A DNA stretch of 64,000 bases. Origin: a virus. Below are positions 1-64,000 of the stretch, piece after piece. The notes beneath the pieces are model-generated. The model had not been told where the DNA came from. It did no database searches and was given only the letters and a program-made list of their open reading frames with translations. A program made the translations under genes and the position numbers. The DNA lies in the IMG/VR virus record IMGVR_UViG_3300020048_000026, positions 32,001-96,000 of that record. One strand, written 5' to 3'. Every line of letters starts with the position of its first letter. Within the stretch, counting starts at the first letter, position 1.

Positions 1-740
1 CAACCTTTGACAATTGGAATTTAGTTAGTAGATATCCTATATCATATTACAATCAAGTTATTTTAGAATCTGCACCCAACAATAATAATATCTATATTAA
101 TACTTGGGTTGGTCAACAAAATTGGATCACAAAAAGTGGAATGAATAGAAATAGAGATGATAGATATTGTTCCTTATATTCACATTATGAGTTATATGAA
201 GATATATTTAGTACATTAGGATTACCGATTGAACCTATTGAATATTATTTACCAGAAATTGATTTTGATTTTATAGAAAAAGAAAATATTGATAATTTTT
301 TCTCCAATAATAAATTTGATTTAAGTGTATTAATTGTAAATAATGATCCAGATACTATTAGGATTCAAATGGATATGGAAGGTATTGTAGATATGTTATC
401 AAATAAATATCCAAATATTTTATTTATTTTAACAAGAAAAGCAAATTTAAATAGGGAAAATATCGCTTATACTAATGATATAATAGGTTTAGCTTGTGAT
501 TTGAATGAAATTAGTTATTTATCAAAATTCTGTGATATTATAGTAGGACGACCATCTGGTCCTTATACGTTTAGTATAATAAAGGATAATTTTGTAAAAG
601 AGAAATGTTTAATTACAATTTCAAATAATAAATATGATCAGTTTTATTTTGAGTCTGATGCAGATATATTTTTATTAACTAATCATACTTCTAATGCTCT
701 AATAAATGTGTTAGAAAATAAAATAAATGAAAGATTATGA
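1..740 (+). CDS. Glycosyltransferase, GT9/GT-B-like (5'-truncated by window edge)
   Basis: Frame is open from position 3 to the listed ATG at 141; DLNEISYLSKFCDIIVGRPSGPY resembles the GT9 C-terminal motif. Confidence 0.5.
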   Translation, partial: TFDNWNLVSRYPISYYNQVILESAPNNNNIYINTWVGQQNWITKSGMNRNRDDRYCSLYSHYELYEDIFSTLGLPIEPIEYYLPEIDFDFIEKENIDNFFSNNKFDLSVLIVNNDPDTIRIQMDMEGIVDMLSNKYPNILFILTRKANLNRENIAYTNDIIGLACDLNEISYLSKFCDIIVGRPSGPYTFSIIKDNFVKEKCLITISNNKYDQFYFESDADIFLLTNHTSNALINVLENKINERL

Positions 741-1561
741 TAGAAAAAGTATTTTATGAAATAGAAGAAGATTTTTGGTGCGAAACTAGATATTTAAATA
801 CAGTTTATGATTTAATTAAGGATAGATTAGATGGTGATTATTCAATAGTTATAACTCCAAATTTGAGAAGTTTACCAGAAACAAAATATAAAAAAATAGT
901 TTTATTGACAGGTGATGAGTTAGGCTTTCTTGGTATGAATCCTTATAACCGTAATGATGTTGTAGCAGTATTTAGAATTTTTAATAGAATAGGAAGATTT
1001 GATAATAAATATATTTTTCCAATTCCAGTTGGATATAATTGGACAATGCATAGCGATAAAACTAAAAAAATGGTAAAAATGTATCCTGAAAAAAAATTAT
1101 CAGAAAGAAAATATGATATTTTTTATGCTGGACAACCTTTACCATGGAGAAATGAATTGGTTAGTAATTTGGTCAATTTGAAAGATAAGTTTAATGTATT
1201 TTTTAATCAATCACCTTCTTTTAGATCAGGTATAGATATTGATGAATATTATAAGCTATTAGGAGATACTAAGATTGCATTAGCACCAGATGGTACATCA
1301 GTTGATACTTTTAGATATGTTGAAGCGTTTGGTAGTGGGTGTATTGTTATATCAACACCTAAAGATGATTTATGGTATTATAGAAATTCTCCTGTTTTTG
1401 TGATTAATTCTTGGAGTGAGTTGAATGAAAATTTAATTCAAAATATATTATCAACAAATATTGATGATTTATACTATAAAAATTTACAATATTATGAGGA
1501 AAAATTATCAGAAGAAGCTGTAGCAAGTTATATAATAAATAGTATTCAAAATGGAAAATAA
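737..1561 (+). CDS. Exostosin/GT47-like glycosyltransferase
   Basis: RKYDIFYAG and KIALAPDGTSVDTFRYVEAFGSGCIV motifs. Confidence 0.6.
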   Translation: MIEKVFYEIEEDFWCETRYLNTVYDLIKDRLDGDYSIVITPNLRSLPETKYKKIVLLTGDELGFLGMNPYNRNDVVAVFRIFNRIGRFDNKYIFPIPVGYNWTMHSDKTKKMVKMYPEKKLSERKYDIFYAGQPLPWRNELVSNLVNLKDKFNVFFNQSPSFRSGIDIDEYYKLLGDTKIALAPDGTSVDTFRYVEAFGSGCIVISTPKDDLWYYRNSPVFVINSWSELNENLIQNILSTNIDDLYYKNLQYYEEKLSEEAVASYIINSIQNGK

Positions 1562-2012
1562 TATACTTTTCAATGTAGATGAATATTTTGAAAAAAATCA
1601 GAATCTTTCTGGTGGTAATACTATGTATTCTGTATCAAGAGAACTTGGTAGCAAGTTAACAAAAAAAATTGAAGAATTTAAAGAATTTAAAATAAATAAA
1701 ATCATAACTAATGGTAATATTGCAAGTGTTCTGATGGATTTAATAAGTTATACTTTTACACCTAATATTAGAAATATAACAAATGGACAAATATATCCTA
1801 TGGGAAAATTTCAAGATATTCCTGTGTTTGTTGATCCCTATATGAGATGGAGTGATAATTTTATTCATTTTGAGTATGAACCAGATATTAAACACTTTAG
1901 AAAAATTAAGATTCAGAGTCTTGAAAATACTCTACCAGAAGAGGATAAAAATATTAAATATGGAAGAATATATAGTGGAGTTATAATAGATACAAAAGGT
2001 ATATTACTTTAA
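1551..2012 (+). CDS. Hypothetical protein, possible fragment-like paralogue of major capsid protein C-terminal region
   Basis: IYPMGKFQDIPVFVDPYMRWSD resembles the G-x-x-x-x-x-x-VY(V/I)DP/QY segment of gp23-like capsid proteins; RKIKIQSL motif. Confidence 0.3.
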   Translation: MENNILFNVDEYFEKNQNLSGGNTMYSVSRELGSKLTKKIEEFKEFKINKIITNGNIASVLMDLISYTFTPNIRNITNGQIYPMGKFQDIPVFVDPYMRWSDNFIHFEYEPDIKHFRKIKIQSLENTLPEEDKNIKYGRIYSGVIIDTKGILL

Positions 2013-2335
2013 TCTTCTTCTTGAGGATTAACTTTTTTCTTTCTTATGTATTGTTTTCTTTTGTTCGGTACAACTTTTGTGTCTAATTTTACACCAGATT
2101 TAAGTTGATCTTCACGCTTCATTTTTTTGATAGTTTTATCAATTTCTAGTTTTTCTTTTCTACCTTCATTTATAAAAGTTTCAAAGTTAAAAATTCTTGA
2201 TTCTTTTTTATAGTAATCCCACATACCATAACATTTACCAACAGCTTGTTTCTGATCTGTACCTTCATGTCTAACAGCACTAATACATCTAGAAATGTAT
2301 TTGTTCTTTTTTTCTTTTTTCTTTGGCTTTGGCAT
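2009..2335 (-). CDS. Hypothetical basic phage protein
   Basis: 108-aa ORF; internal RIFNFETFINE motif. Confidence 0.6.
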   Translation of the reverse strand: MPKPKKKEKKNKYISRCISAVRHEGTDQKQAVGKCYGMWDYYKKESRIFNFETFINEGRKEKLEIDKTIKKMKREDQLKSGVKLDTKVVPNKRKQYIRKKKVNPQEED

Positions 2336-2469
2336 TACTTTAAAGATTGTATTTTTCTGCTATTTCTAATTCTTTTATTTTTGTTTTTATATCTTTAATT
2401 ATTCTTTTCATTACGCCTTCGTGTGTTTCATAAGTGTATATATTATTTTTTTAATTCAAATTTTAATTG

Positions 2470-2477
2470 TATATTTG
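2470..2477 (+). promoter_or_regulatory. Bacteroidota-type -7 promoter box TATATTTG
   Basis: Matches TAnnTTTG just upstream of MSLAKRALE (likely true start of the 2423-2656 ORF). Confidence 0.55.
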
Positions 2478-2689
2478 TATTAAATATAAATGATATGAGT
2501 CTGGCAAAAAGAGCATTAGAAATGAAGGATACGAATCCTTTAAAAAAACAAATCTTAGATTTTTTAAATGAAAAACCTAAGATTGAAAAAGTTGTTAAGA
2601 CTAGAGTTGTAAAACCAAAAAAAGGTTCTACTACTGGATTTATTTCATTTGGTTGAAATTCTAAAATTAGTTTCTATTTTTGACTTTTT

Positions 2690-3091
2690 TTATTTTATTG
2701 TACTAAGTTTAGATAATCCATAAAAAATATCTATTATTCTAACTTTTAATAATCCCATTGATTGTGTATTATATACAACTGAACTTGATGGTCGTTGTAA
2801 TAGACATGTTATCCATATTTCTTGACCTCTTTTTACTTGTTTGAGACTTAAATCGGTATTTAATACGGGACCTCCGGCAATTTCATCTAATTTTTTTATT
2901 TCTTCGGGATCTTCTATCATACCAGTTATTTGAACTATTTCCATAGGTCCCTCAATTTTCCTATATTCGCCATTATCTAATCTTGAAATGGCAATAATAT
3001 CATCAGAAAGAGGTTGAAATTCTTTATTTTTACTAAAGTCTTTCACCTTTTTATTTTTGAATTCATCAAATTTTTTAGTTATATCTGACAT
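2690..3091 (-). CDS. Hypothetical protein
   Basis: 133-aa ORF; N-terminal KKFDEF motif. Confidence 0.65.
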   Translation of the reverse strand: MSDITKKFDEFKNKKVKDFSKNKEFQPLSDDIIAISRLDNGEYRKIEGPMEIVQITGMIEDPEEIKKLDEIAGGPVLNTDLSLKQVKRGQEIWITCLLQRPSSSVVYNTQSMGLLKVRIIDIFYGLSKLSTIK

Positions 3092-3096
3092 AATTT

Positions 3097-3396
3097 TTAT
3101 TGAATTTCACTATTAGGATCTGAAGGTATTAATTGCTTAGGAATATCCATATCATTTTCCATATCATTTTCACCTAAATGTTCTATAATTTGGTCTAAAA
3201 GTTCAACAACATGACCCACGGAGCCAGCATATCCCCAATTTCTCAAATCACTTTGATATTTTTCTTTAAATATATTTAATCTTGATTTAACTATATCTAA
3301 TTTAGATTGTGCTTCAGCAAAACTATGATCAAATACCTGTTGTGCTTGTGTACTTTCTTTTAGTAAATCTTCTTTTAATGTTGTAAATTTTTTCAT
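3097..3396 (-). CDS. Hypothetical protein
   Basis: 99-aa ORF in operon-like run. Confidence 0.65.
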   Translation of the reverse strand: MKKFTTLKEDLLKESTQAQQVFDHSFAEAQSKLDIVKSRLNIFKEKYQSDLRNWGYAGSVGHVVELLDQIIEHLGENDMENDMDIPKQLIPSDPNSEIQ

Positions 3397-3411
3397 TTTG
3401 TTTTTATTTTT

Positions 3412-3903
3412 TTAAATGTTATAAAGTTCTGCACTTTTTTTTGTTAAATAAAATTCATATTCTTCTGGAAATTCTTTTTTAATAGTGTCAAATATCATTT
3501 CTCTATACTTACGTTTAGATGCTTTAGGATCATTTAGAATATCAAAAAAATCTTCATTTGAATCACTTTTTATACTTAAATCGGCACCAGATTTTATTAA
3601 TAACCTTATTATATCAATTTTAGGTTGATAAGCCGAAACTATTAGTGCTGTTTCACCTAAGTCATTTTTCCAATTTATATCTGCTCCTGCGTCAATTATT
3701 TCTTCACATATTTCTAAATTAGTATCAAAATCTTTTGCAAAATATACAGCATCAATTAGTGGTGAACTTAAAAATCTGGTATATTTAGTAATATCTGCTC
3801 CTAATTCTTTTAATTTTTTAAATTGAGTTAAGTCACCATTTGCTGCAAAGAAATGTAATTCACGATCAAAATTTGTAGATTCAAATTTTTTAATATATTT
3901 CAT
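3412..3903 (-). CDS. Ankyrin-repeat protein
   Basis: GADINWKNDLGETALIVSA and LIKSGADL ankyrin consensus; MKYIKKFE start, YNI end. Confidence 0.85.
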   Translation of the reverse strand: MKYIKKFESTNFDRELHFFAANGDLTQFKKLKELGADITKYTRFLSSPLIDAVYFAKDFDTNLEICEEIIDAGADINWKNDLGETALIVSAYQPKIDIIRLLIKSGADLSIKSDSNEDFFDILNDPKASKRKYREMIFDTIKKEFPEEYEFYLTKKSAELYNI

Positions 3904-4361
3904 TCTTCAAATTTTTTTATAAATAATGGATTTTCATCATCTGATGATAATTCCTCTATTGGTTCTACATCACCTCCAATTTTTTCAATGCTTGGATCAT
4001 CTACTTTAACAAATTTATAATCTTGTAATTCTTCAACAATTGCATCTTCTGAAATTTCAGTATCTGTAAATGAATTAACTATATTATGTATGTCATGTAA
4101 GGTTAAAACATAAACACCTTCTTCTGAATCCTCAATTTCTATGGTAGATTCATTTAGATAATCAGAATACTTTGTAATATTTTTTTCAAAAGATAAATCT
4201 TCAGGATTACTTGGTTCAAGTTCATTATCATAATATGTATCTAAGAATTCTTGTATTTCTTCTTTTACATAAATAGTTTCATTTAGAAAATCTTCTTGTG
4301 CTTCTAAGCTTCTTATCCATTTTTCTAAAAGAGATTTTGAAATATTTAAAGTTTCTTCCAT
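3900..4361 (-). CDS. Acidic hypothetical protein
   Basis: 153-aa ORF, overlapping stop/start with neighbour. Confidence 0.65.
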   Translation of the reverse strand: MEETLNISKSLLEKWIRSLEAQEDFLNETIYVKEEIQEFLDTYYDNELEPSNPEDLSFEKNITKYSDYLNESTIEIEDSEEGVYVLTLHDIHNIVNSFTDTEISEDAIVEELQDYKFVKVDDPSIEKIGGDVEPIEELSSDDENPLFIKKFEE

Positions 4362-4370
4362 TTTTTTGTT

Positions 4371-4850
4371 TTATTTTTCTCTTAATTTATAATCTTGAAC
4401 CAAGTATTCTTTATATTTATTTATTAATTTATCAATTAATATTTCATTTGTAAAGTTTTTATTATCAAGATCGTAAACTAAATCTTCATTTATTGTAATA
4501 TTAATATTATTTAAATTTTCATCTTGATAAATAGATAATTTTGCTTTAATCTTATCTCTATTTGAAAGATTTATAGTTAAATATGTATTATATATTAATT
4601 TAATATTTTTAAAATTCCGCTTATTAAAATATCCGCTTATTTCCATAATTCTTATGGAACTTGGACTATTTCTTCTTTTATAGGTTATTATTGATAATTC
4701 ATGTTTAATTTTTTCAATTAAATCTTTATTTTCATTCTCAACATTAACTGCTATGTCTGTTAAATCCATATTTATCTTCTCATGAAGTTTCTCAAATTTT
4801 GTAATCATTATTGTTTCCTCCTTTTTCATCATGTATATATAATTTTTCAA
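4371..4850 (-). CDS. Hypothetical protein (true start probably MITKFE near 4808)
   Basis: ORF; MITKFE matches the shared N-terminal motif. Confidence 0.6.
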   Translation of the reverse strand: MKNYIYMMKKEETIMITKFEKLHEKINMDLTDIAVNVENENKDLIEKIKHELSIITYKRRNSPSSIRIMEISGYFNKRNFKNIKLIYNTYLTINLSNRDKIKAKLSIYQDENLNNINITINEDLVYDLDNKNFTNEILIDKLINKYKEYLVQDYKLREK

Positions 4851-4890
4851 AGTATAAAAATTATATATACATAAAAATTATTACTTTAAA

Positions 4891-7173
4891 ATGGCAATTA
4901 TTCGTATAAGAGATTTAGAAACAGAAGCAACTTTAACAGGTGAAAATTATATACCAATAGATAGAGATGATTATTACACTAACGCTAAAAAACTTTCTTT
5001 ATCAAATTTCAATAATTATATTACTGGTATTACATATAGTTTCTCATCAGGATTAACTTCAGGAACAGATGGTACATCAGGTAGTTCAGGTAGTTCAGGA
5101 ACTAATGGAACCTCTGGTAGTTCAGGTAGTTCAGGTCAAGATGGTACTAATTTTGGAACTTCAGGCTCATCAGGCTCATCAGGCTTTGGTATTAATGGAA
5201 CCTCTGGTAGTTCAGGTAGTTCAGGTATTAGTGTTGCTGGTACTGATGGAACTTCTGGCTCATCAGGTAGTTCAGGAATAGGTGTTGCTGGTACCTCAGG
5301 CTCATCTGGAACCAATGGAACCTCTGGTAGTTCAGGTATTAGTATTGCTGGAACCTCTGGTAGTTCAGGTATTAGTGTTTCTGGTACTGATGGAACTTCA
5401 GGTACAAATGGCACTTCGGGAGTTGGAACTAATGGAACCGATGGAACCTCTGGTAGTTCAGGTACGTCAGGTGTTGGTGGTAGTGGTACTGATGGAACCT
5501 CTGGTAGTTCAGGCTCATCAGGTATTGGTGGTGGTACAGATGGAACCTCAGGAACCAATGGAACCTCAGGAACCAATGGAACCTCAGGTAGTTCAGGTAT
5601 TAATGGAACCTCAGGAAGTTCAGGAATTAATGGAACCTCTGGTAGTTCAGGAATTAATGGAACCTCAGGTAGTTCAGGAACTAACGGAACCTCAGGAAGT
5701 TCAGGAACCAGCGGTGGAGGTCTTCAAGAATTTCCTTTCTATGTTGTAGTATCTGGTGAAACATATTTATCTACACCTCAACCAATAAATTCTGGTGGTA
5801 CGATTGTTTTTAATCAGTTAAGTGGTATTTATATAAGTACTGGTTTAACATCACAAGGATTCTTAGAATTAAATTTATCAGCATCACAAGGTTTAGATGA
5901 ATGGGTTGTTGTAAATGTTCCTGAGTTAGATGCTGCTTGGGCAGAATCTATGGCAAGTACAAGATATGGTAGAATTTGGTGTGTTGGTACAGGATTTACT
6001 TGGACACAAAATACTGATTATATAATAATGCCTTCTGGTAATACAGGTGCACATAAAATTGAAATCGTTGGCTTACCTGAGGCAACATTTAATGTTGATA
6101 CATTTACTGTTAGATTTGGTGATGGGTTTTTAAGTAATATTATTTGGCGAACAAATACCACTAATTATATAACTTCATATAATGGTAGATTAAAATTAGT
6201 AAATAATTATTTTATTGATGATATATCAGGTACAACAAGTGGTACACAAAGGATTCATATAAATATAGATGGTTATGTAAGAGATAATACAGGGTTAATT
6301 GATATAGATGGAATTATGCATTATACTCAAAATTATACTTGGAATAACACAGAGATTATACAACCAATTAGAATTCATAATACAGAGAATAGTCCAGTAG
6401 CATTTGATAATTTATATGTAAATATAAGAGGTGTTGATACTGTTAGTTCATTTGAAAGATTTAACAGAGTTAGATTAAGCGCTTCTGTAGGTACAGATTT
6501 TAAGGTTTCAGGAGATGAGACATGGTTTTTTTCTCCTCAACAAGAATTGCCAGGTACTGGTAATATTGATGCTACTTCAGAAATTTTAAAAACATCATCA
6601 ATTGATAGAGTTCGTGGTGAAAGAATTCCAACAGGTACTACATCTTTAACAAAATATGTTATGTTAGATACTGATAATTATTTAAAAATAGTTACTTTAA
6701 CTGGTGGTACAGGTGGAGGTACATCAGGAACTAACGGTACATCAGGTAGTTCAGGATCATCAGGAATCAATGGCACCTCAGGCTCATCAGGTATTAATGG
6801 TACCTCAGGTTCATCAGGAACCAATGGTACCTCAGGTTCAAGTGGCATCTCACCATCAATATTTACTTGGTCGCTTGATACGCCAGAAGTTGATGGAATA
6901 CCAGGACCTAGATTATATCATAATATGAGAGTTCAAAGGGTTGATTCTTATTGTGTATCATTATCTTCTGTTACATTTACTGTTTCATATAAGAGTACAC
7001 CAACAGGTTCAACAACATATATTTATTCTGGTGTTACAAATACAACACAAGGAGATTCATCAGGTGCGATATCTGAAAGTGTATCGGCAGATAATTGGTT
7101 ATGGTTAGATATTAATAGTATTCAAGGTGCGCCTGATAAATTGGTCGTCTCACTTGCTTTAATATATACGTAA
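4891..7173 (+). CDS. Tail-fibre-like protein 1 with Gly-X-X (GTS/GSS/GTN) repeats
   Basis: 760 aa; two low-complexity Gly-every-third-residue tracts; N-terminus shared with 7886-11161. Confidence 0.65.
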   Translation: MAIIRIRDLETEATLTGENYIPIDRDDYYTNAKKLSLSNFNNYITGITYSFSSGLTSGTDGTSGSSGSSGTNGTSGSSGSSGQDGTNFGTSGSSGSSGFGINGTSGSSGSSGISVAGTDGTSGSSGSSGIGVAGTSGSSGTNGTSGSSGISIAGTSGSSGISVSGTDGTSGTNGTSGVGTNGTDGTSGSSGTSGVGGSGTDGTSGSSGSSGIGGGTDGTSGTNGTSGTNGTSGSSGINGTSGSSGINGTSGSSGINGTSGSSGTNGTSGSSGTSGGGLQEFPFYVVVSGETYLSTPQPINSGGTIVFNQLSGIYISTGLTSQGFLELNLSASQGLDEWVVVNVPELDAAWAESMASTRYGRIWCVGTGFTWTQNTDYIIMPSGNTGAHKIEIVGLPEATFNVDTFTVRFGDGFLSNIIWRTNTTNYITSYNGRLKLVNNYFIDDISGTTSGTQRIHINIDGYVRDNTGLIDIDGIMHYTQNYTWNNTEIIQPIRIHNTENSPVAFDNLYVNIRGVDTVSSFERFNRVRLSASVGTDFKVSGDETWFFSPQQELPGTGNIDATSEILKTSSIDRVRGERIPTGTTSLTKYVMLDTDNYLKIVTLTGGTGGGTSGTNGTSGSSGSSGINGTSGSSGINGTSGSSGTNGTSGSSGISPSIFTWSLDTPEVDGIPGPRLYHNMRVQRVDSYCVSLSSVTFTVSYKSTPTGSTTYIYSGVTNTTQGDSSGAISESVSADNWLWLDINSIQGAPDKLVVSLALIYT

Positions 7174-7187
7174 AAATAAATTATAAA

Positions 7188-7868
7188 ATGGATATTGCAT
7201 ATTTAGGATCAACCAATGTGGTTTCAGGTTCCTCATCATTAGAGATTGTAACGTTAAATCAAACATTAACAAAACAACATACGATTTTGGCTTTTGTAAA
7301 TTGTCGTTCAAATACAAAAATTACTCCAGTTGCACCTAATGGATGGACTCAAATTGCCAACGTTGATGGTGTAAGTGGTAAAACATTTGTATATTTAACA
7401 CAACCAACTGGAACAACAGTTGATCCAACATATACAATATCCGGGTTATCTCCCACTTTAAATTGTGCATTTGCATTATTTTTTAGTGGTTGTTCATATC
7501 ATTCTTCTAATGTTATTAATGCGATTGTACAAAAACACAATACTCTTGGTACTGGTGTTAGTGGATTTACCACGACCACAAAAAATACAATGATAGTAGA
7601 ATTTGTTGGTACTGTAACAAATACCCAAATAAGTGCTTATGCAAGTACACCTTCTTTGACTTGGACTGAAAGAAGAGATTCTGGTTTTTTCCATTCTACC
7701 AATATTCAATTACGTATTGCAGCAGCAACTTCGTCGTTGGCACCAACAGATAATTATACTTTTTTTGATTATAGTTTCTTAGGTGATACAGGAACTGAAA
7801 GTGAGGTAATAGTTGTTGCGTTAACACCAAGAAAAGGTAATGTTCCTATGTCTATGAGCAGTTTGTAA
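7188..7868 (+). CDS. Beta-rich fibre-associated protein
   Basis: Thr/Ser-rich 226 aa between the two fibre genes; APNGWTQI motif common in phage fibre-tip domains. Confidence 0.45.
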   Translation: MDIAYLGSTNVVSGSSSLEIVTLNQTLTKQHTILAFVNCRSNTKITPVAPNGWTQIANVDGVSGKTFVYLTQPTGTTVDPTYTISGLSPTLNCAFALFFSGCSYHSSNVINAIVQKHNTLGTGVSGFTTTTKNTMIVEFVGTVTNTQISAYASTPSLTWTERRDSGFFHSTNIQLRIAAATSSLAPTDNYTFFDYSFLGDTGTESEVIVVALTPRKGNVPMSMSSL

Positions 7869-7885
7869 AAATATATAGAAAATGA

Positions 7886-10800
7886 ATGGCAATTATTCGT
7901 ATAAGAGATTTAGAAACAGAGGAAAATTTAATAGGAGAGAATTACATACCTATTGATAGAGACGATTATTATTCAAATGCTAAAAAACTTTCATTATCAA
8001 ACTTCAATAATTATATTACTGGAATTACCTATAGTTTCTCATCAGGATTAACCTCAGGAACAGATGGAACTTCAGGTAGTTCAGGTAGTTCAGGAATCAA
8101 TGGAACCTCAGGTTCGTCTGGTAGTTCAGGTCAAGACGGAACCAATTTTGGAACATCAGGTTCATCAGGCTCATCAGGCATTGGCGTTAATGGAACCTCA
8201 GGTAGTTCAGGTAGTTCAGGTATTGATGGTACAAACTTTGGAACATCAGGCTCATCTGGTAGTTCAGGAATAGGAATATCAGGAACAGATGGATCTTCAG
8301 GATCATCAGGAAGTTCAGGTCAAGACGGAACTAATTTTGGAACATCTGGATCTTCAGGTAGTTCAGGTACTTCTGGTGGTGGAAGTGGAACCGCAGGATC
8401 ATCTGGAACAGATGGAAGTTCAGGGACAGATGGAACCAATGGAACTTCAGGTAGTTCAGGAACTAATGGAACCAATGGAACCTCAGGTAGTTCAGGAACA
8501 GATGGAATCAACGGAACTTCAGGTAGTTCAGGTCAAGATGGAACATCAGGCTCATCAGGAACCAATGGTAGTTCAGGTAGTTCAGGATCGGATGGAACCT
8601 CAGGTAGTTCAGGAACTAATGGAACCAATGGAACCTCAGGTAGTTCAGGAATTTTACCACCATTAGGTACTAGTGGTGAATTGGTTTATACTGATCCATT
8701 GGCAACTTATGGATATAATGTAAATTTAGGATTAATTTTTTCTGGAAACACTTTATCTTTATCAGGTATAGGATTTAAATATGCTAATGGTTCTGAAGGT
8801 GTTGAAAAAATTCTTACAAGTGATGTTTTTGGTAATGCTGAATGGATAAGTGTTGTAACTGGAATAACAGATGTAATTGATAGAACATTTGATTTGAAAA
8901 TTTCAAATCAAGTATTATCTGTAGTACCGTATGCGACTAAAAAATCTTCTGATCCAGGATTTGCATATTTTTATTTAACAGGAAATACGAGTGGTCAAAC
9001 TCCAACATTTTATAATCCTTTGACTTTAGATGGCTATTTAAATTCTACAGGACAAAATATCTATACTATTGAAAATACTTCAGTTTTGGGTCCTGAATTG
9101 AATGTGAATCCTGATGGATGGACCGTAACAGGTGATGCTGTTAGTGTTGGAAGTGGAAAATACACTTTTAATACAAGTGGCGTAGCAGGTTCAATAAGTT
9201 ATAATTTTGGAACATTTTCATTATCTGATGTTTATATTTTTATTTTTTATTTTTCAAATGCTGTTGGTGGCGGTTTTCCTGGAATTACATTTGCTGGTGC
9301 TACTAAAACCTATATGGGTGGTTCTTATTCAGGATCTCAATTTAATCATTATGAAATTAATCCTTTAAATGTATCTGGTGTTTGTACATTAACAGTTGAT
9401 GCTGGTGCATATTCAAATTATTATATTAATCAAATAACAGTTAAAAAAGTATTGGCTCCTTCAAATAAATATATTACTCATTACACAACTGGTACAACTT
9501 CTAATGAATTTAGATCATCATATTCAAATGAAAATATTTCTGTTGGATTGGATTCTGGTAAATATCTTGTACCAACAAACACCAATATACCTACTGGAAC
9601 AGGTAATTTATCATTTGGAAAACAATCAATCTATAAGGCTACTGTGGCTACTGATAACCTAGCATTTGGAAATTATTCACAATGGGATTTGAGAGAGGGT
9701 GAGGATAATATAAGTATTGGAAATTATTCTTTATATTCCAATAAATTAGGTATAAGAAATATTGCAATTGGATCAAGGGCTCTTTTTACAACAACATCTA
9801 ATTATAATATAGCCATAGGGTATAGAGTTATGTCATTAGCCACTTCGGCATCTAGCAATGTTGGTATTGGAGTTGGTGTAATGCAATCTCTAACTACTGG
9901 CACATATAATACAGCAGTAGGGGCAAATAGTTCATTGGCTGTAACAAGCGCAAGTTATAATACTTCTTTGGGGACTGGATCTTTGCAAAATAATAGCACT
10001 GGTTCACATAACACTGGCGTGGGATCTTATTCTTTTACTTCGGTTTCATCTGGGACTTTAAATGTGGGGTTGGGGTATTATGCTGGATATGGAATATCTA
10101 CGGGCAGTTATAACGTACATTTAGGCCCTTACGCTGGCGGTGGATCAACTGATTATTCAAAAGAAGTATCGCAATATGCTTATAATTCGGCTGATAATAA
10201 TAATGTTTTCATTGGAAATTTAGCATCAAAATCAACATATACGGCAGCAGCGACATCTAATAGTGTAGCAATTGGGATAGATGCAAAAATATATCAAGAT
10301 AATCAAGTTACATTGGGTGGTAATAATGTATCATCAACATTTTTAAAAGGATCTGTTGAACTTCGAGATTTCACAATACTTGCTAACGAAACATTGAGTG
10401 ATATAAATCCTATTGATAATTCAAAATGGACAACAACAGGTGATATGTCGGTTTTACCCGGAAGCGGATTAACATATACTTATAATACAGGTTCTGGAAT
10501 ATTTTCCCAAACATTTGGTAATCAATTAAATCCTTTGAAGGGAAACAGGTGGTATAAAGTTATTCTTACTACAGCGGGCACACTGGCAATTCCTGGTCCT
10601 TATTATTCAACTTTTACTATATCAATTACAGGAAACACATTTGCCCCAACAACATTAAATTTTTATCCTTATACAAACACATCTCAATTTTTATATTTAA
10701 AAACTGTTACTAACCCAACTGATATAACATTTAATATAACTTGTGCACTAGGAACAGGTAATGGGATAGTTAGAATTTCAAATATAAGTATCAAAGAATG

Positions 10801-11161
10801 TATTGGTGGTGATTTATTTGTAAATAGAAAAATTACAGGATATGGTCCAAATGTAAGATTTCAATTAGATCCAACTGTTATAAACTCGGGCACAAGTACA
10901 GCATATTTCTTTGATACTGAAAATATATTAACTGCAACTGGCTCTACACTATTATCAATAAGAAATAGTGGTCAAACTAAATTTGATGTTGATTATGATG
11001 GAAATACTCAAATTCCTTTAGGAAAAGCAACATATCATAGACAAGTTATGGGTATTGATACTGTTGGTGATTGGAGACAATGGGCAAGTATAACTAATTT
11101 TTATACTGATATTTGTACAAGTATAAATCCAACTGTTTGGACTAATAAACAAACATTATGA
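7886..11161 (+). CDS. Tail-fibre-like protein 2 with Gly-X-X repeats and YadA-like N(I/T)A(I/V)G repeats
   Basis: 1091 aa; GTSGSSG tract; about 14-residue repeats NIAIG/NTAVG/NTSLG/NVGLG typical of trimeric beta-roll adhesin heads. Confidence 0.7.
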   Translation: MAIIRIRDLETEENLIGENYIPIDRDDYYSNAKKLSLSNFNNYITGITYSFSSGLTSGTDGTSGSSGSSGINGTSGSSGSSGQDGTNFGTSGSSGSSGIGVNGTSGSSGSSGIDGTNFGTSGSSGSSGIGISGTDGSSGSSGSSGQDGTNFGTSGSSGSSGTSGGGSGTAGSSGTDGSSGTDGTNGTSGSSGTNGTNGTSGSSGTDGINGTSGSSGQDGTSGSSGTNGSSGSSGSDGTSGSSGTNGTNGTSGSSGILPPLGTSGELVYTDPLATYGYNVNLGLIFSGNTLSLSGIGFKYANGSEGVEKILTSDVFGNAEWISVVTGITDVIDRTFDLKISNQVLSVVPYATKKSSDPGFAYFYLTGNTSGQTPTFYNPLTLDGYLNSTGQNIYTIENTSVLGPELNVNPDGWTVTGDAVSVGSGKYTFNTSGVAGSISYNFGTFSLSDVYIFIFYFSNAVGGGFPGITFAGATKTYMGGSYSGSQFNHYEINPLNVSGVCTLTVDAGAYSNYYINQITVKKVLAPSNKYITHYTTGTTSNEFRSSYSNENISVGLDSGKYLVPTNTNIPTGTGNLSFGKQSIYKATVATDNLAFGNYSQWDLREGEDNISIGNYSLYSNKLGIRNIAIGSRALFTTTSNYNIAIGYRVMSLATSASSNVGIGVGVMQSLTTGTYNTAVGANSSLAVTSASYNTSLGTGSLQNNSTGSHNTGVGSYSFTSVSSGTLNVGLGYYAGYGISTGSYNVHLGPYAGGGSTDYSKEVSQYAYNSADNNNVFIGNLASKSTYTAAATSNSVAIGIDAKIYQDNQVTLGGNNVSSTFLKGSVELRDFTILANETLSDINPIDNSKWTTTGDMSVLPGSGLTYTYNTGSGIFSQTFGNQLNPLKGNRWYKVILTTAGTLAIPGPYYSTFTISITGNTFAPTTLNFYPYTNTSQFLYLKTVTNPTDITFNITCALGTGNGIVRISNISIKECIGGDLFVNRKITGYGPNVRFQLDPTVINSGTSTAYFFDTENILTATGSTLLSIRNSGQTKFDVDYDGNTQIPLGKATYHRQVMGIDTVGDWRQWASITNFYTDICTSINPTVWTNKQTL

Positions 11162-11506
11162 GTTTGGTAAAACAAAATCATTACTTATTCCACCAGCGTT
11201 TCCTCTTGCCGCAGGTGAATAATCTGTACCTACTGGTTGTTCTTGAGTCCAAGATGGTTTATAAGGTTCTTTCATATCATCAGTTTTATTAATAACCATA
11301 CCTTTATCAAAAGGTATAGGTCTTTGATGAGGAAAAGGATTATTTTGAGTATTGAAAGAAAACTGATAATGAATACCGTCTTCTGTGATGATTTTAACAG
11401 GTACAATTTCTCTTTTATCTGTTTTTGGTATTTTATAGAGAATTAATACTATGTCTCCAAGATTAAAGCCACCTAGTTGTTCGTATAATTTAAAGTTTGT
11501 TATCAT
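11156..11506 (-). CDS. Hypothetical protein (MITNFKLYE family)
   Basis: ORF with shared N-terminal motif. Confidence 0.65.
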   Translation of the reverse strand: MITNFKLYEQLGGFNLGDIVLILYKIPKTDKREIVPVKIITEDGIHYQFSFNTQNNPFPHQRPIPFDKGMVINKTDDMKEPYKPSWTQEQPVGTDYSPAARGNAGGISNDFVLPNS

Positions 11507-11952
11507 TATAAGTTATATTTTTTTACATTTTTATAGAATTCAATTTCTTCTGGTGTTAATATTATTTCTCCTATATATATTGATTTTTTTGTTGGTTTTC
11601 CTTTAGCCGAGAAATGAGATTTTATATTATCATCATTATAACTTGTATCTTCAATTTCTTCACTTATAGTATTTATATATTTTTTACTTGTTGGGTACCC
11701 CACACGATGTTTATCAACTTCATAAAAATCCCAAATATCATCGTAGAATCGCAAGAAAAATCCTTTATATTGATTAAAATAATCATCTTCTTCATTTTTA
11801 AAATATTCAATTATATCATTTTTTATTGATTCACTAACATTAATTTTTTTTATCGTTAAAAAAAATAATTCTTTTGTATTTTTATTTACAAATGGAATAT
11901 AACAATGAAAAATCTTTTCTTTATTTTCAAATATTTTAAAATTTGTTATCAT
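11506..11952 (-). CDS. Hypothetical protein (MITNFKIFE...KKYNL family)
   Basis: Shared terminal motifs. Confidence 0.7.
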   Translation of the reverse strand: MITNFKIFENKEKIFHCYIPFVNKNTKELFFLTIKKINVSESIKNDIIEYFKNEEDDYFNQYKGFFLRFYDDIWDFYEVDKHRVGYPTSKKYINTISEEIEDTSYNDDNIKSHFSAKGKPTKKSIYIGEIILTPEEIEFYKNVKKYNL

Positions 11953-12266
11953 AAATTATATTTTTGTGCTGAATTTTTTAATTCCCATTCTTCTAAAGTT
12001 ATAAAATCCTTTTTTAAAAAAAATTTTTTTCTTTTTATTTTTCCTTTTTCATTATAACTATCTCTAACATACTTATCGTCTTTATCTTTAACTCTAATTA
12101 AAGCATTATCAATACTTACAATTTCATAACTATAATCTTTAACTAATATACCTCTTGATGAATAATAATCTAATGGTGCCATTCTTCTTATTCCATTTAC
12201 TGCAACAATAATATCACCTACTTTCCAATCAGAATGTGATTCAAATAACTTAAAATTTGTTATCAT
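11949..12266 (-). CDS. Hypothetical protein (MITNFKLFE...QKYNL family)
   Basis: Shared terminal motifs. Confidence 0.7.
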   Translation of the reverse strand: MITNFKLFESHSDWKVGDIIVAVNGIRRMAPLDYYSSRGILVKDYSYEIVSIDNALIRVKDKDDKYVRDSYNEKGKIKRKKFFLKKDFITLEEWELKNSAQKYNL

Positions 12267-12748
12267 AAATTATATTTTTTGTCAGCATCTATAATATGTT
12301 CAAATTCTTCTTTTCCAAACACATCCATGTATGGTGCTCTCTTTTCTTTTATATAAAAATTATATAGTTCCATAAAGAGTTTTTGATTATTATTAGCAAC
12401 TTCATCTATACTTTTAATATCTGTTATATTTAACATATTTACTCTATATTTAGAATAAAAATCTTTAAAGATGATAGATTTTCCTGGTTGTGAGTAAGAT
12501 ATAGAAGTATCATTTGTATCTAATTCTATTTTTGATGGTATAAAAATCTTTTTTTCATCAACAAAAACAACAAATTCTTTAACAAAATCATTATATTGAT
12601 GAATATCATGTTTAATATTAAATAATATTTCATCTATTTCATTTAAATCTGACTTCCATTTTTTGAGAATATCCATGTCAATATTAGCATATTCATCATA
12701 TTCTTTATAATGTACATCAGCCATTTCATTAAATTTTTGTATTTTCAT
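12263..12748 (-). CDS. Hypothetical protein (MKIQKFNE...KKYNL family)
   Basis: Shared terminal motifs. Confidence 0.7.
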   Translation of the reverse strand: MKIQKFNEMADVHYKEYDEYANIDMDILKKWKSDLNEIDEILFNIKHDIHQYNDFVKEFVVFVDEKKIFIPSKIELDTNDTSISYSQPGKSIIFKDFYSKYRVNMLNITDIKSIDEVANNNQKLFMELYNFYIKEKRAPYMDVFGKEEFEHIIDADKKYNL

Positions 12749-13090
12749 TTAGAAATCTGTTTTTAATTCTTCTTCGGTTTTAATTTGAATCATATTACTA
12801 TCTGCCCAATCATAAATATCATCCCATACAGAAGAACTTTCAACAATTTTATTCTTTTCTTCTGTTAATCTATCAATTAATTCCTTTAATTTTGTCCAAG
12901 CATTTTCAGAGGTTTTCTTTAAAATTAAATCTTTTTGATTATTTAAAAAATTGATATATTGTTCGTTAAATGTTGATAATTCATTACTATTTTCGTATAT
13001 TGAATCTTTCCATATTTTAGATATATCTAAGACTAATTTCCAGTCTTCTTCATTTTTACTCTGTTCAAATAATTTAAAGCTTGTTATCAT
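12749..13090 (-). CDS. Hypothetical protein (MITSFKLFE family)
   Basis: Shared N-terminal motif; TATATATA box upstream at about 13097. Confidence 0.7.
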   Translation of the reverse strand: MITSFKLFEQSKNEEDWKLVLDISKIWKDSIYENSNELSTFNEQYINFLNNQKDLILKKTSENAWTKLKELIDRLTEEKNKIVESSSVWDDIYDWADSNMIQIKTEEELKTDF

Positions 13091-13177
13091 AAATCATATA
13101 TATAAAAATTATAAATATAAATTTTACTTAAACAATTACTTTATTTTGTTATATATTTTAAAAAATAATAGTGAATT

Positions 13178-13810
13178 ATGCTAAATCCAAAAGTTAGTGT
13201 TATTATGGCTTCATATTTATTACCATATCCAGGAAGCCGTTCTAATCCAGATAAAAAGTTTATTCGTGCTGTTAATAGCTTCAAAAAACAAATTTATCAA
13301 AATAAAGAATTAGTTATTGTTTCTGATGGTTGTCCATTAACAGTTGATTTATACAATAAATATTTTTCTAATGATTCAAATATCAAATTATTACAAATAC
13401 CAAAACAACAACTTTATTCAGGTGAAATGAGAAATGCCGCACTCAATTTAGTTGATGGTGATATAATTTCTTATTTAGATACCGATGATGTATTAGGACC
13501 AAAACATTTACAAACAATAGTGGATCAATTTGATATGGAAAATTATGATTTTGTTTTTTACAATGATTATATGGTTCTTGATCCAACTTTCAAAAAATTA
13601 CAATTAAGAATAGTTGAGCCTCGTTGGGCTAGTATAGGTACTAGTTCTGTTAGTCATAAAAATCTTAGAAATGTAAGTTGGTCTAAATCTGGTGGTTATG
13701 GACATGATTTTTTATTTGTTTTTAACATGGCAAGTCAAGGTTTAAGATATAAAAAATTAGAAAAAGTTCCTGAATATTTAGTTTGTCACTATTATAATGG
13801 TGATTTTTAA
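13178..13810 (+). CDS. Glycosyltransferase family 2
   Basis: KVSVIMASY, ELVIVSDG, RNAAL, ISYLDTDD (DxD) motifs. Confidence 0.85.
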   Translation: MLNPKVSVIMASYLLPYPGSRSNPDKKFIRAVNSFKKQIYQNKELVIVSDGCPLTVDLYNKYFSNDSNIKLLQIPKQQLYSGEMRNAALNLVDGDIISYLDTDDVLGPKHLQTIVDQFDMENYDFVFYNDYMVLDPTFKKLQLRIVEPRWASIGTSSVSHKNLRNVSWSKSGGYGHDFLFVFNMASQGLRYKKLEKVPEYLVCHYYNGDF

Positions 13811-13823
13811 AAAATTATAAAAT

Positions 13824-14597
13824 ATGAAAAATAAATTTTATGTACATGGTACAGATGAATTAGTAGATTTGGAAGTTGATTCTTCAATTTTAATAAATAA
13901 TTGGGGAAGAAGATTTGAAGTTTTATATCCAGAATCTGTTGCGTATTACGAAATCTATAAAAGAGAAGATTATTTCAAAGGTGATTGTATTATTTTACCA
14001 GGTGATATTGTAGTTGATTGTGGTGGTAATGTAGGAATTTTTACATCAATGGCACTTGATATGGGAGCAGCAAGAGTATTATCCTTTGAACCTTTTGTTA
14101 ATAACTTTGAAATAAATAAAAAAAATAATCCTAACGCAGAAGTTTTCTGTAACGCAGTTTCAAATAAAACAGGTGACAAAACTGAGTTATTATATACATC
14201 ATCAGGGAATGGTGGTCATACTATAATTGAATCTGAAATTGATAGACAAGTTGGTCTTTATGAACATAAAAACCTATTCGTAACTACAGTAACTTTAGAT
14301 GATATAATTTCTCAAAATTATCTTGATCATATTGATTTTTTAAAAATTGATACAGAAGGCGCAGAACTAAAAATTCTTGAAGGATTATCTGATACAAATT
14401 TAAATAAAATTAGATGTATAGCATTAGAATACCACCATAATGTTTTTAATTATGATGATGATATTTTTATTAATTTCCAACAAAGATTCCTTAATAATGG
14501 ATTTAATGTATTTACCTGGATATTAGATAATTATACAAGAATGGTTTATATTAGTAGAGGTGATGTATTCGTCATAAATCCAAAACATCCAGTATGA
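13824..14597 (+). CDS. FkbM-family methyltransferase
   Basis: VVDCGGNVGIF, SFEP, IDFLKIDTEGAE motifs. Confidence 0.9.
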   Translation: MKNKFYVHGTDELVDLEVDSSILINNWGRRFEVLYPESVAYYEIYKREDYFKGDCIILPGDIVVDCGGNVGIFTSMALDMGAARVLSFEPFVNNFEINKKNNPNAEVFCNAVSNKTGDKTELLYTSSGNGGHTIIESEIDRQVGLYEHKNLFVTTVTLDDIISQNYLDHIDFLKIDTEGAELKILEGLSDTNLNKIRCIALEYHHNVFNYDDDIFINFQQRFLNNGFNVFTWILDNYTRMVYISRGDVFVINPKHPV

Positions 14598-14965
14598 CAG
14601 ATTTTACAATTAAAAAAGAAGAACATATAAAATTCATAATAGACAATTTTGATTTTGTCGCAGTTAAAAAATATATGGATTGTGTAAATTGGAAATGGGT
14701 AGGAATATCACCTGATATAAATGCTTTAATTGAAAATGCCACACAATTGTTAAACGATGTGTATAATAGAGATGTTATATCTATATCAACAGGAGGATTT
14801 AAAGCTACAAAATATGATGATCATTTAGAATTAGAATTTATACTTTCTAGTTGGAGAAGTGAAATTTTAAATTATGGACCTGAATATGAAAAACTTAAGA
14901 AAATAAAACTTAGAAAAAGAAAACTTAGAACAATAACTCAAAACTTACAAAATGAAAACTATTGA
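14594..14965 (+). CDS. Hypothetical protein with RKRKL tail
   Basis: 123-aa ORF. Confidence 0.65.
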   Translation: MTDFTIKKEEHIKFIIDNFDFVAVKKYMDCVNWKWVGISPDINALIENATQLLNDVYNRDVISISTGGFKATKYDDHLELEFILSSWRSEILNYGPEYEKLKKIKLRKRKLRTITQNLQNENY

Positions 14966-15188
14966 AATTTACGAAAAAACAAAGACAAAAAAATTACAAC
15001 TTCTATTAAATCAATATGAAACTTATGTTGAAAATGGTAATCTTATTTTAGAAAAATTTGAAGAAAATAATGTTAAGGATGAAGGTTACGTAGCATTAAA
15101 GAATAAAGTTAATGATTATGAAATAGATGTTCATTTAATCCGCATGATACTTACAAAAAGATTATGGTTTGAGGACCAAAAAGAGTAA
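14952..15188 (+). CDS. Hypothetical protein
   Basis: 78-aa ORF. Confidence 0.55.
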   Translation: MKTIEIYEKTKTKKLQLLLNQYETYVENGNLILEKFEENNVKDEGYVALKNKVNDYEIDVHLIRMILTKRLWFEDQKE

Positions 15189-15246
15189 TATAAAATATTA
15201 CTCTTTTTGAGGACCAAAAAGAGTAATATAAAATATTACTCTTTTT
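15171..15246 (+). terminator. Tandemly duplicated 38-bp terminator-like hairpin
   Basis: gaggaccaaaaagagtaatataaaatattactcttttt occurs twice back to back; each copy has a 14-bp inverted repeat ending in a T-run. Confidence 0.8.
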
Positions 15247-15299
15247 ATTTTTATGGAGTTCTAAATTTTATATATAATATAAAATATTAGAATTTTTAT

Positions 15300-17984
15300 A
15301 TGGCAACACCTCTTTATAAACCAATGAAATCAAAGGGAACATCTTTCTATTGTTTCCCTAGTGCCGCAAGCGATTTAAATTTAGCAAATTATAATGATTA
15401 TTATGATCTTAATTTTACTAAATTTATGTTATTAAATATTCCTCGTCTTGAAAACGGTAGTCCAAATCCTACAGATGGTATTTTTGATTTTATTCCAAAA
15501 AGTAGAATAGGTGAAAATCCTTTCTATTCAGATGATCCAAATTATACAACACCAACAAAATTATCAGATCAGATAGTTGAGTCTTTAAGAAATTATGTTG
15601 CTAATTATGATACATCTATACACGAAAGTAGAATAAATACAAATACAGATTTTTATAATATAGCAGAAAAATATACACCAACTGAGCACATTTTCTGGAA
15701 ATGGTGTAGAAAAATGAATATTATTGATTTTGAACCAGCAGTTCATAAAGTTGATTGGGATAAAAATCTTTCAGATTTTGATAATCCAAATGCATCAACA
15801 ATAACTAATGTAGATTATTTTAGAAAATATTTATGGAAAGAAAGAGAAGTTATTGATTATCAAACAATACATGTTGAAGAAAGTAATGATTATAATGGTA
15901 GTACTGGTACATATTCTACACCTAAATTTACATTAAATGAAATTACAAAATTTAAGGTAGGTGATAAAGTTATATTAAAAAGTGATGAATTATTAGATCA
16001 ATCAAGTTTAACCGCATTAACATTTGGTCAGGCTTATACAATTGGTCAAATAGAATTTAGTGGAAATACTACCACATATATTTGGTTGGATGTTGATTAT
16101 ACTGCTGGTCCGCCAGTTGATTTAACTTCAACTTATGTTTATTTGAAATATAATAGGTTAGTGCAGTATATTGGTGAAATTAATCAAATTACAAATATAC
16201 AAACTGCGTCAAGAGTTGGTCAAGAGGTTACGGCTTATATTCCACATCAAGCAGGTAGAACACCAACAGTTCTTTTTGGTACAAGAGATAACACAAATTA
16301 TTATCCAGATTTATCAATACCTATTTTAGCAAGTGAAATTCAAACGGAGATTGTTGGTGCAGAAAGTTTAAATTCACCAATAAGAACTGATCCACAGAAT
16401 TATCCAGGCTCATATTTCGGACAATTTGATACAGAAGATAATACTTACTTGTGTTCTAATGGAGATAGTGTTAGATATCAGGGAGATTATTATGGTGTTC
16501 AATTAACAGATAATACTGGATTAAATGCTGAAAATTATATAGAAAAATTAACTGAATTTAATTCAGATGCTATTGATGGACTTTTTATAGATGTTGATAG
16601 ATATCATTATTATAAAATGAATATTCCATCAATGGAAACAAGAAATTTTGATGAATTTAGTTCTATTTCTATACAAGGTCAAGCACCTGAAGATTTTGAT
16701 TTTAATGCTATTTTATGGTACTATGAATTAATAGAAAGAGATCAAAATAATAATATAAATTCCTATGTAAATTTATATGGAATTGAATTTCTAAACAATC
16801 CTGATAATGATGATGATAATTATGCCGAATTAATTACCCCATATCAGAAATTAGTAACAAATGGTGTTCATGATGGCTTATCTTATATGTTTAATTTAAA
16901 TCTTAATTATAATATTGATAATGATGTTTTACCATTAACTTATGATCCAAGTACAATTTATAATATGTTTGGATTTGATATGTATAATGAAATGATGAAA
17001 AGATTATATCAAGTTAATGAAAATTTTGTTAATATAATAGAGGAATTTGTAAGAATAAATATGGACCTTCAAGATATGAAGAGTTTAATCTATTCACAAA
17101 CTGATATAGATGATTTAAAGTCTAGAATGAAGAATATGGAAGAACTTTTGAGATTATATGCATCTAATCAATTTGTTGATTCAGATACTGCTAAAATATC
17201 AGTAGATAATTCTGGAATTTATCCTAAATTGAAATTTAATGTTGTTGGTGTTGAATATGATGAAATTAAAAATATAAGTACAACAGTTGCTTATAATTAT
17301 AATTTCACTAATACTGGTGCTTCTTATCCTGTTACTCTATCATTTACTAATAAGATGTTATTAAACATTGTAAATGATAACGTTTCAACCGATAGTGGAA
17401 ATGTTATTGTAATGTTAGATAGAGATCTTAGGAATAAACAAAGATTAGATATTATTATTAAGCCTGAATATGCACAATATGTACAGAAATTATACTTAAA
17501 TATGTTATTTAATTATAATAATACTAAATCAGAAATCAACATTTTTAATGTTGATTTACCAAAGGATATTGAGTCGTATAATGTTTTATTACCTGATTCA
17601 TCTGTATTTGCAGATAGTTATTATTTGAATGAAAATATTTATGTTAATTGTACTGATATAAATACTGGTGGAACATGGTGTTCAACAGGATTTACAGAAT
17701 TAGTTTTAACAGAAGATATATTTAAAACTGGTGATACTATTTATGTACAAAATTTATATCTACTTGATCCATCAGGAAATACATTGGATTATAGTGGTGC
17801 TTATAAAATCTTACAAAGAGTTGGTATTGATTTGACAATAGATTTACAAGCATATGGTTATAAACTATTAGGGCAGCCTAGGGTTAGTTATTATAGAGGT
17901 ATTCAAGTCTCTATACTCCGAGTGAATGGAGATGATAATACTACTTTTAATCAAAGATATGATGTATCTTACAAAATAATTTAA
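15300..17984 (+). CDS. Large virion structural protein (baseplate/tail region)
   Basis: 894 aa, Asn/Thr/Tyr-rich; upstream of baseplate genes; TATATA box upstream. Confidence 0.5.
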   Translation: MATPLYKPMKSKGTSFYCFPSAASDLNLANYNDYYDLNFTKFMLLNIPRLENGSPNPTDGIFDFIPKSRIGENPFYSDDPNYTTPTKLSDQIVESLRNYVANYDTSIHESRINTNTDFYNIAEKYTPTEHIFWKWCRKMNIIDFEPAVHKVDWDKNLSDFDNPNASTITNVDYFRKYLWKEREVIDYQTIHVEESNDYNGSTGTYSTPKFTLNEITKFKVGDKVILKSDELLDQSSLTALTFGQAYTIGQIEFSGNTTTYIWLDVDYTAGPPVDLTSTYVYLKYNRLVQYIGEINQITNIQTASRVGQEVTAYIPHQAGRTPTVLFGTRDNTNYYPDLSIPILASEIQTEIVGAESLNSPIRTDPQNYPGSYFGQFDTEDNTYLCSNGDSVRYQGDYYGVQLTDNTGLNAENYIEKLTEFNSDAIDGLFIDVDRYHYYKMNIPSMETRNFDEFSSISIQGQAPEDFDFNAILWYYELIERDQNNNINSYVNLYGIEFLNNPDNDDDNYAELITPYQKLVTNGVHDGLSYMFNLNLNYNIDNDVLPLTYDPSTIYNMFGFDMYNEMMKRLYQVNENFVNIIEEFVRINMDLQDMKSLIYSQTDIDDLKSRMKNMEELLRLYASNQFVDSDTAKISVDNSGIYPKLKFNVVGVEYDEIKNISTTVAYNYNFTNTGASYPVTLSFTNKMLLNIVNDNVSTDSGNVIVMLDRDLRNKQRLDIIIKPEYAQYVQKLYLNMLFNYNNTKSEINIFNVDLPKDIESYNVLLPDSSVFADSYYLNENIYVNCTDINTGGTWCSTGFTELVLTEDIFKTGDTIYVQNLYLLDPSGNTLDYSGAYKILQRVGIDLTIDLQAYGYKLLGQPRVSYYRGIQVSILRVNGDDNTTFNQRYDVSYKII

Positions 17985-17987
17985 TGA

Positions 17988-18638
17988 ATGGATATTTTAG
18001 TTGGAGACTTAGTAAATAAAATAAAAAAAGTTTTTGATTCTACAAAGGTACTTTCTGTTGAAAGTGTTTATGAAAAAACAGAATCAAGTGATTTGAAGTT
18101 GGTTATTTCAATGAACAAAATTTTATATGATGATGTTAATGTTATTTATACAAAATTGATATTTGTTACAGATGCAAGTAAAGCTAAGATTATAAAGAAC
18201 AATTTTACTTATTTATTTGATATTAATTGTGAATATGTTAGAGTTGATTTTTCTAGTATAGAAGATTTCTCAACTAAAATTTCAAATATTTTCAAAGAAA
18301 ATAAATTTGGTGAAAATATTAAAACTTTATCAAAATTTGTCAAATCTCCTTCAACATTAATAAATGAATGGTTTCAAGAAAACGATATTACTGATATTTC
18401 AGTTACAAATGTAAAAGAAGATAAAATATCAATTATGCCTTGTAAATCATTATATTTTAAGTTTATTATTGATTTAAATAATAACCAAAATATAGAATTA
18501 ACAATTTCAAAAGAAAAAGAAACCGAATATGTATATCAATTCAAATTTTTAGATAATATATATGAAGATAAACAATCAAATTTAAATACACTTGTTGAAA
18601 CAATAGGTGATAATCTTAAAAATAAAATTAAAATGTAA
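17988..18638 (+). CDS. Hypothetical protein
   Basis: 216-aa ORF in structural operon. Confidence 0.65.
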   Translation: MDILVGDLVNKIKKVFDSTKVLSVESVYEKTESSDLKLVISMNKILYDDVNVIYTKLIFVTDASKAKIIKNNFTYLFDINCEYVRVDFSSIEDFSTKISNIFKENKFGENIKTLSKFVKSPSTLINEWFQENDITDISVTNVKEDKISIMPCKSLYFKFIIDLNNNQNIELTISKEKETEYVYQFKFLDNIYEDKQSNLNTLVETIGDNLKNKIKM

Positions 18639-18640
18639 AG

Positions 18641-20635
18641 ATGGCAAATAGTACAAAACTTAACAGAGTTTTTAATTTCATAGAATTAAATTATAAAAAT
18701 TTAACAAATCAAATAACGAATTGGTTAAGTTCCGCATATGACAAATCAGGTATTCTTTTTAATTCAGCGTCACCTTATGGACAAATTTTAGAAGTTGTAA
18801 AGGAACTTTTTCTTCAGAATATTTTATATTTGAAAAATTTCGTTAAACAAATTGATATTGATCAATCTAACTCTAAAAGAATGATAAGCAATATTGCTAG
18901 AATATCAGGACATAATCCTTCAAGAGCAATATCAGCAAAAGGTACACTTAAATTTAAACTTAAACAAGGTATTAATATTGATCAAACAGTTGCTGGTGGT
19001 CAAGTTACTATTTACGATGATACAATTGTAAAAAATAAAACTAATGGATTATACTATGCTTTGAAAGTTGGTACAGATAAAAATATTTATCCTTTAACTC
19101 CTGGTTGCCAATTTTTTGTGAATATTGTTCAGGGAAAATATGAGAAACAAAATTTTACCGGAGATGGCACTATGATGCAGTCATTGCAAGTTACTGTTAG
19201 TAACAATTCTACTATTGATAATTTTGATTATCAAGTTTTGTTAAATGGTATAAATTTGCAAATTAGAGATCATTTATATGATATGCTTGAAAATGAATAT
19301 GCTTGTTATACAAGAACTGGATTCAATGGCGGCTTAGATATATATTTTGGAAATGGTGTTAATGGTATTATTCCTCCAATTGGTTCTCTAATAGAAGTGA
19401 AATATTTATTAAATAATGGATTACAAGGAAATATTTTAAATAATAAAGTTAATGATTTTACTTTTGTAGATGATATGTATGATGAAAATGGTACAGCAAT
19501 TCAGGCAAGCCAATTATTTGATGCTTTTGTTGAAACAAATATACAATTTGCTAGTGATGGTGAAAGTATTGAATATACAAAATCAGTAATACCTTATGTT
19601 TCTAGAAATTTTGTTCTTGCTACACCAGCACAATTTATCTATCATCTTAAAAAATTGAATATGTTTTCAAAAGTTAACGCTTTTAATACTCTTGATATGA
19701 TAAAAATTGATATTGATAGTGATGGAAATTTGGATAATATAAACATCAATGAAATGTATCTTTATTTAATTCCAAGAATAACTGACTATTTCTCATCTGA
19801 TATTAATTATTTTAACGTTCCTTTTGATAGTTTCTTTTTAGATCAAGTAGAGAAAGATAGAATAATTACTTATCTAAAAATGCAAGGTATTGTGAGTATA
19901 ACATCAGTTATAAAAATTATTGATCCACAAATTAAAAGATTTATTGTCAATATTTTTATAAGAAGATATGAAGATGTAACCGAAGAAAATATTAGAGAAC
20001 AAATTACTAATATATTATCATCATATTTTTCAAGTTATAATAGATATGATAGAGTTGTTAAATCAGATTTGATAAGTCAATTAAAAAATATTGATGGCGT
20101 TGATTCGGTGAATCTTGAATTTGTTAGTAAAGATAATGAAGATTATCATAGAGATGGTGCACTTTTATCATCAACACAAAAAAATGTTACACAAACCACA
20201 TATGCTACAACTACAGCATCAGTAAATGTTCCTGCCGATTCTTATAGAACAGCAATGACAGCTATTAAACAATCAAAAACAACAGATTCAAGTGAAAGTT
20301 CATCACAAAAAAGTAAAATTGCACCTATTAGTAATAAATTAGCAGGAATTAAATCTTTGAGTATGACAACTAAAAAAGATTCTGTAGATTCATCATTAAC
20401 ATCTGTAGGTAATACAACAGTTATTTCATATACAGATACAACTCAATATGATTCTAAAAAATTAGTAGGAATTGATCCAGTTTTAGGTGATATAGTTATT
20501 GGAAGAAATGAATTAATTATTTTGAGAGGTGGCTGGAGTAATAGAAATGGTGTATTTTTTCACGAAGATCCAAAAACAAATACAGGATTTAGCACAGTAA
20601 ATATTATTTGGAAAGGTATAACTCCAAGAAAATAA
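18641..20635 (+). CDS. Baseplate wedge subunit, T4 gp6-like
   Basis: IARISGHNPSRAISAKG, IYFGNGVNGIIP, DGESIEYTK motifs of gp6/baseplate-J-like proteins. Confidence 0.75.
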   Translation: MANSTKLNRVFNFIELNYKNLTNQITNWLSSAYDKSGILFNSASPYGQILEVVKELFLQNILYLKNFVKQIDIDQSNSKRMISNIARISGHNPSRAISAKGTLKFKLKQGINIDQTVAGGQVTIYDDTIVKNKTNGLYYALKVGTDKNIYPLTPGCQFFVNIVQGKYEKQNFTGDGTMMQSLQVTVSNNSTIDNFDYQVLLNGINLQIRDHLYDMLENEYACYTRTGFNGGLDIYFGNGVNGIIPPIGSLIEVKYLLNNGLQGNILNNKVNDFTFVDDMYDENGTAIQASQLFDAFVETNIQFASDGESIEYTKSVIPYVSRNFVLATPAQFIYHLKKLNMFSKVNAFNTLDMIKIDIDSDGNLDNININEMYLYLIPRITDYFSSDINYFNVPFDSFFLDQVEKDRIITYLKMQGIVSITSVIKIIDPQIKRFIVNIFIRRYEDVTEENIREQITNILSSYFSSYNRYDRVVKSDLISQLKNIDGVDSVNLEFVSKDNEDYHRDGALLSSTQKNVTQTTYATTTASVNVPADSYRTAMTAIKQSKTTDSSESSSQKSKIAPISNKLAGIKSLSMTTKKDSVDSSLTSVGNTTVISYTDTTQYDSKKLVGIDPVLGDIVIGRNELIILRGGWSNRNGVFFHEDPKTNTGFSTVNIIWKGITPRK

Positions 20636-20920
20636 TTATTCTTGTAAAAATTCTTTAAAAATTTCTTCTTTATTGTTTAGAATAAAAGTATGTATGTAAT
20701 ACGCTAATTTCTTATAATTTTTATATTCATAAATATTTTTAATGTTATAATCTTGTAAGAAATTCTCATCTATTGACATTATATAATCATTTTCTTTATT
20801 GAACCAATATACGAGTTGATAAATCTTTTCTTTTACTTTTAATGATAATATAACAGCAACCCCATCATTGATCTCACCAATATAATCTATGATTGAAATA
20901 AAATTAACTTCTTCTTCCAT
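20636..20920 (-). CDS. Hypothetical protein
   Basis: 94-aa ORF. Confidence 0.6.
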   Translation of the reverse strand: MEEEVNFISIIDYIGEINDGVAVILSLKVKEKIYQLVYWFNKENDYIMSIDENFLQDYNIKNIYEYKNYKKLAYYIHTFILNNKEEIFKEFLQE

Positions 20921-20966
20921 TTAGAAAACATATTTTTTTATATATATAATAAAAATAAGGTTTCAC

Positions 20967-21338
20967 ATGGCTTTAAAAGACGTAAAAGATTTAGTTATAA
21001 GATATCCAGGTCACCCAAAATACCAAGAAGGTAGAATAGTTGAAGATGATGAAATTGAAGTTATTGTTCAAAAATTGGAAATGATATTATTTACTAATAA
21101 AGGTGAAGTATTAGGTGATATTGAAATGGGCTGTAATTTAGAGTATTATTTATGGCAAACAAGAGTCACCACAGGAAATCTAAAAAGTAAAGTAGAAGAA
21201 CAAATATCAATATACATACCAGAGTTAGTTAACTTAGGCTATTCCCTAAGTGTTGATTTATACGAAGGTACATTAAGAGATATCCTTTATTTAAATTTTA
21301 TAATAAAGGGATATAATATTGAATTTATCTTTGAATAA
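20967..21338 (+). CDS. Baseplate wedge protein, gp25-like
   Basis: MILFTNKGEVLGDIEMGCNLEYYLW matches the gp25/GPW motif (LxTxxGExxxxPxFG). Confidence 0.75.
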   Translation: MALKDVKDLVIRYPGHPKYQEGRIVEDDEIEVIVQKLEMILFTNKGEVLGDIEMGCNLEYYLWQTRVTTGNLKSKVEEQISIYIPELVNLGYSLSVDLYEGTLRDILYLNFIIKGYNIEFIFE

Positions 21339-21353
21339 AAATTAAAAAAATTT

Positions 21354-23432
21354 ATGAGTGAAAGAGTTGATGAATTTATCTTAACCACAGATATAATTGA
21401 AGATATTGAACAAAGAGAAAATCTAGGAAAAATTCTTAAAAGACATGAAAAAGTATGGTTTTCAAACACTAAAGGTGTTCGTAAACCATATTTAACATTT
21501 GCAATGACTGATGATGAATTTGAAGAATATATTAAATGTAAAATTAATATACAATATTTTGCAGAGAAATATTGTCAAATTAAAAGAGAAGATGGTACCG
21601 TTGGACCAATGACACTTCGTGATTATCAAAAAGATATTATTGACCTCTATACAAAAAATCCAAGAAGTATTTTAATGGCTTCAAGACAAACTGGTAAAAC
21701 AGTTTCAGCCGCAATTGTTATTATTCATTTTGTTTTATTTAATGATGATAAAGGGGTTATGATTGTAGCAAATAAAGGTAAAACCGTTAAGGAAATTATT
21801 AGAAAAATTAAAGATATTTATAAATTACTACCATTTTTTATAAAAAAAGGCGTTACTAACTGGAATGAAACTCAAATAGCATTTGAAAATAATTCACGTA
21901 TTCAAACAGAAAATAGAACAAAAGATCCATCAATCGGTTTTACAATTGACCTTTTATATCTTGATGAGTTCGCCCACATACCAGATAATTTTATTCGTGA
22001 CTATTATGGTGCTATTGTACCAGTCGTTTCATCTGTTAATAACTCTCGTATTATAATTACGTCTACTCCAAATGGATATAATATGTTTTGGGAATTAATG
22101 ACTGCCGCAGAATTACCCGATGAGGATCCAAATAAAAATCCATATAAAGCAATGAGAGTCTTATGGACTCAAGTACAAGGTCGTGAAGATACTAAAATAA
22201 AAATTTTAGATGTAAAATTAAAGAAATTTGGATTCAATAAACAACAAGTATTAAGAGAAATAAGAGAAAAAGGTAATATAACACTTTATAAAAAACACGT
22301 TAATGATGATATAATTGATTGTGTAAAATATGATGTTGAAGATGAAAAAACCTATATTGATAATATTAGAAAAATTCGTATAAATGGTATTCCTTTACCT
22401 GAACTTGCTGTTGTCTCCAATTGGCAAGAAGAAGAAACAAAACTTTTAGGCTCACCTGATAAATTTGACCAAGAATATGGATTACACTTCGTTACTGGTG
22501 ATAAAATCTTATTCAATAAAGAAACTATTGATTTATTAAAAAGTAAACAAATACCATTTGATTATATGGAATTACCACAATTTAAAAGATTGAACATTCC
22601 TTACGATTCATTGAAATTTGTTAGAAATTTGGATTTATTTAATCCACTCCGAGCAAAAGATTATTATATTTTAATATCAATTGACTTATCTGAGGGGTTA
22701 GCCAAAGACTATTCTGTTATAAACATATTTAGGCTCTCTCTGAGAGATAAATTAGAAATAGAGAAGTACAAGTATGAAAGTTTATATGAGTTGTTCAAAA
22801 TTGAGCAAATTGGCTTATATCGCAATAATCTTTATTCAATTAGAGAACTTGCACATATTTTTTATTTAATTGCATTTGAAGTATTTAATCCTGAAAAAGT
22901 TAAAGTTGTACTAGAATACAATACATACGGTTCAGAATTTTTAACACACCTACCCAATGTTTTTGATGGTGAAAATCAGTATTCAAATTCTGTCTTTTTG
23001 AGATTTAAACATAATAGAGAAGATTTAGTAGGAAAAATAGGATTAAAACTTACTAAAGATAAACATCTTATTATTGATAAGGAATTTCAACAATCAGTTA
23101 GAAATAGAAGAATGGTGCTACATAGCGATATTAATATTAGCGAAATTACAACATTTAGTAAACACGAAACTACTTCTGGTAATGTAACATATAGAGCAGA
23201 ATCAGGAAACGATGATGTTGTAATGTCAACAATCACATTATCAACTTGTTTTGATAATGTCGGTTATAAAAATCTCGTTGATTTATATATCAATAATGAT
23301 TTACAAGGTGATGTTTTAAGATATATTGAAAATATAACAAGTAAATCAACTAATACTGGTAGTGTTGTAGGTGCCTATAATAAGATTTACAAAAGAAGAC
23401 CAGAGTATTCAAACATGAGATATCCGAGATAA
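21354..23432 (+). CDS. terL: Terminase large subunit, T4 gp17-like
   Basis: LRDYQ, Walker A SRQTGKT, Walker B LYLDEFAH, ITSTPNG, nuclease DLSEGLAKDYS and NDDVVMS. Confidence 0.95.
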   Translation: MSERVDEFILTTDIIEDIEQRENLGKILKRHEKVWFSNTKGVRKPYLTFAMTDDEFEEYIKCKINIQYFAEKYCQIKREDGTVGPMTLRDYQKDIIDLYTKNPRSILMASRQTGKTVSAAIVIIHFVLFNDDKGVMIVANKGKTVKEIIRKIKDIYKLLPFFIKKGVTNWNETQIAFENNSRIQTENRTKDPSIGFTIDLLYLDEFAHIPDNFIRDYYGAIVPVVSSVNNSRIIITSTPNGYNMFWELMTAAELPDEDPNKNPYKAMRVLWTQVQGREDTKIKILDVKLKKFGFNKQQVLREIREKGNITLYKKHVNDDIIDCVKYDVEDEKTYIDNIRKIRINGIPLPELAVVSNWQEEETKLLGSPDKFDQEYGLHFVTGDKILFNKETIDLLKSKQIPFDYMELPQFKRLNIPYDSLKFVRNLDLFNPLRAKDYYILISIDLSEGLAKDYSVINIFRLSLRDKLEIEKYKYESLYELFKIEQIGLYRNNLYSIRELAHIFYLIAFEVFNPEKVKVVLEYNTYGSEFLTHLPNVFDGENQYSNSVFLRFKHNREDLVGKIGLKLTKDKHLIIDKEFQQSVRNRRMVLHSDINISEITTFSKHETTSGNVTYRAESGNDDVVMSTITLSTCFDNVGYKNLVDLYINNDLQGDVLRYIENITSKSTNTGSVVGAYNKIYKRRPEYSNMRYPR

Positions 23433-23481
23433 TTTTTCAAACTATAATCCTATTTTTTTATATAAAAGATAAAATAGTTTT

Positions 23482-24243
23482 ATGGCAAATATATCTTATA
23501 AATTCACTATATCAATGGGACAAATGAGTCTTTTTTTAGAAAAAGTTCATGATCTTTTAACTATTGATGATGAAATTTTATTAAAAATAGATAAAAACAA
23601 TATTCTTATATATTCTATTGTTGGTGAAAAAACAAACGTTAATGCATTTAAATCTTTCATTTTTAAAACAGATGAGATATTTACATTTTTAGATGAGATT
23701 CCAAAAGAAATAAGATTTATAATAGTAGATGGTTCTAAATTTGAAAATAGTTTAAGAAATTATCTTGATTTTAAAGAAGATATTGATTGTGAATTCTCAA
23801 TGAGTGATAATGTTTATGCAGACAATTTTAGACTTAAAAATTCTAAATTGAAATTAGGTATCATAGGTGGTGATATTCAAGCAATGAATACCTCAATTGA
23901 TATTGAAAAAATGAAGAAAACTTTTGATAAAAATAATATAGATTTCAAGTTTATTTTAGATAAAGGCTCATATACAAAAATTAAAAAAATTGCATCTATT
24001 GATATCGAAAATGATATTTTAACATTAGTTGTTGATGAAAATAAATTAACAATTGGTGAAGGTCATTGGAACCTTAATATTTGTGATATAGAACACGAAG
24101 ATTTATCAATAACATTTCCAAAGAAATACTTTAAATCAATAGCATTTACAGAAGCTGAAATTGATATTTATGTTTTTGATACTTTTTTATTAATAGATAA
24201 TCAAAATACAACAATGGTCATAGCACTCGAGATGAGTGTGTAA
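23482..24243 (+). CDS. Putative sliding-clamp-like protein
   Basis: 253 aa, two-domain beta-rich acidic pattern resembling gp45/PCNA; no diagnostic motif. Confidence 0.4.
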   Translation: MANISYKFTISMGQMSLFLEKVHDLLTIDDEILLKIDKNNILIYSIVGEKTNVNAFKSFIFKTDEIFTFLDEIPKEIRFIIVDGSKFENSLRNYLDFKEDIDCEFSMSDNVYADNFRLKNSKLKLGIIGGDIQAMNTSIDIEKMKKTFDKNNIDFKFILDKGSYTKIKKIASIDIENDILTLVVDENKLTIGEGHWNLNICDIEHEDLSITFPKKYFKSIAFTEAEIDIYVFDTFLLIDNQNTTMVIALEMSV

Positions 24244-24264
24244 CAATTTAAAAATTAAAAAGTT

Positions 24265-24930
24265 ATGGGTACAAGAGGTTCATCAGGGTTTATCTATAAA
24301 GATACACCTTATTTAAATTACAATCATTATGATTCCTATCCAGATGGTTTAGGTAGAGATGTTTTACATTTTATTGTAGATGTAAATAAAGAAAATGGTT
24401 GGGATAAATTCAAAGAAAATTCAAATGATATTATTCCAATAACAGAAAAAAGGATAACAGATCCTGATATAATTGAAAAATATAAGAAATATGCCGATTT
24501 AAGTGTTTCAACCAAAACATATGATGATCCATATTGCTTATTTAGAAAAATACAAGATTCTTGGATGCCTGAAATTTTAAAAGGCGAACTTAAACATTTT
24601 ACTTTTAATGATAATTTCATTAAAGAATCACTATTTTGCGAATATGCTTATGTTATTAATCTAGATACCATGAAATTGGAATTTTATGATGGATATCAAA
24701 AAGAAAGTCAACCTTCTAATAGATTTGGTGAAATACCTAATGAAGATGGTTATTATCCTTGCCGTTTAGTTGCTGTTTTTGATCTTCAAAAAATTCAAAA
24801 TAGTACTGACGTTGGACATATTGTAGAAAAAATGGATTTAATTTGTGATTTAAAAAAAGATGATCCGTCCATTTTACAATATTTCCGAAAACCAAAATTG
24901 GATAAAATAAATGAAAAAGCCTCTTTATAG
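24265..24930 (+). CDS. Conserved-looking phage hypothetical protein (ends in TAG)
   Basis: MGTRG...YNHYDSYPDGLG...CEYAYVINLD; RKPKLDKI tail. Confidence 0.7.
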   Translation: MGTRGSSGFIYKDTPYLNYNHYDSYPDGLGRDVLHFIVDVNKENGWDKFKENSNDIIPITEKRITDPDIIEKYKKYADLSVSTKTYDDPYCLFRKIQDSWMPEILKGELKHFTFNDNFIKESLFCEYAYVINLDTMKLEFYDGYQKESQPSNRFGEIPNEDGYYPCRLVAVFDLQKIQNSTDVGHIVEKMDLICDLKKDDPSILQYFRKPKLDKINEKASL

Positions 24931-24940
24931 AGGCTTTTTT
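24914..24940. terminator. Bidirectional intrinsic terminator
   Basis: aaaaagcctct-ttat-agaggctttttt between convergent CDS and tRNA genes. Confidence 0.8.
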
Positions 24941-24944
24941 CTTG

Positions 24945-25017
24945 CCCTAAGTGTAGGACTTGAACCTACGACCAACTATTTTAGAGATAGCTGCTCTACC
25001 AACTGAGCTAACAAAGG
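24945..25017 (-). tRNA. Amber suppressor tRNA (anticodon CUA) 1
   Basis: Cloverleaf; anticodon arm GCTAT-CTCTAAA-ATAGT; T-arm GTAGG-TTCAAGT-CCTAC; acceptor CCTTTGT/ACTTAGG with two U-U mismatches; G73. Confidence 0.85.
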
Positions 25018-25023
25018 ATTTTG

Positions 25024-25096
25024 AGATCCAGGTGGGGATCGAACCCACGACCAACTATTTTAGAGATAGCTTCTCTACCAACTGAGATACAAGATC
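25024..25096 (-). tRNA. Amber suppressor tRNA (anticodon CUA) 2
   Basis: Cloverleaf; identical anticodon arm; acceptor GATCTTG/CTGGATC with one U-U mismatch; U73. Confidence 0.88.
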
Positions 25097-25102
25097 AAGT
25101 AA

Positions 25103-25130
25103 GTTATTAGAGGATTCGTCCTCTAATAAC
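25103..25130. other. Perfect 12-bp hairpin in the suppressor-tRNA leader
   Basis: gttattagagga-ttcg-tcctctaataac. Confidence 0.75.
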
Positions 25131-25134
25131 AATA

Positions 25135-25142
25135 CAAAAGTA
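25135..25142 (-). promoter_or_regulatory. TAnnTTTG promoter box for suppressor tRNAs
   Basis: TACTTTTG on minus strand. Confidence 0.55.
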
Positions 25143-25166
25143 CTACTTTTCTTCCATAGAAAAAAA

Positions 25167-25583
25167 TTATTTATAAAAATTACCTTTTTCTAATTTATAT
25201 ATTTTTAAAAGCCTATCAGCCTCATTTCTCGCCTTAATCCATTCTTTTCTGGCGTTCTGGATTTTTTCTTCTTTAACAGATGGTTTAATACGAACCTTTT
25301 CTATTTCAAAAAGTCTTGATAACAATCCTAAAAAAGTGTTAATCTTCCTTAATGATGGCTTTTCACTTCTTTCAATCCAGTAACAATATTTCTGGATTTT
25401 TTTCATTTGATTTTGTGATAAATTTTTCCATTTAATCTCATAATATTTTTCAATATCACCTGATACTTGGTAATTATTTTCTTTGATAACTTTTTCAATT
25501 TTTTCAATTGCGTCTGCGATTTTGCTATCAATTTCACTTCTACTGTAGGTATACTCAATACCTGATGCTAATGTTGTTTCCAT
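25167..25583 (-). CDS. Hypothetical protein downstream of amber-containing leader
   Basis: 138-aa ORF. Confidence 0.7.
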   Translation of the reverse strand: METTLASGIEYTYSRSEIDSKIADAIEKIEKVIKENNYQVSGDIEKYYEIKWKNLSQNQMKKIQKYCYWIERSEKPSLRKINTFLGLLSRLFEIEKVRIKPSVKEEKIQNARKEWIKARNEADRLLKIYKLEKGNFYK

Positions 25584-25673
25584 AATGTTTTTTTGTTTTT
25601 TGTTTTTTTATAAAAAATTGTTTAATTGTAATTGAATTCTTGATTCGCGAATTGCGAATTTCTTATGGAAACT

Positions 25674-25697
25674 TTAAGGTGGTTTGTTCTACGTCAT
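25674..25697 (-). promoter_or_regulatory. Leader minigene ATG ACG TAG AAC AAA CCA CCT TAA (MT*NKPP*)
   Basis: Preceded by AAAGGAG; same ATGACGTAG start as the Pth-like gene. Confidence 0.6.
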
Positions 25698-25718
25698 AAC
25701 GTTCTCCTTTCTTTTTTT

Positions 25719-26099
25719 TTATATAATTTCTAATTTTTTTAATTTTGTTTTTCTCTCTTCTTTTTTTGATATATCAATCAAAAAATATTTTCCTTCTTTT
25801 TCATTATATTTTATTTGATAAATAAAAGGTCCCTCAGATATAACATCAAATTCAAAATAATTCTGTTTTGATTTTACAATATCATAACCAATTTTAGCAT
25901 TATTGTAAAAATTTAGAGTTTGAGTTCTATCTTCATTGTCATATTGACGATTAAGTAAACTAATTAAATTGTTCGCTAATCTCATATCACTAAATTCATC
26001 ATGAACTTTAGCATCCTTTATATCATCAAATAAACTCCAAAAAGAATCTGCTTTATATGATATTTTACCTTTTGATTCAATTTTAAATATCTTGCTCAT
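25719..26099 (-). CDS. Hypothetical protein with RKTKLKKL tail
   Basis: 126-aa ORF. Confidence 0.65.
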   Translation of the reverse strand: MSKIFKIESKGKISYKADSFWSLFDDIKDAKVHDEFSDMRLANNLISLLNRQYDNEDRTQTLNFYNNAKIGYDIVKSKQNYFEFDVISEGPFIYQIKYNEKEGKYFLIDISKKEERKTKLKKLEII

Positions 26100-26362
26100 A
26101 AATTATATTTTTTTGTTGCTTGATCTAATTCTACTCTTTCTTTAATTTTTTTCTGACTATACTCAATTGCAGTATCCATATACTCTGCTAAATGTTCACT
26201 ACAACAATTCGCTTCTAAATTTGATAACTGAGATCCACCAATAAAAACTAAGTATTTATCGTGATTTTGACAGTTTTCTTTACAACAATGTGAAGTATCT
26301 GAAAAACTTCCATGTATAACATGAACTTTGTAAAATTCGTAATATTCTTTATATGTAGCCAT
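26096..26362 (-). CDS. Cys-containing hypothetical protein (KKYNL family)
   Basis: 88-aa ORF. Confidence 0.65.
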   Translation of the reverse strand: MATYKEYYEFYKVHVIHGSFSDTSHCCKENCQNHDKYLVFIGGSQLSNLEANCCSEHLAEYMDTAIEYSQKKIKERVELDQATKKYNL

Positions 26363-26366
26363 AATT

Positions 26367-26627
26367 TTAGATGTTATAATTGTTTAATTCATTGAAAAAT
26401 TCGTAAACTTCTTTTAATTTTTTAACCATTTCATTTCTATCACTCTCGTCAAAATATCCCATATAAGTTCCTTCATACCAACCGCCTCCACCAGATATTG
26501 ATTCACTTTGATGCCCAGTATAAGAACATTCACTTAGAGATTCTAATTCATTAATGACCTCTAATAATAATTTATCTTCAAGCATAAACCACCTCCTCTC
26601 CTTTGAAAGTATTTTTATCAATTCCAT
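26367..26627 (-). CDS. Hypothetical protein (likely start MLEDK at 26585)
   Basis: ORF ends NNYNI. Confidence 0.55.
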   Translation of the reverse strand: MELIKILSKERRWFMLEDKLLLEVINELESLSECSYTGHQSESISGGGGWYEGTYMGYFDESDRNEMVKKLKEVYEFFNELNNYNI

Positions 26628-26967
26628 TAAATATATTGTATTCCTTTAACATTAAAGGTAAAGATGAGGTAAGCCTACGAGTTTTATCAGAAGGCTCAAT
26701 AGCAATCGCAGTAATCTGATTCCTAATATCAGGTTCACGAAAAACGACAAATTTTAAATGATTTTTTTCCAATTTTGAAATGAGAGAATATAATTCTTCT
26801 TCATTTTCTACAGAAAGCTGTGCTAAATAAGGGTCGTTGTACCAATAATTGGAAATTTGGTGATGTTCAACGAAAAACATAATCGCAGCATGGGTTGCTT
26901 GCGTTGCCTGATATCCAGGACTTAAATCTCTTCTTGTTACTGTTGTTAATTTGTTAACCTACGTCAT
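26578..26967 (-). CDS. Peptidyl-tRNA hydrolase (Pth2-like) with in-frame TAG at codon 3
   Basis: ATG ACG TAG then in-frame VNKLTTVTRRDLSPGYQATQATHAA joined to the 100-aa ORF containing FREPDIRNQITAIAIEP; both are Pth2-family motifs. Confidence 0.8.
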
Positions 26968-27017
26968 GATTTCTAAATTGTTTTTAATGTATATATTAAT
27001 TTTTGTGTTTTGTTTTA

Positions 27018-27025
27018 CAAATGTA
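27018..27025 (-). promoter_or_regulatory. TAnnTTTG promoter box
   Basis: TACATTTG upstream of the Pth-like gene. Confidence 0.55.
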
Positions 27026-27063
27026 TGGAACTTTTTTAATAAAAAAAATTTTAAAAAATTAAT

Positions 27064-27280
27064 TATCTCATAGCCGCGATCTTGTTTCTAATCTCACATT
27101 TATCTAAGTCTTTCAACTTCCTTTCCAACGAAAGGTGCTCCAACCCGACCTCACAGGGAAACCGACACCCTCAGTCTGTTTGGATTGCTACTTGTGTGGT
27201 GATAACGAATTTCTTCTCCCACAGTAGGTTTTGTAGTCGCGAACTTCCTCTAATATTTCTACCAGCGTAAGATCGAATAA
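27064..27280 (-). ncRNA. rnpB: Minimal RNase P RNA
   Basis: GAGGAAGTTCGCGAC (CR-I-like), AGATAAATG (CR-IV-like), ACAAGATCGCGGCTAT (CR-V-like); P4 pairing GTTCGCGA/TCGCGGC with bulged U; GC-rich intergenic island. Confidence 0.8.
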
Positions 27281-27287
27281 TTAATTT

Positions 27288-27701
27288 TTAAAATTCAGGT
27301 TCGTTATAAATAACTTTTGCTTTTGCATCTTTTTTTACACCATTTTTGAAATAATATCTACTTGGATCATCACCAAATCCATTATCCCAATCAATATCCA
27401 ATTGAAAAACTAAAGTTGGATATTTTTTTGAAAATTCTTTAATATCATCTTCAATTTTATAGCCACTACCTGGCTCATTTGAATTACCATCAGAATTTAG
27501 TAAATATGAACAATCATCACTTGTGTCTAAAAGTTCATCTATGATTGTGTTGCTTGATACAATCATATCAATTTCATCTGAAGGTGAACCACATTTTGAA
27601 CAAAATTGACCATTGATTTGTGTTTTACAATTTGGACAAAATGGTACTTTATTTGTAATTTCACCAATAATTTTTAATTTAAAGTAATTTTCGTAACTCA
27701 T
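27288..27701 (-). CDS. Zinc-ribbon hypothetical protein
   Basis: CPNC...CSKCG. Confidence 0.65.
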   Translation of the reverse strand: MSYENYFKLKIIGEITNKVPFCPNCKTQINGQFCSKCGSPSDEIDMIVSSNTIIDELLDTSDDCSYLLNSDGNSNEPGSGYKIEDDIKEFSKKYPTLVFQLDIDWDNGFGDDPSRYYFKNGVKKDAKAKVIYNEPEF

Positions 27702-27705
27702 AATT

Positions 27706-28296
27706 TTATTTCAAGTTAAATCCGTTGTTTTTTAATGTGTCTTTTATATCTTCTACTGAAAGGTCACTTGTAAGTCCAACAAAGCCATTTTCATCCAATT
27801 GAATTTCACCAAGGTCAAGTTCTTCTATTTCTGGAAGTTCATCACAGGGATCCTGGTCTGATACATATTTTCCATTTTTCATCCAAACTGTTATTCCAAT
27901 ATTTATACCATCATTCTGATATAATTCTTTTTTCCAAGTTTCATTTGATAAACTGAAATCTTCAACTTCTAATAGATATTTAGAAACTTTTGATTTTGCT
28001 TTATAAATTGATGATGGTATACCATTTCCCTTTTTTACTAAAGTTGCATATTGTAAAATTGCAAGTCCGTAATCAGACATAATTTTATCTTTTTTTAATT
28101 TTAGTAAATTTTGATTTGTATTATTAATACCAATATTAGAATTTACTACTTTTAAAACAACTAATCCTGCATAATTATCATCTTTCAATTTGATAATTTC
28201 AAGTTCCATGTTATCTAACCAGCCATCTTTAACATTTATAATATCACCTTCGGAAAAACCGTTATAATTTGGTGAATAGTTTTTTACGTGTTTCAT
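27706..28296 (-). CDS. Hypothetical protein (start revised to MKHVKNY)
   Basis: TACATTTG box at 28318-28325 lies inside the longer ORF call, favouring ATG at 28296. Confidence 0.6.
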   Translation of the reverse strand: MKHVKNYSPNYNGFSEGDIINVKDGWLDNMELEIIKLKDDNYAGLVVLKVVNSNIGINNTNQNLLKLKKDKIMSDYGLAILQYATLVKKGNGIPSSIYKAKSKVSKYLLEVEDFSLSNETWKKELYQNDGINIGITVWMKNGKYVSDQDPCDELPEIEELDLGEIQLDENGFVGLTSDLSVEDIKDTLKNNGFNLK

Positions 28297-28350
28297 ATTT
28301 TTTAATTTTTGATACAACAAATGTATAACAATTTTCTGAAACAAAAAAAT

Positions 28351-28611
28351 CTATTTCAAATTTTTTTGTGTAATAGGTTCATTACATTTAGGACATTTTA
28401 TATATCCCATACCCGATTCAGTTACAGACAAATAATCAAATGTATGCTTACACTTTGGACAAATAACAAGATTTCCTATCCTATCAAGAACTTTTTGTTT
28501 TTCATCATCTGTCATTCTCTTCCATTTAGCAATTTCTTTTCCAGTTCGTTTACAACCTTTACAAACTCCATCTACTAAACCACATTTATCTACACAAGGA
28601 CTCTTTATCAT
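28351..28611 (-). CDS. DUF1289-like Cys-rich protein fused to zinc ribbon
   Basis: SPCVDKC...CKGCKRTGKEIAKW plus CPKC...CPKC. Confidence 0.7.
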   Translation of the reverse strand: MIKSPCVDKCGLVDGVCKGCKRTGKEIAKWKRMTDDEKQKVLDRIGNLVICPKCKHTFDYLSVTESGMGYIKCPKCNEPITQKNLK

Positions 28612-29150
28612 AACGATTTATTATTAATTTTTAAATATTTCAAAGGTACACTATCAGTTAACCAAACACCATTTTCACTCAAGTAAAATTTATAACCATC
28701 AGTATTCATTGCAGCTGAGTCAACTTCCAATATAATTGGAGCATTTCTTTTAGAATACCTTTTTCCTACACTATATGCAACTTCAATATCATCAGTTAAA
28801 TGTACATGAAGCCTTCTCATTTTTTCTAAACCCTTACCCCTAATAATCTTTTCATAACTATCAGGACTTGTACCATGATAAAGTACCCTTGGAGGTCTAA
28901 TCGCCTTTAATCCAACATCAACCTTAACCGAATGACCCTGAGATGCGCGAATTTTAGACTTATCCTGATTATAAGCCAATCTTTTCTTATCATTCGTATC
29001 TACAATATGATTCAATTCTTCCTGTGTTATACCAACCTTATTTAAAAGTGATTTAACATCAACATACCCACTAGTATCCATTATTAAATCCTCTGAATTG
29101 TGCCTTAATAGATAAGTTATCTTCTTTCCTATTTGTATATAATCTTTCAT
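28608..29150 (-). CDS. kptA: RNA 2'-phosphotransferase (Tpt1/KptA)
   Basis: LLRH, DKKR, IRASQGHS, LYHGT, RLHVHL, NGVWL motifs. Confidence 0.95.
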   Translation of the reverse strand: MKDYIQIGKKITYLLRHNSEDLIMDTSGYVDVKSLLNKVGITQEELNHIVDTNDKKRLAYNQDKSKIRASQGHSVKVDVGLKAIRPPRVLYHGTSPDSYEKIIRGKGLEKMRRLHVHLTDDIEVAYSVGKRYSKRNAPIILEVDSAAMNTDGYKFYLSENGVWLTDSVPLKYLKINNKSL

Positions 29151-29353
29151 GATTTTTGTTTATTTCCTATTAATTGATAAGCATCTAAAAGATGTCTTTG
29201 TGCCTTACCAATACTCTTTTTTATCTTTTTGTGCTTTTTCACTACAGGATGCGTAACTAACATATCCTCCATCATATTTGCTATACAATACGCCCTGTCT
29301 AATACTTCATGATAACTAAAAGCATCAAATTTTTTCTTTTTCTTATTTTTCAT
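29147..29353 (-). CDS. Hypothetical protein
   Basis: 68-aa ORF. Confidence 0.6.
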   Translation of the reverse strand: MKNKKKKKFDAFSYHEVLDRAYCIANMMEDMLVTHPVVKKHKKIKKSIGKAQRHLLDAYQLIGNKQKS

Positions 29354-29607
29354 ATAAAGTCTATTTGCTTTAATTCAATTATACCATCTTTACCATTATT
29401 CCATTTTACATACCAAAGATCACAATCCCTAAAAGCATTTTTATCTTTTGGTAACCACAAACAAGAAATTTCACCTTGAAAATCTTCTCCAAATTTAGGT
29501 TTAAGTTGAATTTTTTTACCTATTAATCTAGAATCAATTTCAATTAATGAATAATATTCTTCTCCATAGGTTTCTTTGAACCTTTTTATATAATCAGAAT
29601 TTGTCAT
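29350..29607 (-). CDS. Hypothetical protein
   Basis: 85-aa ORF. Confidence 0.6.
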   Translation of the reverse strand: MTNSDYIKRFKETYGEEYYSLIEIDSRLIGKKIQLKPKFGEDFQGEISCLWLPKDKNAFRDCDLWYVKWNNGKDGIIELKQIDFI

Positions 29608-30032
29608 TATTTTCCTTTTAATTTTTCTAATTTTTTCCTTCTCTGTTCCTTAATCGGATCCTCCATTTTAATTTTTTCAAAATCCGCACTCTCTGAATAA
29701 TATCCATTAGACGAACCATACCAACGAATTGTTACATAACCTTTTACAGTTGCTAATTTATAAAAAGTCCAAGTTGCTGATTCATCATAACCATCATCTG
29801 TTTTTGTTGCATCCTGAGTTGATTCTTCTGCCTGTAAAATACGACTTCCAATTAAATCATCTAAATCACCTTCAATATCTTCAATATACACATTTTCACA
29901 GCAATCTTGTGAATGATACATTTTATATTCTGCACCATTCGCAAGATAAAAATAGACAAATTCATCATTAATTCTTTCAATTTTAATGATGAATTTATTC
30001 AATAAGTCACTAATATTAACATGTTCCCTCAT
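29607..30032 (-). CDS. Conserved phage hypothetical protein (YHxQDCCE type)
   Basis: MYHSQDCCENV and RWYGSSNGYYS; RRKKLEKL tail. Confidence 0.75.
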   Translation of the reverse strand: MREHVNISDLLNKFIIKIERINDEFVYFYLANGAEYKMYHSQDCCENVYIEDIEGDLDDLIGSRILQAEESTQDATKTDDGYDESATWTFYKLATVKGYVTIRWYGSSNGYYSESADFEKIKMEDPIKEQRRKKLEKLKGK

Positions 30033-30553
30033 TATTCAAATTTAATTTTTAATCCCATATTCTGCATTGCTAATAATGCTTCTGCATTTCCCTTAGCATC
30101 ATTCACAGGATTATGATCATGAGTTGTTTTTCTTAACTTTTTCCAACTTGACCTTGAATCCATCTTCATACCACAATATAAATCACCTATCCTACGACTT
30201 GACCATCCAAAAGGATTAACTCCTCCATTAAACTCTTGAAAATAAAGATTAATCCAACCTGCATCATATCCATTATTATCCGATATTAAAATAGGCTGAC
30301 CAATTGATACCGATTTAATCCACTCCGCAAATTCTTTCATAACCTTAACTGGTTCATCAAAAGTTTCATGCTCCTCCCTTGAAAATCCACTAATCGCAAG
30401 AGCCTCCGGAACCCAAATACCAGATATCGGTCTTACTTTACCATAAAACGTTTTACTTAAACTAGGCTCCACCACAACCGCTCCAAAACAAACCATTGAG
30501 TGCCTTAAAAAATTCTGTCCATCTGACTCTACATCTACTACTATAAAACTCAT
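30032..30553 (-). CDS. DEDDh 3'-5' exonuclease
   Basis: VVDVESDG, NNGYD, HNPVNDA motifs. Confidence 0.85.
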   Translation of the reverse strand: MSFIVVDVESDGQNFLRHSMVCFGAVVVEPSLSKTFYGKVRPISGIWVPEALAISGFSREEHETFDEPVKVMKEFAEWIKSVSIGQPILISDNNGYDAGWINLYFQEFNGGVNPFGWSSRRIGDLYCGMKMDSRSSWKKLRKTTHDHNPVNDAKGNAEALLAMQNMGLKIKFE

Positions 30554-30577
30554 AATTTTTCTTTTATTTTACAAATA

Positions 30578-30585
30578 CAAATATA
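30578..30585 (-). promoter_or_regulatory. TAnnTTTG promoter box
   Basis: TATATTTG upstream of the exonuclease operon. Confidence 0.55.
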
Positions 30586-30602
30586 TAACAATTTTTAAAT
30601 AA

Positions 30603-30635
30603 AAAAAAGGAATAAAAATAATTTTATTCCTTTTT
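30603..30635 (-). terminator. Intrinsic terminator
   Basis: aaaaaggaataaaa-ataa-ttttattccttttt hairpin after 30655-30837. Confidence 0.7.
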
Positions 30636-30654
30636 AGCTTTTCATTTGGAATTA

Positions 30655-30837
30655 TTACTTTCCTTTAGTTACTTCAACAGATGCTTGTCTATATGGTGTT
30701 ACCAATTTCTTAATTTCACCTAAAGCCTTACGAACATCAGCTTCCGCTGTTTTGTTGCCTTTTTCAACAAATTTTGCGTGTCTTTCTTGTACAATAGCAA
30801 ATTGCTCTTCAATTTTTGCATAGAGTTCTTCTAACAT
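30655..30837 (-). CDS. Histone-H1-like (Hc1-type) small DNA-binding protein
   Basis: EKGNKTAEADVRKALGEIKKLVTPYRQASV resembles Bacteroidota Hc1-like proteins. Confidence 0.65.
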   Translation of the reverse strand: MLEELYAKIEEQFAIVQERHAKFVEKGNKTAEADVRKALGEIKKLVTPYRQASVEVTKGK

Positions 30838-30991
30838 ATTTATTTAATTATTTTTATAATCAATTCAATGATTGATTTTATTGAATACAGATTATATAAC
30901 AATGCTATTATAAAGTTTAATTTTTTTGTTGTTATTTGTTGTTTTTATGATTTAATATTATTAATATATACTAAAAAATGATATTACTATC

Positions 30992-31282
30992 ATGAAAAAT
31001 TATAACGAAGGTAAATTATACGATGAACAAATTAATAGTTTACAAGAAGAACTAGAAGAATTATTAGTGAAAGCTGAAAAAATTCTTGATTATAAATCCG
31101 AAGATATTAACGAAGTAGTTGAAAAATTGCTAATCTTAAATACCGAAGAATCAGATACATTAGCAGCAGATATTATCTCAATAGAAGATGATATGATCGT
31201 TACCGAAGAATATTATTCTGAAATTGAATCCGAAGATCCTTTTACTAACTTGTATGATCAAGATTCAGATTTATCTTTTTGA
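30992..31282 (+). CDS. Acidic hypothetical protein
   Basis: 96 aa, very D/E-rich. Confidence 0.6.
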   Translation: MKNYNEGKLYDEQINSLQEELEELLVKAEKILDYKSEDINEVVEKLLILNTEESDTLAADIISIEDDMIVTEEYYSEIESEDPFTNLYDQDSDLSF

Positions 31283-31505
31283 TTTTCTTTGCTCTTAACC
31301 TCTTTTCAAACTCAACATGATTTGATTCTATAACCTTCAATACCCAATGATAAAATAAATTTTCATGAAATTCCATTAAATGTGATTTGCCTTTATAAAA
31401 AGCACATTGAATTAATATATCATTATTAGATAACTTCTTTCCTAAATCAACTAAAATATCAAGAATATCTTCAGCTGAATACTTTTTTATTTCTGTGAGT
31501 GTCAT
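31245..31505 (-). CDS. Hypothetical protein (start revised; listed upstream part is tRNA-Ser)
   Basis: ATG at 31505 immediately after tRNA CCA; RAKKIKKI tail. Confidence 0.6.
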   Translation of the reverse strand: MTLTEIKKYSAEDILDILVDLGKKLSNNDILIQCAFYKGKSHLMEFHENLFYHWVLKVIESNHVEFEKRLRAKKIKKINLNLDHTS

Positions 31506-31507
31506 TT

Positions 31508-31598
31508 TGGCGGAGAGTGTAGGATTCGAACCTACGGGACCCTTACGAGTCCTACAGTTTTCAAGACTGTCGCGATAGACCAACTCTGCCAACTCTCC
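31508..31598 (-). tRNA. tRNA-Ser(UGA)
   Basis: ACAGT-CTTGAAA-ACTGT, long variable arm, G73, encoded CCA. Confidence 0.95.
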
Positions 31599-31631
31599 AA
31601 TATTTTATATATAAAATTTATTCCTCTATGT

Positions 31632-32261
31632 TTAAATTAATATTAACCTATCTACACCAATCGCAAACCCAATTCCTCCATCATAACTACCACCACCACA
31701 AATTTGTTTCTGCGCACCCAATTTATCACAAGATATTTCAAATCCTTTTCCATCCTTATAGTAATCTAACCCCCTCTTCACATCTGTATTTATATCAAAA
31801 TCTGGTGTTACTAATTCAATTATTTTACTAGATATTTCTATAAGTTCATCTAAATAGTCCTTATTTGGATTCAAAATTTCAACTCCAAATTGTGTAAATT
31901 CCCTATATCTTCCTGCTTGTGGTGATTCACCTCTAAAACATTCTCCAATGTAAAATAATTTTACGTTTTTTTGATATTTTAATTTTTCCTTCGCTATTAA
32001 TTGAACAACAGCCGTATATTCAGGTGCTAAACATATATCACGATTACCAGCATCAGTAAATTTATACATCATATTCCTATTTTCCTCTCCAACCTTGGAT
32101 TGAAAAATTTCAGAATTTTGTATAATTGGTATCATAATTTCTTGATAACCATAAGAATACATAATATCAATCATTTTATTGATTAAATCTCTTTTGTATT
32201 TTGCTGTTTCATTAAAAAGAATCCTAGTTCCTTTATATGTATTTTTAAGTTTTATTTCCAT
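31632..32261 (-). CDS. hisS: Histidyl-tRNA synthetase-like protein, catalytic core only
   Basis: Motif 2 FRGESPQAGRYREFTQFGVE, RGLDYY, GGGSYDG, motif 3 GFAIGVDRL; ends right after motif 3. Confidence 0.85.
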   Translation of the reverse strand: MEIKLKNTYKGTRILFNETAKYKRDLINKMIDIMYSYGYQEIMIPIIQNSEIFQSKVGEENRNMMYKFTDAGNRDICLAPEYTAVVQLIAKEKLKYQKNVKLFYIGECFRGESPQAGRYREFTQFGVEILNPNKDYLDELIEISSKIIELVTPDFDINTDVKRGLDYYKDGKGFEISCDKLGAQKQICGGGSYDGGIGFAIGVDRLILI

Positions 32262-32292
32262 AATTTTTAAATTTTAAATTGAAGAATTATTG

Positions 32293-32366
32293 TAGGTTTG
32301 GTGGGACTCGAACCCACACAGCATTGATTAAGAGTCAATTTCAATATCCAGTTATGATACAAACCC
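32293..32366 (-). tRNA. tRNA-Lys(CUU)
   Basis: ATTGA-CTCTTAA-TCAAT; T-arm GTGGG-TTCGAGT-CCCAC; A73. Confidence 0.85.
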
Positions 32367-32370
32367 AATT

Positions 32371-32456
32371 TGGCACGAAAAGTAGGATTCGAACCCACGA
32401 ACTCTTACGAGATTTGTTTTGGAGACAAACGCCTTTGACCGCTCGGCAATTTTCGT
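32371..32456 (-). tRNA. tRNA-Trp(CCA) with long variable arm
   Basis: TTTGT-CTCCAAA-ACAAA; variable arm CTC-GTAA-GAG; A1-U72, G73, CCA. Confidence 0.85.
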
Positions 32457-32503
32457 ATTTAAAGATGTGCCTGTGTTAATTACATCACACATCTTAATAT
32501 TTT

Positions 32504-32740
32504 TTAGTTAAGTTGAATTAACTTATCATTATCTATTGCTTTTCTTATCCAACGCATAAGTTCAATACTTCTCATTTCTGGTAAAAAATATACATTTGCA
32601 AATTCTACATGATCAGTAGTGTCCATTTCTAATTGATATAATGTACCTTCAACTTGAATTATGTAATATACAACTCCGTTACATACATATGACATTTTAG
32701 CCATTGTTCCTTTTACGATTTCTTTTAAAGTGTGTTTCAT
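32504..32740 (-). CDS. Hypothetical protein within tRNA cluster
   Basis: 78-aa ORF. Confidence 0.65.
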   Translation of the reverse strand: MKHTLKEIVKGTMAKMSYVCNGVVYYIIQVEGTLYQLEMDTTDHVEFANVYFLPEMRSIELMRWIRKAIDNDKLIQLN

Positions 32741-32870
32741 TTTATTTATTATTTTTATTGTTTCTAAATAAGATAGTTTTTTTCAAAATAAACTGGACAT
32801 TTTTCATTTTGAAAAGTTTATGTGAGTAAGAAAAGGATAACTATCACCTATTGATGAAAATTATACTAAG

Positions 32871-32959
32871 TGGCGGAAAAAGAGGGGCTCGAACCCTCGC
32901 ACCGATAACGATCTATACGCTTTCCAAGCGTACCCCTTCACCAACTTGGGTATTTTTCC
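32871..32959 (-). tRNA. tRNA-Ser(GGA)
   Basis: TACGC-TTGGAAA-GCGTA, long variable arm, CCA. Confidence 0.93.
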
Positions 32960-32964
32960 ATTTG

Positions 32965-33037
32965 TGACCCGAAACGGATTTGAACCGCTGACGCAAAGAT
33001 CTTCAATCTTTCGCTCTACCAACTGAGCTACCAGGTC
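32965..33037 (-). tRNA. tRNA-Phe(GAA)
   Basis: AAAGA-TTGAAGA-TCTTT; canonical D and T arms. Confidence 0.93.
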
Positions 33038-33063
33038 AAAATTGTGGAATAAATCCACATTTG

Positions 33064-33137
33064 TGGTACCGACAGGCGTTGACCCTGTATTTTTGGCTTT
33101 TCAGACCAACACTCTTACACACTTGAGTTACGGCACC
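33064..33137 (-). tRNA. tRNA-Phe(GAA), atypical D/T loops
   Basis: TTGGT-CTGAAAA-GCCAA; T-loop GTCAACG; D-loop lacks GG; stems intact. Confidence 0.75.
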
Positions 33138-33143
33138 TTGTTG

Positions 33144-33228
33144 CGGGGAAGATTGGATTCGAACCAAAGAAGTTCTTTGCTGTAAATAATCTTTTCAGAA
33201 TATTCTCTCACCGTGAGAGATTTTCCCC
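33144..33228 (-). ncRNA. tRNA-like RNA A (ACAGCAA motif stem in anticodon-arm position)
   Basis: GGGGAA/TTCCCC acceptor, 7-bp D-like hairpin, AATATTCT-GAAA-AGATTATT-TACAGCAAA, TTGG-TTCGAAT-CCAA T-arm. Confidence 0.6.
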
Positions 33229-33241
33229 ATTTTATTTGTTG

Positions 33242-33316
33242 GGTGCTATGTCGGATTTGAACCGACGACCACTTGAACCACAATCAAGCATTCTAACCAA
33301 CTGAACTAATAGCACC
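33242..33316 (-). tRNA. tRNA-His(GUG), canonical with G-1
   Basis: CTTGA-TTGTGGT-TCAAG; G-1 and C73. Confidence 0.93.
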
Positions 33317-33321
33317 ATTTG

Positions 33322-33409
33322 GGTGTTAGACGGGACTCGAACCCGCAAGGAGTTTAACCTCTCCAGAGTCACAATCTGGCCCGATAACCTATTTACGGAC
33401 TACTAACAC
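33322..33409 (-). tRNA. tRNA-His(GUG) with long variable arm, no encoded G-1
   Basis: CCAGA-TTGTGAC-TCTGG; variable region AGAGGTTAAACTCCTT; C73; base at -1 is T. Confidence 0.82.
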
Positions 33410-33411
33410 AG

Positions 33412-33502
33412 CGGAAGTTGAGGGGCTCGAACCCTCGCGACGTTTTTCAGACGACCTATCAGTTTAGCAAACTGACCCCTTCACCAACTTGGGTAAACTT
33501 CC
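33412..33502 (-). tRNA. tRNA-Ser(GCU)
   Basis: TCAGT-TTGCTAA-ACTGA, long variable arm, G73. Confidence 0.93.
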
Positions 33503-33508
33503 ATTTTG

Positions 33509-33595
33509 CGGAGACAGACGGAGTTGAACCATCACATCAATTCTCATTGATTTCACCGTTTTCGAGGCGGCTAACTACACCAAATAGGTGTCTCC
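33509..33595 (-). tRNA. tRNA-Ser(CGA), atypical D-arm
   Basis: GCCGC-CTCGAAA-ACGGT; variable arm ATCAAT-GAGA-ATTGAT; C at position 8. Confidence 0.8.
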
Positions 33596-33600
33596 AAAAT

Positions 33601-33680
33601 CAGAATACTTTTTTGGATACGAACCAAGTGAACAAATTTCAAGTTTGTTTTTTTACCTTTGATTTTGCTGTAAGTATTCT
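33601..33680 (-). ncRNA. tRNA-like RNA B (ACAGCAA motif stem in acceptor position)
   Basis: AGAATACT-TACAGCAAA...ACAAA-CTTGAAA-TTTGT...TTGG-TTCGTAT-CCAA...AGTATTCTG. Confidence 0.6.
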
Positions 33681-33681
33681 T

Positions 33682-33771
33682 TGGCGGAAGATAAGGGAAT
33701 CGAACCCTTACACCGGCTCTCACCGATATCACTGTTTTCAAGGCAGCTTACCTCACGCAATGGGATCTTCC
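33682..33771 (-). tRNA. tRNA-Ser(UGA), atypical D-arm
   Basis: GCTGC-CTTGAAA-ACAGT; long variable arm; C8; CCA. Confidence 0.82.
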
Positions 33772-33778
33772 AAAGATG

Positions 33779-33860
33779 CACGCCCAAAAGGATTCGAACC
33801 TTTAACCACGCTTACGCATTACCGGGTTGGAACCGGCTGGTCACTCCAATGAGTGGACGC
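33779..33860 (-). tRNA. tRNA-Trp(CCA), long variable arm and atypical D-arm
   Basis: GCCGG-TTCCAAC-CCGGT; variable arm ATGC-GTAA-GCGT; C8; G73. Confidence 0.78.
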
Positions 33861-33876
33861 ATTTATTAATTTTTTG

Positions 33877-33960
33877 TGACCCCTATGGGACTCGAACCCA
33901 TGACTCCCTGATTAAAAGTCAGGTACTCTTCGCTTTCGCTACCAACTGAGTTAAGAGGTC
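33877..33960 (-). tRNA. tRNA-Lys(UUU) with D-loop insertion
   Basis: CCTGA-CTTTTAA-TCAGG; extra GC-GAAA-GC in the D-loop. Confidence 0.88.
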
Positions 33961-33965
33961 ATTAG

Positions 33966-34052
33966 TACGCCCGAAGGGAATCGAACCCTTGTACAACTTT
34001 CGTATCCCAGATTAAAAGTCTGGTGCCTCACGCCTATCTCGGCCACGGACGC
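33966..34052 (-). tRNA. tRNA-Lys(UUU) with long variable arm
   Basis: CCAGA-CTTTTAA-TCTGG; variable region GATACGAAAGTTGTAC; A73. Confidence 0.85.
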
Positions 34053-34064
34053 ATTCTAATTCTC

Positions 34065-34080
34065 CAATATGTCAAATAAC
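34065..34080 (-). promoter_or_regulatory. boxA-like antitermination element
   Basis: GTTATTTGACATATTG just before the first tRNA; resembles rrn boxA (TGCTCTTTAACA). Confidence 0.4.
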
Positions 34081-34139
34081 TTTTTTTACTCTTTTACTCT
34101 TTTACTTTTTTACTTTTTTAGTCCAAAATTCTAATTTTT

Positions 34140-34179
34140 AAAACAAAAAAATCCGAACTTTTTTATGGTTCGGATTTTT
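34140..34179 (-). terminator. Attenuator terminator upstream of tRNA array
   Basis: AAAAATCCGAAC-CATAAAAAA-GTTCGGATTTTT followed by TTGTTTT. Confidence 0.85.
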
Positions 34180-34204
34180 ATATCTGTGTTTAAATGTATT
34201 TTTG

Positions 34205-34294
34205 TTACATCAAATAAGGCATAATAGTCTCCGAACCTTGGCTATGTGACCAAAATTTAAAGGATTTACTACTATGTTTCTTAACTAATGCCAT
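34205..34294 (-). CDS. Leader peptide MALVKKHSSKSFKFWSHSQGSETIMPYLM
   Basis: 29 codons; codons 5-18 are only K/H/S/F/W; contains GGTTCGGA complementary to the terminator 5' arm. Confidence 0.85.
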   Translation of the reverse strand: MALVKKHSSKSFKFWSHSQGSETIMPYLM

Positions 34295-34383
34295 GATTTC
34301 TATTTTATTTGAGTTGTTTATGTTTTTTATTTGTTTTCTATATATAATTAAAATTATATCGTTTTTTTCTATTTTTGTTTATT

Positions 34384-34488
34384 TTATTTTCTTCTTTTTT
34401 GAATTTTTCCCTTAAAACTATACCAGTTAAGCATAAAAGCCATGTATAACAGCTTAAACTTCAAGTATATGTATGCTAATCTTGTCAT
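34384..34488 (-). CDS. Small hydrophobic peptide MTRLAYIYLKFKLLYMAFMLNWYSFKGKIQKRRK
   Basis: 34-codon ORF just downstream of TAATTTTG box at 34507-34514. Confidence 0.45.
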   Translation of the reverse strand: MTRLAYIYLKFKLLYMAFMLNWYSFKGKIQKRRK

Positions 34489-34656
34489 AGTTCCGATTTG
34501 ATTGTACAAAATTACATCTTTTTTCTGAATAAAAAAATTATTTTCAAATTATTTTCAAAAATATCTTTTTTGCTACCTTTAACCTTAGTTAATTAAGCCG
34601 AACGTATAGGTCTTGTGACCGATTTTTAGAGGTTCTGCGACTCAAAAAAGTTATTT

Positions 34657-34854
34657 TTAAAATTCAATTTTACCATTATCTAATAGATCCTCAATCATAT
34701 CATCAATATTATCAAGTAAAAAATTTTTTACTTGATATTTTATGTATTTCTTTTTTGAGGCTTTATCAGCATTATTCCAATCATTTAAATTTGGATTTGC
34801 TTCTATTTCAAATTCAGAATCTATTTTTACTCTTATTTTAAGTTGTTTTTCCAT
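34657..34854 (-). CDS. Hypothetical protein
   Basis: 65-aa ORF with TAATTTTG box at 34871-34878. Confidence 0.65.
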   Translation of the reverse strand: MEKQLKIRVKIDSEFEIEANPNLNDWNNADKASKKKYIKYQVKNFLLDNIDDMIEDLLDNGKIEF

Positions 34855-34901
34855 TTTTATTATTTGATTACAAAATTACATTTTTTTTCTGAATAAAAAA
34901 A

Positions 34902-35330
34902 TTATTCTGATAATTTTTTCAATTTTTTTATTCTTTCTTCTCTCATTTTGAGTAATTCGTATTTTTTAAAATCTTTAATTTCAATTTCGTATATGACTGG
35001 CATTTGGATATTATCTCTTGTAAAGAATGTTGTTTTTATGATAAAGTCTCCTGTAGATAATTTATCAAATATTGGAGGTAGTTCAACGACTTTATTAAAT
35101 GTTCCCCAATGTTGTCTTGTTGACCATTGATTTTTTCTTAATTTAGAGATTATTGGATAGTTATTTTTATTAGGATTTACTTCATATTTAACTGTTACCC
35201 AATCGGCTAAAATTTTATCTTTATAAGAAGCGTTTGTTGGTACTACGGGGCAATCGCAAGAACATATTTTAATATTTCTTGAATAATTTCTTGGTTTCCA
35301 TGAAACGTATTCGTGATTTTCTATTCTCAT
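34902..35330 (-). CDS. Hypothetical protein with RIKKLKKL tail
   Basis: 142-aa ORF. Confidence 0.65.
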   Translation of the reverse strand: MRIENHEYVSWKPRNYSRNIKICSCDCPVVPTNASYKDKILADWVTVKYEVNPNKNNYPIISKLRKNQWSTRQHWGTFNKVVELPPIFDKLSTGDFIIKTTFFTRDNIQMPVIYEIEIKDFKKYELLKMREERIKKLKKLSE

Positions 35331-35332
35331 TT

Positions 35333-35560
35333 TTATTCTTCTATTAAATCAAAAACAATTGCTGTGTATGAGAAATAATCTTCCAATTCGTTTATTACAA
35401 ATTTGTCGGAGATTTTGGTATTTTCATCAAAATCAGATATCCATTTTACAATAAGGGAGTGTTCTATATAGATAGCATCTTTAGAATGAAGAGTTTCATC
35501 CCAAATGAAATAAGGTTTATAACCTTTGCTAATTGCGAATTCTATTAATTTTGTTTTCAT
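35333..35560 (-). CDS. Hypothetical protein
   Basis: 75-aa ORF; TATCTTTG box at 35565-35572, so probably near-leaderless. Confidence 0.6.
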   Translation of the reverse strand: MKTKLIEFAISKGYKPYFIWDETLHSKDAIYIEHSLIVKWISDFDENTKISDKFVINELEDYFSYTAIVFDLIEE

Positions 35561-35602
35561 TATGCAAAGATAAAGAATATTTTCAGATAAAAAAATTAAT
35601 AT

Positions 35603-36496
35603 TTAATCTTCATATTTTATTTTATTTATAAATCCAGAACTACATCCTGTCAATTCCTTGATTTCTCTGTATTTCATATTTTTATTTAATAATTCATGTA
35701 TTTTTTTTCTTTTATTTTCTGTTATTTGCCATCTATTATTATTCAGTCTATTCCATTTTCTCTCCATTATTGGTAATTTTAATTGAATTGCCTTATTTTT
35801 AATTTCATTTAAATTTTTCCAGCCTCCAATCTGAATGATTGAACAATTATCAGAAGTTAGTTTAAATATTTTATTTTCTTTTGTTAGATGAAAATAGAAC
35901 ATTTCTAGTATATTTTTCCAATTGGCATCACATTTTACTTTTAATGTAGAGCCATTTTTATTAATTGAACCATCACCATCAATAAATCCTATAATTAAAC
36001 TAAATAATTGATTATCATCTAATAGTTTTGGAATAATTGGAATATTTTTAGTTTTATTAGTTTTCCAATTAAAAATTTCTTTTATTTTTATGATTGTTTG
36101 TTTATCTGATAAAATATATCTAACTGCATTTAATTTTTTTACGTAAGATGGTTTCAGAACCAAAGTTAAGTGATTTTGTATTTGCTGAAAATATATTTCA
36201 TCTTTTATGTTTAAATTTACATTAAAAGCATAAGATTTACTTATATGTGCGTCCGCTAATAAAAATCCCAACCAATAGCAACTAATATAATCAAAATTCA
36301 ATAATTTTATTAATGTCCTAGGACTATCATTAAATTCTCTTTTTATACCAAATAAGTGTGATATTTTTTGAATATAATTCCAAGATAAATTCAACTCTTT
36401 TGTTATATCTTCTTTTGTTTTTGTTGAATAATTTTTAATTAGATAATTTTTTAAATATTGACTTCTTTCAGTTTTTAGATTTTTATAGTATTCCAT
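35603..36496 (-). mobile_element. Free-standing LAGLIDADG homing endonuclease
   Basis: Two motifs YWLGFLLADAHI and LIIGFIDGDGSI; terminal HTH-like segments. Confidence 0.85.
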
Positions 36497-36516
36497 AATA
36501 CATAAAGTTTTTTACC

Positions 36517-36960
36517 TTATATATTAATATTAAAATCTCGTTTTATTTTAATTTTTTCTTCCCTATCACGAATGGTATTTCTTTTATCGTGGTTCTTTTT
36601 TCCTTTTGCTAGTGAGATTGTAACTTTACAGAATCCTTTGTCGTTTATAAACATTGTGACTGGTACTATTGTTAGTCCTTTTTCTGATGTTTTTCCTCTA
36701 AGTTTTTTCAATTCTCTTTTTGTTAGGAGGAGGACTCTTGGTCTTTTTGGTATGTGGTTAAATTGGTTACCGAATTCGTATTCAGCGATATGTGTATTTT
36801 TCAAAAAGAGTTGGTTACCTTCAAATGAGCAAAAGCTATCTGTGAGGTTAACTTTACCTTCGCGGATAGATTTTATTTCTGTGCCGGTTAATACGATACC
36901 TGCTGTAAATTGTTCAAGTAGGAAGTATTCGTATCCTGCTTTTTTATTTTTAATTATCAT
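36517..36960 (-). CDS. smpB: SsrA-binding protein SmpB
   Basis: NKKAGYEY, AGIVLTGTEIKSIREG, KGLTIVP, AKGKKNHDKR. Confidence 0.97.
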   Translation of the reverse strand: MIIKNKKAGYEYFLLEQFTAGIVLTGTEIKSIREGKVNLTDSFCSFEGNQLFLKNTHIAEYEFGNQFNHIPKRPRVLLLTKRELKKLRGKTSEKGLTIVPVTMFINDKGFCKVTISLAKGKKNHDKRNTIRDREEKIKIKRDFNINI

Positions 36961-36962
36961 TT

Positions 36963-37151
36963 TTAAGGTTCTTTTAATATTTCTATTAATTCATCGTATC
37001 TTTTACGTTCTTCTGGTGTAAAGCTATTAATATGTCTCATTAGTAGTTTACCGAGTTCTTGTTTTAGTTCGTATTGTGGATCTTGTTTAAATTTGTTTAA
37101 TAATTTTTCAAGATATGCTTCGTATTCTTCTTCTGTTGGTTCTTTTTTCAT
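36963..37151 (-). CDS. Hypothetical protein
   Basis: 62-aa ORF. Confidence 0.55.
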   Translation of the reverse strand: MKKEPTEEEYEAYLEKLLNKFKQDPQYELKQELGKLLMRHINSFTPEERKRYDELIEILKEP

Positions 37152-38194
37152 AGTATTTCTTCTCCTATATTTCGGTATATAAATTTTGAATTATTGACAA
37201 TTTTCATCATTTCCTGTAAATTTTTTGTAGCGATAATAAAACCATGATTTTTTAAATTTATCGCAAAATTTCCTTGATGGAATTGTTCTTTTATTTCTTG
37301 TACTTCTCTTAAATCTCCACATGGGTAATAATGATTAGTGAATGGTGCTGATTCTATGTATGCGTGTCCGTGAATTATATAATTGATATTAAAGTTATTA
37401 TAAAGTTGTAATTGTACAGGTGTATCTACGCTGGGTTTGGCTGAAGGATTATTAGAATTGTAGTATATATCAGCATTTAGAGTTGGTGCTGCGTTTATTT
37501 TCAATATTGGTAAACGGTACAAGGATGAAGTTACAAAATCTTCTGGTGTAATTCTATCTTTTGCGATATTTCTTGCTGATACTAGGATGCTATAGTCTGT
37601 TCTTGCGGATGGAAACATTTTGGAGCATCTTGTTGATGCGTTTCCAAAGTATCTACCTCCTCTTTCGTTTTCAACTTTATCTGCGACGATTTTGATAATA
37701 TCGCAGAATTCTTGTAGGGGATAATCAATTTTTAATTGTGTATTTTTTTCGGATTTTACTCTTATTGATTGTTTTGACCAATTATAGAGTTTTAATATTG
37801 AGTCTGATAATTCTTTTAAGTCAGTTGTCTTGCACCATTGGTTTCCGAGTGCGTCAACAAATTGAAATGAAAATGGTTTGGTTGTGTTATTTATTGCGAT
37901 AACAGCGTTTGCGTTCATTTTGAATACTCTACTAACAGCGTCTCCGATATTACGATTTTCTCTTAGTACTTTGGAGCAGATTAGAACTGAGCCTATATCT
38001 TTTTTTGGATAAGTTTTTTCTATTTCGTTATCAATATTTGGTATCCAGATAATTAGGTCGTAGCCATGTAAATCAATATCAAGTGTAGTTCCACCGTTTA
38101 TGATTTCGCCACCTAAATTTTGGTGTAATTTTGTTGCTACTGATGATGGTTTTGGTGTTTCTCCAAAATTTCCGCTCACTATAATGCTTTTCAT
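37148..38194 (-). CDS. Class II aldolase/adducin-domain protein
   Basis: GNAS, KPSVDTPVQ, IIHGHAY, LKNHGFII metal-binding pattern. Confidence 0.7.
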   Translation of the reverse strand: MKSIIVSGNFGETPKPSSVATKLHQNLGGEIINGGTTLDIDLHGYDLIIWIPNIDNEIEKTYPKKDIGSVLICSKVLRENRNIGDAVSRVFKMNANAVIAINNTTKPFSFQFVDALGNQWCKTTDLKELSDSILKLYNWSKQSIRVKSEKNTQLKIDYPLQEFCDIIKIVADKVENERGGRYFGNASTRCSKMFPSARTDYSILVSARNIAKDRITPEDFVTSSLYRLPILKINAAPTLNADIYYNSNNPSAKPSVDTPVQLQLYNNFNINYIIHGHAYIESAPFTNHYYPCGDLREVQEIKEQFHQGNFAINLKNHGFIIATKNLQEMMKIVNNSKFIYRNIGEEIL

Positions 38195-38351
38195 TTTTTT
38201 GTATTTAATTTGTGTCGGTATAAGTCTAACATAAAACTATTCCAATAGTTTTCGCCTTCAAATTTAAAGTCTTGTCCATTCCAACGAATATAAATGGAGA
38301 ATTTATCTCCATTTATATAGAATTTTTTGAAATTTATATAGACTTTTCGTT

Positions 38352-38885
38352 TCATAGTAATTCTCTTCTTTTTTTAATGAGGTCTGTCAATTCTTTTACA
38401 AAATCACTATTAACTTCTTCTGCCATTGGTATAATATATTTTTCGGTTTGGTCTAAGTAAGAAGCAATTTTCATGTTTGTGTGTGTGTCTAAGTGTAAAT
38501 CAGTAAGGTTGCTGATTCTATCTGCACATTTCAATCTTTTAGCGTTTAAACTTCCATTTAAAACTCTGTTGAGGTATTCTTCTTTTGTTTCGTTATCTCT
38601 TTTTGTTACTTCAAGAATTAACTCAACGACTGCTGGTCCATCGCTATCAATTTGGCAAATTTCGTCAAGATGTGGATCACTCCAATCTTCTACTATATCG
38701 TGAAGCATTGATGCTTTCAGAAGAACAGGATTATCGTAATACTTATAATCAAAGAGTATTCCGAGTGTTGCAAATTGGTGTCTAAATTGATTTCCACCAA
38801 CTTTACGTTTTACTCCTATTAAAGCGGTTGACTTTAACATATAGGGTGCGAGGCACAGGTCTATTAAACATCTTAACTGATCCAT
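38352..38885 (-). CDS. HD-domain hydrolase (RelA/SpoT hydrolase, small alarmone hydrolase-like)
   Basis: MLHDIVED, EVTK, KCADRISNL; TATCTTTG box at 38906-38913. Confidence 0.8.
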   Translation of the reverse strand: MDQLRCLIDLCLAPYMLKSTALIGVKRKVGGNQFRHQFATLGILFDYKYYDNPVLLKASMLHDIVEDWSDPHLDEICQIDSDGPAVVELILEVTKRDNETKEEYLNRVLNGSLNAKRLKCADRISNLTDLHLDTHTNMKIASYLDQTEKYIIPMAEEVNSDFVKELTDLIKKRRELL

Positions 38886-38967
38886 AATATTAGTTTTTAG
38901 AACAACAAAGATACAACAAATATTTTGATTAAAAAATTAATATATAATAAAAAGGTATCAAAATATT

Positions 38968-39294
38968 ATGAAAATACAAAAATTTAATGAATCATCTGAA
39001 GAAAGTCACAAAAGTTGGAGTAAAGAAAGATTAACTCAACATATAAATGAGAGAGATTATTTACAAGAAGTTTTAAAAAAATATTTATTTTGGAAATCTG
39101 GTGCAGATCCTTCTGAAACTGCATATGATGTTGATAATTATTTTTTAGATTATAAAAACAAGTTCTGTATAAGTTATGAAGATGGTGATCGTGAAAATTT
39201 GGTTGTTCGTGTTCAAGAAAAAGATTTTGATGAATTAATAATGTTTTTGAATAATCCTGAAATGATGATGAATTCAAAAAAGTATAATTTATGA
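38968..39294 (+). CDS. Hypothetical protein (MKIQKFNE...KKYNL)
   Basis: Shared terminal motifs; AATATATA upstream. Confidence 0.7.
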   Translation: MKIQKFNESSEESHKSWSKERLTQHINERDYLQEVLKKYLFWKSGADPSETAYDVDNYFLDYKNKFCISYEDGDRENLVVRVQEKDFDELIMFLNNPEMMMNSKKYNL

Positions 39295-39626
39295 AATATA
39301 TAAAATTATTTGAGGGTCGTAAACCATTTTCTGAGAAGTATAAAGGAGGAGATTTGCTTTTAGTTGATTTTAAGGCTATTGTATATAATAAAACTTGGTA
39401 TAAGAAAGATGGTTCTCCTCCGCTTGTTTTTCCTAATAATGTAGTAGAAGTTATAGGTTACACAGATTATATAAAAAGTTATTTATGTCGTTCAGTTATC
39501 AACGGTATAAATATTAATGTTCAATCAAATAAAATTATTCAAAAAATTGAAAGAGATAGTCCATTTTTACAACAAATGCTAGATGATATTGCATTTCATA
39601 AAGAAGTCAGTAAATATAATTTATAA
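39291..39626 (+). CDS. Hypothetical protein (MKYIKLFE...SKYNL)
   Basis: Shared terminal motifs. Confidence 0.7.
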   Translation: MKYIKLFEGRKPFSEKYKGGDLLLVDFKAIVYNKTWYKKDGSPPLVFPNNVVEVIGYTDYIKSYLCRSVINGININVQSNKIIQKIERDSPFLQQMLDDIAFHKEVSKYNL

Positions 39627-40592
39627 TTTTATTTTACCTTTATTTTCAGTTATTACTTTCAATTCATAATTTTTTATTATTTCATCGTAAACTTGGTCTG
39701 TTGTTGGATGACATTTATAAATAAGAGGGTCTGGATCAACATCTTGACCTATTGTAGAATGATTTTCTAAACAGAATGAAACAGGAGCCATGATATTATG
39801 TTTTCCATTATGTGCGATATTATATTTCATATCTGATGCGCAAAATAAATTACAACTACCTAAGACATAAGAATATTTATAATCTTGTGAACCGTTTCTA
39901 TAAGGTGCTCTAAAATGTGGATTTATAGAACTTCCTAATTGAACTATATGTGTATCTGTTGTACCTGCAAAATGTAGAATTCCTGAGTCCATAGTTACAA
40001 TCATATTTGCTTTATCTAAGATATGCCATGTTTGATGAATATCTATTTGATTAATTAAGTTTAATCCATTTTTTATATCTAATTCATAAACAGGTTTTTG
40101 TATATGGTAAGTACCATATTCTTTTGAATCTTTTCCTATAGCAACAACTGGTATATTTATATCATTTAATCTATTTACCAATTCTTGCCATCTTTCTTTT
40201 TCCCAAGTTCTTGATGTCCAGGTTTTTACTGGATGTATAACTATATAGTTATCTGGTAGATTTATTGGAATGAAAGGGTCTGGATAGAATTCTATTTGCA
40301 TTTCATCGGGTAGTAGTTGAAATCCGGAATTTAATGAGTGTAATTGTCTAATATCTACTCTAGTGTGTATTAGTTTATCTGTTTGAAATGTTTCAATTAA
40401 GGTATCTCCTTCTTCTATATTATAGTTATCTGAGAGAGTTATATATGAAAAATTTTTAAATAATTCAGGTTGGTAGGTAAACACATGAATATTTTTGTTA
40501 TATATTTTATTAAGATGTTTAATAGTAGGAATTGCGCATAAGGTATCACCGAGGCTTCTTGAACCTATGAGAACCAATATTTTATTAGTCAT
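39621..40592 (-). CDS. Glycosyltransferase family 9 (heptosyltransferase-like)
   Basis: SLGDTLCAIP, IVIHP...RTW, VTMDSGILHFAG. Confidence 0.85.
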   Translation of the reverse strand: MTNKILVLIGSRSLGDTLCAIPTIKHLNKIYNKNIHVFTYQPELFKNFSYITLSDNYNIEEGDTLIETFQTDKLIHTRVDIRQLHSLNSGFQLLPDEMQIEFYPDPFIPINLPDNYIVIHPVKTWTSRTWEKERWQELVNRLNDINIPVVAIGKDSKEYGTYHIQKPVYELDIKNGLNLINQIDIHQTWHILDKANMIVTMDSGILHFAGTTDTHIVQLGSSINPHFRAPYRNGSQDYKYSYVLGSCNLFCASDMKYNIAHNGKHNIMAPVSFCLENHSTIGQDVDPDPLIYKCHPTTDQVYDEIIKNYELKVITENKGKIKL

Positions 40593-40647
40593 AATTAAAC
40601 AAATATTTTAATTTAAACTATATCAAATTACAAATAAAGTTTATAAA

Positions 40648-41829
40648 ATGGGTGAAATTTTAGACCTTGATAGGGAATATATCAAGTCAAAGATTCAAGA
40701 GATATTGAATCAAGTGCATGTTGAGCCACAAAAAAGGTATATTAAAGATTATCCTGAAAGGTTAAATATGGCTTGTCCAATTTGTGGTGATTCGGAAAAG
40801 CAGATGACTAAAAAGAGGGGTAATTTATATCTTAAGAATATGCAGTTTATATGTTTTAATGAATCTGGATGTAATCGTTCTTTTCTTAAATTGCTTAAAA
40901 CATTCAATATTGATATTGATATGCAAAAAAAGTTAGATATTTATAATTATATAGATACTAATATTAGGTATAAGAAAGAGGATAATTTTGTAATTAACAA
41001 GTTGGATAGGTTGATTGATATTGATTTTCTTCTTGAGAACTTTAATAATAATCCACAGACTCAATTTTCTAAATTTTCTCCAATAAAGGTTAATTCAGCG
41101 GCTTATCAGTATTTAAAGTTTGATAGATTAATAGAGAATTTTGATAATATTTATGAAGCGGAATATTCTTTATCTCCAAAATGGAAAGAGAAGGTAATAG
41201 TTTTGCTGAATAAATCTGGTAAGAAGGTATTAGGTTTACAGATTAGAAATTTAAAACCTGGTGATAAGAGATTTTTCAAGACGTTTAATTTTGAGAAGTT
41301 GCATAATATGTTGCATCCTGAAGATCCTTTAGATGAGATAGAGGCAGTTTCGTATAACAAGATTTCAAATTTTTACAATATACTGAATGTTGATTGGGAT
41401 CAGCCTGTTACTATTTTTGAAGGATATTTAGATAGTATATTTTATCCAAATTCTATTGGTGCTATTGGTATTAATTCTATGGAAGAAATGAATTTTTTAA
41501 TGAGTGAAGATTTAGATATTCAATTCTTTTTTGATCAAGATAATATAGGTGTTCGTAAAGCTGCTTCTATGCTAAATAAGGGTAATAAGGTATTTTTATG
41601 GCAAAAGTTAGTTGAAGATTTGATTAGAAACAAAAAAGATAAGTATCAAGCAAAGAGTTATTCACTTAAAATCAAGGATTTGAATAAGTTAGTTCAGGAG
41701 ATGAAGAATCCTGATCCATATACTAAATTAAAATTGAGTAAATATTTTTCAAATGATTTATTTGATAAACTTTATTTAGATGATACTTTATACCCTAAGA
41801 ATGAGGTAAAAAAGACTAAAAAGTATTAA
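40648..41829 (+). CDS. DNA primase, T4 gp61-like
   Basis: CPICGDS...KRG...CFNESGC zinc finger; TOPRIM IFEGYLDS and FFDQD; KDLN. Confidence 0.9.
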   Translation: MGEILDLDREYIKSKIQEILNQVHVEPQKRYIKDYPERLNMACPICGDSEKQMTKKRGNLYLKNMQFICFNESGCNRSFLKLLKTFNIDIDMQKKLDIYNYIDTNIRYKKEDNFVINKLDRLIDIDFLLENFNNNPQTQFSKFSPIKVNSAAYQYLKFDRLIENFDNIYEAEYSLSPKWKEKVIVLLNKSGKKVLGLQIRNLKPGDKRFFKTFNFEKLHNMLHPEDPLDEIEAVSYNKISNFYNILNVDWDQPVTIFEGYLDSIFYPNSIGAIGINSMEEMNFLMSEDLDIQFFFDQDNIGVRKAASMLNKGNKVFLWQKLVEDLIRNKKDKYQAKSYSLKIKDLNKLVQEMKNPDPYTKLKLSKYFSNDLFDKLYLDDTLYPKNEVKKTKKY

Positions 41830-42496
41830 ATAATAGTCCAACACCGTGAATTTGTTGGTTATTAGTTTGGTATGTATATTCTTTATATTTTTTTCCTTCT
41901 TTAATTTCGTTCCAAAATTTTACTACACCTGGACATTTGCTATCGTTGATATCGTGAAACATAACAATTTTAGCATATTGTCCCATATTTTTATAATCTG
42001 TTGATACTCCTTCGTATGAATGATCAGCATCAATGAATGTTAAATCAAATGATTCGCCTTTAAAATCTTTGCTTGTACCAAGGTGGAAATTAATATATTT
42101 TTTAATATCTTCTGTTAGTCTATCTTTATAATCTATTCCAATAGATTTTAAATTTGGATTTTTAAGTTTTAAGAGTTCTGATATTAATAAGTATGAACCT
42201 CCTTTACATATTCCAACTTCGGCATATGAATTTATATCATATTTTAATAGTTCTAAAAGTGCGTCTGCAATTTGTCTAGGTGTTTGCCATATTGCTTCTT
42301 CGTTTATATTTTTAATTATAAAATTATTCCATTCACCGTAGCCATCTCTATCTTCATAAAACATACCATAATCACATACAAGTTTAATAATATCAGTATC
42401 TTTAATAGAATTTATTTCTAATTTTGATATATTATTGATTAAAATTTCATTTTTACTTGTTGGATATTTTTCTTGAAACTCATTAAATTTTTTCAT
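41816..42496 (-). CDS. Class I SAM-dependent methyltransferase
   Basis: YAEVGICKGGS, FIDADHSYEGV, MFHD. Confidence 0.85.
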   Translation of the reverse strand: MKKFNEFQEKYPTSKNEILINNISKLEINSIKDTDIIKLVCDYGMFYEDRDGYGEWNNFIIKNINEEAIWQTPRQIADALLELLKYDINSYAEVGICKGGSYLLISELLKLKNPNLKSIGIDYKDRLTEDIKKYINFHLGTSKDFKGESFDLTFIDADHSYEGVSTDYKNMGQYAKIVMFHDINDSKCPGVVKFWNEIKEGKKYKEYTYQTNNQQIHGVGLLFNTF

Positions 42497-42594
42497 ATTT
42501 TTTGTTGTTTTTTAAAATTCCATAAACTTTATTTAGAATTACATTTATATATTATAAAATTGTAGTACATTTTTTTAATTAGAAAAAATAAAAC

Positions 42595-42885
42595 ATGAAG
42601 CAAATAGAGATTGATAATTTAATTAGAATAAAAACAGAGGCTGATATTTTGAAACTTTATCCGAAGGCAATTCAAATTCAGAAAAAATTACAATTCGTGT
42701 TTTATAATATAAAGCCAAATGTTTGGATTAAATGCTTTTATATGATGAAAGATGGTACATGTTGCCGTGATTATACTTTTGCTAATACAGGTGATGTAAA
42801 TCAAAATTTTCTTAGTTTAGAATCTATATATAGTGGTAGTGAAGCCAAAGAAGATTATAAATATATTTGGAAATATAAAAAATAA
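42595..42885 (+). CDS. Hypothetical protein
   Basis: 96-aa ORF. Confidence 0.6.
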   Translation: MKQIEIDNLIRIKTEADILKLYPKAIQIQKKLQFVFYNIKPNVWIKCFYMMKDGTCCRDYTFANTGDVNQNFLSLESIYSGSEAKEDYKYIWKYKK

Positions 42886-42894
42886 AATAAAACA

Positions 42895-43074
42895 ATGCCA
42901 TTAGCACATTTTGGTGGACCAAATGCTTTTACTTGTCGTATATGTCATACGTATGTAGATTCTTTGATAAAAGGAATTCTTTTCACACAAGAGGCGGAAT
43001 ATTATTTTATTTGTCAAAATTGTCATAATATAAAGCAAAGAAAAGAAAAATTACAAAAAATAATTAAAAAATGA
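42895..43074 (+). CDS. Small zinc-finger protein (missed by ORF track)
   Basis: 59 aa; CRIC...CQNC; RKEKLQKI tail; TGA overlaps infC ATG. Confidence 0.65.
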   Translation: MPLAHFGGPNAFTCRICHTYVDSLIKGILFTQEAEYYFICQNCHNIKQRKEKLQKIIKK

Positions 43075-43592
43075 GACAAAAAGAAGCACAGCATAGAATT
43101 AATCAATTAATAAGAGGTTCAAGTGTAAGGCTTGTTGGTGAGAATGTAGAAAACGGTGTTTTTGATATTAGAACAGCATTAAAAATTGCACAGGAAATGG
43201 AATTAGATTTAGTAGAAATATCTAATGGTAATACACCTCCAATTTGCAAAATAATTGATTATCAAAAGTTTCTTTATGATAAAAAGAAAAAGGATAAAGA
43301 GCAGAAGAAAAAACAAAAGCAAAATCAAATTTTAGTAAAGGAGATTAGATTAACTCCTAATACAGATGATCATGATTTTAATTTTAAGTTAGAACATGCT
43401 AAAAACTTTTTAAATGATAAAAATAGAGTATTAGTTTCGGTATTCTTTAAAGGAAGAGAAATTAATTACAAAGAGCAGGGTGAATTAATATTACTTAAAT
43501 TTGCAGATCAATTGAAAGATATTGGTGTGCCTGAGAATTTACCTAAATTAGAAGGTAAGAGAATGCAAATAACCATGAAACCAAAAAAATAA
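43071..43592 (+). CDS. infC: Translation initiation factor IF-3
   Basis: HRINQLI, LDLVEIS, PPICKIIDYQKF, VKEIRLTPNTDDHD, FKGRE, PKLEGKRM. Confidence 0.97.
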   Translation: MRQKEAQHRINQLIRGSSVRLVGENVENGVFDIRTALKIAQEMELDLVEISNGNTPPICKIIDYQKFLYDKKKKDKEQKKKQKQNQILVKEIRLTPNTDDHDFNFKLEHAKNFLNDKNRVLVSVFFKGREINYKEQGELILLKFADQLKDIGVPENLPKLEGKRMQITMKPKK

Positions 43593-43593
43593 A

Positions 43594-43890
43594 ATGGAAT
43601 TAAAATCTATAACTAATTTAGATGAAATTTTAACTAATTTTCATTTTGATAAAATATATTGCTCAGAAGATTTTTTCAAAAAAATTGTAGAAAAATATTT
43701 CTTTATCACAAATGGTGAAATTACTTTAGATGGTTGGAGTGATAGTAGAATGGGACATATTATATTTAAAAATAAATCAATAGATTTGTATCTTGATTTT
43801 TCAATGAGTTCAAAAATAATATTAGGATATCAAAACATAAAGAGTGAAAGAAAGGTTAAGTTAGACGGAATTTATAATAGTACCAACTAA
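43594..43890 (+). CDS. Hypothetical protein with RKVKL tail
   Basis: 98-aa ORF. Confidence 0.6.
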   Translation: MELKSITNLDEILTNFHFDKIYCSEDFFKKIVEKYFFITNGEITLDGWSDSRMGHIIFKNKSIDLYLDFSMSSKIILGYQNIKSERKVKLDGIYNSTN

Positions 43891-44871
43891 TATTTTCATT
43901 TCTTCTTCGTTTCTTGCTAACTTAGAAATGTGAGGAAAATTCCACATAGAAAAATCTGAAAATTTCCAATCTTTTTCATTCATCCAAACGAATATAGGTT
44001 TATTCATAAATGATGTGGTTTGTAATTCTGCGTAAGTTCCTGCTGCTCCAGCAATATTTAATCCTAAGAATATAGCATCTACAACTCTTACAAGATGTTC
44101 ATCACCAGGTTCAATACTTCTTGATAATGTTTTTCTAATATCGGTCATAGTTGGTTCATATTCTTCTGGTGCTGTATTTTGACCAAATGTCTTATATTTT
44201 CCTGCGCCTGCTGCAAAAGCCATATCTTTTGTTCTATCAATTTCTTTTCTGATTGGATTAAGAATTAATGGTGAATCGTACATTTTTTTTATTTTTGATG
44301 GGTTTTCTAAAAACATATCAACATAGACACCATCAACGACTCTTTTTGGTTGAACCATTCCAAATTCTTTTAGGTCAACTTTTGGCACATCAGGTGATTT
44401 ACCAGGATATATTTCAAATTCGTGTTCTACTTCAATTCTCCAGCCTGCACCAACGTCTTTAGCTTTATCCATACCACCGGCTAAGTATAATGCTTCTAAT
44501 TTGAAGCCAGGGTGGTTTTTGAATACATCATCAAGAGAAGTTAAGTCAAAAATATTTAATTTTTCAGCTAATGCTAAATAGAAATCTTGTTTTCTATTGA
44601 TGAGATATTTCCACATTCTATCATCAATATCTTTTCTGAATTTTATACGAAGTTTAGATATCATATCAGTAACAAAGTTTTCATTTAAACTTTCGTTTTG
44701 AGTTCCCATTTTTTCAATAGCGTCTCTAAGTTCTATAATTTCTTCTGTTGGTACTTTTTCTAGATATTCTATCATTTTGATGATATCATTGAGCATCAGA
44801 GAGTATCCCGAAGCGTTAGTATCATCAAAAGATTCGTTTAAAAATTGTCCATAGTTTGTGATAATTTTCAT
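43861..44871 (-). CDS. Nucleoside 2-deoxyribosyltransferase-like fold protein (start revised to MKIITNY)
   Basis: LYLAGGMD...GWR and AGTYAEL...KPIFVW motifs. Confidence 0.5.
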   Translation of the reverse strand: MKIITNYGQFLNESFDDTNASGYSLMLNDIIKMIEYLEKVPTEEIIELRDAIEKMGTQNESLNENFVTDMISKLRIKFRKDIDDRMWKYLINRKQDFYLALAEKLNIFDLTSLDDVFKNHPGFKLEALYLAGGMDKAKDVGAGWRIEVEHEFEIYPGKSPDVPKVDLKEFGMVQPKRVVDGVYVDMFLENPSKIKKMYDSPLILNPIRKEIDRTKDMAFAAGAGKYKTFGQNTAPEEYEPTMTDIRKTLSRSIEPGDEHLVRVVDAIFLGLNIAGAAGTYAELQTTSFMNKPIFVWMNEKDWKFSDFSMWNFPHISKLARNEEEMKILVGTIINSV

Positions 44872-44887
44872 ATTTTTGTTTTTATTT

Positions 44888-45403
44888 TTATAAGTTATAT
44901 TTTTCTGCTTCTCTACGAGAAATGATAGCTTTATTAAATATATTAGTATTATTATTAATTTTCTGTTGTATTTCTTCATTTATAAAAAAATCTAATAAAT
45001 CTTTTAAAAGATAAGATGAAACTAATATCATTGAAACACCCTGATAATTTATTTCTAACCTCCAAGCACCATATCTATAATTTATTTTAATTGGTATTTC
45101 ATTTAATTTATATTCATAAGTTAATGATGCACTTCTTGTACTATCTTGATAAGTCACTAAGTCTGAATCATTGTGATGTATGGATAGATTTTTAATATCA
45201 AAATTATTTTTAATATCTGAAATCAATTCAATCATATCTTGATCTGATTCTTTCGCATTTTTTTTAGGTTTTGGTAATTCAATTTCTTCAGAAGAATCTG
45301 TCTTTTCTATATTCTTACTTTTTTTATCACCAAATTTAAAAAAATCTTTAAGTCCTTCAAATATTAAATGATTTTTATAGCTATCGTATTTTTTTACTTT
45401 CAT
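44888..45403 (-). CDS. Hypothetical protein (EKYNL family)
   Basis: Shared terminal motifs. Confidence 0.65.
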   Translation of the reverse strand: MKVKKYDSYKNHLIFEGLKDFFKFGDKKSKNIEKTDSSEEIELPKPKKNAKESDQDMIELISDIKNNFDIKNLSIHHNDSDLVTYQDSTRSASLTYEYKLNEIPIKINYRYGAWRLEINYQGVSMILVSSYLLKDLLDFFINEEIQQKINNNTNIFNKAIISRREAEKYNL

Positions 45404-45404
45404 A

Positions 45405-45659
45405 TTAGTTGTTATGTTTATTATAATATTTATGTACTGTATAATTAAACCAATTTCTTGCTACCAAATTTGATTCTATTGTATATAGTAAAAGTGATTT
45501 TATTTTGTTTAAAAAATCAAATGTCATTTGATTCTGAAACATAACATTTGAAAATGAATTTTTGATTAAATTTTCTTCATAATCAAATCCACTTTCAATT
45601 TTATCGTTCATGTGTTTTAATTCATATAATTCTTTTATTTGAGTATCTTTTTCTATCAT
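45405..45659 (-). CDS. Hypothetical protein
   Basis: 84-aa ORF. Confidence 0.6.
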   Translation of the reverse strand: MIEKDTQIKELYELKHMNDKIESGFDYEENLIKNSFSNVMFQNQMTFDFLNKIKSLLLYTIESNLVARNWFNYTVHKYYNKHNN

Positions 45660-45892
45660 TATAAATTATATTTTTTTGCATCTTTTGCATACACTAATCT
45701 TTCTTTTAATTCTTTCATTTTTTCTATAATTTTGTCAATATCAATTTTTTCAAGCGGTATTTTACTAATGTTATTAACAGCCATATTTAATATCGTTACT
45801 TGACTATGTATAGTGTGTGATAATTTTATTGTATAATCATCTAAATTTTGATTATTAGATTCATTAATATTATCAAACTTTTTAATTTTCAT
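45659..45892 (-). CDS. Hypothetical protein (KKYNL family)
   Basis: Shared terminal motifs. Confidence 0.65.
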   Translation of the reverse strand: MKIKKFDNINESNNQNLDDYTIKLSHTIHSQVTILNMAVNNISKIPLEKIDIDKIIEKMKELKERLVYAKDAKKYNL

Positions 45893-46353
45893 AAATTATA
45901 TTTTTTTGCTGATCTTCTTACTGGATCAATTTTAGAAATAACCTTATCTAATTTTTCTTTTTCCTTAATTTTTTTATATTCTATATCAATATTATATATA
46001 AATTCACACAAATAGTCATATTCATCTTTTGTGATACTTAACGTAGATGTAGGTCCACCACCTTCCTCAAAAGTAATATAATATATAGTATATTTGTTTT
46101 GATTTTTTTTATTTATTGTAATTTTTTTATATTCTTCCTTCCAATTATCCGCCCAAACTCCATTTTTACTTAAAGAAAAATCAACTTGCATATAATCAAG
46201 ATCTATAGAATTGATATCATCAAAATTATCTTCTATATATTCTACAGTAAATTTTACAATATCACTAAATTCTGGTTTTTTATCACCATAATTAACATTA
46301 ACATCGTCGGTTGCAGTGCTTGTCCAAGTTTCAAAAACTTTTAAATGTTTCAT
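45889..46353 (-). CDS. Hypothetical protein (MKHLKVFE...KKYNL)
   Basis: Shared terminal motifs. Confidence 0.7.
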   Translation of the reverse strand: MKHLKVFETWTSTATDDVNVNYGDKKPEFSDIVKFTVEYIEDNFDDINSIDLDYMQVDFSLSKNGVWADNWKEEYKKITINKKNQNKYTIYYITFEEGGGPTSTLSITKDEYDYLCEFIYNIDIEYKKIKEKEKLDKVISKIDPVRRSAKKYNL

Positions 46354-46883
46354 GCTGTCAATTTGTCTTTTTTATCTGACCAAATATAATAACCATTGTA
46401 TTCATTTTCATATGTCATTTCACCTAATGATGATATTACATTTAATGCTGTATCAAAAGTTATGGTTTGTTGAAATGAATATTTAACTGCTTCTTTATCA
46501 ACGAATGATAATGGTTTCATTTTTATACCAAAAACATCTATCATATCAGGAAGTTCTGAGTAGAATTCTGATAAACCGAATGTTACTAAATTTTCTCTGA
46601 TATTTTCTAAATCTTCTTTATCAAAAATCATACATTTGAATACAACTCTTTCAGTACCAAGAATATCACCTGATAAATCATTAATTTTATAAAGATGTTT
46701 CTTTTTATCAATCATATCAATATATTGTTCATATGATTTATAATATTCAACAAGAACTTTTGTATATTTTGCACTTGCTGTTTTTATATTATAGAAAAAT
46801 TCATCTAATTTTACATTAGGAATTTGAAATTCATAGAGTGAATTCCATTCTGTGAATTTTGTTATATTTAGTGTTTCTTTCAT
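46350..46883 (-). CDS. Hypothetical protein
   Basis: 177-aa ORF. Confidence 0.65.
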   Translation of the reverse strand: MKETLNITKFTEWNSLYEFQIPNVKLDEFFYNIKTASAKYTKVLVEYYKSYEQYIDMIDKKKHLYKINDLSGDILGTERVVFKCMIFDKEDLENIRENLVTFGLSEFYSELPDMIDVFGIKMKPLSFVDKEAVKYSFQQTITFDTALNVISSLGEMTYENEYNGYYIWSDKKDKLTA

Positions 46884-47683
46884 TATTCTTGATTATTTTG
46901 TATATCTTCTTGTGCGGCTTTTACTAGACCATCTATATCTTCTTGTGATATTTTAATTGGTTGTTCAAAATTCTCTTTATCTTTAATTACATAATTGTAC
47001 ACACCTTCAATTCTATTCCATCTTATAGTTTTTTCAAATTTATTTATTTTTATTGTTAAATCTCCAACTATAAAGACATAGTTTACATAATCTTCACTAA
47101 ATTTGATTTGACCACCTTTTTCTAAATGTTCTTTTATAAATCTATTCAAAATATTATACCTAGTGCTATCATATCTATCATAGAGATTCGCTTTATGTTG
47201 ATCAAGTTCTTGAGGTGTCATTTTTGCAACTCTTTGATTTTCTTTTTCTTGTGCTCTACTTTTTAAGAATCCTTTTATCGCTCTATAAAAGAAATATCCT
47301 GAACCTAATAGTAATAAAGCACCTTGTAAATCTTCATTTACAGGGTCATTTACAGGTTCATTTACAGGTTCATATGAATTAAATTCTTTAATGTGTTTCA
47401 TTTTTGAATTTTGTTTATTTTTATATTCTTCATCTTTATCTTTTGCGATAAAATCCTCAAGAATTTCGTATAATATTTCTCTGACTAATTTTTCATATTC
47501 GTCTTCATTTACAAGGTTTATACCTTTATTTTTAATATCTTCTAGAAGATCTCTAAACCTTTTTGAATTTTTATAATATTTTTTTAATGATTTGGGTTTT
47601 GCACCTTTATTTATATAAAAACTTATTATAGGATGAAGTTCCTTGAATATATCAGACTTGGCTTGTTTTTTAAAATTATCCAT
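46883..47683 (-). CDS. Hypothetical protein with internal MKHIKEFNSYE motif
   Basis: 266-aa ORF; may contain a second start. Confidence 0.6.
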   Translation of the reverse strand: MDNFKKQAKSDIFKELHPIISFYINKGAKPKSLKKYYKNSKRFRDLLEDIKNKGINLVNEDEYEKLVREILYEILEDFIAKDKDEEYKNKQNSKMKHIKEFNSYEPVNEPVNDPVNEDLQGALLLLGSGYFFYRAIKGFLKSRAQEKENQRVAKMTPQELDQHKANLYDRYDSTRYNILNRFIKEHLEKGGQIKFSEDYVNYVFIVGDLTIKINKFEKTIRWNRIEGVYNYVIKDKENFEQPIKISQEDIDGLVKAAQEDIQNNQE

Positions 47684-47737
47684 ATAGTTCTATATATTAT
47701 TTTTAATTTCTCAAATTTTGTTTTTTATATATAAGTT

Positions 47738-48584
47738 TGTGATAACTAATTTTAAAATATTTGAAAATTTGAATACGAAACTTTTTAAGAATGAATCAAA
47801 GCTAAAAGATTTATTATTAAAAGATCCATATTTTGCAAAAGGTGATGTACATCAAGCAATAATTAATATTATTCATCAATTTTGGACGACTGAAATAGAC
47901 TATTCTCAAATTTTAAATTATACAGAAGAAAATTTCGGCAAATTACCTTTATTAGCATTATATTTTGGAAAATATAATTATCAAGTTGGTAATGGTGGAC
48001 ATGCACAATATTTCGGTAATGGTTATGCAAGTTCTAATTCAAGTGGTTTCAGTAGTAATTATGATGATATAAGTAAGCATGAGGAGTTCTTAGAATTATT
48101 TAAGAATATGGGTATGATAGAAATATTACCATTAGGTTCTACTGCATATAGCATTATGGATGATTTTGAATTAGATTTAGATGATGATACAGAGGATTGT
48201 AGTAATTGTAATGGTAATGGAGATGAAGATTGTCCTACTTGTGATGGTAAAGGTGAAGTTGATTGTGAAGATTGTGGCGGTATAGGAGAAGATAGTGAAG
48301 GTGTTGAGTGTGATAGCTGTGGTGGTAGTGGTGAAATTGAATGTGAAGAATGTGAGGGTAAAGGACATGAAACTTGTAGAGATTGTGATGGTAGTGGTAT
48401 TTATGAGACCGGAACTGTATCACCAAATACAACGGAGTGGGATAAATTAGATGATAGATGGTATAAAATTGATGATGATATTATGGAGCAATTTAATGAC
48501 TATTTAAAATCTTTAACATTAGATGGAGAAAAAATGACTGATTTGATAGAGTTAGCAGAACAAACACAAAAATATAATTTATAA
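47738..48584 (+). CDS. DMP19/DUF4375-like protein with inserted DnaJ-type CxxCxGxG repeats
   Basis: YQVGNGGHAQYFGN; six CxxCxGxG; probable GTG start giving MITNFKIFE; QKYNL end. Confidence 0.65.
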
Positions 48585-48665
48585 TTTTCACCTATTTAGG
48601 TTTTGATATTTTTATTTTAAACATATTTTAAATATTTTCATATAATTAAAAAAGAATATGTTTAG

Positions 48666-50027
48666 ATGACCGCAGCAGAAAAGAGAGAGAAAATATCAGC
48701 ATTAAAGAAACAAATAGAAGAAACACAAGCCGATTACGATAGAGCAAAAGCAATGCAGTTAGCATTGAAACTTGTTATTAATGGCACATACGGTGCATTT
48801 GCACATCCAAAATTCGTATTATCAAATTCACATATCGCAAATGCTATTACAGCAATGGGACGAGATGTTATACAATACATGTTAAAGAAAATTGAACATT
48901 ATTTTTATAGTGAATGGCATTTAGATATAAAATCACATCAAAAACTTGGAGTTGAGTATATTGCTGAAAAAGGTGGAAAATATTTTCTATTAAATAGAAT
49001 AGGTGAGAACATTCATTATCCTCATGCTTCATTACAAGCATTAATGGAGAAGTTAAATATTTACAGAAATGATTTAAAAGATGATGTTCAACAGATTGGT
49101 GAATATAACGTCTTATATCGCAGAGATGTACATGATTTTTCAAATGTTTTAGAAATTCCTAAAGAAAAACCAATAACAATTTATGGTGATACTGATTCTT
49201 TATATATTTCATTTACACCAGTAATTGAATCTTGTGGATATAAAAAAGATGAACTTGAATTCATATTACATTTAGATAGAGTTATTATTAAGAAAAAATT
49301 TACTCAATATTTAGATGAATATGCTGAAAAATTTGGTGTTAAAAATATACATGACTTTGAACTTGAAACAATTAATCGTTCAGCTTTACATATACAGAAA
49401 AAACACTACATTAACAATGTAGCATGGGAAGATGGTATATTTTATGATAATTTAAGTTATTTTTATCCAAAAGGTGTAGAAATTGTTAAATCATCAACAC
49501 CACCTTTTGTTCGTGAAAATATTTATGAATTCTTAAGATATGTGTTTTCAAATCCAACAAGTATAAATATTAGAAAAGTTTTATTGTTAGTTAAAGATTT
49601 GAAAAAACAATTTATGATGGCAGATATTGAGGATATATCTATGACAACTAGTTGTTCAAATTATTATTCTAAAGTTATTGATGATGTGACTGATGTTGTG
49701 ACAGTTAAAGGTGCACATTTTGGTGTAAAGGCGGCTTGTTTACATAATTATCTCTTAAATAAGAATTCAGAATATAAGACTAAGTATGACAATATTCGTG
49801 GAGGTAGAATAAAATACTATTATTGTAATCATCCAAAGAATAATGTGTTTGCTTATATGAGAAGTATGCATCCTTATGAAATAGTTGAAAAAGAAGGAGT
49901 TAAAATAGATTATGATGAACAATTTGATGTAACTTTCTTATCAATTATCAATAGATTCTTAGAACCAATTGGATTACCAACAATTAATAAGAGGTTATCA
50001 GTATTAAATTCAATATTTTCAATATAA
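48666..50027 (+). CDS. Family B DNA polymerase, C-terminal subunit (split gene)
   Basis: KLVINGTYG (motif B), YGDTDSLY (motif C), KKHY, KGVEIVKSSTP; no exonuclease or motif A. Confidence 0.88.
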   Translation: MTAAEKREKISALKKQIEETQADYDRAKAMQLALKLVINGTYGAFAHPKFVLSNSHIANAITAMGRDVIQYMLKKIEHYFYSEWHLDIKSHQKLGVEYIAEKGGKYFLLNRIGENIHYPHASLQALMEKLNIYRNDLKDDVQQIGEYNVLYRRDVHDFSNVLEIPKEKPITIYGDTDSLYISFTPVIESCGYKKDELEFILHLDRVIIKKKFTQYLDEYAEKFGVKNIHDFELETINRSALHIQKKHYINNVAWEDGIFYDNLSYFYPKGVEIVKSSTPPFVRENIYEFLRYVFSNPTSINIRKVLLLVKDLKKQFMMADIEDISMTTSCSNYYSKVIDDVTDVVTVKGAHFGVKAACLHNYLLNKNSEYKTKYDNIRGGRIKYYYCNHPKNNVFAYMRSMHPYEIVEKEGVKIDYDEQFDVTFLSIINRFLEPIGLPTINKRLSVLNSIFSI

Positions 50028-50028
50028 T

Positions 50029-50172
50029 ATGCCAATAATAGATAGAGATTTAGGAAAATATAGAAGACCTCAAATTTTTGGTCCAATAAGTGATGAAGAA
50101 GCCAGAGAATGGGAAAAAATTAAAAAAAGATGCGAAAGAATAGAAAAACTAAAGAAATTAGCATCAAAATAG
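50029..50172 (+). CDS. Small protein with RIEKLKKL tail (missed by ORF track; ends in TAG)
   Basis: 47 aa directly after the polymerase stop. Confidence 0.5.
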   Translation: MPIIDRDLGKYRRPQIFGPISDEEAREWEKIKKRCERIEKLKKLASK

Positions 50173-50208
50173 AGTTTTAGCACAACACCAAAATAGAGTT
50201 TTAGCACA
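50165..50208 (+). repeat. 20-bp direct repeat x2
   Basis: caaaatagagttttagcaca at 50165 and 50189. Confidence 0.85.
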
Positions 50209-50480
50209 TGAAATATGGGATGAAAATTAATGAACCTGAACAATATATTCAAGGTATTTTTGTTTCTGGTCATATAGATTCAGAAACATGGTGTTTTGTT
50301 TTACGAATTAAGCATTCCGATCAAATTTTTGATTATAAAATGACAAGAGTTGAAATTGAAGATTCAAAAGCACTTGGAAAAGATATAATTGGTGATATTA
50401 TTGATATGAATATAAAAAAGTTTAGAAAATATAAATTAAACAAGTTACAAAATTATAATATTTCGGTAACTTTACCATAA
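50208..50480 (+). CDS. Hypothetical protein with RKYKLNKL tail
   Basis: 90-aa ORF. Confidence 0.6.
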   Translation: MKYGMKINEPEQYIQGIFVSGHIDSETWCFVLRIKHSDQIFDYKMTRVEIEDSKALGKDIIGDIIDMNIKKFRKYKLNKLQNYNISVTLP

Positions 50481-50743
50481 ATATTTTTAGTCCAACCATT
50501 TATACCACCTTTATTGTTGCCTATTAAACAACCTTTTTCCAAATCTTTACCTTTTACTATATGAGTATAATATGACCCTTTAACTTTACAATATACAATA
50601 TCATCAACTTTAACTTGTTCCCAAGTTACTGGTTCAATTTTCACTGGTTGTTTAGATTTAATTATTGGTAACATTGAATTTCCAGGTTCTTTACTTATTA
50701 TTGTTTCACCTGCCAATAATTTTTCTACTTTATAATTTCTCAT
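50453..50743 (-). CDS. Peptidase S24/S26-like small protein
   Basis: GNSMLPII...DDIVYC motif. Confidence 0.55.
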   Translation of the reverse strand: MRNYKVEKLLAGETIISKEPGNSMLPIIKSKQPVKIEPVTWEQVKVDDIVYCKVKGSYYTHIVKGKDLEKGCLIGNNKGGINGWTKNIYGKVTEIL

Positions 50744-50942
50744 TTAAATTAATTAATTTTTGTTTTCTTAGCCATTGTTCAATATTATCAAATTCGTTTT
50801 TTGAAATTTCATAACGTTTATTATTGAGATAAATAGCATAATACTCTACTCCTTTAGACGATCCGCCACCAGGACAATATAACCCCAATGGTTTAAGTCT
50901 TTTAGCATCAACTCCTTCTTTACCTTCAACGCCCCAAATCAT
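50730..50942 (-). CDS. Hypothetical protein with RKQKL tail
   Basis: 70-aa ORF. Confidence 0.55.
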   Translation of the reverse strand: MIWGVEGKEGVDAKRLKPLGLYCPGGGSSKGVEYYAIYLNNKRYEISKNEFDNIEQWLRKQKLINLNEKL

Positions 50943-51469
50943 TCAAATAAATTAATTATTGCATTAACACCATTTTGATTAATTTCTCTTGTACCAATAC
51001 CTGCAAATTTTTCTGTTAGTTCAGGAATACCTTCAAAAATTTGAAACATATCATCTTCATAATCAAAATAATACCATTGATTATCATTTTGTTCAAAAAA
51101 ATATATTGGTTTTTTTGTATCAACTGCGCAAGAAACTGCATATCCTGTACCACCTCTAACTGTTTTTTCTGTATCTCTTATACCAATTGCAAAAATAGCA
51201 TCAGAATTTTTTACTTGATACCAATCCCTTGATAGTAAGTTTTTTATATAAGGCGATAAATTGTTTATATTTCTTCCTAATCTAAGATTAGCAATTTTGA
51301 TATGTTCAAATCCTTCTTTTAGTTGAGAAGGTGTTAAAATTAATCTATTTTTTGAGGTTGTATTGTGACCATCAAAGGAATATGCTACTATTTTGTAGTT
51401 ATGTCTATTACTTTCTATTTCAAAAATTGTGTCAGATCCAGGTGCACCGCCAGAGTTACATGTTTTCAT
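50939..51469 (-). CDS. SLOG/DprA-like nucleotide-binding protein
   Basis: SGGAPGSD, RGGTGYAV, FAGIGTR. Confidence 0.6.
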   Translation of the reverse strand: MKTCNSGGAPGSDTIFEIESNRHNYKIVAYSFDGHNTTSKNRLILTPSQLKEGFEHIKIANLRLGRNINNLSPYIKNLLSRDWYQVKNSDAIFAIGIRDTEKTVRGGTGYAVSCAVDTKKPIYFFEQNDNQWYYFDYEDDMFQIFEGIPELTEKFAGIGTREINQNGVNAIINLFE

Positions 51470-51683
51470 TTAATTTATTTAATTTTTTTATTCTTTCAAA
51501 TTGTTTAAGTCTTTGATATATTTTTTCTAATTCTTTACTTTTTATGAAAAATCCATTTCTTTTATTATTTACATCAAGAATTTCAATATTTGGTATATAA
51601 GCACCACCATATGAACTATGAACTATATGTTTGAAAAATTTAAGGTATACTTGTACAGATTGTTCTTTTACTGTTAAGTTCAT
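51456..51683 (-). CDS. Hypothetical protein with RIKKLNKL tail
   Basis: 75-aa ORF. Confidence 0.55.
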   Translation of the reverse strand: MNLTVKEQSVQVYLKFFKHIVHSSYGGAYIPNIEILDVNNKRNGFFIKSKELEKIYQRLKQFERIKKLNKLNENM

Positions 51684-51750
51684 TAAAAAGTATTTTTTAG
51701 TTTTAATTTTTTATATATATACTTTGTAGTAAAAAAATAGACAAAAGTTA

Positions 51751-53160
51751 ATGAAAATTTATTCTAATGAATATATAACAGATTTTGACAAATTAAAGAA
51801 TGCTATTATTGGATTTGAGTTTGAATTTTATACAGAGAGATCTTACTATAAATTACTTGAATTATTAAATAATACTCTTGCTCCTATAAAGGTGCACGGT
51901 TATCGTAAATATCACTCTTCTTTTAAACCAGATGAAAATAATTTTAAAATTGAACCAGACCTTTCAGGAGGTCCCGAACTTGTTGAGTTAATTACAGGTC
52001 CATTACCTTATGTCAATTCAAAGATTATTTTACTTAAAATTTTAAAAGTTTTAGAAAAATATGCAAGAACAGATGAAAAGTGTTCAATTCACATAAATAT
52101 ATCATTTGAAGATACGGGTGATGGTAAAGTTTTAGATAATTTGAATCAATTGAAGTTAATTTTAGAAGTTGATGAAAATCTTATTTATAATTATTTTCCA
52201 GAAAGAGAAAATAATATTTATGCAAAATCGGTTAAAAATTTAATTCCTTTCAGAGGATTTGATTTTTCAACAAATGCAATTGAAATTTTACAAACCAACA
52301 TACAATTACCTGATACTAAGTATTATGGTATAAACGTTAAAACTGTTGAAAAAGGTAGATTAGAATGGCGTTATATTGGCGGATTGGATTATCATAAAAA
52401 AACTTCCGATATTTTGGCTTTAATGGATTATTTTATTGCTATAACTTGGAATTGTTTGAATGAAAAATTAGATGAAGAAGATTTAAAGAAATTACAAAAA
52501 TATTTATTTGAAAATATTAATATTTTCAAAACCTTTAATAATTATGATGATTTTATTGCTGAATTTCCAACTATTGATATTCAAATTGACAAAATGAGCG
52601 AGTATGGCATTATAAAAGGATATTATGATACATTTTATAATGAAATTTATGATATGGTTAGAAATATCTATAACCTTAAAAATTGTATTATTAATTTTGA
52701 TACAGAATTAAATAGGATTGAATTAGTAGATGCAACATTTAAGACTATTTTTGATTTATATAATATAGATTTTATTGAATGTTCAATGAATTCTGGTAGA
52801 TACAACAGTTGTAATTTTATTTCATCTGAGTTAGTGAATGGTACAATACATGGTGGTGAAATTATGGATAGTAATATTTTTAATTGTAAAATTGAAAATG
52901 CTAAAATAGATGTAGAATCCGAAATAGGGGATTCATATTTATATCAATGTTTTATAGATGGTCAGGTTAAGGGTAGTTCGGTTTTAAGAATGTGTAAGAT
53001 AGGTCCTAATGCTATAATTGACGATTCTGTTAGAATAGTAACGGATATTAATAATTACTTTAATACAACTCCAAAAGGTGTTGGTCCTAAAAAAGGTGGA
53101 CCTGCGGAACTTGATTTAAAGGATATGAAAATACCAGATACAAAAGGAAAGAAATGGTAA
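51751..53160 (+). CDS. Putative amidoligase (COOH-NH2 ligase type)
   Basis: IGFEFEF, ELITGP, CSIHINISF, KYYGIN, RLEWRYIGG; C-terminal beta-helix-like repeats. Confidence 0.7.
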   Translation: MKIYSNEYITDFDKLKNAIIGFEFEFYTERSYYKLLELLNNTLAPIKVHGYRKYHSSFKPDENNFKIEPDLSGGPELVELITGPLPYVNSKIILLKILKVLEKYARTDEKCSIHINISFEDTGDGKVLDNLNQLKLILEVDENLIYNYFPERENNIYAKSVKNLIPFRGFDFSTNAIEILQTNIQLPDTKYYGINVKTVEKGRLEWRYIGGLDYHKKTSDILALMDYFIAITWNCLNEKLDEEDLKKLQKYLFENINIFKTFNNYDDFIAEFPTIDIQIDKMSEYGIIKGYYDTFYNEIYDMVRNIYNLKNCIINFDTELNRIELVDATFKTIFDLYNIDFIECSMNSGRYNSCNFISSELVNGTIHGGEIMDSNIFNCKIENAKIDVESEIGDSYLYQCFIDGQVKGSSVLRMCKIGPNAIIDDSVRIVTDINNYFNTTPKGVGPKKGGPAELDLKDMKIPDTKGKKW

Positions 53161-53543
53161 AAATTAATAGATTTTTTGGTAGAAAAGAAGAAAAAAATCA
53201 TGATTTTTGCTTAAAAATCAAAGATTTATTACATGATTATTGTTTAAAAGATTTAGAATATAAATATGATAATGTTGAATATTTTAAAAATGGGAATTTA
53301 CTTATGTATATAAAAATATTTGGAATGATTAACAAAGGCTGGTTAAATACACCAGGCTTAAAATTAACAAAAGAAAATTATGTTCCATTCAAAAAACTTT
53401 TAAATTTTATTGAACAAGATACAGAATTTTGGATGGATTTTGATAGAGGAGTTATGAGGATTGGTATTTTATTTGAAAACAATATTGAAAAAAATATAGA
53501 AGATTTAGAATCAATGTTAAATGCAAAAAAATATAATTTATGA
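53154..53543 (+). CDS. Hypothetical protein (KKYNL family)
   Basis: Shared C-terminal motif. Confidence 0.65.
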   Translation: MVKINRFFGRKEEKNHDFCLKIKDLLHDYCLKDLEYKYDNVEYFKNGNLLMYIKIFGMINKGWLNTPGLKLTKENYVPFKKLLNFIEQDTEFWMDFDRGVMRIGILFENNIEKNIEDLESMLNAKKYNL

Positions 53544-53968
53544 TTACAAGATTTGAAGATAAAACAAAAGATAAGTTATTTTATACTCCATCAGTTGCGG
53601 GACCTGAAGGTAAACTTCCGTTTGCTGGTACAAATGCGGGTGGTGATAATAGAATAAAAACATTTAAGGAATATTCTGGTGAATATCGTAAAGGTTCTAG
53701 TCAATACGGAAAATTGGTAAGTAGGATTATGGAATTTTTAAGATTACCAGAATTTAAGAATCACTTAGAGGAGAATGATGGTTTAAAATTTGAAATAGCC
53801 GACTTTGAAACAAGGTCACATATAAAAATAGATAAAATAAAACAATTATTAAACAAAGATCATAACTTATACAGTTTTGATATAAATGTTGATGACAAAT
53901 ATATCACATTCTCTAATATAAAGAAAACTTATAAAGATAGATACGTTTCTGGACGTAAGGAAAAATAA
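53540..53968 (+). CDS. Hypothetical protein
   Basis: MITRFE start and internal RIKTFKEY. Confidence 0.65.
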   Translation: MITRFEDKTKDKLFYTPSVAGPEGKLPFAGTNAGGDNRIKTFKEYSGEYRKGSSQYGKLVSRIMEFLRLPEFKNHLEENDGLKFEIADFETRSHIKIDKIKQLLNKDHNLYSFDINVDDKYITFSNIKKTYKDRYVSGRKEK

Positions 53969-53995
53969 TCTTTATGAGCAAAAAATAAATAAGTT

Positions 53996-55207
53996 ATGAA
54001 AAATTGGTTTTTTATTATAATGCTGTCTATAGCCGCATTGGCATTGGCAGGAACAGCCGCATACTTTTCAGTATTTGGTTTAACACAACTATTTTACGCT
54101 GCAGGTATTGGTATCACTATACTTGCTGCTTCTTTGGAATTTGCAAAATTAGTTACTGTTTCTTATGTTTATAGATTTTGGAATCTTATTGAAAAAGGAT
54201 TAAGAGGATTTTACATTTTTGCTGTAGTTTTTATTATGTTTTTAACATCAATGGGTATTTATGGATTTTTAACTTCTTCTTATCAAAAGTCTGCAAATAA
54301 AATAGAATTAAGAGATGCACAAATTAAAATATCAGAAAATAAAAAAACATTGTTTGTTAATCAATTAGATAGAATTAATAAATCTATTGAAAGTTCAAGT
54401 GATCGGATTAATACAATTTCTGGATTAAGAGGTCAGCAAGAAAAAAGATTAGATAATTTATATGATCAGAAATATATCAGTGTTGCTAAGAGAACTGAAC
54501 AACAAATATCAGGATCTGATGAGCAAATAAAGTTATTAAATGATGATATAACTATAAAAATGCAACAAACGAATGCTATTAATGATTCAATTGCTTTTTA
54601 TGACCAAAAAATTGCTGAATTAAAATCATCAGATATTAGTAATGAAATTGGTTCTTATCAATTTATATCATCATTAACTGGTGTACCAATGAATAAAGTT
54701 GTTAATATCGTTGTACTTTTGATTATACTTGTATTTGATCCATTAGCAATTGGCTTATTAATAGGTGTTAATAAATTACTTATGAATAAAATACCTTCAG
54801 AGACGAAAGAATCTTTCTTAAATAGATTTAGAAGAAAGAAAAAAAAAGATGAAGTTGCCGAACAAGTTGATGAAGTTGCCGAACAAGTTTCCAAACAAGT
54901 TGAAGTTGCCGAACAAGTTTTTAATCCATTAGATGATACCGATTGGATTCAACAATATATGCCTTCTAATAATGTGTATGTAACAGAACAAGTAATTGAA
55001 CCTGAGGTTATTGAGTCAGAAAATGAGTCAGAAATTAAAAAAGTCATTGAGCCAGAAGTTATAACTCAATCAATTGAAAATAATTTTAGAATTCTACCGA
55101 TTCAGAAATTTGATGAAAAGAAAAAAGAATATGATGAATTTGAACCAAGACAAGTTGCATCTGTTCAAGTTAATACGGCACATTTTGTACCAAATGAGAA
55201 TTTATAA
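53996..55207 (+). CDS. Multi-pass membrane protein with coiled coil
   Basis: N-terminal TM helices (SLEFAKLV, SMGIYGFL), coiled coil, VFDPLAI TM; EVAEQV x3 repeat at 54851-54918. Confidence 0.7.
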   Translation: MKNWFFIIMLSIAALALAGTAAYFSVFGLTQLFYAAGIGITILAASLEFAKLVTVSYVYRFWNLIEKGLRGFYIFAVVFIMFLTSMGIYGFLTSSYQKSANKIELRDAQIKISENKKTLFVNQLDRINKSIESSSDRINTISGLRGQQEKRLDNLYDQKYISVAKRTEQQISGSDEQIKLLNDDITIKMQQTNAINDSIAFYDQKIAELKSSDISNEIGSYQFISSLTGVPMNKVVNIVVLLIILVFDPLAIGLLIGVNKLLMNKIPSETKESFLNRFRRKKKKDEVAEQVDEVAEQVSKQVEVAEQVFNPLDDTDWIQQYMPSNNVYVTEQVIEPEVIESENESEIKKVIEPEVITQSIENNFRILPIQKFDEKKKEYDEFEPRQVASVQVNTAHFVPNENL

Positions 55208-56053
55208 ATATTTTTTTACTTTTTTATCTCCACCAGTATCAAAAACTGAATAATTTATATTCTTATTTTTATCTTTAAGTTCCATAAATTCTTCTGCTGC
55301 TGCTTTAACAAATCTAGGATCATCATCGGAAAATCCATATTCAGCTACTACACCTAAATCATCTGCGAATCCTTTAACCATTTGATTAAAATCTCTTAGA
55401 GACATTTTTTTAGCATCTTCCATACTTACATCGTGTCCGAATTTTCTTTTACAATAAACAGAAGATATAGTATATACTGGACAAAGTTCTATATATGAAT
55501 CTATTACTTGATCTGGCTCTGAACCAAATAGTTCATGATATTTTAAAAGATTCTCAATCATTTGGTCATCAAATGGTCTTGATTTATCAACATTTTGAAT
55601 AGGAAGATCTTTAAAATTGTCTAGTCCATATGTGTATATTAGCCAATAGAATGCTCTGCGAACATTATTTGGTTCGTGACCTCTTGATGTTATAATTGAA
55701 AATATATTTCCATTAACTAAACATTCAATAAATTTATTCCAAGAAGGACCAAATTTTTCATCAATAACAGCTTTTTTGAAATCAAAAAGAAATGTATTTT
55801 TGCCTTTTGGTCCCCAATCTCTAAATTCTTCAAAAGATTCATCACCACCTTTATATCTCCAGTTTGGATCTGTTCTAACTACTGCAAATTTTGCAGTATC
55901 AACAAATTCATCTATCCATTCACCATCCACTAAATGCTCTAATTTAATTTTAGTGTCCATGAATAATAAATTATCATCTATATCAAAGGAATAATAAACT
56001 AATTTTTTATCATCTTTTTCCACAAATTTTTCAAATATTTTTAAATGTTTCAT
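55202..56053 (-). CDS. HAD-superfamily-like protein
   Basis: FDIDDNL, ITSRGH, GFSDDD; MKHLKIFEKF start. Confidence 0.65.
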   Translation of the reverse strand: MKHLKIFEKFVEKDDKKLVYYSFDIDDNLLFMDTKIKLEHLVDGEWIDEFVDTAKFAVVRTDPNWRYKGGDESFEEFRDWGPKGKNTFLFDFKKAVIDEKFGPSWNKFIECLVNGNIFSIITSRGHEPNNVRRAFYWLIYTYGLDNFKDLPIQNVDKSRPFDDQMIENLLKYHELFGSEPDQVIDSYIELCPVYTISSVYCKRKFGHDVSMEDAKKMSLRDFNQMVKGFADDLGVVAEYGFSDDDPRFVKAAAEEFMELKDKNKNINYSVFDTGGDKKVKKYL

Positions 56054-56069
56054 ATTATCTGTTATTTTT

Positions 56070-56822
56070 TTATCTATCCATTATAAACCAAGCAACGTTG
56101 GATTCACTTTTAACTTTTTCTACCACAGCATCCATTTTTTCTTTGCCTTGTGATATCATATCAGCGGCATTATATTGAAAATTACCAGGCATATTAAAAT
56201 TGAAACGTCCAACAGCCTGACCCATTCTCATTTGTGATAAACCAGTTATATATTGTTTGAAATATACATGATCAAAAAGTTCTTCTTCTTCAATTCTAAC
56301 ATAACATTCTAACATAAGATCAACTTCAACTGTTGTTAAAAAAACTAATCTTTTATTAATGTGGTTGAAATTAAATCTTAATGTATTTGCTGTCATTTTA
56401 TTGATTTGATCTGCAAAATTACTAATAACTGAACGATAAACTCCTAATTCTCCTGCTGTTGATACGAATGATGTTAAAAAAGGTTGATTTGTAACACCCA
56501 TATTTATAGATAAATTTGGTGCTTGTATACCAAGCCTGAACATAGTTGGATTATCTACTTTTACTATTCTAACAATATCTTCTACTTCTGGTGGTAGAAT
56601 AAGATATTTATTTCTATGATATTGTTCTGTTGTTAAGAAATTTCTATCCAAAAAATAGAAAATTTTAATTTTTGAAAATTGATAGTTTTTATAGAACCAT
56701 TCTAATGCTTCTTCTCTAACTAAACGATAAATTTCTAAATCTGGTAAAATTTTATCAAAAAGACCTGTCATTGTTAAATCTGCCTGAACTATATCTACTA
56801 ATTGATCAATTGTCATTGACAT
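56070..56822 (-). CDS. Neck/head-completion protein, T4 gp13-like
   Basis: VREEALEWFY near N-terminus; C-terminal MGQAVGRFNFNMPGNFQYNAADMISQG resembles the gp13 G-x-x-L-x-K...LPGG...N motif. Confidence 0.6.
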   Translation of the reverse strand: MSMTIDQLVDIVQADLTMTGLFDKILPDLEIYRLVREEALEWFYKNYQFSKIKIFYFLDRNFLTTEQYHRNKYLILPPEVEDIVRIVKVDNPTMFRLGIQAPNLSINMGVTNQPFLTSFVSTAGELGVYRSVISNFADQINKMTANTLRFNFNHINKRLVFLTTVEVDLMLECYVRIEEEELFDHVYFKQYITGLSQMRMGQAVGRFNFNMPGNFQYNAADMISQGKEKMDAVVEKVKSESNVAWFIMDR

Positions 56823-56855
56823 ATATTTTCTATTGTTTTTCTGTATATATAAAAA

Positions 56856-57170
56856 TTATAAATTGTATCTTTCTGCGTCTTGTTTTCTATTATAATCTTC
56901 TATATCTTCGGGTGTAATTTCAATTTCTCCCTGATATTCACCATTCATTTCATATTGATTGAAACTATTCCAATCAAGTTCATTTCTTTCTGGTTCAACA
57001 TATAAAATTCTAGTTTCAAATCCATGATAAGTAGCATAATCTATTATTGCTTTTTTTCTATCTTCTGATAACGAACTTTTATATACTTTTACTCTTAAAT
57101 ATGGTTTTGTAAAATCAATAGACCAATATTTTCGTTGTTTTGCTGTTTCAAATAATTTGATATATTTCAT
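56856..57170 (-). CDS. Hypothetical protein (MKYIKLFE...ERYNL)
   Basis: Shared terminal motifs. Confidence 0.7.
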   Translation of the reverse strand: MKYIKLFETAKQRKYWSIDFTKPYLRVKVYKSSLSEDRKKAIIDYATYHGFETRILYVEPERNELDWNSFNQYEMNGEYQGEIEITPEDIEDYNRKQDAERYNL

Positions 57171-57217
57171 ATTTCTTATATATTAAAAATTTGTTTTTAA
57201 AATTAATATATAAGAGC

Positions 57218-57877
57218 ATGAAAATATTGAAAATTGAAGAATTTCTAATCAAGGAGGATATTTCCTTGATAAATCATGATGGTATACTTTTAATTGTTGA
57301 TGTTCAATCAGATTTCAAAAAATTCTTTCCAACAGATCCAAATGGTTATTTGAAAAAATTAGATAAATATTGTGAAGAATTTCCAAATGAAAAAGAATTA
57401 AAGGGTGTTTATCAAATCTGGGATTCTAATCGTGGATCCAAACCAACCTATAAGTTTAAGAATCAAAGAGAATTGGTTGAGAAGAAATTTGGTGTTAGGA
57501 AATTTTATTCTAAGTATAAAGGCGGATTTGATGAATGGACACATCATATATTTGATGAAAAGACTCTTGAACAATTCCAATCTAGAAAGAATAAATTTAA
57601 AGAAGGTGATGCTTTTAAAGTAAAAGATAAGAAGGAATTCTTAGTATATATTGGTAATACTCACAAATGGTTTTATGTAAATGATGAATTGGTTGAATTA
57701 TTTCAAAAATTAAGAGGTAAAAAAGTAGTTGTTTGTGGTGGAGCCGATGGTGAATGTCTTGAAGACGTGTTTATTGCATTAAAATCATTTAATGTAAAAC
57801 CTATCTATAATCATAAATATATTTATAGTGCAGAAACAGGTAATTATTTAAAGAAGAAACCAGAAGCCAAAAAATAA
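57218..57877 (+). CDS. Isochorismatase-like cysteine hydrolase fold protein
   Basis: LLIVDVQ and VVVCGGADGECL; start revised to MKILKIEEF. Confidence 0.65.
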   Translation: MKILKIEEFLIKEDISLINHDGILLIVDVQSDFKKFFPTDPNGYLKKLDKYCEEFPNEKELKGVYQIWDSNRGSKPTYKFKNQRELVEKKFGVRKFYSKYKGGFDEWTHHIFDEKTLEQFQSRKNKFKEGDAFKVKDKKEFLVYIGNTHKWFYVNDELVELFQKLRGKKVVVCGGADGECLEDVFIALKSFNVKPIYNHKYIYSAETGNYLKKKPEAKK

Positions 57878-57925
57878 AATTAAAAATTAATATATAATAT
57901 AACTTAAAATAATCCAATAATTATT

Positions 57926-58633
57926 ATGATATCTAGTATTTTACTCTTTGACGTTGTTGAACTCTTTCAAAATTATGGTATAGTAGTTGCTGTTTTAGTT
58001 TTAGCTGTTTTAACAGCTTTTTATATGATTAGGAATTCAACAAAAAGAATCAAAGATCAAGAAGAAAAGATAGATTCTTTATATGGTAGAATTGACAAAT
58101 TAATGACAAAATTTACACACGATGAAGAATCAAATGAATTGGCAGGAAAATTTATAAGTTTTGCTGAAAATGCAAATAAAATACAAATACAACTTTATCA
58201 TATTTTACAATCATTTGGTGCTGATAGGGTTTCTATATTTGAATTTCATAATGGTGGTAAAAATTTATCTGGAGTAGAATTCAAAAAGTGTAGTAATACA
58301 TTTGAGGCTGTAGAATTAGAAACTAAGCCGGTAATAAAAGAAATGCAAAATTTACCATTAAGTATAAATCCTTTATGGAGTAGGATATTATCAACCCGTG
58401 CAGATATTGAAATACCCGTTGTAGAAAATTTAGAAGATACTTTTTTAAGAGCATATTTACAATCTCAATCAATAAAAACTTATTATTCTTGTATATTATT
58501 GGATTATGCTAATACTCCAATAGGATTTATTTCTTTGGAATATTACAAAAATTCAAAAGAGTTGAATGTAAATCAACTTGATGAATTTAGTTCTATTGCA
58601 ATAAAAATATCCGTTTTAATTAATTTAAAGTAA
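57926..58633 (+). CDS. Single-TM protein with GAF-like domain (T4 holin T-like architecture)
   Basis: N-terminal TM; GADRVSIFEFHNG; PIGFISLEY. Confidence 0.55.
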   Translation: MISSILLFDVVELFQNYGIVVAVLVLAVLTAFYMIRNSTKRIKDQEEKIDSLYGRIDKLMTKFTHDEESNELAGKFISFAENANKIQIQLYHILQSFGADRVSIFEFHNGGKNLSGVEFKKCSNTFEAVELETKPVIKEMQNLPLSINPLWSRILSTRADIEIPVVENLEDTFLRAYLQSQSIKTYYSCILLDYANTPIGFISLEYYKNSKELNVNQLDEFSSIAIKISVLINLK

Positions 58634-59226
58634 TGATAACCGATTTACTATTAATATTCATAATTATAGTATTACTTGCGAATATCTATATAAGGCAAAT
58701 GAAGTGTGAAAAATCTTCATTTGAATTAATAAAGATTTTAAATTCTAATGTTGTACTTCTCAGTAGTTTAGAAAAAAGAAAAAAAATTCAGGATTTAAAA
58801 AATAGCTTAAAGATAAATACAGAACTTCAAGTTATATTAAAAATTTCTAATTGTGATTTTTTAAGCTTATTTAAGTATGATTTTCATTCAAAACAAAAAT
58901 TACATTATTTGGTATCTTTAGATAAAAATGGTTCAGTTGTTCAAAGTACTTTACTTGATAATTATATTGTATCAGATTCAATTGAAAATTTTGGCGGTGA
59001 TGATGAATTGGTTGAAATTAAATTAATGAATGTTAAAAGTAAAAAGATAGCCGATATTATGAGTTTTAGAGGTGTTAATAAATTGTATTGTCAAAATATT
59101 TCTGAAATAAAAAATAAACATATTGGTTTTTTAGCTTTATCATATAAGGATATAAATTATAATTTATCAGATGGTGATAAATTTGAAATTCAAAGAATAG
59201 CAGAAGAAATTGGTAGACTTATATAA
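58633..59226 (+). CDS. Single-TM GAF-like paralogue
   Basis: N-terminal TM; CDFLSLFKY; HIGFLALSY. Confidence 0.45.
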   Translation: MITDLLLIFIIIVLLANIYIRQMKCEKSSFELIKILNSNVVLLSSLEKRKKIQDLKNSLKINTELQVILKISNCDFLSLFKYDFHSKQKLHYLVSLDKNGSVVQSTLLDNYIVSDSIENFGGDDELVEIKLMNVKSKKIADIMSFRGVNKLYCQNISEIKNKHIGFLALSYKDINYNLSDGDKFEIQRIAEEIGRLI

Positions 59227-59241
59227 AAAATAATCCTTAAT

Positions 59242-59421
59242 ATGAATCTTTATGAATTATTAAAAGAAAAAAATTTAATTGTGAATAAAAAGGAATTTCA
59301 GGAATTGGTTTTAAATAGACAAATAAGAGTAAATAGCAAAATAATTAACGATCCTAAAGAAACAATAGATTTATCAGAAAATCAAATAGTTAGAATTGGA
59401 ATTCTAGAAATTCAATTCTAA
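59242..59421 (+). CDS. Stand-alone S4-like RNA-binding protein (missed by ORF track)
   Basis: MNLYELLKEKNLIVNKKEFQELVLNRQIRVNSKIINDP...VRIG follows the S4-domain pattern. Confidence 0.55.
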   Translation: MNLYELLKEKNLIVNKKEFQELVLNRQIRVNSKIINDPKETIDLSENQIVRIGILEIQF

Positions 59422-59444
59422 TTTTTTTGCTCGGAAATTTTCCG

Positions 59445-59452
59445 TATCTTTG
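59445..59452 (+). promoter_or_regulatory. Bacteroidota-type promoter (-7 TATCTTTG with upstream TTTG)
   Basis: tttttttgc...tatctttg upstream of 59470. Confidence 0.65.
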
Positions 59453-59469
59453 CCTTATAACAAAAAGAT

Positions 59470-59994
59470 ATGGAAATCAATAAAGAAAATATTTATAAAT
59501 TAGAAAATGCCTCTGATGTTAAAAAATTTATCATTGGTGGTAAAGCCATACTGACTTTAGAAAGTACAAAAACTGGTCGTTGGTTTACATATAAAATCAA
59601 AAAAGCAAAGAAAGATGATGAAAAATCACCTTTTTTTGTATCAGTATTAACTGGTGGTGATAATGAATCAGCCTATACGTATATGGGTACGATTTTTAAC
59701 AATGATAGATTATCATTCAAATTAACAAAAAATTCTAAAATTGGTGAAGATGCTTTATCATATAAAGCATTCAATTTCTTTTTTAATTTACTTATCAATA
59801 ATGATAAACTTCATTCTGAAATGAATGTTTATCATAGAGGTATTTGTGCTGTTTGTGGTCGTCCATTAACAACTCCAGAATCCTTAATAATTGGAATTGG
59901 TCCTATTTGTGATGGTAGACTTGGAAAACCTATTGAAATTAAAAAAGTTCGTAAGAAAAAATTACAAATGTTAAACCGTAAATTGGTAAAATGA
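59470..59994 (+). CDS. DUF6011-like protein
   Basis: CAVCGRPLTTPESLIIGIGPIC; RKKKL tail. Confidence 0.75.
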   Translation: MEINKENIYKLENASDVKKFIIGGKAILTLESTKTGRWFTYKIKKAKKDDEKSPFFVSVLTGGDNESAYTYMGTIFNNDRLSFKLTKNSKIGEDALSYKAFNFFFNLLINNDKLHSEMNVYHRGICAVCGRPLTTPESLIIGIGPICDGRLGKPIEIKKVRKKKLQMLNRKLVK

Positions 59995-60323
59995 AAAAAT
60001 TTGATTTGAGTACCGTAGAGGTGAGTAGTCTAAGTTCAGATGATATAATTGAATTAAAACGATATTTGAAAACTATTTCTGTAAGAGCATGTGTAAACTT
60101 TATTTTACATGTTATGGACACGGAATATACTTTATCTGAAATAAATAAAAATAATGATAAAGTTGAGAAATTCATAGCAGATAAGCAATTTGAATATCTT
60201 AGATATGTTATTATGCGGGTATCTGATGATGATTTTAGTGAATCTGAATGGATTCAAATAGAAAGAGAACACACAGTAAAACAAAGGAAAGAAAAACTAT
60301 CTAAAATTAATAAAAATGCGTGA
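59991..60323 (+). CDS. Hypothetical protein with RKEKLSKI tail
   Basis: 110-aa ORF. Confidence 0.6.
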   Translation: MKKFDLSTVEVSSLSSDDIIELKRYLKTISVRACVNFILHVMDTEYTLSEINKNNDKVEKFIADKQFEYLRYVIMRVSDDDFSESEWIQIEREHTVKQRKEKLSKINKNA

Positions 60324-60726
60324 ATGTAAAATAACAAATTATATTATAAGAGCAATTAGTGTATTATTTTTAATCTTTTTTGCCGTCACTTTTAAAAGTT
60401 GTAAAGAAGGTAATAAAGAACATAAACGATTATGTACAGTGCTTAAACACTACCAGTCTAATACCGTACATAAGGGTAGTGTTAATGATAATTTTATTTT
60501 AATATTGAAGGTTAGAAATGATACTACATTTAAAAATACTTTTGATCTTGATGTTTCCCCTTCAACTTATTATGATTGTAAAGATGGTGAAAATTGGTAT
60601 TTTTTCCTTAGGGACGAACAAATTGACTCTTCAAAAAATAGAAATATGATGGAAATGTTTACGACAATATCACTTATGCTTGGAATAGTATTATTAGTTG
60701 TAAGTTTTGTGGATTTTGAGGATTAA
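60316..60726 (+). CDS. Two-TM membrane protein
   Basis: Hydrophobic N- and C-terminal segments. Confidence 0.6.
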   Translation: MRECKITNYIIRAISVLFLIFFAVTFKSCKEGNKEHKRLCTVLKHYQSNTVHKGSVNDNFILILKVRNDTTFKNTFDLDVSPSTYYDCKDGENWYFFLRDEQIDSSKNRNMMEMFTTISLMLGIVLLVVSFVDFED

Positions 60727-60734
60727 AATAAACA

Positions 60735-60774
60735 AAAAAGTGTTTTTTATCTAAAAATAAGAAACACTTTTTTT
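60735..60774 (+). terminator. Intrinsic terminator-like hairpin
   Basis: aaaaaagtgttt...aaacactttttt. Confidence 0.6.
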
Positions 60775-60981
60775 ATGCCTTTTTGGAAAAAATTATTGAT
60801 TGATATTATATTTATTGCAATATATTATATTTTTTATAAAGTTATCGGATTTGAATTGACTGTTATTATAGCATTAGGACAGATATTATCAACTATCTTA
60901 CAAAAAGATTATCATAAAAAATCATTACCTCCTCCAACTAGTACTTACCGATTTCAGCAAAAAGGAAAAGTAAAATTTTAA
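60775..60981 (+). CDS. Small membrane protein
   Basis: 68 aa, hydrophobic. Confidence 0.55.
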   Translation: MPFWKKLLIDIIFIAIYYIFYKVIGFELTVIIALGQILSTILQKDYHKKSLPPPTSTYRFQQKGKVKF

Positions 60982-60982
60982 T

Positions 60983-61663
60983 GTGATAGAATTATTTAAG
61001 CATCAAATAAGAGCATTTAACAAAATTATTAATAATGATAAAAATTTCATATTTTGGCCTCGTCAATATGGTAAAAGTCATTTAATCTCAGCTTATTTAG
61101 AACATTTTATTAATAATAATTCTAATCAAAATATTTTATTTATTTGTTATGAAAAAAATTATATTAAGTATTCTAAACAGAAATTATTAAATGATATCGG
61201 ATATTTGACTGTAGATAAACACCGTACTGATGATCTATATTTTATTAATGATAATTTTTTGAAGTTTTGCTCAATAAAACAACATTTTGATACTATATCA
61301 GGTATGTTTAAAACTTTATCTCCATCATTGATAATTTTTAATGAGGTTTATGCCTTAAGTACTAATAATATTCAAAGATTATATAGTAACAATTTTTTAA
61401 ATGGAAAAATTTTATATACATCAAGTTTCATTGATATACAATTAATAAAAATGTTAGATTATAATAATGATTTTTATATAAACATAGAACAACCTGTTGA
61501 TAAAATAGATACTTTCGGATTATTTAAAGATGATATTAATCTTATTTATTTTGATATAAAAGAATTGAATTATAAACCAGATGATTTACTATATTTTTCT
61601 GATAAAGTTTATCAAAGAAAAATAAAATTAAAAAAAATAAATACAATTTCAAATGGAATCTAA
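60983..61663 (+). CDS. Degenerate terminase-ATPase-like protein
   Basis: LFKHQ, WPRQYGKS Walker A, IIFNE in place of DE; no nuclease domain; RKIKLKKI tail. Confidence 0.55.
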   Translation: MIELFKHQIRAFNKIINNDKNFIFWPRQYGKSHLISAYLEHFINNNSNQNILFICYEKNYIKYSKQKLLNDIGYLTVDKHRTDDLYFINDNFLKFCSIKQHFDTISGMFKTLSPSLIIFNEVYALSTNNIQRLYSNNFLNGKILYTSSFIDIQLIKMLDYNNDFYINIEQPVDKIDTFGLFKDDINLIYFDIKELNYKPDDLLYFSDKVYQRKIKLKKINTISNGI

Positions 61664-61925
61664 ATGTGGACTTTGCGGAAGATTAAAAGAATTAACATTT
61701 CATCACTATATACCAAGAACATTACATACAAATAAACTATTTAAAAAGATGTATAAAGTTGAATTTATGAAAAGTCATGGTATTGATTTGTGTGAAGATT
61801 GCCACACTAATATTCATAAATTTTTTAGCGAGAAGGAACTTGGTAGAAATTTTAATGATAAAGTTAAACTTCTTTCAGATGAAAGAGTTAGAAGATTTAT
61901 AAGATGGGTAAAGAAGCAGGATTAA
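61653..61925 (+). CDS. HNH-like zinc-binding protein
   Basis: CGLCGR...LTFHHYIPR...LCEDCHTNIH. Confidence 0.75.
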   Translation: MESKCGLCGRLKELTFHHYIPRTLHTNKLFKKMYKVEFMKSHGIDLCEDCHTNIHKFFSEKELGRNFNDKVKLLSDERVRRFIRWVKKQD

Positions 61926-62407
61926 ATATTTGGATCTTGAATATTATCATTTATTAAAGACTTGATTTGCTCTAATAATTCTTTTCTAAAGGTATATTTA
62001 TTTCCAGTAGAATTAACATATCCAATATTTAATAAAGTTTCTAACTGGCTATTATCTATGTTAAGTTCTATTGAAGCATCATCGGAGTAGATACTTATCA
62101 CTGAGTTAATTTCAATTTGATTGTTGTTGTACTGAATAGGTGAATATGATTGTTGTGTTGGTTCAGTATAACTATTACCTTTTATATTTTTAACAATTTC
62201 TGATGCTTCTTTTAAACTTGGTCTAGTTGTTTCTGCCCAGAGATAACCTAATATAATAGGTAATCCTGAAGTGAAATATACTGCAAGTGCATATAAGTCT
62301 GCTTTTAATAAAATAGCAAAGATTGCTAATCCTATCCAAACAGATAATACTAAGTATGTTAATTTTAATCTTCTACTTGACGACATTTTAAATTTATTTA
62401 TAGCCAT
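61922..62407 (-). CDS. Two-TM membrane protein (holin-like)
   Basis: Two N-terminal hydrophobic helices. Confidence 0.45.
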   Translation of the reverse strand: MAINKFKMSSSRRLKLTYLVLSVWIGLAIFAILLKADLYALAVYFTSGLPIILGYLWAETTRPSLKEASEIVKNIKGNSYTEPTQQSYSPIQYNNNQIEINSVISIYSDDASIELNIDNSQLETLLNIGYVNSTGNKYTFRKELLEQIKSLINDNIQDPNI

Positions 62408-62425
62408 AATTGGTATATATAAAAA

Positions 62426-64000
62426 TTATAAAATTTTTTCTTCTTCAATAGTTGAAAAAGACATTTTTTTATAAATTTTTATAATTCTATCAAAATAATT
62501 GATACCAAATGCTGAATTATCTGTAAAATAAACCTTTGGATCTAAAATTATAATATTAAGATTAAACTCTTTTGTGAATTTTTTTAATACTTTCAAAGCG
62601 TATTCAACATTTTCTGGCTCCATACTTGAAAAAACCTCATCTAAAAATAGTATATTTAATTTTCTAAATTTCAGTATCAATTTCAAATAAGAAAGTGCAA
62701 TTGCAATATTTATTTTTTTACTTTCACCCATAGATAAACTTTCTGGATGTACTTCATTTGTTAATCTTTCAAAGATATTAACATTAAATTCTTCATCTAT
62801 TCTTATGTTATAAGGCGATTTTAATTCATCTAAAATATCTTTCAGATAAACATTAATAGGCTTTACAATATTTTTTATTATACTTTTTCTAACTCCTTTA
62901 TTACTAAATACTTCTTTTAATTCTTCTTGAATTTGAATATTTTTATCTATTTCATTGATTTTATTAGAATTTTCTATATTTTTTGATTTGAGTTCATTAA
63001 TATTTTTAGTGAGTTCATCAACTGATATATCATTTTTTGTTTCTTTTAATTCTCCAATTTTTTTGGTTATTAACTTCAGGTCATATACTAAATTATTTAG
63101 TGTCATATTAGTACTATTCTTCTGTTTTAAGATAGTTTCTTTTTGATTTGATAACTGTGTTAGCTTTAAAAGTATCTCATTCTTATTCTTATCTAATTCA
63201 TCCATTTTTTTGATTAATTCATCTTGTTTTGAATAGATATCACTTAAATCATGTAAATGTTTTTCATCACTTAAATTTGTATTACAAAGTGGACAGATAC
63301 CTGATTCATAGACTTTTAGTTTTTCTTGTATATTTCTAAAATCCACTTTTATCTCAATAATATCATTTAAGATTATATTTTTCTGATTATCAAAATCTTG
63401 GCGTTGTTTTTCTAATTCAATTAACTTTTTATCAAATTCTAATATATCACTTTTTAGTTTAATATAAGGTTCTTTTTTAGTCATTTTTTCTTTTTCTAGA
63501 TTTTGAATTTCTAATTCTTTATCTAAAATACCAGTTCTTTTTATAGTTATGATATTTTGATTTAATGTATTAATAGTCTGTGAATTGGTTACTATTATAG
63601 TTTCATATCTAATTTTTTCTTCTTTTTGTTGTTTTATCAAACCGTTAGTTAGGTTTAGATAATTATCTAAATCTTGAAGATTAAATAGTTTGTTTATAAT
63701 ATTTCTTTTTTCTTCTGGTGATAAATCTATAAAGTTTGCAAAATCTGAGACTGACATTGAAATAAAACTTTTGTAAGTTTCAAAATCAAATCCTATAACC
63801 TTATCTCTATCTTCTTTTTTGAAATTTTTGAATTTTTTGGTTTCATCACTATCATTAATAAAAATTTTCGCATTGGTGGGTTCTAGATTTCTTTGAATTT
63901 TAATACTATCTGATAGATTGTTAATAAATTCAATTTCAGTTTCTAAATTTTTATTAATTCTATTTGGTAGGATTGCTTGTGGTACTCTTTTTCCATTTTT
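62426..64000 (-). CDS. Recombination ATPase gp46/SbcC/Rad50-like (5'-truncated by window edge)
   Basis: Frame open to 64000; coiled coil with CPLC hook; signature LSMGESKK; Walker B LFLDEVFSSM. Confidence 0.9.
   Translation of the reverse strand, partial: KNGKRVPQAILPNRINKNLETEIEFINNLSDSIKIQRNLEPTNAKIFINDSDETKKFKNFKKEDRDKVIGFDFETYKSFISMSVSDFANFIDLSPEEKRNIINKLFNLQDLDNYLNLTNGLIKQQKEEKIRYETIIVTNSQTINTLNQNIITIKRTGILDKELEIQNLEKEKMTKKEPYIKLKSDILEFDKKLIELEKQRQDFDNQKNIILNDIIEIKVDFRNIQEKLKVYESGICPLCNTNLSDEKHLHDLSDIYSKQDELIKKMDELDKNKNEILLKLTQLSNQKETILKQKNSTNMTLNNLVYDLKLITKKIGELKETKNDISVDELTKNINELKSKNIENSNKINEIDKNIQIQEELKEVFSNKGVRKSIIKNIVKPINVYLKDILDELKSPYNIRIDEEFNVNIFERLTNEVHPESLSMGESKKINIAIALSYLKLILKFRKLNILFLDEVFSSMEPENVEYALKVLKKFTKEFNLNIIILDPKVYFTDNSAFGINYFDRIIKIYKKMSFSTIEEEKIL

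What the first reader, a model, noticed from the sequence alone, without database searches (positions are those of the whole stretch)
24945..26967. Amber-gated module: two CUA suppressor tRNAs plus a Pth gene interrupted by TAG at codon 3
Seen: two tandem tRNAs with anticodon CUA. About 2 kb upstream on the same strand, a Pth2-like gene begins ATG ACG TAG; the conserved N-terminal motif (VTRRDLSPGYQATQATHAA) lies after the TAG with no in-frame ATG/GTG/TTG before it, so intact enzyme needs read-through. Long genes elsewhere are open in the standard code, so this is not genome-wide TAG recoding. Established: very short minigenes cause peptidyl-tRNA drop-off that Pth resolves. Inference: amber read-through, set by suppressor supply versus RF1, acts as a switch for Pth expression.
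Basis: partly seen in the sequence, partly recalled or inferred. Interest (0 to 1): 0.86.

Follow-up and report, generated by a model that had tools for sequence, protein, structure and literature searches.

The report
Suppressor-tRNA-gated phage Pth2 operon
A giant phage that otherwise uses the normal genetic code puts a UAG stop at the third codon of a tRNA-hydrolase-like gene and of a tiny leader gene. It carries two UAG-reading tRNAs at the end of the same gene block, so these genes are probably made only when the phage's own tRNAs override the stop; dozens of distant phages keep this layout.

Summary
Observation confirmed. The window is part of a 155-kb fragment of a roughly 700-kb phage that uses the standard code. 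On its minus strand a Pth2-fold gene (26967-26578) starts ATG-ACG-TAG. Two tRNA-CUA genes (25096-24945) close the same gene block, directly before a terminator.

I surveyed 92 distinct viral homologues:
- 66 have a stop 2-12 codons after the ATG and no other usable start.
- 64 of those stops are TAG, against a 16% background.
- 55 have a suppressor tRNA within 5 kb, always on the same strand and always matching.
- The one TAA lineage carries tRNA-UUA and the one TGA lineage carries tRNA-UCA.

The window's contig, the cultured phage pT24 and the 735-kb LR756501 all use TAG as an ordinary terminator elsewhere.

New here is a second sensor. A 7-codon leader (25697-25674) has the same ATGACGTAG, then N-K-P-P-stop. 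Its 3' flank is complementary to the start region of the next gene, ORF138. Such leaders occur in 31 of 92 loci, and their stop co-varies too.

Best reading: Pth2 and ORF138 are translated only while the phage suppressor tRNA is active. The purpose is unknown, nothing is experimental, and raw reads could not be checked. This scan has already reported the same module on other DNA. I found no paper describing it.

The parts
26578..26967 (-). Pth2-like hydrolase gene of 129 codons. Codon 3 is TAG (26961-26959), followed by G. There is no alternative start for 26 codons.
   Evidence: Searches give the sequence. Pfam PF01981 matches at E 1.8e-7. The AlphaFold2 model has pLDDT 90. Foldseek finds archaeal Pth2 and human Bit1 at TM 0.65-0.77. 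A profile matches PDB 2zv3 at E 1.6e-11. dN/dS is 0.26-0.36.
26367..26627 (-). Small ORF of 86 aa that overlaps the end of pth2. Function unknown; not conserved across loci.
   Evidence: One search lists the ORF. No Pfam or PHROG hit. Clustering of neighbourhoods finds no recurrent family.
26096..26362 (-). Small Cys-rich ORF of 88 aa. Function unknown.
25719..26099 (-). ORF of 126 aa. Function unknown.
25674..25710 (-). Leader mini-ORF with an unusually strong SD-like AAAGGAG (25710-25704). It reads ATG ACG TAG AAC AAA CCA CCT TAA, that is M-T-stop-N-K-P-P-stop. The TAG is at 25691-25689.
   Evidence: Searches give the sequence. Homologous leaders, M-x(0-5)-stop-x(1-8)-(P/G)-P-stop and mostly (K/R)-P-P-stop, give 32 hits in 31 of 92 loci on the pth2 strand, against 2 on the opposite strand. 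Only 7 of 203 genes in this genome have an SD core.
25663..25672 (-). Anti-start segment GUUUCCAUAA, beginning 2 nt after the leader's stop codon. It is perfectly complementary to the ORF138 start region at 25585-25576.
   Evidence: RNAduplex gives -12.8 kcal/mol, and 0 of 300 shuffles do as well. The same arrangement is found in L021, L022, L024 and L048, and with different letters in L038. All 50 cells are paired in 5 relatives, with 3 wobble-preserving changes.
25167..25585 (-). ORF138, a conserved helical protein of unknown function (ATG at 25583), with its start region UUAUGGAAAC (25585-25576).
   Evidence: Homologues lie between pth2 and the suppressor tRNA in 15 of 92 loci. The AlphaFold2 model has pLDDT 88. 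No Pfam, PHROG, Atlas or PDB match.
25024..25096 (-). tRNA-CUA 'A'. Its acceptor stem starts G1-C72 and has a U6.U67 mismatch; the discriminator is U. No CCA is encoded.
   Evidence: The acceptor stem resembles the single tRNA-CUA of relative L022.
24945..25017 (-). tRNA-CUA 'B'. Its acceptor stem starts C1-G72 and has tandem U.U mismatches at 4:69 and 5:68; the discriminator is G. The central part (positions 8-57) matches tRNA A at all but four positions.
   Evidence: The tandem U.U is also present in L021's tRNA, with a compensatory change at 3:70.
24914..24939 (-). Intrinsic-terminator-like hairpin directly after tRNA B. It also faces the convergent plus-strand gene.
   Evidence: No terminator-like site was found between pth2 and the tRNAs on the minus strand.

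Best explanation
This is a translation-level gate that reads the activity of the phage's own amber-suppressor tRNAs.

The minus-strand block runs pth2, three small ORFs, leader, ORF138, tRNA-CUA A, tRNA-CUA B, terminator. It is probably one transcript from which the tRNAs are cut out.

Without charged tRNA-CUA:
- Ribosomes starting at the pth2 AUG meet UAG at codon 3 and make only a dipeptide.
- Ribosomes on the leader likewise stop at its codon 3.
- The segment just 3' of the leader pairs with the ORF138 start region and keeps ORF138 shut.

With active tRNA-CUA:
- UAG is decoded. The gating stops sit in a purine +4 context, unlike real TAG terminators.
- Full-length Pth2 is made.
- On the leader the ribosome goes four codons further, to K-P-P-UAA. 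Pro-Pro and a C-terminal Pro slow the ribosome there.
- The paused ribosome covers the anti-start segment and frees the ORF138 start.

So a Pth2-fold hydrolase and ORF138 are produced in step with suppressor activity.

Shown by sequence and comparison: the anatomy, its conservation, the stop-anticodon covariation, the standard code elsewhere, and the Pth2 fold.

Inferred: co-transcription, tRNA expression and charging, read-through, stalling, and unmasking of the ORF138 start region.

The purpose is a weak inference. One possibility is that Pth2 recycles tRNAs from peptidyl-tRNAs released when stop-codon decoding is disturbed. Another is that it acts on the suppressor tRNA itself.
For: 1. Early stop in 66 of 92 distinct Pth2-like genes. 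It lies at codon 3 in 38, codon 4 in 15 and codon 5 in 8. No start codon precedes the conserved domain; in some loci more than 100 start-less codons follow the stop.

2. 64 of the 66 stops are TAG, against 16% TAG among ordinary stops in the same loci.

3. 55 of 66 gated loci hold a suppressor tRNA within 5 kb. All 71 such tRNAs are on the same strand, at a median distance of 1.1 kb. The anticodon matches the stop in 55 of 55.

4. L048 is a close relative of the window. It has TAA in pth2, TAA in its leader, a leader terminal stop changed to TAG, and tRNA-UUA. L069 has TGA in both pth2 and leader, and two tRNA-UCA.

5. The standard code holds elsewhere.
- G000: TAG ends 10 of 203 ORFs.
- pT24, complete and cultured: TAG ends 34 of 277 ORFs, pth2 is the only interrupted gene, and tRNA-CUA is one of 3 tRNAs ARAGORN finds (5 tRNA features, one labelled Sup, in the stretch of the record's annotation fetched).
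- LR756501: coverage is 92.7% under code 11 and 92.6% under code 15. Its only two CUA tRNAs among 59 sit next to pth2.

6. dN/dS after the TAG is 0.26-0.36.

7. The base after the gating stop is a purine in 64 of 66 and T in 0 of 66. After 76 genuine TAG terminators T follows in 32 (Fisher p 5e-11).

8. Leader: there is a second ATGACGTAG. Leaders occur in 31 of 92 loci, against 2 control hits. The anti-start complementarity beats all shuffles in 6 of the 10 loci where both a leader and an ORF138 homologue were found, and is rewritten with different letters in L038.

9. A terminator follows the second tRNA and none lies between pth2 and the tRNAs.

10. Pth2 fold.
Against: - Nothing is experimental. 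tRNA expression, CCA addition, charging, the inserted residue and read-through are all unknown.
- Both tRNAs have acceptor-stem mismatches, and no identity could be assigned.
- TAG still terminates 5-12% of the phages' own genes. These show no nearer back-up stop than other genes, so a strong suppressor should carry a cost.
- Half of the gated genes have ATT, ATC or ATA after the stop. These could in principle serve as weak starts.
- The anti-start helix is AU-rich, is not in the minimum-free-energy fold, and shows only one-sided changes among close relatives.
- The LR756501-type relatives L023 and L027 have the leader but not this complementarity.
- 11 of 25 non-gated homologues also sit next to suppressor tRNAs. 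The Pth2-tRNA link is therefore wider than the gate and is not explained by it.
- The catalytic Lys of canonical Pth2 is not conserved.
- L048's pth2 has a frameshift near its 3' end.
- The TAG was not verified in reads.
Confidence: 0.8

Rival explanations
1. Partial genetic-code change. The phage reads TAG as an amino acid (code 15, as in Lak and crAss-like phages) in some part of its genome, and pth2 is just one recoded gene.
For: Relatives of this clade, the Lak phages, are recoded. LR756501, L026 and L027 have a second TAG in pth2, aligned to Gln37 of the window protein. Only 22% of this genome is in hand.
Against: TAG terminates 10 of 203, 34 of 277 and 43 of 954 ORFs in G000, pT24 and LR756501. 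Code 15 adds no coding coverage. No other gene has a supported internal TAG in 155 kb, nor in the two complete genomes. A random recoded codon would not keep to codon 3-5 across homologues that are only 30-65% identical.
Confidence: 0.04
2. Tiny upstream ORF with re-initiation. ATG-X-TAG is a start-stop mini-ORF, and the real Pth2 begins at the next codon (often ATT, ATA or ATC) by coupling. The CUA tRNAs are unrelated.
For: The codon after the stop is ATT, ATC or ATA in 32 of 66 cases. Start-stop elements are known regulators (established knowledge).
Against: In the window the next codon is GTT. In others it is GTA, AAC, AGC, ACA or GAA, none of them start codons. Coupling would work with any stop, and TAA is the commonest stop in these loci (424 TAA, 300 TGA, 137 TAG), yet 64 of 66 are TAG. 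The two exceptions match tRNA-UUA and tRNA-UCA. The leaders show the same covariation.
Confidence: 0.07
3. Dead gene or sequencing error. The TAG is a one-off nonsense mutation or a miscalled base.
For: Raw reads could not be checked. Two relatives (L006/L007 and L048) carry frameshifts in the gene.
Against: The same feature occurs in 66 distinct lineages, including a cultured isolate (pT24) and complete genomes. The downstream frame is intact with invariant R12, Q20, Q23, H26 and E78, and dN/dS is 0.26-0.36. An identical ATGACGTAG lies in the leader.
Confidence: 0.01
4. The gate is real but secondary. The suppressor tRNAs mainly serve another end, and pth2, the leader and ORF138 merely sense or buffer that activity. 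The other end could be extending host or phage proteins that end in TAG, disturbing host translation, or replacing or decoying tRNAs hit by host anticodon nucleases.
For: 11 of 25 non-gated Pth2 genes still have a suppressor tRNA directly downstream, including mycobacteriophage Myrna gp84. An RNA-repair enzyme (Tpt1/KptA) and a mini RNase P-like RNA lie in the same block. In the window a DUF1289 gene ends in TAG in frame with the next ORF. The XacN1 authors found no read-through targets for that phage's two CUA tRNAs (PMC5852040).
Against: No conserved read-through extension was found. TAG-ended genes show no special features. In pT24 the only evident target is pth2.
Confidence: 0.3

Closest known systems
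Stop-codon-recoded phages with phage-encoded suppressor tRNAs (TAG read as Gln, 'code 15': Lak, crAss-like; bioRxiv 10.1101/2021.08.26.457843; PMC9523058)
   Same: A phage-encoded tRNA-CUA reads in-frame UAG, so that certain phage genes are translated only when that tRNA is present. This was proposed there as a timing device.
   Different: Here the genome uses the standard code and TAG is a working terminator. Only one enzyme gene and a leader carry the stop. The stop is fixed at codons 3-5, lies next to the tRNA gene, and co-varies with the anticodon (TAA/UUA, TGA/UCA).
prfB (RF2) autoregulation through an in-frame UGA (own knowledge, not tested here)
   Same: An early in-frame stop codon in a translation-factor gene makes its synthesis report on how that stop codon is being decoded.
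   Different: prfB escapes the stop by a +1 frameshift and senses its own product. Here the stop is read by a dedicated tRNA, and no feedback of Pth2 on decoding has been shown.
RAPP/RGPP (RxPP) ribosome-arrest leader peptides such as ApdA, ApdP, ApcA and SecM (PMC10951233, PMC7897499, PMC12992588)
   Same: A short ORF upstream of a regulated gene ends in basic-x-Pro-Pro. A paused ribosome is thought to open the downstream start site. Some relatives' leaders carry RAPP, RGPP, RDPP or RSPP exactly.
   Different: The window's leader is only 7 codons, ends N-K-P-P followed directly by a stop, and has a UAG at codon 3. Whether the ribosome reaches the arrest site therefore depends on a suppressor tRNA. 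Known arrest peptides are long and sense secretion or membrane insertion.
Leader-peptide attenuators of amino-acid operons (trp, his; own knowledge)
   Same: A tiny ORF is written in the codons whose tRNA supply is to be sensed, and ribosome position chooses between RNA pairings.
   Different: The sensed codon is a stop codon and the sensed tRNA is encoded by the same operon. No terminator hairpin with a U run follows the leader, so control looks translational.
Archaeal/eukaryotic peptidyl-tRNA hydrolase Pth2 (PDB 2zv3, 1xty, 1wn2, 1q7s) and PTH2 of jumbo phages (PMC7824862)
   Same: Same fold (TM 0.65-0.77). The Q..Q..HA motif is shared. The acidic catalytic position is kept as an invariant Glu.
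   Different: The Lys of the G-K-G-K loop is replaced by P-G-Y-Q, and the family forms its own conserved subfamily. The jumbo-phage survey mentions neither the in-frame stop nor the tRNA link.
Orphan suppressor tRNAs of standard-code jumbo phages, such as Xanthomonas phage XacN1 (PMC5852040)
   Same: CUA tRNAs occur in a phage that uses the standard code, and the authors could find no target.
   Different: In XacN1 the Pth2-like domain is the C-terminal part of ORF364 and has no early stop. The gate described here does not explain that phage.
Lambda bar minigenes and Pth
   Same: An AUG-sense-stop mini-ORF whose product would be a dipeptidyl-tRNA, which is a Pth substrate.
   Different: There is no evidence here that drop-off is the signal. 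Here the mini-ORF is the unsuppressed state of a real gene.

Membership tests
Pth2 peptidyl-tRNA hydrolase (Pfam PF01981) | Sequence match above the family's curated cut-off | tested here: met
   31.8 bits against a cut-off of 23, E 1.8e-7, covering profile positions 2-113 of 115. A profile of 61 homologues matches 2zv3 at E 1.6e-11.
Pth2 peptidyl-tRNA hydrolase (Pfam PF01981) | Pth2 alpha/beta fold | tested here: met
   The AlphaFold2 model has pLDDT 90.1 and pTM 0.81. The top 13 Foldseek PDB hits are all Pth2 or Bit1, with TM 0.64-0.77 and probability 1.00.
Pth2 peptidyl-tRNA hydrolase (Pfam PF01981) | Catalytic residues (Lys of the G-K-G-K loop and the Asp of the D-A-G motif, as I recall them from the S. 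solfataricus work) | tested here: inconclusive
   The Asp position aligns to the invariant Glu78. The Lys position aligns to Tyr19/Gln20 and is not Lys in this subfamily.
Pth2 peptidyl-tRNA hydrolase (Pfam PF01981) | Hydrolysis of peptidyl-tRNA or N-acyl-aminoacyl-tRNA | not testable with these tools
   This needs an enzyme assay.
Amber suppressor tRNA | Cloverleaf tRNA with anticodon CUA in a 7-nt loop | tested here: met
   Rfam RF00005 gives 60.3 and 60.0 bits. ARAGORN cloverleaves have the loop C-U-CUA-A-A.
Amber suppressor tRNA | Expressed, CCA-tailed, aminoacylated and active on UAG | not testable with these tools
   CCA is not encoded. Identity by nearest-neighbour comparison was inconclusive, with a weak lean towards Lys-type bodies. 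Read data were unavailable.
Code-15 (TAG-recoded) phage | In-frame TAG in many genes, and TAG not used as a terminator | tested here: not met
   There is one interrupted gene in 155 kb, and TAG ends 10 of 203 ORFs. The same holds in pT24 and LR756501.
RAPP/RGPP-type arrest peptide | C-terminal Arg-(Ala/Gly)-Pro-Pro core | tested here: not met
   The window's leader ends N-K-P-P. Most relatives have (I/V/N)-(K/R)-P-P. A few have RAPP, RGPP, RDPP or RSPP. It may work like one, but it is not filed as a member.
RAPP/RGPP-type arrest peptide | Ribosome arrest that exposes the downstream start site | tested here: inconclusive
   The segment 2 nt after the leader's stop is complementary to the ORF138 start region. 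This beat shuffles in 6 of the 10 loci tested that hold both a leader and an ORF138 homologue, and in 8 of 29 leader hits (28 loci) overall. Arrest itself was not tested.
Transcriptional leader-peptide attenuator | Terminator hairpin with a U run after the leader, and an alternative anti-terminator | tested here: not met
   No terminator-like site lies between 25674 and 25583. The fold is weak, with z -0.67.

The most novel reading that the evidence does not exclude
The block is a self-contained homeostat or timer for stop-codon suppression. The UAG in the leader and in pth2 measures how well the phage's own suppressor tRNAs are working. The two products, the Pth2-like hydrolase and ORF138, then act back on those tRNAs or on termination to hold suppression at a set level or to trigger a phase of infection. 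For example, they might hydrolyse peptidyl- or acyl-tRNA-CUA, or act on RF1. That would be a natural regulatory circuit built around a stop codon as its signalling codon, and it would explain the 'orphan' suppressor tRNAs of standard-code phages.
Probability: 0.2. Interest if true: 0.9.

Novelty: new variant of a known kind. Interest (0 to 1): 0.78.

Why it matters
Suppressor tRNAs in phages that use the standard code have had no known target. The XacN1 authors say so explicitly (PMC5852040).

This finding supplies a conserved target, backed by natural compensatory evidence: the stop type changes together with the anticodon. Together these show that phages use a stop codon plus a private tRNA as a gene switch without recoding their genome.

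It also joins two known control principles, suppressor-dependent translation and Pro-Pro arrest leaders, into one device. It links the archaeal-type Pth2 of large phages to stop-codon decoding.

A cultured carrier, Tenacibaculum phage pT24, makes the pth2 gate directly testable (no KPP-stop leader was found there). Natural tRNA-and-codon pairs of this kind may also interest those who engineer orthogonal suppression.

Tried and rejected
- tRNA identity: nearest-neighbour comparison with 178 other phage tRNAs gave no clear class. No GlnRS/GluRS or TyrRS/TrpRS gene lies on this contig, only a class-II fragment.
- Release-factor gene on the contig: none.
- ORF138 function: no hit in Pfam, PHROGs, the ESM Atlas or Foldseek-PDB.
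- Back-up stops after TAG-ended genes: no different from other genes in three genomes.
- XacN1 as a further gated example: rejected, because its Pth2 domain is fused and open.
- Mycobacteriophage Myrna: not gated, although a tRNA-CUA follows the gene.
- Lak-A2 homologue: the N-terminus is unclear, with TAA TAA upstream and tRNA-UUA nearby. Not pursued.
- pT24 leader of the KPP-stop type: not found.
- Transcription attenuator after the leader: no terminator found.
- Read-through-stimulating structure at the pth2 start: only a weak AU hairpin seen by eye. Not tested.
- Rfam match for the RNase P-like element: none.
- Complex prediction was not used, because no protein-protein claim is made.
Full report
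WHAT THE WINDOW IS. The window is bases 32001-96000 of a 154,853-bp IMG/VR viral contig that CheckV rates 22% complete, so the phage is of the order of 700 kb. G+C is 27%. It has a T4-type large terminase. Its nearest records are the 735-kb, 462-kb and 634-642-kb 'uncultured phage' genomes LR756500-LR756504 and LR745206, and Tenacibaculum jumbo phages. Only 7 of 203 ORFs have a Shine-Dalgarno core. Together with the Tenacibaculum relatives this suggests a Bacteroidota-type host; that is inference.

THE OBSERVATION. Two tandem tRNAs with anticodon CUA lie on the minus strand at 25096-25024 and 25017-24945. The Pth2-like gene runs 26967-26578 on the same strand and begins ATG ACG TAG GTT. The next ATG/GTG/TTG is 26 codons further on, after the conserved block that holds the family's invariant R12, Q20, Q23 and H26.

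The protein is a genuine Pth2-fold protein. It scores above the Pfam PF01981 cut-off. A profile matches archaeal Pth2 structures at E 1.6e-11. The AlphaFold2 model has pLDDT 90 and superposes on Pth2 and Bit1 at TM 0.65-0.77. The catalytic Asp position is an invariant Glu. The Lys of the canonical G-K-G-K loop is absent, so this is a distinct subfamily.

NOT A CODE CHANGE AND NOT AN ERROR.
- On the whole contig the standard code gives 93% coding. TAG ends 10 of 203 ORFs, and pth2 is the only gene with a supported internal TAG.
- In the complete genome of the cultured phage pT24, TAG ends 34 of 277 ORFs. The pth2 homologue is the only interrupted gene, and its annotated CDS starts 90 nt late. 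The tRNA-CUA is one of only 3 tRNAs ARAGORN calls there; the fetched stretch of the record's annotation lists 5 tRNA features, one labelled Sup.
- In the 735-kb LR756501, code 15 adds no coverage (92.6% against 92.7%). TAG ends 43 of 954 ORFs, and the only two CUA tRNAs among 59 sit beside pth2.
- The frame after the TAG evolves under purifying selection, with dN/dS 0.26-0.36.

THE COMPARATIVE PATTERN. Two scans of IMG/VR, with the window itself added, gave 92 distinct Pth2-like domains from contigs of 23-63% G+C.
- 66 have ATG, 1-11 sense codons, a stop, and no start before the domain. The stop is at codon 3 in 38, codon 4 in 15 and codon 5 in 8.
- 64 of these stops are TAG, although TAG makes up only 16% of ordinary stops in the same loci.
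- 55 of the 66 loci hold a suppressor tRNA within 5 kb. All 71 such tRNAs are on the gene's strand, and 59 lie downstream.
- The anticodon matches the stop in every case. L048 is a close relative of the window with a nearly identical gene start. It has TAA at codon 3 and a tRNA-UUA where the window has its CUA pair. L069 has TGA and two tRNA-UCA.
- Gating stops are followed by a purine in 64 of 66 and never by T. In three genomes 32 of 76 real TAG terminators are followed by T. That fits a context chosen for suppression. It is partly confounded, because the next residue is usually a conserved Ile or Val.
- 25 homologues have an ordinary start. 11 of these still have a suppressor tRNA directly downstream, including gp84 of mycobacteriophage Myrna, whose neighbouring tRNA-CUA is annotated tRNA-Ser. 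The link between this enzyme and suppressor tRNAs is therefore wider than the gate.

A SECOND SENSOR IN THE SAME BLOCK. A note from this scan on the same stretch mentioned a matching minigene, so I searched for it. ATGACGTAG occurs a second time, at 25697-25689 on the minus strand, with 2 matches against 0.10 expected. It opens a 7-codon ORF, M-T-stop-N-K-P-P-stop. This ORF is preceded by AAAGGAG, one of very few SD-like sites in the genome. It lies 90 nt upstream of ORF138, the 138-codon gene that precedes the tRNAs.
- The same kind of leader, M-x(0-5)-stop-x(1-8)-(P/G)-P-stop and mostly (K/R)-P-P-stop, gives 32 hits in 31 of the 92 loci on the pth2 strand. The opposite strand gives 2.
- Variants include RAPP, RGPP, RDPP and RSPP, the cores of known ribosome-arrest peptides (PMC10951233, PMC12992588).
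- The leader's gating stop co-varies as well. In L048 it is TAA, with the terminal stop changed to TAG. In L069 it is TGA.
- Four of the 'non-gated' pth2 loci have such a leader 370-640 nt upstream of pth2.

In the window the ten bases beginning 2 nt after the leader's stop (25672-25663, GUUUCCAUAA) are the exact complement of the ORF138 start region (25585-25576, UUAUGGAAAC). The duplex is -12.8 kcal/mol and beats all 300 shuffles. The same holds in L021, L022, L024 and L048, and with quite different letters in the 56%-GC L038. Among five close relatives all 50 cells pair, with three wobble-preserving changes and no double changes. L023 and L027 lack this pairing. No terminator follows the leader, so the control looks translational.

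HOW IT MOST LIKELY WORKS. A terminator-like hairpin follows the second tRNA, and none lies between pth2 and the tRNAs. I therefore infer one transcript: pth2, three small ORFs, leader, ORF138, two tRNAs.

Before charged tRNA-CUA accumulates, ribosomes end at codon 3 of pth2 and of the leader. The anti-start segment then pairs with the ORF138 start.

Once the tRNA is active, UAG is read. Pth2 is completed. On the leader the ribosome moves four codons on, to K-P-P-UAA. Pro-Pro and a C-terminal Pro are established to slow peptide-bond formation and termination. A ribosome paused there would cover the anti-start segment and open ORF138.

Every dynamic step is inference. The anatomy, its conservation and the covariation are shown.

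Why a Pth2-type hydrolase and ORF138 should be tied to suppressor activity is open. Pth2 may recycle tRNAs from peptidyl-tRNAs shed when stop decoding is disturbed, act on the suppressor tRNA itself, or serve as part of a timer. ORF138 is helical (pLDDT 88) and matches nothing.

THE tRNAs. The two genes differ at only four of the 50 positions of their central part (positions 8-57). Their acceptor stems resemble two different lineages seen singly in relatives: L022 for tRNA A and L021 for tRNA B. This points to gene conversion of the core. The tandem U.U mismatches in tRNA B are shared with L021 and accompanied by a compensatory change at 3:70, so they are a kept feature and not decay. The 47 distinct suppressor tRNAs in the survey are very diverse and could not be assigned to an amino acid. 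That suits a position where the inserted residue hardly matters.

LITERATURE AND EARLIER NOTES. No searchable paper combines PTH2, suppressor tRNA and phage. PTH2 in jumbo phages is known (PMC7824862). Suppressor tRNAs without a target are on record for XacN1 (PMC5852040), where I found the Pth2 domain fused and ungated. This scan has reported the same gated Pth2 module, and leaders with early UAG, on other genomes.

LIMITS. There are no expression, charging or proteomic data, and reads were unavailable. Only one lineage each supports TAA/UUA and TGA/UCA. L048's gene has a late frameshift. L069 has a GTG start codon 3 codons before the conserved Arg that could serve as a start. The cost of suppressing the phage's own TAG terminators is unexplained.

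Noticed in passing
window 27059-27284 (-), directly upstream of pth2: A GC-richer (43%) non-coding island, conserved at 78-80% in LR756501 (at 181 kb, far from its pth2), L021, L060, L048 and L004. It fits the catalytic half of RNase P RNA: P1, P2, P3, a P4 pseudoknot with a bulged U, and a short stub where the specificity domain should be. 90.7% of cells pair, and 16 pairs show compensatory changes against 2-3 in slid controls. Rfam gives no hit. The likeness to E. coli M1 RNA motifs is from memory.
   Followed up: partly
window 31508-34052 (-): tRNA array. ARAGORN genes and Rfam 11 in this span, including 33064-33137 and 33322-33409, which ARAGORN misses; three adjacent ARAGORN calls (32292-32366/32371-32456, 32871-32959/32964-33037, 33876-33960/33965-34052) have only one Rfam hit each. 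Several ARAGORN calls are unusually long (85-92 nt) for Trp, Lys and Arg. An earlier scan note proposes a leader-peptide attenuator here.
   Followed up: no
window 28608-29150 (-): An RNA 2'-phosphotransferase gene (Tpt1/KptA, PF01885, E 1.5e-42) lies in the same minus-strand block. This enzyme belongs to tRNA splicing and repair.
   Followed up: no
window 27706-28611 (-): The DUF1289 gene (28611-28351) ends in TAG and is in frame with the next ORF (28344-27706). Amber suppression would extend or fuse it. Conservation was not checked.
   Followed up: no
window 31632-32273 (-): A 213-aa ORF matches only part of the class-II aminoacyl-tRNA synthetase core (PF00152, E 2.5e-8), next to the tRNA array. 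LR756501 has a similar gene, plus GlnRS/GluRS-like and TyrRS/TrpRS-like genes.
   Followed up: no
window 25704-25710 (-) and the whole contig: SD-like motifs are nearly absent from this genome: 7 of 203 genes, which is below the random background. The leader nevertheless carries AAAGGAG. The same purine run can also pair with the anti-start segment in the minimum-free-energy fold.
   Followed up: partly
L001:6005-6388, L026, L027: The LR756501 subclade has a second in-frame stop in pth2 at codon 40 (TAG confirmed in LR756501). It aligns to Gln37 of the window protein.
   Followed up: partly
L208:1966-2037 (Mycobacterium phage Myrna): The tRNA 130 nt downstream of the Pth2-like gp84 has anticodon CUA by ARAGORN, but the record annotates it as tRNA-Ser.
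   Followed up: no
L012:4234-5282 (Prevotella phage Lak-A2): The Lak homologue of pth2 has no in-frame start after TAA TAA. A tRNA-UUA lies 700 nt upstream. Its start remains unexplained.
   Followed up: no
L020:957-1796 (Xanthomonas phage XacN1 ORF364): In XacN1 and two IMG/VR relatives (L073, L134) the Pth2-like domain is the C-terminal third of a roughly 280-aa protein with an unrelated N-terminal part.
   Followed up: partly
window 9102-9128 (+): This is the only other hit of the leader pattern on the contig: M-stop(TGA)-I-L-M-D-G-P-stop, with no SD-like site. It is probably chance.
   Followed up: no

What the first reader, a model, noticed from the sequence alone, without database searches (positions are those of the whole stretch)
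25583..25710. Second ATG-ACG-TAG leader (MT*NKPP*) ahead of an unknown gene
Seen: AAAGGAG followed by ATG ACG TAG AAC AAA CCA CCT TAA, then a hairpin ATTCGC-AATTC-GCGAAT (about 25643-25659), then the 138-aa gene 25583-25167 and the suppressor tRNAs. The same 9-mer start occurring twice within 1.3 kb argues that the Pth TAG is deliberate. Read-through would carry the ribosome to Pro-Pro-stop, a known slow-termination context, next to the hairpin. Inference: a read-through sensor controlling the downstream gene, which may be a termination or ribosome-rescue factor.
Basis: partly seen in the sequence, partly recalled or inferred. Interest (0 to 1): 0.72.

Follow-up and report, generated by a model that had tools for sequence, protein, structure and literature searches.

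The report
Amber-gated ribosome-stalling leader in phage
A seven-codon mini-gene in a 155-kb phage has a stop codon at position 3 that probably only the phage's own stop-reading tRNAs can pass; ribosomes that pass it should stall on Pro-Pro-stop on top of an RNA helix hiding the next gene's start, so that gene is probably made only when read-through works, a natural switch I did not find published.

Summary
A strong Shine-Dalgarno site (GAAAGGAG, the only copy in the 154,853-bp genome) precedes ATG ACG TAG AAC AAA CCA CCT TAA (25697-25674, minus strand). ATGACGTAG occurs twice in the genome; the other copy starts the Pth2-like gene.

It is not chance. About 45 distinct related phage loci keep the same design ahead of homologues of the 138-aa gene: ATG, 1-4 sense codons, a stop, then 4-8 codons ending K/R-(A/G)-P-P/T/D-stop. 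Pro codons vary synonymously, so the part after the stop is read as protein. The internal stop matches the neighbouring suppressor tRNA: TAG with CUA in all such loci, TAA with UUA in L021. All 24 intact Pth2 homologues carry the same early stop.

The key structure is not the small hairpin. It is a 10-bp helix between 25672-25663, just after the leader stop, and 25585-25576, which includes the AUG of the 138-aa gene. This pairing recurs in 28 of 33 loci.

The best reading is a translational switch that senses read-through and uses ribosome arrest. The function of the 138-aa protein stays unknown. Nothing here is experimentally shown.

Other agents in this scan reported the same class in other phage genomes. 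I found no published description.

The parts
25704..25711 (-). Shine-Dalgarno site GAAAGGAG of the leader, 6 nt before its ATG
   Evidence: Read. This 8-mer occurs once in the 154,853-bp genome, and only 7 of 198 ORFs have any SD core. It is conserved as GAAAGGAG(G) in the close relatives.
25674..25697 (-). Leader mini-ORF ATG ACG TAG AAC AAA CCA CCT TAA (M T stop N K P P stop)
   Evidence: The same architecture is found in 31 distinct leader sequences and in 14 of 16 further loci.
25689..25691 (-). Gate codon TAG (codon 3 of the leader), read only by a CUA tRNA
   Evidence: The internal stop is TAG in 29 distinct leaders and TAA in 2. L021 has TAA in both leader and Pth2 and carries a UUA tRNA.
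25674..25682 (-). Arrest site: CCA CCT TAA (Pro-Pro-stop)
   Evidence: Among the 31 distinct leaders, Pro codons vary synonymously: CCA 27, CCG 13, CCT 11, CCC 2. Of these leaders, 22 end in PP and the other 9 have P in the last two residues. A C-terminal Pro-Pro impairs termination in E. coli (PMC3834316).
25663..25672 (-). 5' strand of the anti-start helix, GUUUCCAUAA, beginning 2 nt after the leader stop
   Evidence: It lies +8 to +17 from the first base of the last sense codon, and +23 to +32 from the codon before the TAG.
25643..25659 (-).
   Evidence: Relatives have unrelated inner hairpins at the same place.
25576..25585 (-). 3' strand of the anti-start helix, UUAUGGAAAC, containing the AUG (25583-25581) of the 138-aa gene
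   Evidence: The duplex scores -12.8 kcal/mol, and 0 of 832 control windows do as well.
25167..25583 (-). Regulated gene: 138-aa protein of unknown function, with a four-helix bundle, a long C-terminal helix and the conserved C-terminus YKxEKGxFYK
   Evidence: The family has 319 clusters at E <= 0.001 and was found only in phage or metagenome DNA.
25023..25096 (-). Amber suppressor tRNA 1 (anticodon CUA; G1-C72, U73)
24944..25017 (-). Amber suppressor tRNA 2 (anticodon CUA; C1-G72, G73)
24914..24939 (-). Intrinsic-terminator-like hairpin that ends the gene run
   Evidence: It is the only such site between 24850 and 27350.
26578..26967 (-). Pth2-like gene gated by the same ATG ACG TAG (TAG at 26961-26959)
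   Evidence: PF01981 scores 31.8 bits against a cut-off of 23, and the match starts at residue 6. No start codon lies between the TAG and the conserved K-L-x-x-V-T-R block. 24 of 24 homologues have an early stop.

Best explanation
The leader is a translational switch that reports whether UAG is being read through.

**OFF state.** Ribosomes load on the strong SD and start at AUG. If release factor wins at UAG (codon 3), a dipeptide is released. The ribosome never comes within about 22 nt of the helix GUUUCCAUAA/UUAUGGAAAC, which keeps the AUG of the 138-aa gene paired.

**ON state.** If one of the phage's CUA tRNAs decodes UAG, the ribosome goes on through Asn-Lys-Pro-Pro and pauses with the last Pro codon in the P site and UAA in the A site. 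This is slow Pro-Pro peptide-bond formation followed by slow release after C-terminal Pro-Pro. In that position its mRNA channel covers the 5' strand of the helix. The AUG and the A-rich stretch before it become free, and the 138-aa gene is translated.

**Shared gate.** The Pth2-like gene upstream uses the same early-stop gate directly in its coding sequence. Both proteins are therefore made in proportion to suppressor activity.

**What is shown by sequence and comparison:** the leader, its conservation, peptide-level selection after the stop, the match between stop and anticodon, and the conserved helix with its geometry.

**What is inferred:** that translation, read-through and pausing actually occur, and that pausing turns the gene on.
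For: 1. **Conserved leader.** It is found ahead of homologues that share only 30-75% protein identity. There are 31 distinct leader sequences, plus 14 of 16 loci in a second, independently retrieved set.
2. **Peptide-level selection after the stop.** All four Pro codons are used. All 31 leaders have K or R one to three residues before the first Pro, and P in the last two positions.
3. **Stop matches anticodon.** TAG goes with CUA in every locus that holds both. L021 has TAA in the leader, TAA in Pth2 and a UUA tRNA. The terminal stop differs from the gate stop in 29 of 31 leaders (the exceptions are L016 and L043).
4. **Start-masking duplex.** The pairing between the leader end and the start codon ranks in the best 5% of same-locus control windows in 28 of 33 loci, and in the best 1% in 24 of 33.
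5. **Compensatory changes.** L046 pairs AUGGAC with GGUCCA. L044 pairs AAAUGGAA with UUCCAUUU. Positions -5 to -1 and +5 to +7 show several pair types.
6. **Only conserved structure.** RNAalifold on 19 spacers returns this helix and nothing else. Both MFE and centroid folds of the window keep it.
7. **Geometry.** The 5' strand lies within about +8 to +20 of the last sense codon. It lies at least +16, mostly +22 to +40, from the codon before the gate stop.
8. **Literature.** C-terminal Pro-Pro arrests termination in all contexts tested (PMC3834316). RxPP cores (x = G, A, S, P) arrest elongation and resist EF-P (PMC12992588). Distant relatives carry exactly such cores: RAPP, RGPT, RAPT, RAPD.
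9. **No terminator.** No terminator-like site lies between the leader and the gene.
Against: - There is no experimental evidence of any kind, and no RNA data set holds this phage.
- The window's motif is N-K-P-P. Arg is irreplaceable in studied RAPP peptides (PMC12992588), so arrest here must rest on Pro-Pro-stop alone, which EF-P may relieve.
- The nascent chain is only 7 residues. Such short peptidyl-tRNAs may drop off instead of holding the ribosome.
- The host is unknown. The genome hardly uses SD sites (7 of 198 ORFs), so how the leader's strong SD behaves is uncertain.
- Five of 33 loci lack the simple duplex, including the closest named relative, LR756501 (L001).
- The phage has no other in-frame TAG, so what the suppressors are for, and why their activity needs sensing, is unexplained.
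- The helix is AU-rich (-12.8 kcal/mol). The fold z-score of the whole region is modest at -2.2.
Confidence: 0.75

Rival explanations
1. Transcriptional control. Leader translation governs an attenuator or Rho-dependent polarity. The real target would be transcription into the 138-aa gene and the suppressor tRNA genes, giving tRNA autoregulation.
For: In the window and its close relatives the CUA tRNAs lie directly downstream of the 138-aa gene. An untranslated 138-aa gene could expose Rho entry sites. A neighbouring tRNA block in this genome was read by other agents as attenuator-controlled.
Against: No terminator-like hairpin with a U run lies between the leader and the gene. The one conserved structure pairs the start codon itself. 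In distant relatives the suppressor tRNA lies upstream of Pth2 and the leader, so it cannot be the regulated target there. A conserved TAnnTTTG box plus hairpin before the tRNAs suggests they have their own promoter. That is weak evidence, because the motif is not enriched in the window.
Confidence: 0.08
2. A bar-type minigene. The SD-ATG-ACG-TAG unit would be a two-codon ORF whose job is to generate fMet-Thr-tRNA drop-off. That would sequester a rare tRNA or create substrate for the phage Pth2. The downstream codons would be irrelevant.
For: The unit has a strong SD, a two-codon ORF, a rare ACG codon in a 26.6% GC genome, and a peptidyl-tRNA hydrolase gene 1.3 kb upstream that starts with the same 9-mer.
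Against: The number of sense codons before the stop varies from 1 to 4, and codon 2 varies freely (T, S, F, I, L, K). The codons after the stop are under peptide-level selection and always end in a Pro-containing arrest-like motif. The gate stop tracks the suppressor anticodon. Distant relatives have no SD.
Confidence: 0.05
3. No suppression is involved. Ribosomes would terminate at TAG and re-initiate at the next codon (often ATT, ATA or GTA), or the stop would be bypassed by another recoding event. The suppressor tRNAs would be unrelated neighbours.
For: The codon after the gate stop is ATT, ATA, ATC, GTA or ATG in 26 of 31 leaders. ATT is a known rare start codon.
Against: The window itself has AAC after the stop, and others have AGT, ACA or GAA. 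TAA gates co-occur with a UUA tRNA, and TAG gates with CUA tRNAs, with no mismatch in any locus holding both. An A after UAG is also the classical favourable context for amber suppression (my own knowledge of the E. coli context-effect literature; not checked here).
Confidence: 0.04
4. The seven-residue peptide M-T-X-N-K-P-P is itself the functional product, for example a ribosome- or factor-binding micropeptide. The helix would be incidental.
For: There is peptide-level conservation of the C-terminal K/R-P-P.
Against: Length and sequence vary widely, from MT*NKPP to MKDT*IKIRHPP and MKK*NHKIRGPT. The position relative to the start-masking helix is what is conserved. The conserved residues coincide with known arrest cores.
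Confidence: 0.03

Closest known systems
RAPP/RGPP-type regulatory arrest peptides (ApdA, ApdP, ApcA; SecM with RAGP) - PMC12992588, PMC10951233, PMC7897499
   Same: Both are short upstream ORFs whose C-terminal Arg/Lys-x-Pro-Pro-type core stalls the ribosome so that a structure masking the downstream gene's initiation region opens. Distant relatives of this leader carry literal RAPP, or RGP-T, RAP-T and RAP-D cores.
   Different: Here the input is decoding of an early in-frame stop by a suppressor tRNA, not secretion or membrane insertion. The peptides are 7-12 residues with no signal or membrane segment. The window's own core is N-K-P-P followed directly by a stop, with Lys where Arg is reported as irreplaceable. 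The stall is therefore probably at termination, not at Pro-Pro bond formation alone.
C-terminal Pro-Pro termination stall (E. coli YbeL-PP model) - PMC3834316
   Same: Pro-Pro lies immediately before the stop codon, with the last Pro codon in the P site and the stop in the A site.
   Different: YbeL-PP is an engineered model of a quality-control problem (A-site cleavage, tmRNA tagging). Here the motif is conserved and placed 2 nt before a regulatory helix.
Translational attenuation leaders of resistance genes (ermCL, cat leaders)
   Same: A ribosome paused at a defined codon of a short leader melts a helix that occludes the initiation region of the next gene, with no change in transcription (my own knowledge of this literature).
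   Different: Their pausing needs an antibiotic bound in the exit tunnel. Here access to the pause site is gated by read-through of a stop codon.
Engineered amber-codon leader switches (TAG placed in trp/tna-type leaders so that a suppressor tRNA charged with an unnatural amino acid controls downstream genes) - reviewed in PMC6412442, section 6
   Same: The logic is the same: the downstream gene is expressed only if the leader is translated beyond an inserted UAG.
   Different: Those switches are synthetic and act through Rho-dependent transcription termination. This one is natural and phage-borne, probably acts on translation, and is paired with its own tRNAs.
prfB (RF2) autoregulatory recoding site
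   Same: An early in-frame stop codon acts as a sensor of termination efficiency and sets the output of the gene (my own knowledge).
   Different: prfB senses RF2 through a +1 frameshift on CUU UGA with an internal SD. Here the frame is kept, and the competitor of the release factor is a dedicated suppressor tRNA.

Membership tests
RAPP/RxPP arrest peptides | An Arg-x-Pro-Pro core (x = A, G, S or P) with Arg irreplaceable (PMC12992588) | tested here: not met
   The window leader ends N-K-P-P-stop, with Lys instead of Arg and no x residue. Relatives do carry RAPP, RNPP, RHPP, RGP-T and RAP-T/D. The family of leaders overlaps this class, but the window's member does not meet the rule.
RAPP/RxPP arrest peptides | [quoted passage not shown] | not testable with these tools
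   This needs toeprinting or cryo-EM. The helix geometry in the window (+8 to +17 from the last sense codon) fits a stall at the stop codon better.
RAPP/RxPP arrest peptides | Monitoring-substrate architecture: an N-terminal signal or membrane segment, upstream of a Sec/YidC-type gene | tested here: not met
   The peptide has 7 residues. The downstream gene is an unassigned soluble helical protein.
Translational attenuation by leader-ribosome pausing (erm/cat/SecM logic) | A short translated leader directly upstream of the regulated gene on the same strand | tested here: met
   The leader lies at 25697-25674 and the gene starts at 25583, leaving a 90-nt spacer.
Translational attenuation by leader-ribosome pausing (erm/cat/SecM logic) | A helix that occludes the initiation region and has one strand within the footprint of the paused ribosome | tested here: met
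The helix is 25672-25663 with 25585-25576. It ranks in the best 5% of controls in 28 of 33 loci.
Translational attenuation by leader-ribosome pausing (erm/cat/SecM logic) | A demonstrated pause and induction | not testable with these tools
   No RNA or ribosome data exist for this phage.
Leader-peptide transcription attenuators (trp/his type) | Alternative terminator and antiterminator hairpins with a U run between leader and gene | tested here: not met
   No terminator-like site lies between 25674 and 25583. The only one in 24850-27350 is after the tRNAs.
Lambda bar-type minigenes | A two-codon ORF plus stop behind an SD, with function independent of downstream codons | tested here: not met
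   SD-ATG-ACG-TAG is present. However, the number of codons before the stop varies from 1 to 4, and the codons after the stop are conserved as peptide.
Pth2 (PF01981), for the gene sharing the 9-mer | A profile match above the Pfam gathering score | tested here: met
   31.8 bits against a cut-off of 23, covering residues 6-104. No direct phmmer match to a solved structure was found. Catalytic residues were not examined.

The most novel reading that the evidence does not exclude
The cassette (suppressor tRNAs, stop-gated Pth2, gated leader and the 138-aa protein) would be an autonomous switch of genetic-code state in a phage that itself uses the standard code. The 138-aa protein, made only once read-through is detected, would act on termination or on the ribosome, for example against RF1. 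That would lock the infected cell into a UAG read-through state by positive feedback, while Pth2 clears the resulting peptidyl-tRNA load. This would give suppressor tRNAs of standard-code phages a purpose (host sabotage or counter-defence), and it would be a natural sensor-effector loop for stop-codon meaning.
Probability: 0.15. Interest if true: 0.92.

Novelty: new variant of a known kind. Interest (0 to 1): 0.82.

Why it matters
If the model holds, this is a natural device that measures whether a stop codon is being read as sense and converts the answer into gene expression. To my knowledge that has so far only been built by synthetic biologists.

- **Suppressor tRNAs in standard-code phages.** It links phage suppressor tRNAs to a defined regulated output, a peptidyl-tRNA hydrolase-like enzyme and a large unstudied protein family of 319 clusters. 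That makes it directly testable why phages that do not recode their own genes carry such tRNAs.
- **Minimal arrest peptides.** Ribosome-arrest logic would work with nascent chains of only 7-12 residues. This would be a minimal natural system for studying Pro-Pro and RxP arrest.
- **Practical use.** It would be a compact part for reporting suppressor or orthogonal-tRNA activity.

Tried and rejected
- **General TAG recoding of this phage: rejected.** Of about 200 ORFs, about 10 end in TAG. The only convincing in-frame TAG is in Pth2; the other N-terminal TAGs lie upstream of obvious ATG starts.
- **Identical 9-mer as a requirement: rejected.** Relatives often differ at codon 2 between Pth2 and the leader.
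- **Terminator/antiterminator: rejected**.
- **Rfam at gathering score:** only tRNAs were found in the window.
- **Function of the 138-aa protein: nothing found.**
  - No Pfam or PHROG family.
  - Foldseek against PDB: best E 0.64.
  - VIA-align wide: Z at most 5.9, generic four-helix bundles.
  - ESM Atlas: no usable hit.
  - No longer or fused forms.
  - No relative in 185,579 prokaryote genomes.
- **Pth2-like protein against PDB sequences:** no phmmer hit.
- **TAnnTTTG promoter box:** 130 found against 124 expected, so not enriched. The two well-placed sites are only a weak hint.
- **Amino-acid identity of the two CUA tRNAs:** comparison with the phage's own tRNAs was uninformative.
- **Expression data:** no RNA holder was listed among sequencing runs.
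- **The look-up of encoding contigs was closed.** I tested distant family members through a profile scan of viral contigs instead.
- **Literature:** four of my five searches looked for a natural equivalent or for arrest-peptide papers. They returned only synthetic amber-leader switches and RAPP-type arrest peptides. This is not an exhaustive search.

Full report
**What is there**

The window is part of a single-contig genome of 154,853 bp with 26.6% GC. Its large terminase is closest to uncultured huge phages LR756501-4 and LR745206, and more distantly to Tenacibaculum, Flavobacterium and Sphingomonas phages.

On the minus strand, a run of genes carries the following:
- a Tpt1/KptA-type RNA 2'-phosphotransferase at 29150-28608;
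- a GC-richer untranslated stretch at about 27290-27060;
- a Pth2-like gene at 26967-26578;
- three small ORFs;
- the mini-ORF of this finding;
- a 138-aa ORF at 25583-25167;
- two tRNAs with anticodon CUA at 25096-24944;
- the only terminator-like hairpin of the region, at 24939-24914.

The small hairpin ATTCGC/GCGAAT sits at 25659-25643.

**Is it more than chance?**

ATGACGTAG occurs twice in the window, against 0.10 expected. It occurs nowhere else in the genome. The other copy is the first nine bases of the Pth2-like gene.

In that gene the Pfam match begins at residue 6, and no ATG, GTG or TTG lies between the TAG and the conserved K-L-x-x-V-T-R block. An intact enzyme therefore needs the TAG to be decoded.

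The phage is not generally recoded. About 10 of about 200 ORFs end in TAG. Every other apparent in-frame TAG lies upstream of an obvious start codon or is a plain gene end.

The leader's GAAAGGAG is the only copy of that 8-mer in the genome. Only 7 of 198 ORFs have any Shine-Dalgarno core.

**Comparative evidence**

The syntenic locus of LR756501 has Pth2 starting ATG TCG TAG. Behind the same SD, its mini-ORF reads ATG TCG TAG AGT AGG CCG CCT TAA. A 138-aa homologue and two CUA tRNAs follow.

Searching viral and metagenome contigs with the 138-aa protein gave about 50 loci. Nearly every locus with enough upstream DNA has a leader of the same design. The design is ATG, one to four sense codons, a stop, then four to eight codons ending in K/R-(A/G/N/H/S)-P-P/T/D, then a second stop.

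Among the 31 distinct leader sequences:
- The internal stop is TAG in 29 and TAA in 2.
- The terminal stop is TAA in 25, TGA in 4 and TAG in 2.
- Pro codons are CCA 27, CCG 13, CCT 11 and CCC 2. The part after the internal stop is therefore conserved as peptide, not as nucleotides.
- 22 end in Pro-Pro, and the other 9 have Pro in one of the last two positions.
- All have Lys or Arg one to three residues before the first Pro.

A second set of 16 loci was retrieved with a profile of distant family members. The leader is present in 14 of them, and a CUA tRNA lies within 2.5 kb in 13.

**The gate stop matches the tRNA**

Every locus that holds both a TAG-gated leader and a suppressor tRNA has anticodon CUA.

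L021 is the informative exception. Its leader is ATG ACG TAA GTA AAT AAA CCA CCG TAG, its Pth2 starts ATG ACG TAA, and its tRNA has anticodon UUA. L043 also has TAA in both frames, but its contig is too short to hold the tRNA.

All 24 Pth2 homologues with an intact 5' end carry an in-frame stop one to nine codons after the ATG. Within a genome, the residues before the stop tend to be alike in Pth2 and the leader: MKDT/MKDT, MKNT/MKNT, MKH/MKH, MT/MT, MS/MS.

The window's repeated 9-mer is thus one case of a family-wide shared gate. The identity itself is not required. L008 has ACG in Pth2 and ATA in the leader.

**The RNA structure that matters**

In minimum-energy folds of the stretch from leader to start codon, the AUG region of the 138-aa gene pairs with the 10-13 bases right after, or overlapping, the leader's terminal stop. 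This holds in most loci.

In the window, GUUUCCAUAA (25672-25663) pairs with UUAUGGAAAC (25585-25576). The fold z-score is -2.2.

I compared this duplex with all other 28-nt windows of the same locus:
- It is in the best 5% in 28 of 33 distinct loci.
- It is in the best 1% in 24 of 33.
- The window scores -12.8 kcal/mol, and none of 832 controls does as well.

The partner sequences change together. AUGGAC pairs with GGUCCA in L046. AAAUGGAA pairs with UUCCAUUU in L044. CAAUUAUGG pairs with CCAUAAUUG, overlapping Pro-stop, in L051 and L052. G-U intermediates occur elsewhere.

RNAalifold on 19 spacers predicts this helix and nothing else. No terminator-like site lies in the spacer.

**Geometry**

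The 5' strand of the helix lies at +8 to +20 from the first base of the last sense codon. It lies at least +16, and mostly +22 to +40, from the codon that occupies the P site when the gate stop is in the A site.

A ribosome shields roughly 15 nt downstream of the P-site codon; this is established toeprinting knowledge. A ribosome terminating at the gate therefore leaves the helix intact, while one held at the end of the leader sits on it.

In the window the helix starts 2 nt after UAA. That fits a pause with the last Pro codon in the P site and the stop in the A site.

**Why a pause is expected**

A C-terminal Pro-Pro interferes with termination and arrests ribosomes in all contexts tested in E. 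coli (PMC3834316).

[quoted passage not shown] Distant relatives of this leader carry RAPP, RGP-T, RAP-T/D, RNPP and RHPP.

The window's own N-K-P-P does not meet the Arg rule of that class. I therefore file it as working like an arrest leader without being a member of the RAPP family.

**Most likely mechanism (confidence about 0.75)**

The leader reports the balance between suppressor tRNA and release factor at UAG. Read-through leads to a pause at Pro-Pro-UAA. The pause melts the start-masking helix, and the 138-aa gene is translated. Pth2 is gated directly by the same early stop.

The anatomy, the conservation, the stop-to-anticodon match and the helix are shown by sequence. Translation, pausing and the ON direction are inferred.

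The rivals score far lower. They are transcriptional attenuation or Rho polarity, a bar-type minigene, re-initiation without suppression, and a functional micropeptide. Each is set out with its evidence in its own section.

**What stays open**

- The 138-aa protein is a confident helical model: pLDDT 85, with a four-helix bundle and a long C-terminal helix. It has no family, no informative fold match, no fused forms and no cellular homologues.
- Its family is large, with 319 clusters at 50% identity.
- Because the phage has no other in-frame TAG, the purpose of the suppressors is unknown. Action on host or competitor messages is a guess.
- The host is not identified. Scarce SD use and the terminase relatives hint at Bacteroidota.

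**Novelty**

Five literature searches were run; four of them looked for a natural equivalent or for arrest-peptide work. They turned up engineered amber-codon leader switches (PMC6412442) and RAPP-type arrest peptides, but no natural suppressor-sensing leader.

Other agents of this scan reported the same class in other phage genomes; a word search returned 56 notes from at least 46 genomes, and the eight shown all describe it. I saw those notes only after reaching the same reading. They agree with it, but they are not independent evidence.

I rate this a new variant of a known kind. The output device is known (an arrest leader plus a start-masking helix), and the input is new (stop-codon read-through by a dedicated tRNA).

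Noticed in passing
window 27056-27290 (minus strand): A GC-richer stretch of about 230 nt with no ORF lies directly upstream of the Pth2-like gene. It has no Rfam match at gathering score. Another agent of this scan reads it as a miniature RNase P RNA. I did not test that.
   Followed up: no
window 25104-25142 (minus strand): A perfect hairpin (TTATTAGAGGA, loop cgaa, TCCTCTAATAA; 25129-25104) lies just before the first CUA tRNA. It is preceded by TACTTTTG (25142-25135), which fits the Bacteroidota -7 box TAnnTTTG. L021 and L001 show the same box-plus-hairpin layout before their tRNAs. The box is not enriched in the window overall.
   Followed up: partly
window 24944-25096: The two CUA tRNAs share an identical anticodon arm and D loop. 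They differ in acceptor end (G1-C72 with U73 against C1-G72 with G73), and both carry U-U mismatches in the acceptor stem. They may be charged with different amino acids.
   Followed up: partly
L001 3051-3434 (LR756501): The Pth2 homologue of the 735-kb phage has a second in-frame TAG. It falls at the position where the window and other homologues have Leu (SSLP-L-ML). This is a single hint about the inserted residue.
   Followed up: no
window 25691-25702 (minus strand); L001 4890-4901: A four-base-pair hairpin brackets the leader AUG: ACGU-UAUG-ACGU in the window and ACGA-UAUG-UCGU in L001 and L010. Codon 2 (ACG or TCG) therefore covaries with the spacer between SD and AUG. Other relatives do not have it.
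   Followed up: partly
whole genome G000: Only about 3.5% of ORFs (7 of 198) have a Shine-Dalgarno core. Yet the leader, and an internal start of the 86-aa ORF near 26586 (aaaggagaggaggtggttt ATG), have very strong ones.
   Followed up: partly
L023 1540-1800: In this relative the leader is missing. The DNA upstream of the 138-aa homologue instead ends an ORF whose C-terminus looks like a TnpB/IS200-605 OrfB (…NGIKINADLNGALNILRK). The gene starts with GTG. This may be an insertion that removed the leader.
   Followed up: no
L016 (IMGVR_UViG_3300014205_000001) 1928-2480: In this 391-kb phage a tRNA-Arg(CCU) sits between the stop-gated Pth2 and the leader. The leader ends Ser-Pro-TAG-TAA (MKNMQ*INSNRSP**). 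No suppressor tRNA lies within the 5.4 kb fetched.
   Followed up: no
window 28608-29150 (minus strand): A Tpt1/KptA RNA 2'-phosphotransferase (PF01885, E 1.5e-42) lies in the same gene run as Pth2, the leader and the suppressor tRNAs.
   Followed up: no

Follow-up and report, generated by a model that had tools for sequence, protein, structure and literature searches.

What decides when a giant phage transcribes its tRNA genes? The question is raised by a tRNA array in the window (the whole stretch of viral DNA analyzed here, 64 kb), for which a sequence-only reading had proposed attenuation of the trp/his type, exerted through a small upstream ORF. We consider it likely that a ribosome-mediated (leader-peptide) transcription attenuator gates this array. 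The proposal is supported by the leaders of relatives, two permutation tests, three-way covariation and a co-transcriptional folding model; what sequence and comparison show directly is the anatomy, the match of codons to tRNAs and the covariation.

The small minus-strand ORF at 34294-34205 is present and reads exactly as previously spelled, with its ATG in an A-rich context (AGAAATCATG) that is kept in homologues. Codons 5-18 (34282-34241; KKHSSKSFKFWSHS) were said to encode only Lys, His, Ser, Phe and Trp, and all 14 consecutive codons fit. A six-frame scan found no other run of at least 10 such codons in the 64-kb window, the next longest being nine; the naive expectation for a 14-codon run is ~1e-3 per window and none of 100 shuffles reached this length. 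Rare Ser codons are represented in the run by TCC and AGC (3.2% and 3.5% of Ser codons, respectively), and a TCG codon (2.7%) lies outside it, within the antiterminator segment. The Ser(GGA), Ser(GCU) and Ser(CGA) genes of the array read these three codons, and P for the leader sampling them is ~0.003. It also holds for nine of nine array anticodons (UUU, CUU, GUG, GCU, GGA, UGA, CGA, GAA and CCA) that a cognate codon occurs in the leader, as had been claimed. A promoter-like site precedes the leader (Table 1), and relatives carry a TAnnTTTG box at a comparable distance upstream. The possibility that the leader is a tRNA or tRNA-like remnant was rejected, with ARAGORN calling 34215-34294 only at a relaxed 80% threshold and with poor stems.

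The 14 tRNAs listed earlier (Lys x3, His x2, Ser x5, Phe x2, Trp x2) are confirmed, and a weak 15th, Phe(GAA)-like gene without any Rfam match can be added at low confidence. Eleven genes score above the Rfam threshold, default ARAGORN adds Trp(CCA) at 33778-33860, and Ser(UGA) at 33682-33771 and Ser(CGA) at 33508-33595 rest on relaxed ARAGORN calls together with weak Rfam tRNA-Sec-like matches. The variable arm of the first tRNA-Lys(UUU) is conserved with compensatory changes. ARAGORN reports the gene at 33876-33960 as Arg(CCU), a mis-fold; reading by hand gives Lys(UUU) with a D-loop hairpin and upholds its earlier assignment to Lys. Two protein genes also lie within the unit. The 78-aa ORF matched no known family in the family search; promoter-like sites precede it, so the downstream part of the unit may also be expressed independently. 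The other had been described as HisRS, of which the class II HisRS-like core stands and the complete enzyme does not: the 209-aa product aligns to residues 21-163 and 259-304 of a 438-aa HisRS, is without both the insertion domain and the anticodon-binding domain, and its activity is not established.

Table 1. Coordinates of the leader, RNA segments and genes of the unit within the window, in minus-strand order
Feature	Position	Strand	Basis or remark
Promoter-like site, ~60 nt 5' of leader start codon	34353..34381	-	sigma-70-like match, 10/12 positions; promoter role inferred
Leader ORF, 29 codons + TAA	34205..34294	-	ATG start, read directly from sequence
Regulatory run, codons 5-18, Lys/His/Ser/Phe/Trp only	34241..34282	-	codon-run scan
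Segment 1, protector hairpin 5' strand, within regulatory codons	34249..34276	-	minimum-free-energy folds
Segment 2, protector hairpin 3' strand	34220..34242	-	pairs with segment 1 in leader-alone fold
Antiterminator strand (segment 2 core), GGTTCGGA	34237-34230	-	duplex with terminator 5' arm
Segment 3, terminator 5' arm	34167..34179	-	fold
Segment 4, terminator 3' arm + U-tract	34140..34158	-	fold
Spacer, terminator to first tRNA, 87 nt	34053..34139	-	
tRNA-Lys(UUU), long variable arm	33965..34052	-	ARAGORN + Rfam
tRNA-Lys(UUU), hairpin inserted in D-loop	33876..33960	-	partial Rfam match + hand reading
tRNA-Trp(CCA), atypical D arm, long variable arm	33778..33860	-	ARAGORN default
tRNA-Ser(UGA), atypical	33682..33771	-	ARAGORN relaxed; weak Rfam tRNA-Sec-like match
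tRNA-Ser(CGA), atypical	33508..33595	-	ARAGORN relaxed; weak Rfam tRNA-Sec-like match
tRNA-Ser(GCU)	33411..33502	-	ARAGORN + Rfam
tRNA-His(GUG), long variable arm	33320..33409	-	Rfam 40.8 bits; ARAGORN
tRNA-His(GUG), canonical	33241..33315	-	ARAGORN + Rfam
Weak Phe(GAA)-like tRNA, 15th gene, low confidence	33143..33228	-	relaxed ARAGORN only
tRNA-Phe(GAA)	33063..33137	-	Rfam 53 bits
tRNA-Phe(GAA), canonical	32964..33037	-	ARAGORN + Rfam
tRNA-Ser(GGA)	32871..32959	-	ARAGORN + Rfam
78-aa ORF within array	32504..32740	-	ORF call
tRNA-Trp(CCA), long variable arm	32371..32456	-	ARAGORN + Rfam
tRNA-Lys(CUU)	32292..32366	-	ARAGORN + Rfam
Truncated HisRS-like class II core, 209 aa	31632..32261	-	Pfam PF13393, profile positions 5-130 of 308
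tRNA-Ser(UGA)	31508..31598	-	ARAGORN + Rfam

Folding recovered all three pairings that had been claimed for the RNA, namely protector, antiterminator and terminator. The intrinsic terminator (34179-34140) lies between the leader ORF and the first tRNA and consists of a 12-bp stem followed by 7 U; the minimum-free-energy fold contains both the protector hairpin and the terminator, with the U-tract ending near 34140 (z = -5.6). The alternative duplex of 34237-34230 with 34174-34167 is predicted at -9.8 kcal/mol, the best between the leader and the terminator 5' arm. Among Rfam families, Thr_leader (RF00506) reached only 26.8 bits (E = 0.062), below its gathering score of 55 bits, and covered the terminator hairpin alone (34142-34197). 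At equilibrium the terminator always prevails in the full-length leader (P ~0.93), and therefore the switch must be kinetic, as is that of the trp attenuator. We modeled co-transcriptional folding with a transcript ending before the terminator 3' arm, without a ribosome or with one placed on the leader. For the window, the predicted probability that the terminator 5' arm is paired upstream was 0.25 without a ribosome, 0.87 with the ribosome stalled at codons 4-16 and 0.15-0.48 with it at codons 17-26. Three related loci (L001, L002 and L005) behaved similarly in the model; L003 and L006 were less clean, their 5' arm being paired even without a ribosome. The model thus supports the view that, because the protector (1:2) overlaps the regulatory codons, a stalled ribosome would free segment 2. 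The same prediction holds for a ribosome on the non-cognate codons 1-4 or parked at the stop codon, and specificity and the basal state would therefore depend on kinetics.

Six other giant-phage loci (L047, L003, L001, L002, L005 and L006) carry a homologous leader and terminator before the same kind of array. The sequence-only reading would have been refuted by the absence of a codon/anticodon match in homologous loci; in these relatives the match holds, with residue composition kept while residue order varies. The leaders of the window and L047 differ by synonymous changes and by an in-frame 6-nt insertion equal to two Ser codons. Across the seven family members, segment 2, the terminator 5' arm and the terminator 3' arm co-vary three ways; for example, segment 2 and the 5' arm read GGUUCGGA and UCCGAACC in the window, AGUUUGGA and UCCAAACU in L047, GAUUCGA and UCGAAUU in L002, and GGAUUCGG and CCGAAUC in L005. 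The gap from terminator to first tRNA is 12-23 nt in five of the six relatives, or ~10 nt in the case of L002 if an unannotated His-like tRNA is counted, and in L006 a HisRS-like ORF directly follows the terminator. Other units, outside the family, have gaps of 6-22 nt. Since 6-23 nt leaves no room for a separate promoter, the arrays of the relatives must be reached by read-through. Unlike these, the spacer of the window is 87 nt long and holds an 8-nt tandem repeat (4.6 copies, 34084-34120), so an extra promoter there cannot be excluded; the promoter scan reported no promoter-like site in 34053..34139.

The arrangement is not confined to one set of amino acids. At least nine phage genomes or contigs have distinct leaders before distinct tRNA blocks, an ATG ORF was found in every homologous and analogous unit, and unrelated leaders are spelled in the amino acids of their own block, often in its own isoacceptor codons. 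A Ser/Arg type stands before Arg and Ser tRNAs, and other phage tRNA blocks are preceded by leaders of the types Glu/Tyr, Ile/Gly/Ala, Thr/Met/Asn/Leu/Val/Ile/Arg, Pro/Asp/Gln, Gln, Leu, Thr/Pro/Ala/Val/Arg/Gly, Leu/Arg/Lys/Trp, His/Tyr/Ser/Cys and Asn/Ile/Tyr/Cys/Glu. The match extends to individual codons: one leader holds CGA, CGG, CGT and CGC, one of each, before Arg(CCG, GCG, UCG, ACG), the Leu leader holds all six Leu codons, CGN codons in Ser/Arg leaders lie ahead of Arg(ACG/UCG/GCG), and an AGA codon lies ahead of Arg(UCU). The match was tested objectively on 21 terminator-to-tRNA units by permuting the arrays 20,000 times. The own-array scores summed to 95.6 compared with 34.3 +/- 6.5 after permutation (0/20,000 as high), and 14 of the 21 leaders ranked their own array first. 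Similarly, the duplex energies of leaders with their own terminator 5' arms added up to -230 kcal/mol vs. -146 +/- 10 when permuted, again with 0/20,000 reaching the observed value.

In the mechanism that we infer, transcription would start upstream of the 29-codon leader ORF, and segment 1, within the 14-codon run, could pair with segment 2 (codons ~18-25), which could alternatively pair with segment 3. When the cognate charged tRNAs are plentiful, the ribosome would cover segment 2 while the polymerase makes segments 3 and 4, and the terminator would form; it would also form if the leader is untranslated, through 1:2 pairing, and by either route transcription would stop near 34140. Slow decoding of any codon of the run would instead hold the ribosome on segment 1, allowing segment 2 to capture segment 3, and without a terminator the polymerase would enter the tRNA genes and probably also reach the 78-aa ORF, the mini-HisRS-like gene and the last tRNA-Ser. 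Termination near 34140, read-through, their coupling to translation in an unidentified host and the sense in which the circuit responds are all inferred, in the absence of expression data.

The same anatomy might have counter-defence as its main purpose, with the leader sensing loss of host tRNAs to anticodon nucleases or tRNA-targeting toxins and switching on nuclease-resistant replacements. Lys tRNA is a classical nuclease target, and the unusual extra arms on several of the array tRNAs could alter recognition. Phage tRNAs are also known to rescue infection from tRNA-cleaving defences, according to the abstracts of two reports (PMC10264068, PMC11464382). However, the leader-guarded blocks of related phages jointly span nearly all amino acids and not a nuclease-target subset, a sensor that works by stalling has no means of distinguishing cleavage from mere under-supply, and a family search of the unit's proteins identified no defence or anti-defence gene. 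We consider counter-defence unlikely to be the main purpose, and an anti-nuclease purpose of the leader is at present speculation.

It is also conceivable, though quite improbable, that the response runs in the opposite sense, efficient leader translation promoting read-through in a feed-forward manner by which more tRNA would bring more transcription, or that leader translation acts on precursor processing or stability and not on termination. In seven of seven family members 15-33 nt separate the stop codon from the terminator 5' arm, in six of them a distance at the limit of a terminating ribosome's reach or past it; this weighs against such a route. In its favour, a terminator can be suppressed by a ribosome that closely follows RNA polymerase, according to the abstract of PMC4824070, if the terminator is nearby. 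Protector plus terminator is the predicted ground state without translation, and the freeing of segment 2 by a ribosome at the stop codon would likewise suit a feed-forward response, but the cognate codons sit exactly where stalling frees segment 2, and segment 2 has the specific, co-varying complementarity to the 5' arm that a stall-driven antiterminator would require. We give least credence to a separate small gene or small RNA ending at a constitutive leaky terminator, with a codon match of no regulatory role. Such a reading could draw on the very stable hairpin of the leader region (z = -5.6), the relaxed tRNA-like ARAGORN call and the absence of expression data. It cannot explain why dissimilar leaders mirror the amino acids and isoacceptors that their own arrays supply, or why each is complementary to its own terminator arm, and Rfam returned no tRNA (RF00005) match to the leader at E <= 1.

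As a leader-peptide attenuator, the phage unit can be set beside known systems. Multivalent leader-peptide attenuators occur in enterobacteria at ilvGMEDA (Ile/Leu/Val) and thr (Thr/Ile), alongside trpL, hisL, pheL and leuL. The phage unit shares with these a short translated leader rich in regulatory codons, the protector (1:2), antiterminator (2:3) and terminator (3:4) pairings, an intrinsic terminator ahead of the first regulated gene and, by inference in the phage, the stalled ribosome as signal, and with the multivalent ones the sensing of more than one amino acid. In contrast to these systems, the element is viral, and several such units divide a single genome's tRNA repertoire among themselves. 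The leader samples five amino acids and nine anticodons, reaching even rare isoacceptor codons, and its ORF extends 7-12 codons beyond segment 2. Moreover, enterobacterial attenuators regulate biosynthetic enzymes, whereas here the regulated genes are tRNA genes and the output would directly relieve the stall. In E. coli, the pheST operon (phenylalanyl-tRNA synthetase) has a leader attenuator, pheM, that likewise governs a component of the translation apparatus and not amino-acid synthesis, and the phage unit too includes an aaRS-like gene (the mini-HisRS), which in relatives lies directly behind a leader with His codons; however, pheM responds to a single amino acid, and the operon under its control codes for protein and contains no tRNA genes. 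T-box riboswitches (aaRS and amino-acid genes in Firmicutes) also sense tRNA supply or charging through a terminator/antiterminator choice, but they bind uncharged tRNA directly, via a specifier codon and the conserved T-box sequence, without translation. A T-box reading of the leader was rejected, as Rfam gave no T-box match, either at E <= 1 in 30500-35500 or, across the window, at the gathering score; what is conserved is a translated ORF. Other phage tRNA arrays, interpreted as codon compensation or counter-defence, resemble this one as large sets supplementing or replacing host tRNAs; the abstracts of such studies concern why phages carry tRNAs and not the transcriptional control of these genes (PMC10264068, PMC11464382).

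In full-text literature searches no paper turned up in which a leader peptide controls the tRNA genes of a phage, and the control of tRNA genes by such an attenuator is apparently undescribed in the literature searched. Since the product of read-through would be the very tRNAs whose shortage caused the stall, the circuit would constitute negative feedback in which tRNA supply is set by decoding demand. We infer that the phage probably makes its Lys, His, Ser, Phe and Trp tRNAs only when those codons are read slowly, and the leaders of its relatives, which jointly cover nearly all amino acids, point to a general control of tRNA supply.

Upstream of the tRNA array lies a minus-strand ORF (34294-34205) whose sequence is exactly that given by the sequence-only reading. 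Its codons 5-18 (34282-34241; KKHSSKSFKFWSHS) form the only stretch of at least ten Lys/His/Ser/Phe/Trp codons in the six frames of the window, the next longest being nine. On a naive estimate, a run of 14 would occur about 1e-3 times per window, and none of 100 shuffles reached this length. The array claimed to accompany this leader is also present, with 14 solid genes (Lys x3, His x2, Ser x5, Phe x2, and Trp x2), all nine of the listed anticodons and one additional doubtful Phe. Downstream of the leader, 11 tRNA genes exceed the Rfam threshold, while ARAGORN adds Trp(CCA) by default and Ser(UGA), Ser(CGA), and a weak Phe(GAA)-like gene at a relaxed threshold. In one Lys(UUU) gene, read by hand, the acceptor stem, anticodon stem, and T arm are normal, the anticodon loop is CUUUUAA, and the D-loop carries an insert consisting of a roughly 10-nt GAAA-loop hairpin; its automatic assignment as Arg(CCU) was rejected as a misfold. 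The Ser codons TCC, AGC, and TCG each account for ~3% of the Ser codons in the long ORFs of the phage, and all three occur in the leader, matching Ser(GGA), Ser(GCU), and Ser(CGA) (P about 0.003). The TCG codon sits in the antiterminator segment and may therefore be there for a structural reason. The leader is not a degenerate tRNA by Rfam matching, and a T-box or other known Rfam leader family was rejected by the same search.

The second form of the Lys, Trp, and His tRNAs, and perhaps of a Phe, has a long, class-II-like variable arm that is often closed by a GNRA loop. In bacteria, long variable arms are normally limited to Leu, Ser, Tyr, and Sec tRNAs. Among nine long Lys tRNAs from five phages, the three arm pairs are each kept by two-sided changes in 4-5 sequences, and this survival of pairing through changes on both sides argues that the arm is a real, selected feature.

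Related phage loci (L001, L002, and so on) were located through a HisRS-like anchor gene and through tRNA regions fetched from related genomes. In six of them a codon run of the same type was found just upstream of His/Phe/Lys/Trp (mostly also Ser) tRNA arrays. All of these homologous leaders begin with an ATG in an A-rich context, span 28-35 codons and precede a strong terminator; residue order differs among them and composition is kept. The window differs from its nearest relative, L047, in synonymous codons (AAA/AAG, TTT/TTC) and in two Ser codons inserted in frame, as selection on reading frame and codon content, not a purely structural RNA, would predict. A leader-peptide alignment scan of IMG/VR gave 463 pattern matches, none of which tblastn could confirm, given the shortness of the peptide.

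The absence of a codon/anticodon match in homologous loci would have refuted the original proposal, however, leader composition was found to track the leader's own tRNA block. A script searched the loci anchored on the HisRS-like gene and other tRNA regions of five related genomes for an intrinsic terminator no more than 900 nt upstream of a tRNA, and listed the ORFs just before it. The leaders recovered are listed in the table. The match extends to isoacceptors: one leader (L014), which precedes Arg(CCG), Arg(GCG), Arg(UCG), and Arg(ACG), contains a single copy each of CGA, CGG, CGT, and CGC, and every one of the six Leu codons appears in the Leu leader, which precedes Leu(UAG, GAG, CAA, UAA). 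Arg is written as CGN, never as AGA, in the Ser/Arg leaders that precede Arg(ACG/UCG/GCG), whereas AGA is used in the leader ahead of Arg(UCU). For an objective score, no ORF was picked by eye; in each of 21 terminator-to-tRNA units, all frames of the 150 nt preceding the terminator were scanned for the best stretch of 14 codons without a stop, which was scored against the amino-acid set of every unit's array. Own-array scores summed to 95.6 vs. 34.3 +/- 6.5 when permuted (maximum 64.2), with 0/20,000 permutations reaching the observed value, and 14 of the 21 leaders ranked their own array first. Three units are clear misfits (L023, L045 at 2756, and L004 with a Cys tRNA); their first tRNA is 300-700 nt away and they are taken to be ordinary gene-end terminators, although the L004 leader, which carries three His codons and precedes the HisRS-like gene, may belong to a unit specific for His. 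Possible further leaders, whose hairpins failed the strict terminator filter, were seen in L042, L011, L015, and L026; these are Glu-containing before Glu blocks or carry a Gln run before a Gln tRNA.

Coordinates and pairing segments of the leaders, tRNAs, and HisRS-like genes (L-numbers, related phage loci; empty cells, not reported)
Feature	Locus	Position	Strand	Details
Homologous leader	L003	5627-5722		LR756501
Homologous leader	L001	2968-3063		LR745206
Homologous leader	L002	110-196		LR756502
Homologous leader	L005	7806-7901
Homologous leader	L006	9825-9920
Homologous leader	L047	3422-3529
Ser/Arg leaders	L001; L002; L006	4218-4292; 2600-2674; 16167-16232		block Arg + Ser
Tyr/Glu leader	L029	5030-5116		block Glu + Tyr
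Ile/Gly/Ala leader	L029	6082-6165		block Ile, Gly, Met, Ala
Thr/Met/Asn/Leu/Val/Ile/Arg leader	L030	3701-3817		block of 19 tRNAs of those kinds
Pro/Gln/Asp leader	L031	2704-2799		block Pro + Asp
Gln-run leader	L031	3639-3689		block of three Gln
Leu-rich leader	L037		-	block of five Leu
Thr/Pro/Ala/Val/Arg/Gly leader	L039		-	block of tRNAs for those amino acids
Leu/Arg/Lys/Trp leader	L045		-	block of tRNAs for those amino acids
Ser/Tyr/His/Cys leader	L021	9821-9883		HisRS-like gene, then His, Tyr, Ser, Cys
Asn/Ile/Tyr/Cys/Glu leader	L028	17299-17430		block Glu, Asn, Cys, Ile, Tyr
Short leader, three consecutive His codons	L004	9859-9915		directly upstream of HisRS-like gene
Possible further leader	L042	about 2800-2835	-
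Possible further leaders	L011; L015; L026	15632-15688; 15681-15752; 7935-8093
Mini HisRS-like gene	window	31632-32261	-	209-aa ORF
Mini HisRS-like gene	L004, L006, L014, L021	about 10001-10620
tRNA-Lys(UUU) with D-loop hairpin insert	window	33876-33960	-	read by hand; ARAGORN label Arg(CCU); Rfam match to model positions 8-63 only
Long-arm tRNAs	window	33965-34052, 33778-33860, 33320-33409, 32371-32456	-
Long-arm tRNAs	L001; L002; L005; L006	3881-4146; 841-1110; 9262-9448; 12649-12733
Segment 2 / terminator 5' arm	window			GGUUCGGA / UCCGAACC
Segment 2 / terminator 5' arm	L047			AGUUUGGA / UCCAAACU
Segment 2 / terminator 5' arm	L002			GAUUCGA / UCGAAUU
Segment 2 / terminator 5' arm	L005			GGAUUCGG / CCGAAUC
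Segment 2 / terminator 5' arm	L003			UUCGGGGUU / AACCCCGAA
Segment 2 / terminator 5' arm	L006			AGUUCGGG / CCUGAACU

The pairings put forward by the sequence-only reading were recovered by folding. The MFE structure of 34300-34130 (z = -5.6) is one long hairpin over the leader ORF, corresponding to the proposed protector, followed by the proposed terminator as a 12-bp stem with seven U, and among the duplexes that the leader can form with the terminator 5' arm, the proposed antiterminator (34237-34230 with 34174-34167) ranks best. In all seven family members (the window and the six homologs), the segment at codons about 18-26, or segment 2, pairs with the regulatory codon region when the leader is folded alone, and its best alternative partner is the terminator 5' arm. 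Three strands co-vary, with the terminator 3' arm following the changes in segment 2 and the 5' arm in each of the six loci for which these segments are tabulated. This covariation was read from per-sequence duplexes and a permutation test without a formal pair count, as the MAFFT alignment was out of register. Across the 21 units, the duplex energies of leaders with their own 5' arm summed to -230 kcal/mol vs. -146 +/- 10 kcal/mol when permuted (0/20,000), with the own arm ranked first in 11.

Equilibrium folding of the full leader and terminator showed no switch under any ribosome mask; the terminator always wins and therefore the switch must be kinetic. The terminator of the E. coli trp attenuator likewise wins at equilibrium. 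We also modeled a truncated transcript in which the terminator 5' arm and loop are out and the 3' arm is not yet made. In the window, a ribosome stalled at any of codons 4-16 raised the probability that the 5' arm is paired upstream to 0.87, from 0.25 in its absence; for codons 17-26, at which the ribosome lies over segment 2, the probability was 0.15-0.48. The pattern recurs in L001, L002, and L005, with the boundary at the end of their own cognate codon runs, and is less clean in L003 and L006. The model also predicts that segment 2 becomes free when a ribosome is held at the stop codon, therefore the basal state depends on quick release and refolding of the protector.

In the relatives, the position of the terminator leaves no room for a separate promoter ahead of the array, which excludes such a promoter there and means that these arrays are reachable by read-through only. 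The distance from the end of the U-tract to the first tRNA is 12-23 nt in L001, L003, L005, and L047 and 6-22 nt in other units, while the U-tract of L002 ends about 10 nt before an unannotated His-like tRNA. In L006, the HisRS-like ORF comes between the terminator and the tRNAs. The leader ATG of L001, L002, L005, and L006 is preceded, at a distance of 55-65 nt, by a TAnnTTTG box of the Bacteroidota type, and a sigma-70-like site is found equally far upstream in the window. Its spacing sets the window apart, with 87 nt after the terminator. This spacer holds a tandem repeat (34084-34120) of 4.6 copies of the 8-nt unit GAGTAAAA (minus strand). The relatives, in which the terminator directly adjoins the first tRNA, lack this repeat. 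The promoter scan reported no promoter-like site in the spacer, however, a separate promoter there is not excluded.

The array is accompanied by a 209-aa ORF whose match to the HisRS catalytic-domain profile is confined to the N-terminal part of the profile. It aligns with residues 21-163 and 259-304 of a 438-aa HisRS and thus lacks the insertion and anticodon-binding domains. Judged by this alignment, the protein is a mini HisRS-like catalytic core, the activity of which is unknown. Its counterpart of the HisRS motif GGRYDG reads GGSYDG. A HisRS-like protein of ~200 aa is conserved in many giant phages (25 IMG/VR loci, 42-73% identity), and its gene regularly adjoins tRNA-His behind a leader containing His codons. 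Such a leader directly precedes the gene in L006, L021, L014, and L004, a position consistent with co-regulation with tRNA-His. The terminator in L004 has a strong antiterminator partner (-13.7 kcal/mol), and the short leader there may be a His-only attenuator for the synthetase-like gene. No family could be assigned to a 78-aa ORF by protein family search.

The parent IMG/VR record comprises 154,853 bases (GC ~26%), of which the window is bases 32001-96000, and its CheckV completeness estimate of 22% implies a phage of roughly 700 kb. In GenBank, the closest records belong to giant uncultured phages: LR745206 (635 kb), LR756502 (642 kb), and LR756501 (735 kb). Of these, LR745206 (subsurface sample, Japan) and LR756502 (freshwater lake, France) rank among the largest megaphages (PMC9723777). 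Nearly all ORFs listed from about 25.2 kb to 38.9 kb of the window are on the minus strand. At 24944-25157 (minus strand), the window also contains two tRNA(CUA) amber-suppressor genes preceded by the mini-ORF ATG GAA GAA AAG TAG (25157-25143) and by a perfect 11-bp hairpin without a U-tract, and followed by a terminator at about 24910-24940. A mini-ORF holding the codon read by these tRNAs recalls the attenuator theme, although no canonical terminator lies upstream. The 73 window ORFs of at least 100 aa end in TAA (51), TGA (18), and only rarely TAG (4). Reading TAG as sense did not clearly lengthen ORFs; amber recoding, if used, is not evident here.

The anatomy, the codon/isoacceptor match, the co-varying antiterminator, and the terminator position all fit a trp-type ribosome-mediated attenuator. 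The attenuator interpretation is supported by comparison with other phages but has not been shown experimentally, and termination, read-through, coupling to translation, and the sign of the response are inferred without expression data. The output of this attenuator would be the tRNAs that read the leader's own regulatory codons, and negative feedback on tRNA supply would be the simplest reading. The trigger suggested by the sequence-only reading, tRNA loss through host nucleases, remains possible. However, in the relatives this type of device also stands ahead of tRNA blocks that together serve almost all amino acids, which makes general supply-and-demand control the more economical explanation. 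We consider it likely, though well short of certain, that giant phages run a demand-driven tRNA economy in which the repertoire is divided into modules, each behind a leader sampling its codons down to isoacceptors and each transcribed only if those codons are decoded slowly.

For amino-acid biosynthesis operons and a few synthetase genes, control by leader-peptide attenuation is textbook knowledge, but we know of no case for tRNA genes, and a full-text literature search found no account of tRNA genes, from phages or otherwise, being controlled by a leader peptide or an attenuator. If true, this would be the first ribosome-mediated attenuation of tRNA genes and the first decoding-speed feedback loop on tRNA supply itself, a direct loop since the speed sensed and the tRNAs produced concern the same codons. 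The leaders could also allow sequence-only assignment of function and anticodon to odd phage tRNAs, help to define operon boundaries in uncultured giant phages, and serve in building compact synthetic sensors of tRNA availability. Why phages carry tRNAs is a long-standing question, to which codon compensation, recoding, and the replacement of host tRNAs that have been cleaved are the candidate answers. The leaders bear on this question by showing which codons the phage itself treats as limiting, and such feedback would explain how each tRNA is dosed in phages with dozens of tRNA genes and non-host-like codon usage.
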